The notes under the pieces are model-generated. The model worked only from the letters and a program-made list of their open reading frames with translations, had not been told where the DNA came from and made no database searches. Below are positions 1 to 19,979 of a stretch of DNA of 19,979 nt, one piece after another. This stretch comes from Flavobacteriales bacterium (lineage in GTDB: Bacteria > Bacteroidota > Bacteroidia > Palsa-965). The stretch is taken from positions 1 to 19,979 of the forward strand of contig JBEIPA010000049.1 of the NCBI GenBank assembly GCA_040377305.1, given 5' to 3'. Within the stretch, counting starts at the first letter, position 1, and every line of letters starts with the position of its first letter. Made by a program: the position numbers and the translations under genes.

Positions 1-235
1 AACCCTTGCACGGTGTCAATTGCAACTCCGAGCCGTTTTCAAACGTTTGTTCCCGACTAGTTTGGATATTTTTACATAGCATACGCGCGCGCATAACCCT
101 CCAAGGGCTTAACCCTTGCACGGTGTCAATTGCAACTCCGAGCCGTTTTCAAACGTTTGTTCCCGACTAGTTTGGATATTTTTACATAGCATACGCGCGC
201 GCATAACCCTGCAGGAGTTAAGCGCTTGCGTGGTT
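1..235. repeat. 110-bp-period tandem repeat with REP-like imperfect hairpins (truncated at window start)
   Basis: Bases 1-100 are repeated exactly at 111-210. Imperfect hairpins with 5-nt TTAA-containing loops lie at 96-124 (ACC.T.CAAGGG-CTTAA-CCCTTG.A.GGT) and 205-235; bases 1-14 are the right arm of a further copy. Confidence 0.9.
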
Positions 236-237
236 GG

Positions 238-1041
238 TTACCCACCCGACAACTCCTTTGACCGCTCACCAGCCCGAATTATTCCCTGCACCATCGTCTC
301 GTGCATCTTCCCGTCAGCAAAAACACTTAGTGCCGCTTCTGTAGTTCCACCTTTCGATGCTACGGTTTTGATCAGTTCATCCAATGGCTTTGCCTGATTA
401 CTGATCAATTGAAATGCACCGAGCATAGTTTGTTTCACGAGTGTAGAAGCAACAGCCTCCGTCATTCCCATTTCTTTGCCCGCAGCAACCATTGCGCGAA
501 CGATATAATAGAAATACGCAGGACCACTTCCGCTCAAGGCAGTAACTGCATTCAGCATGTTCTCATCTTCGAAGAATACGGTGCGACCTGTTGTCGATAA
601 CAGATTTTCCACGCGACGAATTTGTTCTACCGTCACTGATGTATGCGCAGAAAAACCCGTCATGCCCATTCCAACTTCTACCGGAGAATTTGGCATGGCA
701 CGAATGATGAAGACATGTGAAAGTTCATTCACCATTCTCTCAATGGTAATTCCGGCCATGATGGAAACGACAACTGCATCGGGTTTGATGAGGTCTTTGA
801 TTTTCGGGGCGAGTTCTGAAAAATCCTGAGGTTTTACGGCGATGATGATGAGATCACTTTCTTTAATCGCAGGATCAGTCACTACGCAAACGCGACCGGT
901 ATTCATGCGTGCGAGTTCATCGCGACGTGATTCGTTTTTTTCTGCGAGGAGGAGATTTTCTGTGCTTACGATGTTGTAACGGAGAAATGCGCGGGCGTAC
1001 ACGAGGCCCATGTTTCCACAACCGATGATGCTGACTTTCAT
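238..1041 (-). CDS. proC: Pyrroline-5-carboxylate reductase
   Basis: N-terminal Rossmann motif IIGCGNMG, plus AVKPQ, SIMAG, RAMPN, TALSGSGPAY and VASKGGTT, all typical of ProC; 267 aa. Confidence 0.97.
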   Translation of the reverse strand: MKVSIIGCGNMGLVYARAFLRYNIVSTENLLLAEKNESRRDELARMNTGRVCVVTDPAIKESDLIIIAVKPQDFSELAPKIKDLIKPDAVVVSIMAGITIERMVNELSHVFIIRAMPNSPVEVGMGMTGFSAHTSVTVEQIRRVENLLSTTGRTVFFEDENMLNAVTALSGSGPAYFYYIVRAMVAAGKEMGMTEAVASTLVKQTMLGAFQLISNQAKPLDELIKTVASKGGTTEAALSVFADGKMHETMVQGIIRAGERSKELSGG

Positions 1042-1045
1042 GAGG

Positions 1046-1053
1046 CAAAAGTA
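1046..1053 (-). promoter_or_regulatory. Bacteroidota -7 promoter element (TACTTTTG) for proC
   Basis: Exact match to TAnnTTTG on the minus strand, 4 nt upstream of the proC ATG. Confidence 0.65.
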
Positions 1054-1210
1054 GGGAGGAGGGAGGAGTTGGAGGAAGGAAAAGAAGAAGCGCTAAAAAT
1101 CTACAGCACTCACGTATCAATCAATTTGGTTTCGTTGCCACAAATCGTTGATTTGTAGGCTAATGAAGACTGGTTTTCATCTTCTCCCTCCCAACTCCTC
1201 CCTCCTCCCT
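1053..1210. repeat. 20-bp perfect inverted repeat of purine-rich heptamer-like units (MITE-like)
   Basis: AGGGAGGAGGGAGGAGTTGG (1053-1072) is the exact reverse complement of CCAACTCCTCCCTCCTCCCT (1191-1210). Confidence 0.8.
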
Positions 1211-1247
1211 GTTCAAAACTCGCAGGTAAAAACCCCATTTTCAGAAG

Positions 1248-1255
1248 TATTTTTG
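1248..1255 (+). promoter_or_regulatory. Bacteroidota -7 promoter element (TATTTTTG) for mutS
   Basis: Exact match to TAnnTTTG, 7 nt upstream of the mutS ATG. Confidence 0.65.
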
Positions 1256-1262
1256 AACCTCA

Positions 1263-3956
1263 ATGGCTAAGGGAAAAGCAGTGGTAAACGGTGTAGTAGA
1301 AACACCGCTGATGAAGCAGTACAACGCAATCAAGGCGAAATATCCTGACGCGTGTTTATTGTTTCGTGTGGGTGACTTCTACGAGACGTTTGGTGAAGAT
1401 GCTATTCGTGCTGCTGCGATTTTGGGAATCGTGTTGACGAAGCGGGCAAATGGCGCTGCAGCATATATTGAACTCGCCGGATTTCCGCATCACTCTTTGG
1501 ATACGTACTTGCCGAAATTAGTTCGTGCCGGATTGCGTGTTGCTATTTGCGATCAGCTCGAAGATCCGAAAATGGTGAAGGGAATTGTGAAGCGCGGAGT
1601 AACAGAACTGGTGACTCCCGGCGTTTCCTTCAACGACAAAGTACTCGATCACCGTTCGAATAATTTCCTTGCGTCGGTTTACACCGAAGGAAATGTTGCG
1701 GGCGTGGCCTTCCTCGATGTTTCGACAGGAGAGTTTCTCTGTGCGGAAGGAACACATGTTTACGTAGAAAAATTATTGCAGAATTTTCGTCCGGCAGAAG
1801 TTCTTTTTCAGAAGAGCAGAAAAACGGAAATCAATTCTTCATTTGGAACACAGCTTCATTTCTTCGGATTAGAAGATTGGGTGTTCACAACGGATTACGC
1901 CAACGAAAAAATATTGCGCCACTTCAATGTGCTTTCTCTAAAAGGATTTGGCGTTGATCATTTCACGTGCGGAATTATTGCAGCTGGTGCAGCGATTCAC
2001 TACCTCGCCGATACGCAACACGATAAAGTTCAGCACATCACTACGCTTTCACGACTGGAAGAAGATTCCTACGTGTGGTTGGATCGTTTCACCATTCGCA
2101 ACCTCGAGTTATTTGGCTCTGCGAATGAGCGTGCAAGAACATTGATTGATGTAATTGATCACACCACCACTGCAATGGGCGCACGATTGCTCAAGCGATG
2201 GGTGGCATTGCCTTTGAAAGATATTTCGCAGATCAATGAGCGACTAGATGCTGTGGAAGCATTGTGCGCATTCGACTCAGCTCACTCGGACAATGCAATT
2301 CTTGCTGATGCGCTTTACACGCAGCTACGCAACATTGGTGACCTTGAGCGTATTGTTGCAAAAGCTGCCGCGGGAAGAATTTCTCCTCGTGAAATTGTTC
2401 AGCTCAAACGTGCACTTGATGCGGCTGAGCCTGTGAAGGAAATGTGTCTGAGCACAGGAAAGCAAGGACTCATACACATCGGAGAAAAACTCGATTTGTG
2501 TGTTGCCTTGCGTGAACGAATCGGTCGCGAAGTGAATGAAGATGCTCCGGCATTGCTGAACAAGGGAAATGTAATTGCTGAAGGTGTGAATGCTGATCTC
2601 GATGAGCTTCGCAGTCTTGCTTATGCCGGAAAGGATTATCTGCTGCAGTTACAACAACGCGAAATTGAGCGGACGAAAATTCCTTCATTGAAAGTCGCAT
2701 TCAACAACGTGTTCGGATATTATCTCGAAGTTTCGAATGCGCACAAAGACAAAGTTCCGGTTGAATGGATTCGCAAGCAGACGCTCGTGAATGCGGAGCG
2801 TTACATTACTCCGGAGCTGAAGGAATACGAAGAGAAAATTCTTGGCGCCGAAGAAAAAATCGCGTCGATTGAATTTCGTTTATACAACGAACTCGTTGCT
2901 TCACTGGGAGAATGGGTTGTGAAGATTCAGGTGAATGCTGCACAGCTGGCGAAATTGGATTGTCTGCTTGGATTCTCACGTCTTGCGAAGAGACAGAGTT
3001 ATGTTCGTCCGCATGTGAACGATTCGTTGATCATCAATATCAAAGCAGGACGGCACCCGGTGATTGAACAGCAATTGCCCGAAGGAGATTCGTACATCGC
3101 CAATGATATTTACCTCGATCCCGCAGGTCAACAGGTTTTGATGATAACCGGTCCGAACATGTCGGGTAAATCGGCGTTGCTGCGTCAGACTGCTTTGATT
3201 GTATTGCTTGCGCAGATCGGTTGTTTCGTTCCTGCAACACACGCAGAAATCGGAATGGTCGACAAGATTTTCACGCGGGTAGGAGCGAGCGATAATATTT
3301 CTTCCGGTGAATCTACGTTCATGGTAGAGATGAATGAAACGGCGAGTATTCTGAACAATCTCACAGAGCGCAGTTTGATTCTTCTCGATGAAATCGGTCG
3401 CGGTACAAGTACGTACGACGGTATTTCCATTGCGTGGTCGATTGCAGAATTCATTCACGAACAACCGAAGGCAAGAGCAAAAACTTTGTTTGCAACACAC
3501 TATCACGAGTTGAATGAGATGTCGGAACAGTTTCCGCGCATCCGCAACTTCAATGTGAGTGTGAAGGAAGTGGGCAACAAGATCGTTTTCCTTCGCAAAC
3601 TTTCTCCTGGTGGAAGCGAGCACAGCTTTGGTATTCACGTAGCGCGTTTGGCCGGAATGCCGAAGCGTGTTGTGGAGAGAGCGGAAGATGTGTTGAAGCA
3701 GTTGGAGAAGAGTCATGCGGCTGAATTGCAGTCATCCCTCGGTACGACTGAATCTTCTGGACAAGCTGCTCCGCTGTTTAAGAAGTCTACCCGGTCTGAC
3801 AATTCTGATGAGGAAATGCAATTGAGTTTCTTCAAGCTGGATGATCCTGTTCTCGAGAACATTCGTGAGGAAATACTGAATACAGACATCAACAATCTCA
3901 CACCTGTTGAAGCGTTGATGAAGCTGAATGAGATTAAGAAGTTGTTAGGCAAATAG
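1263..3956 (+). CDS. mutS: DNA mismatch repair protein MutS (MutS1)
   Basis: TPLMKQY and [10 protein letters not shown] mismatch-binding motifs, Walker [18 protein letters not shown], Walker [21 protein letters not shown]; 897 aa. Confidence 0.99.
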
Positions 3957-3959
3957 TAC

Positions 3960-3995
3960 GCGGATTCAGCGGATCAAGCGGATTTAATTGGATTT
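3960..3995. repeat. Short imperfect 9-bp tandem repeat (GCGGATTCA/GCGGATCAA/GCGGATTTA)
   Basis: Three in-phase 9-mers plus one degenerate unit immediately after the mutS stop. Confidence 0.55.
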
Positions 3996-4048
3996 TAATG
4001 TTTTGGAAATTAGCCACTTGCGGTTGATTTTAAGTCCCACAGTGTTCC

Positions 4049-4089
4049 GTAACCAAAGGGTTACATATATTTGTAACCGATCAGTTACA
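4049..4089 (+). promoter_or_regulatory. Double palindromic operator (GTAACC-N4-GGTTAC) flanking the -7 box TATATTTG; probable ArsR autoregulatory site
   Basis: GTAACCaaagGGTTAC at 4049-4064 and GTAACCgatcAGTTAC at 4073-4088, with TAnnTTTG at 4066-4073 between them, 20 nt upstream of the ArsR ATG. Confidence 0.8.
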
Positions 4090-4108
4090 TAATAATTGAC
4101 GGAACAAA

Positions 4109-4516
4109 ATGAGACGAGACGTATTTCAGGCGATTGCAGATCCGACACGCAGAGCGATTATCAATATGATTGCGAACGAGAGCATGAATCTGAATGCGGT
4201 TGCGGAGCGGTTTGATATCAGTCGTCCGGCGATTTCGAAGCACATTAAGATTTTGACGGAATGTGGATTGGTGACGATCAATGTGCAGGGACGCGAACAT
4301 TACTGTGAAGCGAGATTGGAGAAGTTGAATGAAGTGAATGAATGGGTTGCGCAGTACAAGAAGTTTTGGGAGGAGAAGTTTGATGCGTTGGAGTTGTATT
4401 TGCAGGAATTACAATCAAAATCTAAAACTCTAAACCAAGGTAGCGACTTTCTGAAGTCACACAGAACTTCGGGCAAAACGAGATCGTCTTCCCTAAAAAA
4501 AGGAAAGAAAAAGTAA
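4109..4516 (+). CDS. ArsR/SmtB-family winged-helix transcriptional repressor
   Basis: DVFQAIADPTRRAII, ISRPAISKHIKIL..CGLV, GREHY; the W..Y..FWE.KFDALE tail is typical of SRPBCC-associated ArsR proteins. Confidence 0.93.
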   Translation: MRRDVFQAIADPTRRAIINMIANESMNLNAVAERFDISRPAISKHIKILTECGLVTINVQGREHYCEARLEKLNEVNEWVAQYKKFWEEKFDALELYLQELQSKSKTLNQGSDFLKSHRTSGKTRSSSLKKGKKK

Positions 4517-4566
4517 TTTGGTAAGGCAAAGATCACTCATCTCAAGTACTACACATTCATCTAACC

Positions 4567-5043
4567 ATGAGCAACACAACATCACCAACTGCAGATCGCG
4601 AGATTGTTATTTCGCGCGTAGTGAATGCACCGCAAGCACTTGTATTCGAAGTGTGGACGAAGCCGGAACATCTTCAAAATTGGTGGGGTCCGAATGGATT
4701 TTCAATCACGACGCGTGAGGCGAATATCAGTGCAGGAGGATACTGGAAGTTTACGATGCACGGTCCTAATGGAGTGGATTATCCAACTGATGTGGTGTAT
4801 CATGAAGTGACACCGACAACGAAACTGCGTTACGCGGTGAGCGGAAAGGATCATCCGGAGCATTTGAATTTTAGTACGACAGTCACATTTGAAGAGACGG
4901 GTGAAGGGAAAACCACAGTAACGATGACTACACTCTTTCTTTCAAAAGAAGCTGTGGAGTTTGTGTTGCGAGAACATCACGCGAGGGAAGGTGGAGAGCA
5001 GACGATTGGAAAACTTGCGGAGTATGTTGAGAAGCTCAATTAG
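4567..5043 (+). CDS. SRPBCC (START/AHSA1-like) ligand-binding domain protein
   Basis: REIVISRVVNAP..LVFEVWTKPEHLQNWWGPNGF, GGYWKFTMHGPNG and a C-terminal helix GGEQTIGKLAEY. Confidence 0.9.
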   Translation: MSNTTSPTADREIVISRVVNAPQALVFEVWTKPEHLQNWWGPNGFSITTREANISAGGYWKFTMHGPNGVDYPTDVVYHEVTPTTKLRYAVSGKDHPEHLNFSTTVTFEETGEGKTTVTMTTLFLSKEAVEFVLREHHAREGGEQTIGKLAEYVEKLN

Positions 5044-5088
5044 TTAATGTGCGAATTGGTTAATTAGTTAATTGTTAATAATAGAAAT

Positions 5089-5586
5089 ATGAGCAAAGCA
5101 CCATTTACGATTTCAAGAACATTCAAAGCTCCACAAGCGCTGGTGTGGGAAGTTTACACAAAACCCGAACACCTGATGCACTGGTGGGGACCGAAAGGAT
5201 TGAAGATGAAACACGCAACTGTTGATCTGAAACCGGGAGGAATGTTTCTATACGGCATGGATTCACCAGACGGATCAGAAATGTGGGGACGATTTGTTTA
5301 CAAGGAAATTGATCCGATCAGCCGACTCACATTTGTGGTTTCGTTCTCAGACAAAGACGGTGGAATTACGCGTCACCCGATGGCACCCAACTGGCCCGCA
5401 GAGATGATGAACATTACGGAGTTCAGTGAGGAGAACGGAATGACCACCGTGAAGCTCACAGGTCATCCGATCAACTGTACGGATGATGAAGCACAGATAT
5501 ACTACGACAACTTTGCGAGTATGCAGGGCGGATTTAACGGAACATTCGATCAGCTCGATCAATATCTTGCAACACTTCATCCGTAA
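5089..5586 (+). CDS. SRPBCC (START/AHSA1-like) ligand-binding domain protein
   Basis: FTISRTFKAP..LVWEVYTKPEHLMHWWGPKG, DLKPGGMFLYGM, GFNGTFDQLDQYL. Confidence 0.9.
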   Translation: MSKAPFTISRTFKAPQALVWEVYTKPEHLMHWWGPKGLKMKHATVDLKPGGMFLYGMDSPDGSEMWGRFVYKEIDPISRLTFVVSFSDKDGGITRHPMAPNWPAEMMNITEFSEENGMTTVKLTGHPINCTDDEAQIYYDNFASMQGGFNGTFDQLDQYLATLHP

Positions 5587-5591
5587 TTGAT

Positions 5592-5981
5592 ATGACAGCG
5601 AAACAAATTAAAATACTCTACTGGATATTGAACGGACTCTTCGCTGTTGCGATGTTGTTTACCTGTATTGGCAGTATTATGGTTGATGAGCAAAGTATCA
5701 TGATCATTCACGATATACTTGGGTATCCGGAATATATTATACCACTTACTGGTTGGATGAAAGTGATTGGATGTATTATCATTCTTCTTCCGATCAGATC
5801 GCGGATTAAAGAATGGGCGTACGCCGGATTATTCATCGATCTGTTTCTTGCGTTGTATTCAATCGGAAAGGCGATGGGATTCTCAGGCGAGAGCTGGCCG
5901 TTGTTGATTTACGTATTACTTGCTTTAGGTGCATATTATTTCCACGTCAAAAAAGATCAACTCCATGGACAAGCCATTTGA
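5592..5981 (+). CDS. DoxX-like membrane protein
   Basis: Four hydrophobic segments; IYW..., LGYPEY and R.KEWAYAG.F motifs of the DoxX_2 family. Confidence 0.85.
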   Translation: MTAKQIKILYWILNGLFAVAMLFTCIGSIMVDEQSIMIIHDILGYPEYIIPLTGWMKVIGCIIILLPIRSRIKEWAYAGLFIDLFLALYSIGKAMGFSGESWPLLIYVLLALGAYYFHVKKDQLHGQAI

Positions 5982-6390
5982 AATTGAAAGAACATTTCCG
6001 GTTTCAGTTTCCCGCTTGTGGAATGCGCTGATTGATCCTGAAGAATTTAAGAACTGGTATTTTAAATTACCGGGCTTCAAAGCGGAAGTTGGTTATCAGT
6101 TCGAATTCATGGGAGGAACGCCCAGTGGAATTCAGTACCGTCATCTCTGCGAAGTAACAGAAGTGGAGAAAGAAAAGAAACTGGTGTATAGCTGGAGGTA
6201 TGATGGTTACGAGGGAATTTCCTACGTTACCTGGGAGTTATTCCCCGACGGAAACACAACCCGGCTGAAGCTCACACATGCCGGACTCGAAACATTTCCG
6301 AAATCGAATCCGGATCTGGCGAGGAAGAATTTTGAAGCGGGGTGGAGTGGAATTGTTGGGAAGTCGCTGGAGAATTATTTACAGAAGTAA
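5965..6390 (+). CDS. SRPBCC (START/AHSA1-like) domain protein
   Basis: Probable start is MDKPF at 5965 (17-nt overlap with doxX) rather than 5929; IERTF..SVSRLWNALIDP, WYF..FKAEVG, YSWRY.GY.G.S.VTWEL, LKLTH.GLETFP, F..GW. Confidence 0.88.
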   Translation: MDKPFEIERTFPVSVSRLWNALIDPEEFKNWYFKLPGFKAEVGYQFEFMGGTPSGIQYRHLCEVTEVEKEKKLVYSWRYDGYEGISYVTWELFPDGNTTRLKLTHAGLETFPKSNPDLARKNFEAGWSGIVGKSLENYLQK

Positions 6391-6405
6391 CAAACGATGG
6401 GACTA

Positions 6406-7236
6406 TTACTGGAGTTTTAGTCCCATCACTGTAATATCATCAGTTTGTGTCTGTTTCCCTTTCCACAACTGATGCTCCAGCTCTATATGCGTCTTCTGAT
6501 CTTTCATGTCCAGATGCTGAATTGATTGCAGCAAGGAGATGAAATGTTTACGCATGAATTTCTTGTTGTCTGCACCTCCGAATTGGTCCGTGTATCCATC
6601 GGAAAACATATAGATCATATCTCCGGATTGAAACGGTACCGACACTGAATCGAAGTAGCTGACATTTGGATTTGCAATGCCACCGATACTGTTCTTGGTT
6701 CCTTGCACGATATTCAATGAGCCATTCGTGAAGTGGAGCAACGGGCGGTTTGCCCCGGCAAATTCTAAGGTTTGTGCATCGTAATCAACCGTGCAAACCG
6801 CGATGTCCATGCCATCGTCGATGCCATGACCTTCTCGTCCTTGTTTGAACAATTTGCGCACTGCTTTGTCAAGACGCTGGAGTACTTGCGCCGGATTCGT
6901 GATACCATTGCACTTCACGATATCTTCAAGAATAGTGTAGCCCATGATTGAAACCATTGCACCTGGTATTCCATGTCCTGTGCAATCGGCTACTGCAACA
7001 ACTACTTTGCTGCCAAGTCGTGCATAACAATAAAAGTCGCCGCTCACAATGTCTTTCGGTTGGTAGATCACAAAGGAATCTTTGAACGAGGTGGTGAACA
7101 GCATTTCTGCAGGGAGCAATGCCTCCTGAATACGGCGTGCGTAGGTTACACTTTCCATGATAGCCAGTGGATTTTGAGTTTCTGTGCTGTTTGTTTGTGC
7201 AGCAACAGGGTTTTGATGGTGTAAAGCAGTGGTCAT
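6406..7236 (-). CDS. Stand-alone PP2C-family (SpoIIE/RsbU-like) Ser/Thr phosphatase
   Basis: YARRIQEALLP, PKDIVSGDFY, VADCTGHGIPGA, DGMDIA, FSDGYTDQFGG, QTDDI; no sensor or transmembrane domain. The -7 box TATGTTTG lies at 7262-7269 on the minus strand. Confidence 0.93.
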   Translation of the reverse strand: MTTALHHQNPVAAQTNSTETQNPLAIMESVTYARRIQEALLPAEMLFTTSFKDSFVIYQPKDIVSGDFYCYARLGSKVVVAVADCTGHGIPGAMVSIMGYTILEDIVKCNGITNPAQVLQRLDKAVRKLFKQGREGHGIDDGMDIAVCTVDYDAQTLEFAGANRPLLHFTNGSLNIVQGTKNSIGGIANPNVSYFDSVSVPFQSGDMIYMFSDGYTDQFGGADNKKFMRKHFISLLQSIQHLDMKDQKTHIELEHQLWKGKQTQTDDITVMGLKLQ

Positions 7237-7407
7237 TGGGGTTCTTGTTAGTTTGATGATGCAAACATAGGGCGCCTTTTTTGCCCCAATAATCGCGAAT
7301 TGACCCTACATCCACATGTGTAAGGTTTTGATGGAAATAGGAAAGCCCGATGTTGGCATCAGGACTCTATTTTCCTAGTTTTACAGCAATCTATAACCCC
7401 CGATTTC

Positions 7408-8808
7408 GTGATTAATATTAAGGAAGTAGTAAGCCAGCTCGATGCGGCAACTTATGCATCGCTGGAAGAAAAATTCAGGAAGAGCAAAGGCGATAAATAT
7501 TTGTCGCTGATGAAATCATATCGTGCGAATACAGGCGATGAAGAAATTGTTGAGGCACTTGGATTGAATTCCAATTCGTTCTATGTGCTTAAATCGCGCT
7601 TGTACGAGAAAATACAGGCGCATATTTCATCCAGTTCCACCACGTCGGATTCTAAAAGTGATGTTCTCGAAGTACTTCGTTCTATAGGTAAAGTTTGTTA
7701 CTCGGGTCCGCGGCATGTTTCGATAGCACATCTCGAGAAGCTGGAGAAGGATCTCATCAAGCAGGATTTGCACCATGAGCTTTTGCTGGTGTACAGTATC
7801 CTGAAAAAAATGCACGTTCGTACGGAGAAGTTTTTTCATTACTCGCAACTGTACAATAAGCATACGGCGTTTCTCCTTTCGGTGGAAAAGTCGGAAAGCA
7901 TTCTGGGCGATTTTAATCTCATTCTTACACAATACCTGTGTTCAAAAAGCACGCCGTTGCTGGATAGGCTCAAGTTTCTGCATCGTGAAATTCTAAATCA
8001 TGCAAGATTAAACTCTTCGAAACAGATTGAGCTGATAAGGAACATTCTCGAAGCTGAAATGTATATCTTCTGCGGAAGCGATAGTTTAGAAATTGACATC
8101 GAGGAAACGTTGAGCAATGCGCGTAAAAATCTTGAGGGACTTGCAGACTTTGCCTGGCAGAAGAATTGGGATGTGGTGATCGATTACCTTCACTTTGAAT
8201 ACTATCGTTCACATAATTCTACTAAAGCAAAACAGTTTTATGTGCAGGTGAATTCACATAGCGATCGTTTGCTTTTATTCAGTGATGTGTGCCCGGCGGC
8301 AAACTTCTTTTTATCGAAAGCTGTATTTGCAACGAAGGCGGGAGAAGATATTTCCAGTGACGCAGGCAAACAGTTCCTGAGCGATCCGCACGATGTTTAT
8401 TCGAAAGTGATACTGGGAATTTACCGCTCGGTACTTTCTTTTTCGAACAATCAGTTGAAGGAAGCGACGGGATCACTTAACGATGTAATGAATGAAAACA
8501 GCTTCAAGGATTTCTTCCACATTAATCTTGAGATAAAGCTTACACAGGTTTTTTATTACCTGCAGATGGGTGAAACAGATCTGGCCGAAGGATTGATCAA
8601 GAGTGTCTACAGAAAGATAAAATCGGAAGAGCTGAGAGAGTACGACCATGTTCTTGAACTGATTAAGCTGTATAATTTCATACTGGAAGATAAACACAGT
8701 GCGAAGCACAGCGATCAATTCACATTATTTGCAGCGAGGAACAAAGGCACACACGCCGTGCTGCAGCATTTACTGCCAACCCTGAATTCAAAATACAACC
8801 CCCAATGA
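7408..8808 (+). CDS. Hypothetical protein: N-terminal HTH-like segment followed by an alpha-helical (TPR-like) region
   Basis: 466-aa ORF with GTG start. DEEIVEALGLNSNSFYVLKSRLYEKI resembles a sigma-region-4/LuxR-type HTH; the remainder is Leu/Glu/Lys-rich and appears helical. The stop overlaps the next gene start (ATGA). Confidence 0.8.
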   Translation: MINIKEVVSQLDAATYASLEEKFRKSKGDKYLSLMKSYRANTGDEEIVEALGLNSNSFYVLKSRLYEKIQAHISSSSTTSDSKSDVLEVLRSIGKVCYSGPRHVSIAHLEKLEKDLIKQDLHHELLLVYSILKKMHVRTEKFFHYSQLYNKHTAFLLSVEKSESILGDFNLILTQYLCSKSTPLLDRLKFLHREILNHARLNSSKQIELIRNILEAEMYIFCGSDSLEIDIEETLSNARKNLEGLADFAWQKNWDVVIDYLHFEYYRSHNSTKAKQFYVQVNSHSDRLLLFSDVCPAANFFLSKAVFATKAGEDISSDAGKQFLSDPHDVYSKVILGIYRSVLSFSNNQLKEATGSLNDVMNENSFKDFFHINLEIKLTQVFYYLQMGETDLAEGLIKSVYRKIKSEELREYDHVLELIKLYNFILEDKHSAKHSDQFTLFAARNKGTHAVLQHLLPTLNSKYNPQ

Positions 8809-9221
8809 AGCGTAAAGACCCCACGTTTAAGTATCAGTTTGTGATGCTGATTGACGACAACGAACTCGATAATTTCGTCAATGAAAAAATGATTGAAGCC
8901 GGTCATTTTTCGGAGAAGATTTATGTGAACTCGAGCGGAGTGAGCGCATTCGAATTTCTGAAGAATCTTGCCGTTTCGGGTGTCAGCCCTGATGTAATTT
9001 ATCCGGAAGTAATCTTCATTGACATTAACATGCCGATTATGGATGGGTTTCAGTTCATTGAAAACCTCAGGGCACTTGCGGGGAATAAATTCGAAGCAAG
9101 CAAGCTTGTGATCCTTACATCGTCTGTGTTTTCCGAAGACCGTGAAAAGGCAAAAGCCATTGGAGGAGATATTACATTCTTCAACAAGCCACTCACATTA
9201 GAAATGCTGAGTGGAATTTAA
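8805..9221 (+). CDS. Single-domain response regulator (receiver domain only)
   Basis: VMLIDDNELD acidic pocket, IFIDINMPIMDG phospho-acceptor Asp, ILTSS and KPL; no output domain. Confidence 0.95.
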   Translation: MKRKDPTFKYQFVMLIDDNELDNFVNEKMIEAGHFSEKIYVNSSGVSAFEFLKNLAVSGVSPDVIYPEVIFIDINMPIMDGFQFIENLRALAGNKFEASKLVILTSSVFSEDREKAKAIGGDITFFNKPLTLEMLSGI

Positions 9222-12200
9222 TTCACAGCTTGTTTTTTCAGGTGAATGATGAAGTGTGTTCCTTCATTCGGAGTGCTTTCTACTTTGATTGATCCTTCCA
9301 GCGCTTCAACCTGGGTCTTTACCATAAACAATCCCATTCCTTTGCCTTCAGCAGCGAGGTGGAAACGCTTGTAGAGTCCGAACATATACTCTCCGTGTTT
9401 GTTCAGATCAATTCCAATTCCTTTGTCTTTAAAATGCAGGACCACGTGCGTCGGTGTTAGCTCGCTCCAGATTTCGAGCTCAGGAACTGATGCCGGCTTG
9501 GCATATTTCACTGCGTTGGTGATCATGTTGTAAAACACATTCTGTAAATAGGATTTTAAACCGTAGACAGTTGGTGCGGCTGTAAAGTTTTGCGAGAATG
9601 AGCAGCCATTTACATCGATTGCCGCTGCAGCCATTTGTTTCGCGGTTTCAAATATTTCATCCAGATTTACATCAATACGTTGCTCTGTGTTGTTTTTGCG
9701 GAGCGACAATATATCATTCATGTCAAACAATACGGCATCAAGATTGTTCGCCGATTTCTGGATACCCTGAATCGCATTCAGTTTTACCTCAGGTGTATAT
9801 ATCTCGCTGGTTACCATGTTCGACAAACCAAGAATGGTAGCCAATGGTCCCCGAACATTATGTGAAATGATATATGAAAACTGTTCGAGATCACGATTCC
9901 GTTTTGTAAGATCTTCGATGATCGCTAATCGTTCCTCATGCAGTTTTTGCCGTTCGAGTTCTGATCGTTTACGCGAAGTAACTTCTATCCCGGTATAGCA
10001 AAGTCCGATTACTTTCCCATCGGTTATTACCGGTGCGTATGTCGACTCGTAATAGTTCATACTGCCATCGGGATTCGGATACGATGTTTCTGATAATACA
10101 ACTTTACCACTTGCCAGCGCGCGATTACAAAGGTCACGGATCGTTTCTCGTCTTTCGGGAAGTACGGAGTTGATAAAGTTGTCTCCGTTTTTCAGTTGGA
10201 ATCCGGTTTGTTTGAAATAACCATCCCGGAAATATTCATTCGCAGCTAAAACATTAAGTCGCGTATCCAGCAGCATGTACCCGATTTTGGAAGTATTGAA
10301 AACGGTTTTCAGATTCGCTTCTGACTTGACAAGATCGTTAAAAGCATTTTTCTTATCAGTGATGTTGACCATAGTTCCGATGATCGCGGGTTTTCCCTGA
10401 TACATTGTCGTGCTGCCGAACATTTCGAGCCAAAGCATAGTGCCGCTTTTCGTGAAGGCACGTACGTCATAGCGCACCCCTTCTACTTCGCCACTGATTC
10501 TGGTGCGGATATTTTCTTTTACGCGTTTAACGTCATCCGGATGTACGAATCGCTCGACCGGCATGTGCGCCAATTCCGTTTCGGAGTATTCGGATTGTTC
10601 TATGATCTTCGGGTTGACGTACGCGAACCGGTTGTTCTGAATGATGTAAACACCTACCATCGATTTCTCGACGAGGTTGCGGAACTTCATGTCGGATTCC
10701 AGTTTATCCGTTATGTTTTCCACCTGTCCTACGAAGTAGAGTGGAACACCACCGTCGCGAATCAAGGCCACATTTAGTTTGATCCAGACATGTGTGCCGT
10801 CTTTATGCAGGTACCGTTTTTCTTTACGGTAATAGTCAACCTCACCCGACATGGCGCGCTGAATATCTTCACGATCGCTTAGAAGATCGTCGGGATGTGA
10901 AAAGTCTGCAACAGCGCGACCGATCAATTCGTCGGCTGTGTAGCCAATCATATCGCACAAAGCTCGATTGACTGAAATCCATCTTCCTTCCAGAGATACC
11001 AACGCCATTCCGATTGCGGCGTGTTCAAATCCCGCCGTAAACCGTGCTTCAGAGCGCTGGCGCGATTCCTCTTCTATTCGCTTGTCAACGTATGCTTTGA
11101 ATCTGCTGGCGATTGTTTGCAACAACTCCCGTTCTTCATTCAGGAACGGGTCACCATCCGTTTCCTGAATACCTTGAACGTACACAATCTCAAACTCACC
11201 GGACTTGCCATCCGAGGTGGAGAACGATGCGCGCTGCGAAATATCAGATGGAGAATAATTTGCCGATTTGATTGAAAGACCATCATAACTGATTTTTGCA
11301 GCAGCGAATTCCTGATGTTGCCAACCAGCAGGAAGTACATCAACAATACGTTGTGCGATTACAGCAATTTCAGAATCCTCGTCTTGCAGGATAGTGCTGA
11401 TCGTGTAAATTGTAGTTAGTTCTTTTACTCGTTCAATTAATTCCTGTTCTTTCTTCGAAATGACTTTGCCCAACACAGAGTTCCGGTTGGCTATTCTGAA
11501 TACAAGAATAAAGGCGAGCGCGCCAATGACGAGTCCGGCGAGCATGGGGAATAAGGGCAATTCTTTCGGAGAATATCCTTCAGAATATGCAACACGTAGA
11601 ATCCAATCGCCTTCAGGAATTTCTATCTCCGCGGAAGGACTCTCCATGGATGGTCGCGTAACAGAAAGAAAATAGCGTGAAGTATCCAGACCTGGTGTTT
11701 TTTTGATCAGTTCATACGCAAACAAGTTCAGGTTGTCTGACCTGTTCATATTTTGTTGAATCAGATCAATCTTCGTGAGCACAACGATCAGTCCTTTCGC
11801 AGTATCATCCACGATTACCGGAACCTTGCCAAGTATTCCGGTTCCGCCTCCCCGCAACGGTCGGGGTCCCGCAAAAAATATTTCTTTTTTTTCTGTAGCG
11901 CGTTCGTATTCCGGTCCACGTAGTGAATCATTCCGAAGATTCATTCCAATCGTGTTCTCGTAGCCTGTCAAAGGATATACGTTCGTGATAATTCCATCGA
12001 CGGTAAGTTGAACCACTTGTGCATATTCACTCTGACTCAAGACTGCACTTGCAATACTATCGAAGTTGTTCTGAAATCCGTATTCCCGATAAATTACGGC
12101 CATGGAATTTGCGACGGTAATATCTGAGTAGAGAATATCCCTTAAGTGATCCTTCGCGTGTGCAAGTTCTGTTGCAAGCTGTTCCCGGTCTTCCTGTTCC

Positions 12201-12310
12201 GCCCGTTTTTGTTGTTCCTGCGCAACGTAAACGGTGAGGCTGACCACAACAATAAACGTTAGTCCGGCCAGTGTGCCTGGCGAAAAAAGGATGGAATTCT
12301 TAAAGCTCAC
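9218..12310 (-). CDS. Membrane sensor histidine kinase: TM-CHASE-like-TM, GAF-like segment, three PAS domains, HisKA, HATPase_c
   Basis: Two TM segments flank a CHASE-like region (VYPLTGYENTIG.NL, FAGP..L.GGG.G). PAS motifs VNRALCDMIGY..HPDD, VNPKI..HPDD and AANEYF. H-box FSYIISHNVRGPL, N-box NMITNAVKY, DKGIGID, GKGMGL. GTG start. Confidence 0.93.
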   Translation of the reverse strand: MSFKNSILFSPGTLAGLTFIVVVSLTVYVAQEQQKRAEQEDREQLATELAHAKDHLRDILYSDITVANSMAVIYREYGFQNNFDSIASAVLSQSEYAQVVQLTVDGIITNVYPLTGYENTIGMNLRNDSLRGPEYERATEKKEIFFAGPRPLRGGGTGILGKVPVIVDDTAKGLIVVLTKIDLIQQNMNRSDNLNLFAYELIKKTPGLDTSRYFLSVTRPSMESPSAEIEIPEGDWILRVAYSEGYSPKELPLFPMLAGLVIGALAFILVFRIANRNSVLGKVISKKEQELIERVKELTTIYTISTILQDEDSEIAVIAQRIVDVLPAGWQHQEFAAAKISYDGLSIKSANYSPSDISQRASFSTSDGKSGEFEIVYVQGIQETDGDPFLNEERELLQTIASRFKAYVDKRIEEESRQRSEARFTAGFEHAAIGMALVSLEGRWISVNRALCDMIGYTADELIGRAVADFSHPDDLLSDREDIQRAMSGEVDYYRKEKRYLHKDGTHVWIKLNVALIRDGGVPLYFVGQVENITDKLESDMKFRNLVEKSMVGVYIIQNNRFAYVNPKIIEQSEYSETELAHMPVERFVHPDDVKRVKENIRTRISGEVEGVRYDVRAFTKSGTMLWLEMFGSTTMYQGKPAIIGTMVNITDKKNAFNDLVKSEANLKTVFNTSKIGYMLLDTRLNVLAANEYFRDGYFKQTGFQLKNGDNFINSVLPERRETIRDLCNRALASGKVVLSETSYPNPDGSMNYYESTYAPVITDGKVIGLCYTGIEVTSRKRSELERQKLHEERLAIIEDLTKRNRDLEQFSYIISHNVRGPLATILGLSNMVTSEIYTPEVKLNAIQGIQKSANNLDAVLFDMNDILSLRKNNTEQRIDVNLDEIFETAKQMAAAAIDVNGCSFSQNFTAAPTVYGLKSYLQNVFYNMITNAVKYAKPASVPELEIWSELTPTHVVLHFKDKGIGIDLNKHGEYMFGLYKRFHLAAEGKGMGLFMVKTQVEALEGSIKVESTPNEGTHFIIHLKKQAVN

Positions 12311-12460
12311 TAACGGAGTTTCAACGGGGTTAGCAAGTAAATATAGTGAAACTGTCGTGCGGAAGAAAGGCAGATGTCAGATAGAACATAGACCGGGCAG
12401 ACAACAATTATTGGGCGGATTGGACGGGAATTATGGGAAAGTCACAGTCCGGTATCTCTC

Positions 12461-12503
12461 AAATAAAAGTGCCGATGTACCGAACTCAATCGGCATATCG
12501 GCA
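12461..12503 (-). terminator. Intrinsic terminator downstream of the TerB-like gene
   Basis: On the minus strand TGCCGATATGCCGA-ttgagt-TCGGTACATCGGCA is followed by CTTTTATTT. Confidence 0.7.
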
Positions 12504-12525
12504 TTATGAAAATCAGCAGAGTGAA

Positions 12526-12888
12526 TTACTCAAACTCCGGTGCCCACGCAGAATACAACGCGTTGAGAAATGTATTTTCTTCCTTCGTAATTACGTCATC
12601 CGCTTTCACCAGTTTCACAGCGAAATTCAGAAAATCATCGCGCTCATCGGGCGTAGAATCTTCGTAGAAATCGTTCATGGCTTTTGTGAAGTGTTCCATG
12701 TAATTTTCACGCGGGAGAGTGGAAAGGAATTGAACTTCTTCGTCGAGGTTTACATGAAACGGAAAATTTTCTTCGAGGTAACGAACGATAATTTTTCCTT
12801 CCGATTCCGGAAATTCGCCATCTACTTCGCTCAGCATGAGTAGCAGATGATATCCAGCCAGTGGCTTGTTGAGTTTACGCGTTGTCAT
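12526..12888 (-). CDS. TerB-like (tellurite-resistance TerB fold) protein
   Basis: Likely start is MTTRKLNK at 12888, with -7 box TAATTTTG at 12897-12904. LMLSEVDGEF..SE and LVKADDVITKEE..FL are the twin (A/V)DG/D...E motifs of TerB; 120 aa. Confidence 0.8.
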   Translation of the reverse strand: MTTRKLNKPLAGYHLLLMLSEVDGEFPESEGKIIVRYLEENFPFHVNLDEEVQFLSTLPRENYMEHFTKAMNDFYEDSTPDERDDFLNFAVKLVKADDVITKEENTFLNALYSAWAPEFE

Positions 12889-12960
12889 CACAGACGCAAA
12901 ATTAGCAGAGGAAAGTGTTATACGTGTAAGAGTCGTGTCGGATGGGTGAAATATTGTGGC

Positions 12961-12995
12961 AAAAAATGAAAAGAGCAGCAATTCTGCTGCTCTTT
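12961..12995 (-). terminator. Intrinsic terminator of the tRNA unit
   Basis: 11-bp stem AAAGAGCAGCA/TGCTGCTCTTT (12970-12995) followed by a T-rich tract on the minus strand. Confidence 0.8.
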
Positions 12996-13039
12996 GTACC
13001 CGGGACGGGACTTGCCTTTAGCGAGTCCCTCTTGTGTCT
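12996..13039 (-). pseudogene. Partial, degenerate copy of tRNA-Leu (3' 19 bp exact, plus D-arm/anticodon-stem remnant)
   Basis: GTACCCGGGACGGGACTTG at 12996-13014 is identical to 13175-13193. AGTCCCTC(TT)GTGTCT at 13024-13039 matches tRNA bases 13226-13239 with a 2-bp insertion. Confidence 0.8.
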
Positions 13040-13046
13040 TCGTCAA

Positions 13047-13169
13047 AATGGAAAGGTCAAATCGCAGGGCGATTTACCTTTTGTATTTGCACCCGATTAC
13101 TTGCGCAAGCGCAGCATTCCGGTGCAAATACAAAAGGGGATTCAGCTAAAGCTTCATCCCCTTTCCATT
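13047..13169. mobile_element. Nested-palindrome non-coding element (REPIN/MITE-like) between tRNA-Leu and its partial copy
   Basis: 10-bp terminal IR (13047-13056/13160-13169), 17-bp central IR (13077-13093/13121-13137) and two flanking hairpins (13052-13081, 13133-13164). Mobility is inferred, not shown. Confidence 0.6.
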
Positions 13170-13175
13170 CATAAG

Positions 13176-13258
13176 TACCCGGGACGGGACTTGAACCCGT
13201 ACAGCGTTACCGCCAAGGGATTTTAAGTCCCTCGTGTCTACCATTCCACCACCCAGGC
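13176..13258 (-). tRNA. tRNA-Leu (anticodon TAA)
   Basis: GCCTGGG/CCCGGGT acceptor stem, D-arm GGTGGAATGGTAGACAC, anticodon arm AGGGA-CTTAAAA-TCCCT, long variable arm and T-loop GGTTCAAGTCC; CCA not encoded. Confidence 0.97.
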
Positions 13259-13272
13259 AATGTCATGTGAAC

Positions 13273-13297
13273 AAAAAAAAACCTCTCCGAGGAGAGG
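13273..13297 (-). terminator. Terminator-like hairpin between tRNA-Gly and tRNA-Leu
   Basis: On the minus strand CCTCTCC-TC-GGAGAGG is followed by T9. Confidence 0.5.
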
Positions 13298-13306
13298 AAA
13301 AAAATG

Positions 13307-13379
13307 AGCGGAAGACCGGTCTCGAACCGGCGACCTTAACCTTGGCAAGGTTACGCTCTACCAACTGAGCTACTTCCGC
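13307..13379 (-). tRNA. tRNA-Gly (anticodon GCC)
   Basis: GCGGAAG/CTTCCGC acceptor stem, D-arm GCTCAGTTGGTAGAGC, anticodon arm AACC-TTGCCAA-GGTT, T-arm GCCGGTTCGAGACCGGT; 73 nt. Confidence 0.98.
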
Positions 13380-13402
13380 TATTATTCAAATCAATCGTCG
13401 GA

Positions 13403-13448
13403 TTACGCTCTACCTCTCGATAACTATCGGGATGAGCTACTTCCGCTA
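13403..13448 (-). pseudogene. 5' fragment copy of tRNA-Gly with an 18-bp palindrome in the D-loop
   Basis: 13403-13414 equals 13351-13362 and 13433-13448 equals 13366-13381. The intervening AAC is replaced by TCTCGATAACTATCGGGA (13415-13432). Confidence 0.85.
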
Positions 13449-13472
13449 AAAAGAACGTTTTCTTTGGGACGA

Positions 13473-13480
13473 CAAAAATA
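13473..13480 (-). promoter_or_regulatory. -7 promoter element (TATTTTTG) of the tRNA unit, followed by a boxA-like GTTCTTT leader
   Basis: TAnnTTTG match on the minus strand; GTTCTTT at 13450-13456 lies just before the tRNA-Gly fragment. Confidence 0.65.
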
Positions 13481-13642
13481 CGACTCGTGACCACTTCTCA
13501 AAGGATTTAATCATGATTTTCTGCATTTTTCGAAGAAATTTCTTCAAAACACAGTATTAAGCGTGACTATTCGGGTATTCGACGTTATAGTTGAGCGGTA
13601 TAAGGCCTTCTACCACATTTAGATGCGTAATTTTAACTGAGC

Positions 13643-15172
13643 ATGAAGAACATAAGTTTACTTATTTGGGTTCTGTTTATTACAATTCATTGTAATTCTC
13701 TGAATGCGCAGAGCAGTACCATTGCAGCATTTGGCGACGATCAGATTGCAGGCAGTAATCATATCAGGCTAAGTGATGGTAGTGTTCTTATAGGTAGTGT
13801 CTGGATATGCGATACGTTTATGCTTTTCACCAAGGTGGACGAAAATCAGAGTGCAGTGTGGTCCACTAAAATCAGGACCCCATCGTGGTATACGGGAGTG
13901 TTGGATCCAGTGGTACTTCACGAATTGTCCGACGGAAGTGTAGTGGCTCTTCTCACAGGCACAGCTCTTATCGTCAGAATTTCTCAGAGCGGAACAATTA
14001 TCTGGAGAAGAGAAATGAAAGACACAACCATCACAGCAGTCGGTTACAACAACTTTGGTTGGGATATGACGGTCCTTCCGGGAGACCGCATTGTCGTTTG
14101 CGGCATTACTCAACCTGCAACGGTATGGGCGCAACGTGGATGGATTGAGAATCTTGACATTGATGGCAATCTCGTTTCGTCGCGCGCGTATGATTCAGGA
14201 AGTTTTGATTGTTTCTATAATATTACAGCTAGCGGTGACGGTGGTTATACGGTTATTGGCGACGCGCTTTCGGATAATGCTTGTGTTCTGCATCATTTTG
14301 ATTCTGCCGGAACAATTGTGTGGAGCAGGTATCACACCAAAAGTCAATTTCCCTTCATGAGATATGGAAAGTTGATTTGCACCAGCGATAACGGTTACCT
14401 GATGGTTGGTGATACGGCCTATTTTACAAATGGTGTTGTGATAAAATTCGACAGCACCGGTGGATACGAATGGTCGCAATCATATACCGGACCGTCAACA
14501 GTTGAAATGTTCACGGATGTGGTGGAAGATTCTCAGGGATTTGTAATCACAGGAGTAACCCAGTGGCATGGACTGTTACTTTGTGTTGATAAACAGAATG
14601 GAAGTATTGTATGGAAGACGACTGTCGCATCAGGGTTCTTTAATTCAATCGAACTTAATGCGGGTGGTCTGGTCGCTTGCGGTTCGTCGGATATTATTAC
14701 CGGATTTGGCTCCGATGCCCATCTGTATTACTTCAGTGTGAATGGAAATCTGAATTGTTTCTCGACGAATATGCCCTTAACAGCGACTGTGGCAAATCCT
14801 TTCGTGGCCACCACAGGATCAACCCTTGTGTTGGGTGGAGATACATGTATGACTGTTCAATCTGTTGGTGCATTACATCCGTTAACGTTGGAATATACCG
14901 GATGTCCTGTTGGCATTGATGAGCATAAGGAAGTTGAAGTGTCGGTATTCCCAAATCCATCAGCTGGAATATTTAGTGTGTCGTGCTCCGAGCCGAACTG
15001 CATGGCATTCATCTACAATTCCTCAGGAGCATTAGTCCGGGAAATTGAAATGGAAGTTGGAGAAATTAAAATCGATCTATCTGACGAAGCCGATGGATTT
15101 TATTTTCTTCGTTTGATGAGCGGAGACCGCGAAATCGGAGAACAGAAACTCGTGGTCAAGAACATTGAATAG
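13643..15172 (+). CDS. Secreted beta-propeller-like repeat protein with T9SS type A sorting domain
   Basis: Signal peptide ending LNA-Q; repeated D..G...W.. blade-like motifs (DSAGTIVWSRY, SDNGYLMVG, DSTGGYEWSQSY); CTD VFPNPSAGIF...GFYFLRL...KLVV. Confidence 0.88.
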   Translation: MKNISLLIWVLFITIHCNSLNAQSSTIAAFGDDQIAGSNHIRLSDGSVLIGSVWICDTFMLFTKVDENQSAVWSTKIRTPSWYTGVLDPVVLHELSDGSVVALLTGTALIVRISQSGTIIWRREMKDTTITAVGYNNFGWDMTVLPGDRIVVCGITQPATVWAQRGWIENLDIDGNLVSSRAYDSGSFDCFYNITASGDGGYTVIGDALSDNACVLHHFDSAGTIVWSRYHTKSQFPFMRYGKLICTSDNGYLMVGDTAYFTNGVVIKFDSTGGYEWSQSYTGPSTVEMFTDVVEDSQGFVITGVTQWHGLLLCVDKQNGSIVWKTTVASGFFNSIELNAGGLVACGSSDIITGFGSDAHLYYFSVNGNLNCFSTNMPLTATVANPFVATTGSTLVLGGDTCMTVQSVGALHPLTLEYTGCPVGIDEHKEVEVSVFPNPSAGIFSVSCSEPNCMAFIYNSSGALVREIEMEVGEIKIDLSDEADGFYFLRLMSGDREIGEQKLVVKNIE

Positions 15173-15398
15173 AACGGGAATCAGCTTCAAGCCTTTAAAT
15201 CGCCACTGCCTGGCTCACTGAATGAAGTTTAGGTATCGTCGCCACTGTTCTTCTTAATATTCCCATCATTGTGTACAGTTGAATTGGAATTGATCGTTGG
15301 CGATGCTTTGGCATTTAACCTTCATGAATGAAATACAATTTTATTTTTGAGTAGGGCCGACCCTTTCGAACCGACCCGATTAACCCAAACCAAAAGTT

Positions 15399-17132
15399 TT
15401 AATTCTGATCAATAAATTGAACACGCTTCGTACTGCTTCCGGTTGCGCTTGAAATCCTGATCATGTACGTTCCTGATTCAACAGTAGGTGTAAGTGTCAC
15501 CTGTGTATTGCCACCGCTACAGATCTGTTGAAGAACAACTCTTCCGCTCAAATCAATCATCTCGATCAAAACATTCTCTTCGGGTGATTGATCAAATCCG
15601 ATGATGAACTGATCTGAAGACGGATTTGGATAAATCGTGTAATCAACTCCGGAATAGTTTTCCATTACTGACGTCAGCGTGTCAATCACGATAAACGACG
15701 CCATCATTCCATCATCCTCATGATGCAGCAAATGACAGTGGTACATGTAGGGAACAGAAGCATCAGCGAAGTCCGAGAAAGTTGTAATGAACCTCACCGT
15801 GTCTTCTGCCGGAACAAGTACTACATCTTTCCACCCTTGTTGATTTGCAGGAACAGGTCCGCCATTAATATCTACGATTTGAAATTGTATGTCGTGAATA
15901 TGAAACGGATGTGACACTTGCGTCAGATTAATCAGAGTCCAGATCTCCGTGTCGTTGAGATACACAGTCTGGTTGATAGAATCCATGTGGAAAAATTCAC
16001 GATCAAATGCGAATGGTCCTTCTGCAAGATTCGGTTGTGTGAACTGTTCAGAGAGCGTATCGAACACAATCGTGCGGTTCACTGTTGCAGATGCAATGTT
16101 GATTTGTGGAACAGGCACCAGCGCTGTAGGAATGCTTGTCACCGGATTGGCTGTTTGTGCTCCAACGATAATCATGAGCAGATTGAAGTCGGCCCCATTC
16201 AAATAATTGCTGTAATAATCGGGCATTTGATTATTCGCATCGCCTACCGAATCAGCGCCCATAATTCCATGTGCAAGTTCAGAACCGTAATTCATCAGGT
16301 AAACGGTGTCGCCTTGCATTCCGGAAAGATCAATCAAGACTTCAGCGCGCTCTCCGTTAGACAAACGAAGACGATTCATTGCAAGTGCAGTGTCGATCAA
16401 ACCGCCATCTGTTGCAATCTGGTAGAACGGCATGTTGTTGGAAAATCCAAACATGAAGCTGCGATCAGATGCACCATCGAGCAAACGTAATCGCACAACT
16501 TGCGCAGGCATGGTTACATAAGGATCGATGGTTCCATTGACCATTGGCACGGTGTCGTAAGCTGTGGAAATCGCAATCTGGTTGAGTATATCGAAACTTT
16601 TCGTCTGAACGATCAATGGGAAATCATCAACACCATACGTGCGCGGTAAATTCAAAGCACGTTCAGCACTGTCGCGTATGATGATCAGTCCAGCCAATCC
16701 TCTGGACACATGCAGATCAGTCTTGCCTTCACCATGCGGATGATACCAATACGTTCCTGCATTGTTCAGAATCTGAAATGAAGGACTCCATGTTGTATTC
16801 TGCAGGATGAGTTGATGCGGACCACCATCATCCATCGCAGGCAGATGCAATCCGTGCCAATGCATAGTGGTGGAATTGCCGTTACCCGTAAGCGTATTGT
16901 TTACGTTCATCGTCACCCAATCCCATTTGTTTACGAATAGCGTTGGCGACAGGAATGCACCGTTGATTCCGTAAGTTGGTGTGTTAGACGGTGGAAAAAA
17001 CTGCGTTGTTCCGTTCTGGACGGTTAGGTTGAAATTCGTTCCGTTGAGTGTATCGGGAATGAACAAGGGATTCTGCGCATGTACAAACTGCACAGCAAAC
17101 AGAGTCAAAAGGAATATACAGCGTGTGATCAT
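15399..17132 (-). CDS. Multicopper oxidase (CueO/laccase-like, three-domain) with T9SS type A sorting domain
   Basis: All four copper motifs are present: HWHG, WYHPH, HPFHIH and HCHLLHHEDDGMM. Signal peptide VHA-Q; CTD IYPNPS...GTYMIRI. Confidence 0.96.
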   Translation of the reverse strand: MITRCIFLLTLFAVQFVHAQNPLFIPDTLNGTNFNLTVQNGTTQFFPPSNTPTYGINGAFLSPTLFVNKWDWVTMNVNNTLTGNGNSTTMHWHGLHLPAMDDGGPHQLILQNTTWSPSFQILNNAGTYWYHPHGEGKTDLHVSRGLAGLIIIRDSAERALNLPRTYGVDDFPLIVQTKSFDILNQIAISTAYDTVPMVNGTIDPYVTMPAQVVRLRLLDGASDRSFMFGFSNNMPFYQIATDGGLIDTALAMNRLRLSNGERAEVLIDLSGMQGDTVYLMNYGSELAHGIMGADSVGDANNQMPDYYSNYLNGADFNLLMIIVGAQTANPVTSIPTALVPVPQINIASATVNRTIVFDTLSEQFTQPNLAEGPFAFDREFFHMDSINQTVYLNDTEIWTLINLTQVSHPFHIHDIQFQIVDINGGPVPANQQGWKDVVLVPAEDTVRFITTFSDFADASVPYMYHCHLLHHEDDGMMASFIVIDTLTSVMENYSGVDYTIYPNPSSDQFIIGFDQSPEENVLIEMIDLSGRVVLQQICSGGNTQVTLTPTVESGTYMIRISSATGSSTKRVQFIDQN

Positions 17133-17147
17133 ATTTCTAAAATTGAA

Positions 17148-17189
17148 GTGCCGCTAAGAATTGTGAGCGGCACAAGCTTAGCGGCACAA
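17148..17189. promoter_or_regulatory. Intergenic hairpin with a duplicated arm (alternative pairing possible)
   Basis: GTGCCGCTAAG (17148-17158) is complementary to CTTAGCGGCAC (17177-17187) and partly to AGCGGCAC (17166-17173). Confidence 0.5.
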
Positions 17190-17212
17190 CTGGTGCACAA
17201 TAAAAACTTAAA

Positions 17213-17995
17213 TTAATGGACTACTGAAAAGCTTTGATTGGATACTTCACCGTCTGATGTTACGCGAATAAAATATCTACCATTCGGATAACCATCAGTT
17301 ACAATTTCTTTTCTGAAAAGACCCGGAGCAGTTTGAGCATTGTAAACTACCTCAACGATCTCTCCGAGTATATTTACAACTTCCAGTTTAATCATTGCTG
17401 CTTTCGTAACATCCAATTCGATCTGCACGCTTGCATTTGCCGGATTTGGGAAAGCCTTAAATGAAGAAATGAATCCAGGCAATGTATTGACTCCGGTTGC
17501 AAAAAGATTCAGAATGGAATCGCGCATAATTGTAGTGTCGCTCACGGTGATGTTTTGTGTAGAGAACATAACACGATGATCAAGTCCACCTAACAAAACG
17601 ACAGTTGGCATACCGAAACCGCCATAATAGGCAACGGAAGCGGCACCGCTATCCATTGGTGCGTAGAAATTTAAATTGTTGTTGGTTACCCAAGACTGAG
17701 AGTAAGCGCAAGTGGTTGTATTCTGAAATGGGAAAGCGTAACCTGTTACCATTCCCGGATACGTGCTCATCACGTTGTTGACCATCGATTGAATTCGCAA
17801 GGCATGCGGCGGGCATGAACCACAGTTCGGCATATAATAAAATAGCACGACAGCTTTTCCTGCATTCAGGTCCGCGAACACGTCCATGGCATTGCCATTG
17901 CAGTCAAGTCCGCTCATCTGCATAGCAGTAGTTTGTCCATTCAGGGAAACTATTCCGAGAACAAAAGAGAATAGAGCAAGTAGTTGTTTTTTCAT
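17213..17995 (-). CDS. Thioredoxin-like (CxxC) protein with T9SS type A sorting domain
   Basis: Likely start is MKKQLL at 17995; signal peptide LNG-Q. GKAVVLFYYMPNCGSCPP and cis-Pro loop GMPTVVL are redoxin-like; CTD AFPNPA...NILGE...GRYFIRV. Confidence 0.85.
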   Translation of the reverse strand: MKKQLLALFSFVLGIVSLNGQTTAMQMSGLDCNGNAMDVFADLNAGKAVVLFYYMPNCGSCPPHALRIQSMVNNVMSTYPGMVTGYAFPFQNTTTCAYSQSWVTNNNLNFYAPMDSGAASVAYYGGFGMPTVVLLGGLDHRVMFSTQNITVSDTTIMRDSILNLFATGVNTLPGFISSFKAFPNPANASVQIELDVTKAAMIKLEVVNILGEIVEVVYNAQTAPGLFRKEIVTDGYPNGRYFIRVTSDGEVSNQSFSVVH

Positions 17996-18485
17996 TTTGG
18001 TTTGGAATATTGAGTGATTCAAATTTACGATGTATTCTGTGATGCGGGTCTACATTAAAGCTGATTTTCAGCAGGTTATCATTCATTCGTCAGCGGTCTT
18101 GTTAAATGCAATAGATGCGTAATCAAGGAGTTCTGTTTAACGATCATCATTTGATTTTATTACGCATTATTATTCCTCACCTCCTCGCAACTGCAGCCAC
18201 GTCAATTACACAGTTGAGTTTTTCCGTATGCTCAATGGCGAGTAGACATTCATAACAAGATCACTTCGGTTCCAGACAGCATTAAACACATTCTAATTGT
18301 TGACTTCGTTGTAACGAAACTTCCCCATAAGCGGAAATCTGTTCCTGCTCTTGAACCTGCAATACTTTCGTTGAATAGGAGGGCGTTGGTACAGTGAACT
18401 CTTTTGGCCCTACACACCACTTAGGCATGATTATATAATCTCTGTCTGATGTGTGAAACTTCATTCACTCTTAAAAACTACACGA

Positions 18486-18791
18486 ATGGACAACCAAAAA
18501 TGTATTGACGCTTGTTTAGCATGCGTTGCAATTTGTGAAACATGTTTGACAAGTTGCATCAACGATGGTCGTAAGGAATGTGCTGCACTCTGCCGCGATT
18601 GCGCAGACATTTGTGCGTTGTGTGCAAGACTTTGTGCCAGAGATTCACAATATTCAAATGACTTGAGAACTTTATGTGCAAAAGTGTGTAACGAGTGTGC
18701 TGAAGAATGCGCTAAGCATGCAGCTCATCATGAGAGTTGCAAAGCTTGTGCTGAGGCTTGCAAAGAGTGTGCGGAAGCTTGCGCGAACTAA
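18486..18791 (+). CDS. Cys-rich four-helix-bundle copper storage protein (Csp3/DUF326-like)
   Basis: 101 aa from ATG 18486 with 21 Cys in alternating CxxxC/CxxC spacing, a CAKH..HH.SC motif and no signal peptide. Confidence 0.92.
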   Translation: MDNQKCIDACLACVAICETCLTSCINDGRKECAALCRDCADICALCARLCARDSQYSNDLRTLCAKVCNECAEECAKHAAHHESCKACAEACKECAEACAN

Positions 18792-18828
18792 ACTATAAAA
18801 GGGAGGCTTTAAGCCTCCCTTTTATAGT
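18792..18828. terminator. Bidirectional intrinsic terminator
   Basis: Perfect 18-bp IR ACTATAAAAGGGAGGCTT/AAGCCTCCCTTTTATAGT between convergent genes, with T-tracts on both strands. Confidence 0.9.
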
Positions 18829-18842
18829 CAATCACAAAATTA

Positions 18843-19979
18843 TCACCACGTCTTCTTCTTCCGCTCCACATACTCTTCAATCGCTTTCTTTCCGAACGTA
18901 TGAAATACAACCGGAGTTACGATCATATCCATGAGTGTGCTGCTGATCAAGCCGCCGAGGATAACAACAGCAACCGGATACAGAATTTCTTTTCCTGAAG
19001 CCTGTGCGTCGAGTGTAAGCGGAATCAACGCCAGCGCCGCAACAAGTGCAGTCATTAATACGGGAACGAGACGTTCGAGTGAACCGCGAATGATCATCTG
19101 ACGATTAAATGTTTCTCCTTCGTGTTCTACAAGATGGATGTAGTGCGAGATCATCATGATTCCGTTGCGGGATGCAATTCCGGTGAGCGTGACAAATCCA
19201 ACGAGCGTCGCAACCGAGAAGGTTCCGCCTGTAAGTGTCACCGCGATTACACTACCAATTAATGCCAGCGGAATGTTCAGCATAATCTGAGTTACAATTC
19301 TCCAGGAGCGGAAATGACTGAACAACACGACGAAAATTCCTGCGACCGCAAACAAACCAAGAAACATAATCATACGCGAAGCGCTCTGTTGACTTTCGAA
19401 TTGTCCACCGTATTCCACGAAATACCCTTGTGGCAGTGATACATCTTTCGCGATCCTCTCCTGAATTTCTTTCACCGCACTTCCTAAGTCGCGATCCTGG
19501 ACGTTACACGAAATCACAATACGCCGCTGCGCATTCTCATGAGAGATCGTGTTAATTGTTGTTGTCGTATCAATGTCGGCAATCTGCTCCAGTGGAATGA
19601 GTGTACCATCGCCAGTGTGAATTTGAGTGTTGCGGATGTTTTCAATATTAGTTCGTTCAGCATCGGTAGCCCGCAGAAGAATATCAAATGTTTGTTGCCC
19701 GTCAATGATTTGTCCGGTAACTTTTCCGTTGTAAAACACTTCGAGGTCTTCAGCCACTTTACCGGATTGCAATCCATACCGCTTCAGCGCTTCGCGATCA
19801 ATTCGGATGAGCAACTCGGGAACCATCACCTGCTTCTCGACTTGAACATCTACAACGCCTTCGATTTCTTCTATCGTATTTTTAATGTCTGTGGAAGAAC
19901 TTCTTAGTAAGGCGAGATCGTTTCAGGATAGCTTAATGGCAACCTGTGCGCGTACACCCGATAGCAAGTGATCGAGTCG
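18843..19979 (-). CDS. CusA/CzcA-family heavy-metal efflux RND permease, C-terminal part (5' end outside window; in-frame TGA at 19923-19925)
   Basis: RLDHLLSGVRAQVAIKL, ISHENAQRRIVI, LPQGYFVEYGGQFE, NIPLALIG, GFVTLTGIASRNGIMM, ERLVPVLMTAL, PVAVVILGGL. The same frame continues to the window end apart from one stop. Confidence 0.9.

Follow-up and report, generated by a model that had tools for sequence, protein, structure and literature searches.

TLRs have been known in E. coli since 1978, and those linked to tRNA genes are described as having no known function (PMC8144298). By definition, the final 18-19 bp of a tRNA-linked repeat (TLR) exactly repeat the 3′ end of the gene in front of it, and TLRs behind 5S rRNA are transcribed and processed, and bind Hfq and CsrA (PMC8144298). 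In a second described system, single-domain GIY-YIG Ssn enzymes cleave one strand of single-stranded DNA (ssDNA) beside hairpins (PMC11893778). We find that a non-coding unit behind a tRNA-Leu gene of a Flavobacteriales bacterium is TLR-like in operation and fits a loose TLR definition, yet belongs to a separate structural family. The unit is real, ordinary in its class and new in form, and is most likely a non-autonomous ssDNA element at tRNA 3′ ends with a candidate enzyme.

The unit lies within a window of 19,979 nucleotides, the whole stretch of DNA that was analysed. It is read on the minus strand, directly 3′ of tRNA-Leu(TAA), and leaves the tRNA gene intact. A preliminary description of this DNA had claimed a 19-bp duplication of the tRNA 3′ end, and the direct repeat 12996-13014 = 13175-13193 is indeed identical at 19/19 positions, with a spacing of 179. 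The copy at 13175-13193, second by coordinate and first along the tRNA strand, is the 3′ end of tRNA-Leu(TAA) at 13175-13258 (minus strand). Checked base by base, the stems claimed in that description all lie where it placed them. The terminal stem (13047-13056/13160-13169) has 10 bp, the central stem has 17 bp from 13077/13137 without a mismatch, the hairpin at 13059-13075 has 7 bp, and that at 13133-13164 has 9 bp and an inner stem. There is also a fifth hairpin (13007-13029), whose 5′ strand, 13021-13029, pairs with the duplicated T-stem. The native terminator said to follow the second repeat copy along the tRNA strand is present at 12995-12970. In order along the tRNA strand, the features are:

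13175..13258, minus strand: tRNA-Leu(TAA), intact host gene and target
13175..13193, minus strand: first copy of the 19-bp repeat, formed by the tRNA from its T-loop to its 3′ end
12996..13174, minus strand: the 179-bp unit, the exact stretch missing from the empty allele (joint 12995 to 13175; 19 letters fit both sides)
13160..13169, minus strand: P1 outer stem, 5′ strand, including the putative mobile core AAAGG
13133..13164, minus strand: P2 arm, a hairpin that resembles a terminator, with a T tract behind it on the tRNA strand; a consensus scanner did not pick it up here
13077..13137, minus strand: P3 central arm, a 17-bp perfect stem
13102..13113, minus strand: P3 apex, with a loop that reads gCTTGc on the tRNA strand; partial copies in homologous arrays resume at this point
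13059..13075, minus strand: P4 arm, 7 bp with a 3-nt loop
13047..13056, minus strand: P1 outer stem, 3′ strand
13030..13046, minus strand: linker conserved in tRNA-Leu members, containing most of the claimed second tRNA remnant
13007..13029, minus strand: P5 hairpin, which replaces the T arm and pairs with the 3′ strand of the duplicated T-stem; its cap covaries
12996..13014, minus strand: duplicated tRNA 3′ end; in homologues, the part shared with the host tRNA begins at about U60
12970..12995, minus strand: native terminator, directly 3′ of the tRNA in the empty allele

The fold is much more stable than in shuffled sequence, with z = -7.59 for RNA (minus strand) and -7.44 for DNA (plus strand), and none of 200 shuffles was equally stable. 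The sequence AAAGG/CCTTT occurs at 13052, 13077, 13133 and 13160, and had been proposed to allow alternative folds. Two predicted junction conformers, related by this 5-bp core, lie 1.8 kcal/mol apart with DNA and RNA parameters alike. The claimed second tRNA remnant at 13024-13039 stands in part: its likeness to a D/anticodon stem is real, but 13021-13029 is better read as the 5′ strand of P5, and the tRNA likeness fades in homologue alignments. Reading the window's open reading frames by eye, we found no integrase or nuclease among them, as had been noted. The neighbouring gene (12526-12981, minus strand) is TerB-like at 24.3 bits, just under the cut-off of 24.4. A public contig that may come from the source sample is identical over 12400-13204, spanning the unit and both repeat copies with 0 differences, although it ends only 11 bases beyond the tRNA-side repeat. 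Five other sequence runs gave no coverage of the unit.

An empty allele exists in a near-identical strain. In a contig from another study, precisely the 179 bases of the unit are missing, and 19 letters at the joint can be assigned to either side; the contig differs from the window at 6 of 313 bases on one side and 0 of 68 on the other. This allele is a single contig of depth 3.6 and could be a deletion between the repeats. Together with paralogues at nine tRNAs, covarying homologues behind tRNA-Leu elsewhere, and tandem and decayed copies, it supports the earlier proposal of a non-autonomous miniature element that targets tRNAs.

Related units occur at many tRNA genes of this genome. BLAST of the unit in its own genome returned no second copy. 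A survey of 53 tRNA/tmRNA calls, from which three tDNAs without a recognisable T-loop were left out, found nine units of 161-182 nt, behind Leu-TAA, Ser-GGA, Ser-GCT, Ser-TGA, Val, Cys, Arg-CCG, His and Gln. All nine repeats begin at A58, in standard tRNA numbering; seven are 16-19 nt long and two are 8-9 nt. A covariance model built from 15 tRNA-Leu units only gave 18 matches in this genome, including six of the eight paralogues at tRNA ends (Ser-GGA and Arg-CCG were missed). Matches start at the first base past the tRNA for Val, Cys, Gln, His and Ser-TGA, and four bases past it for Ser-GCT. The same model found further units in the family.

Among relatives, the presence of the unit at tRNA-Leu(TAA) is patchy. 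Of 25 readable loci, 22 have no unit, one has an intact homologue (G043, from another family), one has a decayed unit (G010), and one has a different, 133-bp tandem repeat (G048). Another decayed copy is found in G014. A pattern requiring only a repeated tRNA-Leu end returned 51 genome loci and 62 metagenome loci, 40 of the latter being parsed. Nine further genome loci and eight further metagenome loci were accepted on their fold, and the records of the accepted genome loci name Bacteroidota. The remaining loci were tandem tRNAs, other repeat types and simple repeats. Because the tRNA-Leu set was chosen on folding, its own topology count is circular.

The fold is conserved outside this set. 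In the modelled pairs of P2, the P3 tip and P5, 17 of 23 change on both sides, a count that kinship inflates but that none of 500 shuffles reaches and that exceeds all slid controls. Covariation was counted only for these elements because register shifts hid P1 and the outer P3 in alignments, and RNAalifold on MAFFT alignments did not recover either one. P1 is absent from the model, yet it is folded by 20 of 21 non-Leu units. Furthermore, the four-way junction forms in 13 of the 21, compared with 58 of 1140 shuffles. An end motif of 17 nt from P5 occurs in 25 of 301 genomes of the class (reversed control, 0), and a tRNA lies upstream at 20 of the 25 loci examined. In 14 units found by this motif alone, the junction is predicted in six (DNA parameters) or nine (RNA parameters), compared with 16/280 and 26/280 shuffles, respectively. 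Unit length and fold are conserved across tRNA types, and units at the same tRNA type are more alike than units at other tRNAs. The covariation could stem from arm-to-arm palindrome correction rather than from selection. An earlier class-wide pattern, matching 4 of 401 genomes, was discarded; its hits in G129 and G263 were chance matches away from tRNAs. No Rfam family reaches its gathering score over the scanned sequence except two tRNAs. In the literature searched, we found no description of a family with this four-way junction; most subscription papers and supplements lay outside that search, so a catalogue entry could exist.

Units share several features with E. coli TLRs, including the 178-bp units of tyrT-tyrV, the lysT-lysQ units and rrA/rrB/rrF (PMC8144298). 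Both are non-coding, lie right behind a tRNA and measure ~160-180 bp. Both end in a copy of the tRNA 3′ end that starts near A58 and contain a strand complementary to that copy, together with short GNA-capped hairpins, and both form tandem copies. As a TLR should, the window unit lies directly downstream of a tRNA gene and has terminal identity to its 3′ end, at 19/19 positions here, 16-17 in six paralogues and 8-9 in two. However, the E. coli hairpin array is nested inside the tRNA-complement helix, whereas Bacteroidota units have a four-way junction upstream and a tRNA-complement helix with one cap only. The Bacteroidota repeat also lacks CCA and is often cut to 4-9 nt. We found no homology to the E. 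coli repeats: the model, run on the tyr and lys loci only, gave no full-length match above 5.7 bits, and its best match at E. coli TLR loci (11.7 bits) was on a terminator.

Other described systems are more distant. Ssn nucleases are small single-domain GIY-YIG proteins that cleave one strand of ssDNA and are paired with NTS/SRM hairpin repeats, which flank the nuclease gene; the candidate nuclease and the units may be similar in these respects. The words “tRNA” and “Bacteroid” do not occur in the main text of that report (PMC11893778). The SRM motif has no match in 70 unit entries on either strand, and units differ from SRM repeats in being 175 nt long, tRNA-bound and few per genome. Islands inserted at tRNA 3′ ends by integrases, such as that of G015, likewise have a repeat from about U60, leave the tRNA intact and supply a new terminator, and the unit shares with them an att-like tRNA-end repeat with a precise empty site. 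Unlike these islands, it contains no integrase gene, no cargo and no arm-type sites, and it has a fixed length and fold. MITEs and REPIN/BIME elements are also non-coding, palindromic and non-autonomous, and the units have inverted repeats around their junction. In contrast to these elements, the unit is a single copy by BLAST, with paralogues only behind tRNAs, and its 10-bp inverted repeat lies inside the element, whose ends the tRNA repeat defines. A MITE would have terminal inverted repeats at its ends, a short target duplication and many dispersed near-identical copies. The unit is neither an SRM repeat, an island, a classic MITE nor an Rfam RNA.

Loop usage points to ssDNA rather than RNA. 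cGNAg-type mini-hairpins are far more stable as DNA than as RNA (PMC13037366). Across 39 rows, one of which later proved to be a neighbouring tRNA, cGNAg triloops number 33 on the sense (tRNA) strand and four on the antisense strand, against 1.6 in shuffles. With the search motif left out, 14 independently found units show the same bias (8 versus 0). Ordinary terminator-like hairpins of this genome contain 0 cGNAg triloops among 134, and 11 GNRA loops. GNRA loops are also sense-biased in the units (9 versus 2; 6 versus 1 in the independent set), which would fit RNA too. The strands show no bias in G-T pairs (140/123 and 55/58) and no asymmetry of G-T versus A-C, and a perfect cGNAg triloop is missing from the unit of the window itself. 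The sense strand is the more stable fold in 29 of 38 units with RNA parameters. In most homologues, the tRNA is immediately followed by a terminator-like hairpin with a T tract as the first arm, and transcription of the tRNA may therefore mostly end at P2. Together with the DNA-like loop usage, this weakens the earlier idea of a structured RNA co-transcribed with the tRNA.

Sequence breaks cluster at two hairpin sites, and this clustering, like the triloop bias, points to ssDNA rather than RNA. Of 32 units, 10 match the tRNA end over at least 15 nt and the other 22 over 4-9 nt, with no match of 10-14 nt. A single mismatch or indel in an otherwise full copy accounts for three of these 22, and the search accepted nothing shorter than 4 nt. 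Break positions therefore concentrate at the base of P5. In eight arrays, each from a different genome, the sequence continues past such a break into a partial copy after no more than 10 nt. Measured from the P3 tip, the re-entry points lie at -12.5, -7.5, -3, -1.5, 0, +3.5, +6.5 and +22. Six of these eight direct re-entries are thus within 7.5 nt of the tip, for which chance is ~1 in 10,000 by a hand calculation with a uniform 125-nt null and a window chosen afterwards; four further partial matches with longer gaps were excluded from the count. Tandem copies also occur with differing but fully paired P3 stems, one variant being common to two species (G016 and G026). When circularised in silico, four of six units fold into a single rod that has P5 at one end and the P3 tip at the other, and the window unit does so loosely. 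We found no circle and no unit copy in the phages, plasmids and viral contigs searched, and the end motif matched 120 viral loci, none behind a tRNA.

Small tRNA-linked GIY-YIG nucleases are the best candidate for an enzyme acting on the units, and the link is a lead. In one unit array, that of G318, a GIY-YIG gene (L284:1771-2034) forms a cassette with the same leader, terminator and repeat boundary as the units, and the candidate protein matches PF01541 and UPF0213 structures. A broken GIY-YIG gene follows the Ser-TGA unit of this genome, and another GIY-YIG gene precedes a truncated unit in G014. Small GIY-YIG genes follow tRNAs at 18 of 28 loci (18 of 29 in a second count), where they are themselves tRNA cassettes; one locus of the 28 comes from an unpublished genome (G012). 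Full-length units lie beside only one of 30 nuclease loci, so the co-location may reflect shared use of tRNA ends. GIY-YIG genes are not enriched in genomes with the motif (13 of 19 motif-positive versus 17 of 31 motif-negative), and a nuclease query found nothing in the unit-holding genomes G006, G014, G015, G016, G024 and G028.

Three side observations bear on GIY-YIG genes. At L002 (G000 C49:161812-162350), tRNA-Arg(CCT) is accompanied by an intact 86-aa GIY-YIG gene, a tRNA remnant and a short E. coli-like TLR whose hairpins lie inside the tRNA-complement helix. At least seven small GIY-YIG genes stand in tandem with ~365-bp spacing in G318 (C34:6988-9766). Within the window, 13403-13448 (minus strand) is a spare 5′ piece of tRNA-Gly upstream of the tRNA-Gly gene, in which an 18-nt palindrome replaces D-loop bases. 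In the genome, the family of this palindrome gives 46 strand-counted matches; it is found again in GIY-YIG tRNA cassettes. The tRNA-Gly piece is also found in G004, G008, G020 and G023 (matching from query position 14). The piece is likely the scar of a GIY-YIG tRNA cassette.

Our leading reading, held tentatively, is that the unit is a gene-less tRNA 3′-end insert of a Bacteroidota TLR family that moves as a folded DNA strand, cut by a tRNA-associated GIY-YIG nuclease supplied in trans. The parts of this reading differ in strength: we have high confidence that the family is TLR-like, it is probably a selfish element at the DNA level, and if it is, the identity of its enzyme as GIY-YIG is a somewhat doubtful but reasonable guess. 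By prediction, the tRNA-like strand forms a four-way junction whose 5-bp core is mobile, with P5 capturing the duplicated T-stem. Hairpin-directed nicks at the P5 base and the P3 tip would start excision and insertion, and host repair could complete the event by annealing the 15-19 nt tRNA end. The truncated ends, and the partial copies that run from tip to end in arrays, might be products of failed events. Guide targeting, in which the element strand would find its target by complementarity to its own tRNA end, was rejected on three tests. The own end was best in one of 28 cases; then in three of 28, against 3.5 expected; and a post hoc in-register comparison gave 6 wins, 8 ties and 21 losses, leaving only a local 3-6 bp P5 helix as general.

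It is unlikely that the unit is instead a non-autonomous mini-island moved by tyrosine integrases, with the repeat as att core and the junction replacing arm sites or mimicking a Holliday intermediate. The attR of the G015 integrase island shares the tRNA end from about U60, the same boundary as in tRNA-Leu units; truncated right repeats resemble damaged att sites; and folded ssDNA substrates have precedents in integron integrases and XerCD/CTX. Yet the short direct repeats at the G015 island ends, by eye likely arm sites, are absent from the units, one structural family is found at many tRNA types with unrelated 3′ ends, and re-entry at the P3 tip is unexpected from att x att recombination. 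A model search beside the genome's seven integrase loci gave no match, and by eye we saw no shared motif there. In G015, moreover, the integrase island separates the tRNA from an intact homologue of the unit (82% identical, with a different yet paired central stem), and the unit is therefore no part of that island; this, and the length and fold conserved across tRNA types, speak against the minimal island remnant once suggested. We consider it very improbable that an HUH enzyme of RAYT or IS200 type drives a rolling-circle-like route from a nick at the P3 tip. In favour of this route, 10 matches to Y1 transposases occur in this genome, and partial copies from tip to end recall REP/BIME amplification, although the Y1 flanks contain other repeats, with no shared motif by eye and no model match, and such enzymes, to our knowledge, normally make no target duplications. 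REP/BIME are also mentioned in PMC11893778.

Two further explanations both seem improbable to us. The unit could be a functional RNA. It might serve as a 3′ trailer of the tRNA or as a small RNA comparable to E. coli RrA/B/F, or else as an attenuator based on competition between P1 and the P2 terminator. The processed, Hfq- and CsrA-bound 5S-linked TLRs (PMC8144298) would be its precedent, and the more stable sense strands (29/38), sense-biased GNRA loops and strong covariation would fit. A functional RNA is harder to reconcile with units that occur patchily, are missing from a near-identical strain and are also found as decayed or partial tandem copies, and with DNA-type triloops that are frequent in units and absent from true terminators; its terminator-like arm comes first, and no Rfam family reaches threshold. 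Alternatively, no dedicated enzyme may be involved: each tRNA would carry an old, vertically inherited insert that is reshaped through cruciform cleavage, slippage and correction of its palindromes and disappears when the stretch between the repeats is deleted. The greater likeness of units at the same tRNA and the lack of a co-occurring enzyme agree with this, and hairpin tips and short direct repeats are ordinary break sites. Left unexplained are the first insertion at many tRNA types with one boundary, an end motif kept in 25/301 genomes, and divergent intact variants that stand side by side and are common to species.

Several handles are available for the Bacteroidota family but not for the E. 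coli set. An empty allele is defined to the base, dozens of members at many tRNA types covary, break hot spots are mapped at two sites, loop usage has a DNA-type strand bias, and there is a candidate enzyme. These handles make the question of mobile DNA or RNA directly testable. If true, movement as folded ssDNA with a borrowed enzyme would let DNA enter tRNA 3′ ends, the chief landing sites for genomic islands, without a recombinase, and would explain the long-puzzling tRNA-linked repeats of bacteria. It would also warn that short tRNA-end repeats are not necessarily island att sites. A bolder, speculative extension, which we think unlikely as a whole, is that TLRs across bacteria are minimal selfish ssDNA replicons or transposons. 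In Bacteroidota, the element would be a rod-shaped circle of 175 nt that contains a mobile, Holliday-like junction. GIY-YIG nucleases resident at tRNAs would nick it at both hairpin ends, and a single enzyme would insert it at many different tRNA genes with no recombinase involved.

Several other arrangements were observed at tRNA genes. Other tandem repeats linked to tRNA-Leu include the 133-bp units, units of 80-90 bp in Flavobacterium records and units of 165-190 bp in Shewanella records; loci with other repeat types are L022 (G048), L062, L071, L075, L094, L098, L051, L060, L064 and L097. In G000, a 70-nt, 93% copy of the tRNA-Leu(TAA) 3′ part without a unit behind it (C45:248424-248493) is a possible island attR, and C7:88552-97060 contains 15 tRNA genes in three blocks, separated by long imperfect palindromes of short repeats. 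At L041, L076, L083, L018 and L021, genes presumably encoding four-helix-bundle proteins lie beside tRNA-Leu or tRNA-Gly, some with short-repeat palindromes upstream. At L039 (G038:C103), ~240 nt resembling, by eye, a group I intron interrupt the anticodon loop of tRNA-Leu, with a duplicate of the 5′ half upstream.

Follow-up and report, generated by a model that had tools for sequence, protein, structure and literature searches.

The window, by which we mean the whole 19,979-nucleotide stretch of DNA analysed here, carries on its minus strand a tRNA-Gly(GCC) gene that is preceded by a broken front half of itself. Read on that strand, a TAnnTTTG motif leads through a GTTCTTT leader into the broken copy, which we call the stump; a spacer, the intact tRNA-Gly(GCC) and a tRNA-Leu(UAA) follow. 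The features are these:

13499..13502, minus strand: TTTG, a possible -33 element judged from the sequence, 18 nt before the -7 element
13473..13480, minus strand: TAnnTTTG, Bacteroidota-type -7 promoter motif (putative promoter, by motif match only)
13447..13456, minus strand: end of the host leader, GTTCTTT, which in the sister genome G015 runs directly into the intact tRNA-Gly
13433..13446, minus strand: first part of the stump, tRNA-Gly nt 1-14, without any difference from the intact gene (direct repeat D2)
13415..13432, minus strand: 18-nt palindrome of the TCCCGATAGCTATCGGGA family with two substitutions, in place of the D-loop GTT
13403..13414, minus strand: tRNA-Gly nt 18-29 of the stump, stopping 3 nt into the anticodon stem (direct repeat D3)
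13380..13402, minus strand: 23-nt spacer, beginning with TCCG and ending in a second leader unlike the host leader
13306..13379, minus strand: intact tRNA-Gly(GCC) (ARAGORN; Rfam, 69.6 bits)
13282..13297, minus strand: terminator-like hairpin and T-run after tRNA-Gly (match to consensus only)
13175..13258, minus strand: intact tRNA-Leu(UAA), second gene of the pair (ARAGORN, Rfam)
12996..13174, minus strand: 179-nt tRNA-linked unit with long hairpins inside, whose last 19 nt copy the 3' end of tRNA-Leu

We take TAnnTTTG to be the Bacteroidota promoter consensus, and the motif lies within 260 nt upstream at 19 of 20 loci compared in the genus. TTTG is read as a possible -33 element by its resemblance to the consensus, the spacing being slightly under the usual value, and the GTTCTTT leader is presumably boxA-like. 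An earlier note on this DNA had described a promoter-proximal 5' fragment of tRNA-Gly with a hairpin in it and an intact copy 23 nt further on; coordinates and exact repeats confirm this, both pieces of the stump matching the intact gene exactly as direct repeats of 16 and 12 nt. The note's D-loop replaced by an 18-bp palindrome stands in part: the insertion does lie there and is 18 nt long, but only three of the eight D-loop bases are gone, and the palindrome is an imperfect copy, two substitutions away from its consensus. Bases were indeed replaced rather than duplicated, since the insert stands for GTT, D-loop nt 15-17 of the intact gene, and a target duplication is absent. The unit from stump to gene measures 67 nt, lies between the promoter motif and the intact tRNA-Gly and, by an ORF check of the locus, contains no ORF and hence none of integrase size. 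tRNA-Gly(GCC) is a single-copy gene, the sole one among 52 ARAGORN tRNA calls in the assembly; a relaxed ARAGORN search allowing introns gave 1127 mostly spurious calls and was set aside. The TCCG that begins the spacer resembles what a decayed second hairpin might leave and may possibly be one, at the junction where the relative G003 has an anticodon-arm hairpin.

One point in favour of an assembly artefact is that in the best-matching sequencing run (X1) the unit is not spanned by any one contig. Run X2, however, has a 390-nt contig that covers 13330-13719 with two differences, one of which (at 13423) brings back the consensus centre of the palindrome. Because X2 comes from a study other than that of the best-matching run, its contig rules out the mis-assembly that the earlier note had considered. 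The same structure also recurs at 92 GTDB loci, including one on a complete isolate chromosome, and the probability that we assign to an artefact is close to nil.

The 179-nt unit beyond tRNA-Leu is a phenomenon separate from the stump. It is missing whole from one X2 contig, and comparable 3'-end copies are found 144-162 nt past eight tRNA genes of this genome. This unit and these copies resemble the tRNA-linked repeats of E. coli.

The stump lies within the predicted transcript, and in the predicted fold its plug stacks on the D-stem. These features could suit a selected leader RNA that tunes the processing or transcription of tRNA-Gly. Against this, the 67-nt unit has an unremarkable fold (z -1.73), the relatives G015, G005 and G001 have no stump, and both length and hairpin vary freely. 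We thus consider a regulatory role a very remote prospect, and the locus itself is probably inert debris.

The plug belongs to a dispersed family. In the 5.2-Mb genome TCCCGATAGCTATCGGGA has 15 exact copies (18-19 by another count), 33 with at most one mismatch and 43 with at most two, whereas 12 shuffled palindromes of equal composition gave no match at up to two mismatches in 11 cases and two matches in the remaining one. With a family of 43 the palindrome is not unique, and the earlier note was right to suspect a unit that is dispersed and, it appears, mobile. For a second family, TCCGCCGCGGCGGA, 28 copies show at most one mismatch. Long ORFs (at least 150 aa), which make up 84.5% of the genome, contain just 4 of the 43 TCCCGATAGCTATCGGGA copies and 1 of the 28 TCCGCCGCGGCGGA copies. 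Judged by eye, most TCCCGATAGCTATCGGGA copies sit inside other small repeats, which we take to be REP-like, and the flanks of the 43 copies vary without a fixed tag. Because a single one of the 43 lies in a tRNA piece, the hairpin is not tRNA-specific; the present locus is also the sole place where an 18-mer copy comes within 300 nt of a tRNA gene. Across the phylum, exact TCCCGATAGCTATCGGGA occurs in 38 of 401 genomes (reversed control, 0), and 35 of these 38 fall among 99 other genomes of the same class.

How the palindrome enters its targets can be read from empty sites, for which both 10-nt flanks of each copy were sought elsewhere in the genome without the insert; such sites are paralogues rather than proven ancestors, and repeat copies are not independent. 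This resolved 36 of the 71 copies of TCCCGATAGCTATCGGGA and TCCGCCGCGGCGGA combined. Unlike the target-site duplication of IS elements and MITEs, bases are lost on insertion: exactly three at 29 of the 36 sites and 4-10 at the other seven. Random sites used as a control were resolved in 3 of 150 cases, none of the three at three bases. All 15 three-base sites of TCCCGATAGCTATCGGGA in this genome read G-Y-Y on one strand, which corresponds to about seven distinct host sites only, so that the 15 are not independent; the TCCGCCGCGGCGGA sites are looser in sequence, and a third palindrome family (nine copies) replaces an inconsistent length. At 20 of 28 foldable sites the triplet that is lost overlaps the loop of a predicted hairpin, allowing 2 nt on either side; 11.5 would be expected. 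In other genomes, leaving out copies selected by the search pattern itself, 25 of 44 distinct copies were resolved, 14 at three bases (7 of the 14 being G-Y-Y) and 11 at other lengths. At four loci (L168, L214, L219, L089) the palindrome sits inside another copy of itself with three bases lost. We therefore hold with great confidence that this is a mobile palindrome obeying a three-base rule. It is a fixed sequence, distributed phylum-wide and located mostly at or near hairpin loops, namely those of REP-like repeats, tRNA arms and its own copies.

Stumps are common at the same gene in related genomes. In the genus, 20 loci have an intact tRNA-Gly(GCC) with DNA upstream (seven further loci, where this gene is missing, were left out), and by eye a stump is present upstream in 10 and absent in 10; this is the comparison in relatives that the earlier note had proposed. 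A strict pattern found only 3 of 27 genomes; decayed stumps escape it, so the loci were inspected instead. The plug is of the TCCCGATAGCTATCGGGA family in the genome under study (G000), G008, G020 and probably G023, other hairpins fill the stumps of G019, G004, G006 and G013, a perfectly plugged stump stands at a contig end in G007, and the upstream stump of G003 has no D-loop hairpin. On a MutS tree of 25 genomes (including G012), three sister pairs, G000/G015, G004/G005 and G008/G001, disagree on the stump, with G015, G005 and G001 as the members that do not carry one. The presence of a stump thus changes even between sister genomes. The stump-free member of every pair agrees with the upstream leader, as either a gain or a precise loss would predict, and the direction is not set by the empty sisters because recombination between the 14-nt repeats would also give the empty state. 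The second leader at our locus is not that of the host, which hints that the unit was imported. The G004 locus has a second leader that is an exact repeat of its local first one. Elsewhere in G000, stumps with hairpins also stand upstream of a tRNA-Arg(CCG) gene on contig C30 and of tRNA-Met genes on C33 and C47, involving two other palindrome families.

Two observations concern the surroundings of the gene. In many genomes of the genus, tRNA-Gly has mutS a short way upstream and on its own strand; here mutS lies 9 kb away on the opposite strand (window 1263-3956), and this shifted position suggests a local rearrangement. In G015 (L016, contig C217) an ORF begins about 100 nt after tRNA-Gly and parts it from tRNA-Leu by about 530 nt.

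Beyond the genus, an exact scan of GTDB for plugged D-arms returned 92 loci. Bacteroidota account for 78 of the 80 titled matches; the other two, L074 and L110, carry the titles Burkholderiales and Bifidobacterium, and mis-binning is likely because L110 is nearly the same as the Bacteroidota locus L069. An intact cognate tRNA gene follows 47-560 nt downstream in 75 of the 92 (Phe 33, Gly 26, Trp 8, Lys 6, Thr 2). Six of the other 17 have less than 150 nt of DNA left, and the 11 inspected by eye comprise four with the cognate gene downstream, two with the stump downstream of the intact gene, three where the DNA ends first and two with further pseudo-copies. In total the stump lies upstream of the intact gene at 79 of 92 loci and downstream only at two, which have no later intact copy in the available sequence. 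D-loop-plugged copies are stumps, and nearly always they stand upstream of an intact cognate gene. Stump and local gene agree fully in the acceptor strand in 69 of 75 cases, over 21 isotype or sequence variants, and stumps therefore arise repeatedly from local or closely related genes. Past the D-arm, 64 of 75 stumps lose their identity to the gene within 5 nt, and at 13 of 92 loci a second hairpin begins no more than 12 nt from the D-arm. Tandem arrays of 2-5 units are present at eleven loci, and in the nine arrays compared the units are nearly identical. One locus, L122, holds a full-length spare copy that was hit three times, in the D-loop, the anticodon arm and the T-loop.

These data bear on the order of events. 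The earlier note had the hairpin invade the D-loop, with gene duplication preserving function; spelled out, the live, single tRNA-Gly(GCC) gene would have been hit, and only cells that duplicated it again would have survived. This order would explain why the stump stands directly behind the host promoter and leader of a gene that is single-copy in the assembly, and putting GTT back yields a full tRNA in none of 108 plugged copies (the 62 nt behind the insert were tested). An intact template would nevertheless have been needed at the moment of the hit, and stumps that were never plugged in the D-loop (G003) as well as multiply plugged, full-length spare copies (L122) are contrary cases. A rescue of this kind would also leave the nuclease genes of the long units described next without a role, and we consider it improbable.

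Ten of the GTDB units are long (519-560 nt). Nine of them enclose a gene for a GIY-YIG protein of about 97 aa and the tenth encloses a broken one, a larger pattern that was out of the earlier note's view; at this locus no nuclease gene was found. In the long form a promoter motif and stump are followed by the GIY-YIG gene, a second promoter motif with leader, and the intact tRNA; 10-45 nt of leader are repeated before the intact gene, and the promoter motif too in the four units inspected. The cassette proteins are single-domain (85-104 aa) and score above the PF01541 cut-off in 7 of 7 tested, including 3 of 3 from long units. In a profile search of the PDB their nearest solved structures are UPF0213 and SLX1, and they are 28-38% identical to an Ssn-like protein of this genome. 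Five further GTDB loci have a GIY-YIG gene just after the tRNA, and 61 of the 75 have none nearby. Within the GTDB set, every long unit with a GIY-YIG gene sits at tRNA-Phe or tRNA-Thr and none at tRNA-Gly; the 10 genus stumps at tRNA-Gly(GCC) have no nuclease gene in the 170 nt upstream of the intact gene.

Approached from the protein side, a profile built from seven cassette proteins was positive in 21 of 400 phylum genomes. A tRNA gene lies within about 1.5 kb at 19 of the 23 distinct nuclease loci and the palindrome at 9 of 23; with a broader profile, 26 genus nuclease loci, examined out of about 100 matches and including L279 from G012, on which no claim rests, have a tRNA gene in 23 cases and the palindrome in 7. 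The background is 62 of 2000 random windows of this genome containing the palindrome. Within the same class, 12 of the 17 genomes with the nuclease carry exact copies, as do 23 of the 82 without it; Fisher's test gives p 0.002, a value that kinship among the genomes makes too strong. The linked subfamily has no match at E<=1e-15 in the genome under study, nor in 25 of the 37 other palindrome-positive genomes. At 56 viral-contig loci with the exact palindrome no GIY-YIG match lies within 400 nt, the flanks there being too short to inform.

G000 has tRNA-lodged GIY-YIG cassettes of its own, at tRNA-Arg(CCT) on C49 and beside tRNA-Met 3' pieces on C21. On C49 (161766-162210; L027 1363-1800), the D-loop of an old tRNA-Arg(CCT) is interrupted by two inverted halves of a hairpin, complementary at 12 of 13 nt. 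Between them stand an intact tRNA-Arg(CCT), distinct from the old one, and then a GIY-YIG gene that runs with its last codons into the 3' part of the old tRNA-Arg. Because the halves that bracket this cassette belong to a hairpin other than the palindrome, we also tried a split-ends model in which the palindrome would be an excision footprint. The right half of the palindrome before GGTAGAGC with an unrelated left side was sought in metagenomes with a pattern that would catch only about a quarter of such cases; seven of eight matches were chance, non-tRNA sites and the eighth was a palindrome within a palindrome, so that the model gained no support.

Several other nuclease loci are recorded as observations in their own right. 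On C21 of G000 (1-480; L028), the GIY-YIG gene lies between tRNA-Met-like 3' pieces, the second of which has a 30-nt GC-rich T-loop hairpin. On C56 (71349-71770; L031), an Ssn-like GIY-YIG gene is flanked by hairpin repeats that start with CGTC, one of them with a 14-nt palindrome. At L241 (G182, C44), the 18-mer is found just within the start of each of three tandem GIY-YIG ORFs, where the net gain of 15 nt would preserve the reading frame. At L235 (G290, C9), the layout of stump, nuclease and intact gene recurs at an apparent tmRNA gene.

Could the stump instead be what is left of an integrase-type island, one that had entered at a 5' attachment site and later lost its content? Islands catalogued by Islander are 2-200 kb by filter and require a tyrosine integrase (PMC4383910), and van der Gulik 2023 (PMC9897764), in the portion accessible to us, ascribes tRNA fragments to integration and CRISPR only. 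As in the integrase islands covered by those accounts (PMC4383910, PMC9897764), an intact gene is accompanied by a fragment, here and at 75 of 92 GTDB loci a 5' fragment upstream in the same orientation. Islands with an upstream 5' fragment do exist, at 159 of 3919 in the part of the Islander report available (PMC4383910), a share that agrees with the earlier note's remark that a 5'-end duplication is atypical of integrases. The present units differ in measuring 47-560 nt, far below island size, in carrying the plug inside the fragment, which an island would not explain, and in having no integrase, the GIY-YIG ORF being the only gene found in the long units inspected; neither an integrase nor an island is present at our locus. 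We regard an island scar as highly improbable.

A more substantial alternative is that a short tandem duplication gave a spare front half, into which, as an unselected dead copy, a palindrome spread by a different enzyme, perhaps a REP-associated Y1 transposase, landed later. Ten Y1_Tnp (Y1 transposase) matches in the genome offer possible movers. The residence of most copies in REP-like repeats, with just one in a tRNA piece, would be expected of a passive hit, as would the stump of G003, the triple hit on the full spare copy of L122, the exactly repeated leader of G004, and the filling of the same site by different hairpins in different relatives. Left unexplained by this account are the marked preference for upstream over downstream placement, the GIY-YIG gene in nine of the ten long units, and the second leader at our locus, which differs from that of the host. 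We judge it unlikely on these grounds.

Among known systems, the closest in content are the Ssn single-strand nucleases with their NTS/SRM hairpin repeats (Chenal et al. 2025, PMC11893778). In both cases single-domain GIY-YIG proteins of about 95 aa (<150 aa) are tied to short dispersed hairpin repeats, and the gene-plus-hairpin layout suggests mobility (PMC11893778). SsnA cuts beside its own repeat (PMC11893778); pasting with a three-base loss, in contrast, is not described in the sections of that paper at hand. The words 'tRNA', 'Bacteroid' and 'Flavobact' do not occur in its main text, as far as this was accessible (PMC11893778). The published degenerate SRM pattern, as given in the available text of PMC11893778, has no match in window 12900-13700, in the nine long units or at the 23 phylum nuclease loci, and as it also missed the Ssn-like gene on C56 its sensitivity in this phylum is doubtful.

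The closest in placement is SegB of phage T4 (PMC2330249), a free-standing GIY-YIG gene among tRNA genes whose product recognises a conserved tRNA-gene motif and which spreads with tRNA genes. The cassette genes likewise sit at tRNA genes, in the two proportions given above for the phylum and the genus (19/23 and 23/26). Unlike these cassettes, SegB is a phage enzyme that makes a double-stranded cut at a 27-bp T-arm site and acts through gene conversion between phages (PMC2330249), and neither a partial tRNA duplication nor a hairpin plug forms part of the SegB account in the pages available (PMC2330249). By analogy, the present system might work like a blend of Ssn/SRM and SegB.

REP elements of the GTAG/CGTC families with their Y1 transposases (Di Nocera 2013, PMC3733652) share with the 18-mer that they are short, mostly intergenic palindromes, some of them nested in other palindromes (PMC3733652). 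Unlike those, the 18-mer has no GTAG/CGTC abutting its stem (PMC3733652); it is instead a passenger in REP-like repeats and tRNA loops with a three-base replacement rule. 'GIY' and 'target site' do not occur in the accessible text of PMC3733652. Nested GTAG/CGTC REPs are thus known, but neither the TCCCGATAGCTATCGGGA family nor the three-base rule appears in the literature compared, to the extent available (PMC3733652). A literature search, with most subscription journals outside its scope, found no published description of the arrangement and no paper containing the palindrome string; a system of plugged stumps is apparently undescribed in print.

We consider it likely that the locus is a gene-less instance of a wider system. 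That the stump is a relic of, or kin to, a GIY-YIG cassette we think probable, and we also favour, somewhat less firmly, the fuller account in which the 67-nt unit is a truncated spare front end with palindrome, the gene-less remnant of a tRNA-lodged GIY-YIG cassette, which likely arose by the following steps. On single-stranded DNA, a small GIY-YIG nuclease would nick the hairpins that tRNA genes form. A unit with its own leader and tRNA nt 1-14 could then recombine in on the 5' side of the cut, leaving the front half of the host gene plugged and an intact gene rebuilt behind it. Through its plug the unit's own copy would escape cutting, and more units could enter at the rebuilt gene, giving tandem arrays. 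Loss of the nuclease gene together with the second promoter would reduce the cassette to the 67-nt form. The same or a similar nuclease may paste free hairpin into other hairpins, with three bases lost each time. We give slightly less than even weight to the proposal that the nuclease itself writes the hairpin. The most general formulation, that in Bacteroidota very small GIY-YIG nucleases insert a hairpin of fixed sequence, 14-18 bases long, into DNA hairpin loops at the cost of three bases per insertion and lodge their own gene in like manner at tRNAs, with the target rebuilt and without transposase, integrase or reverse transcriptase, is offered tentatively and we ourselves hold it to be doubtful.

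If this formulation is true, the palindromes would be among the smallest mobile elements, and nuclease and palindrome together a minimal site-directed DNA writer; a hairpin-inserting nuclease of such size would have interest as a tool. The target rule (three bases lost, G-Y-Y in the case of TCCCGATAGCTATCGGGA, near hairpin loops) makes the mover directly assayable. Should the link to the nuclease hold, it would suggest what a set of so far uncharacterised GIY-YIG proteins, about 95 aa in length, might do, and it would name a source for the widespread tRNA-gene debris and intergenic palindromes of Bacteroidota, which tRNA and island finders miss.
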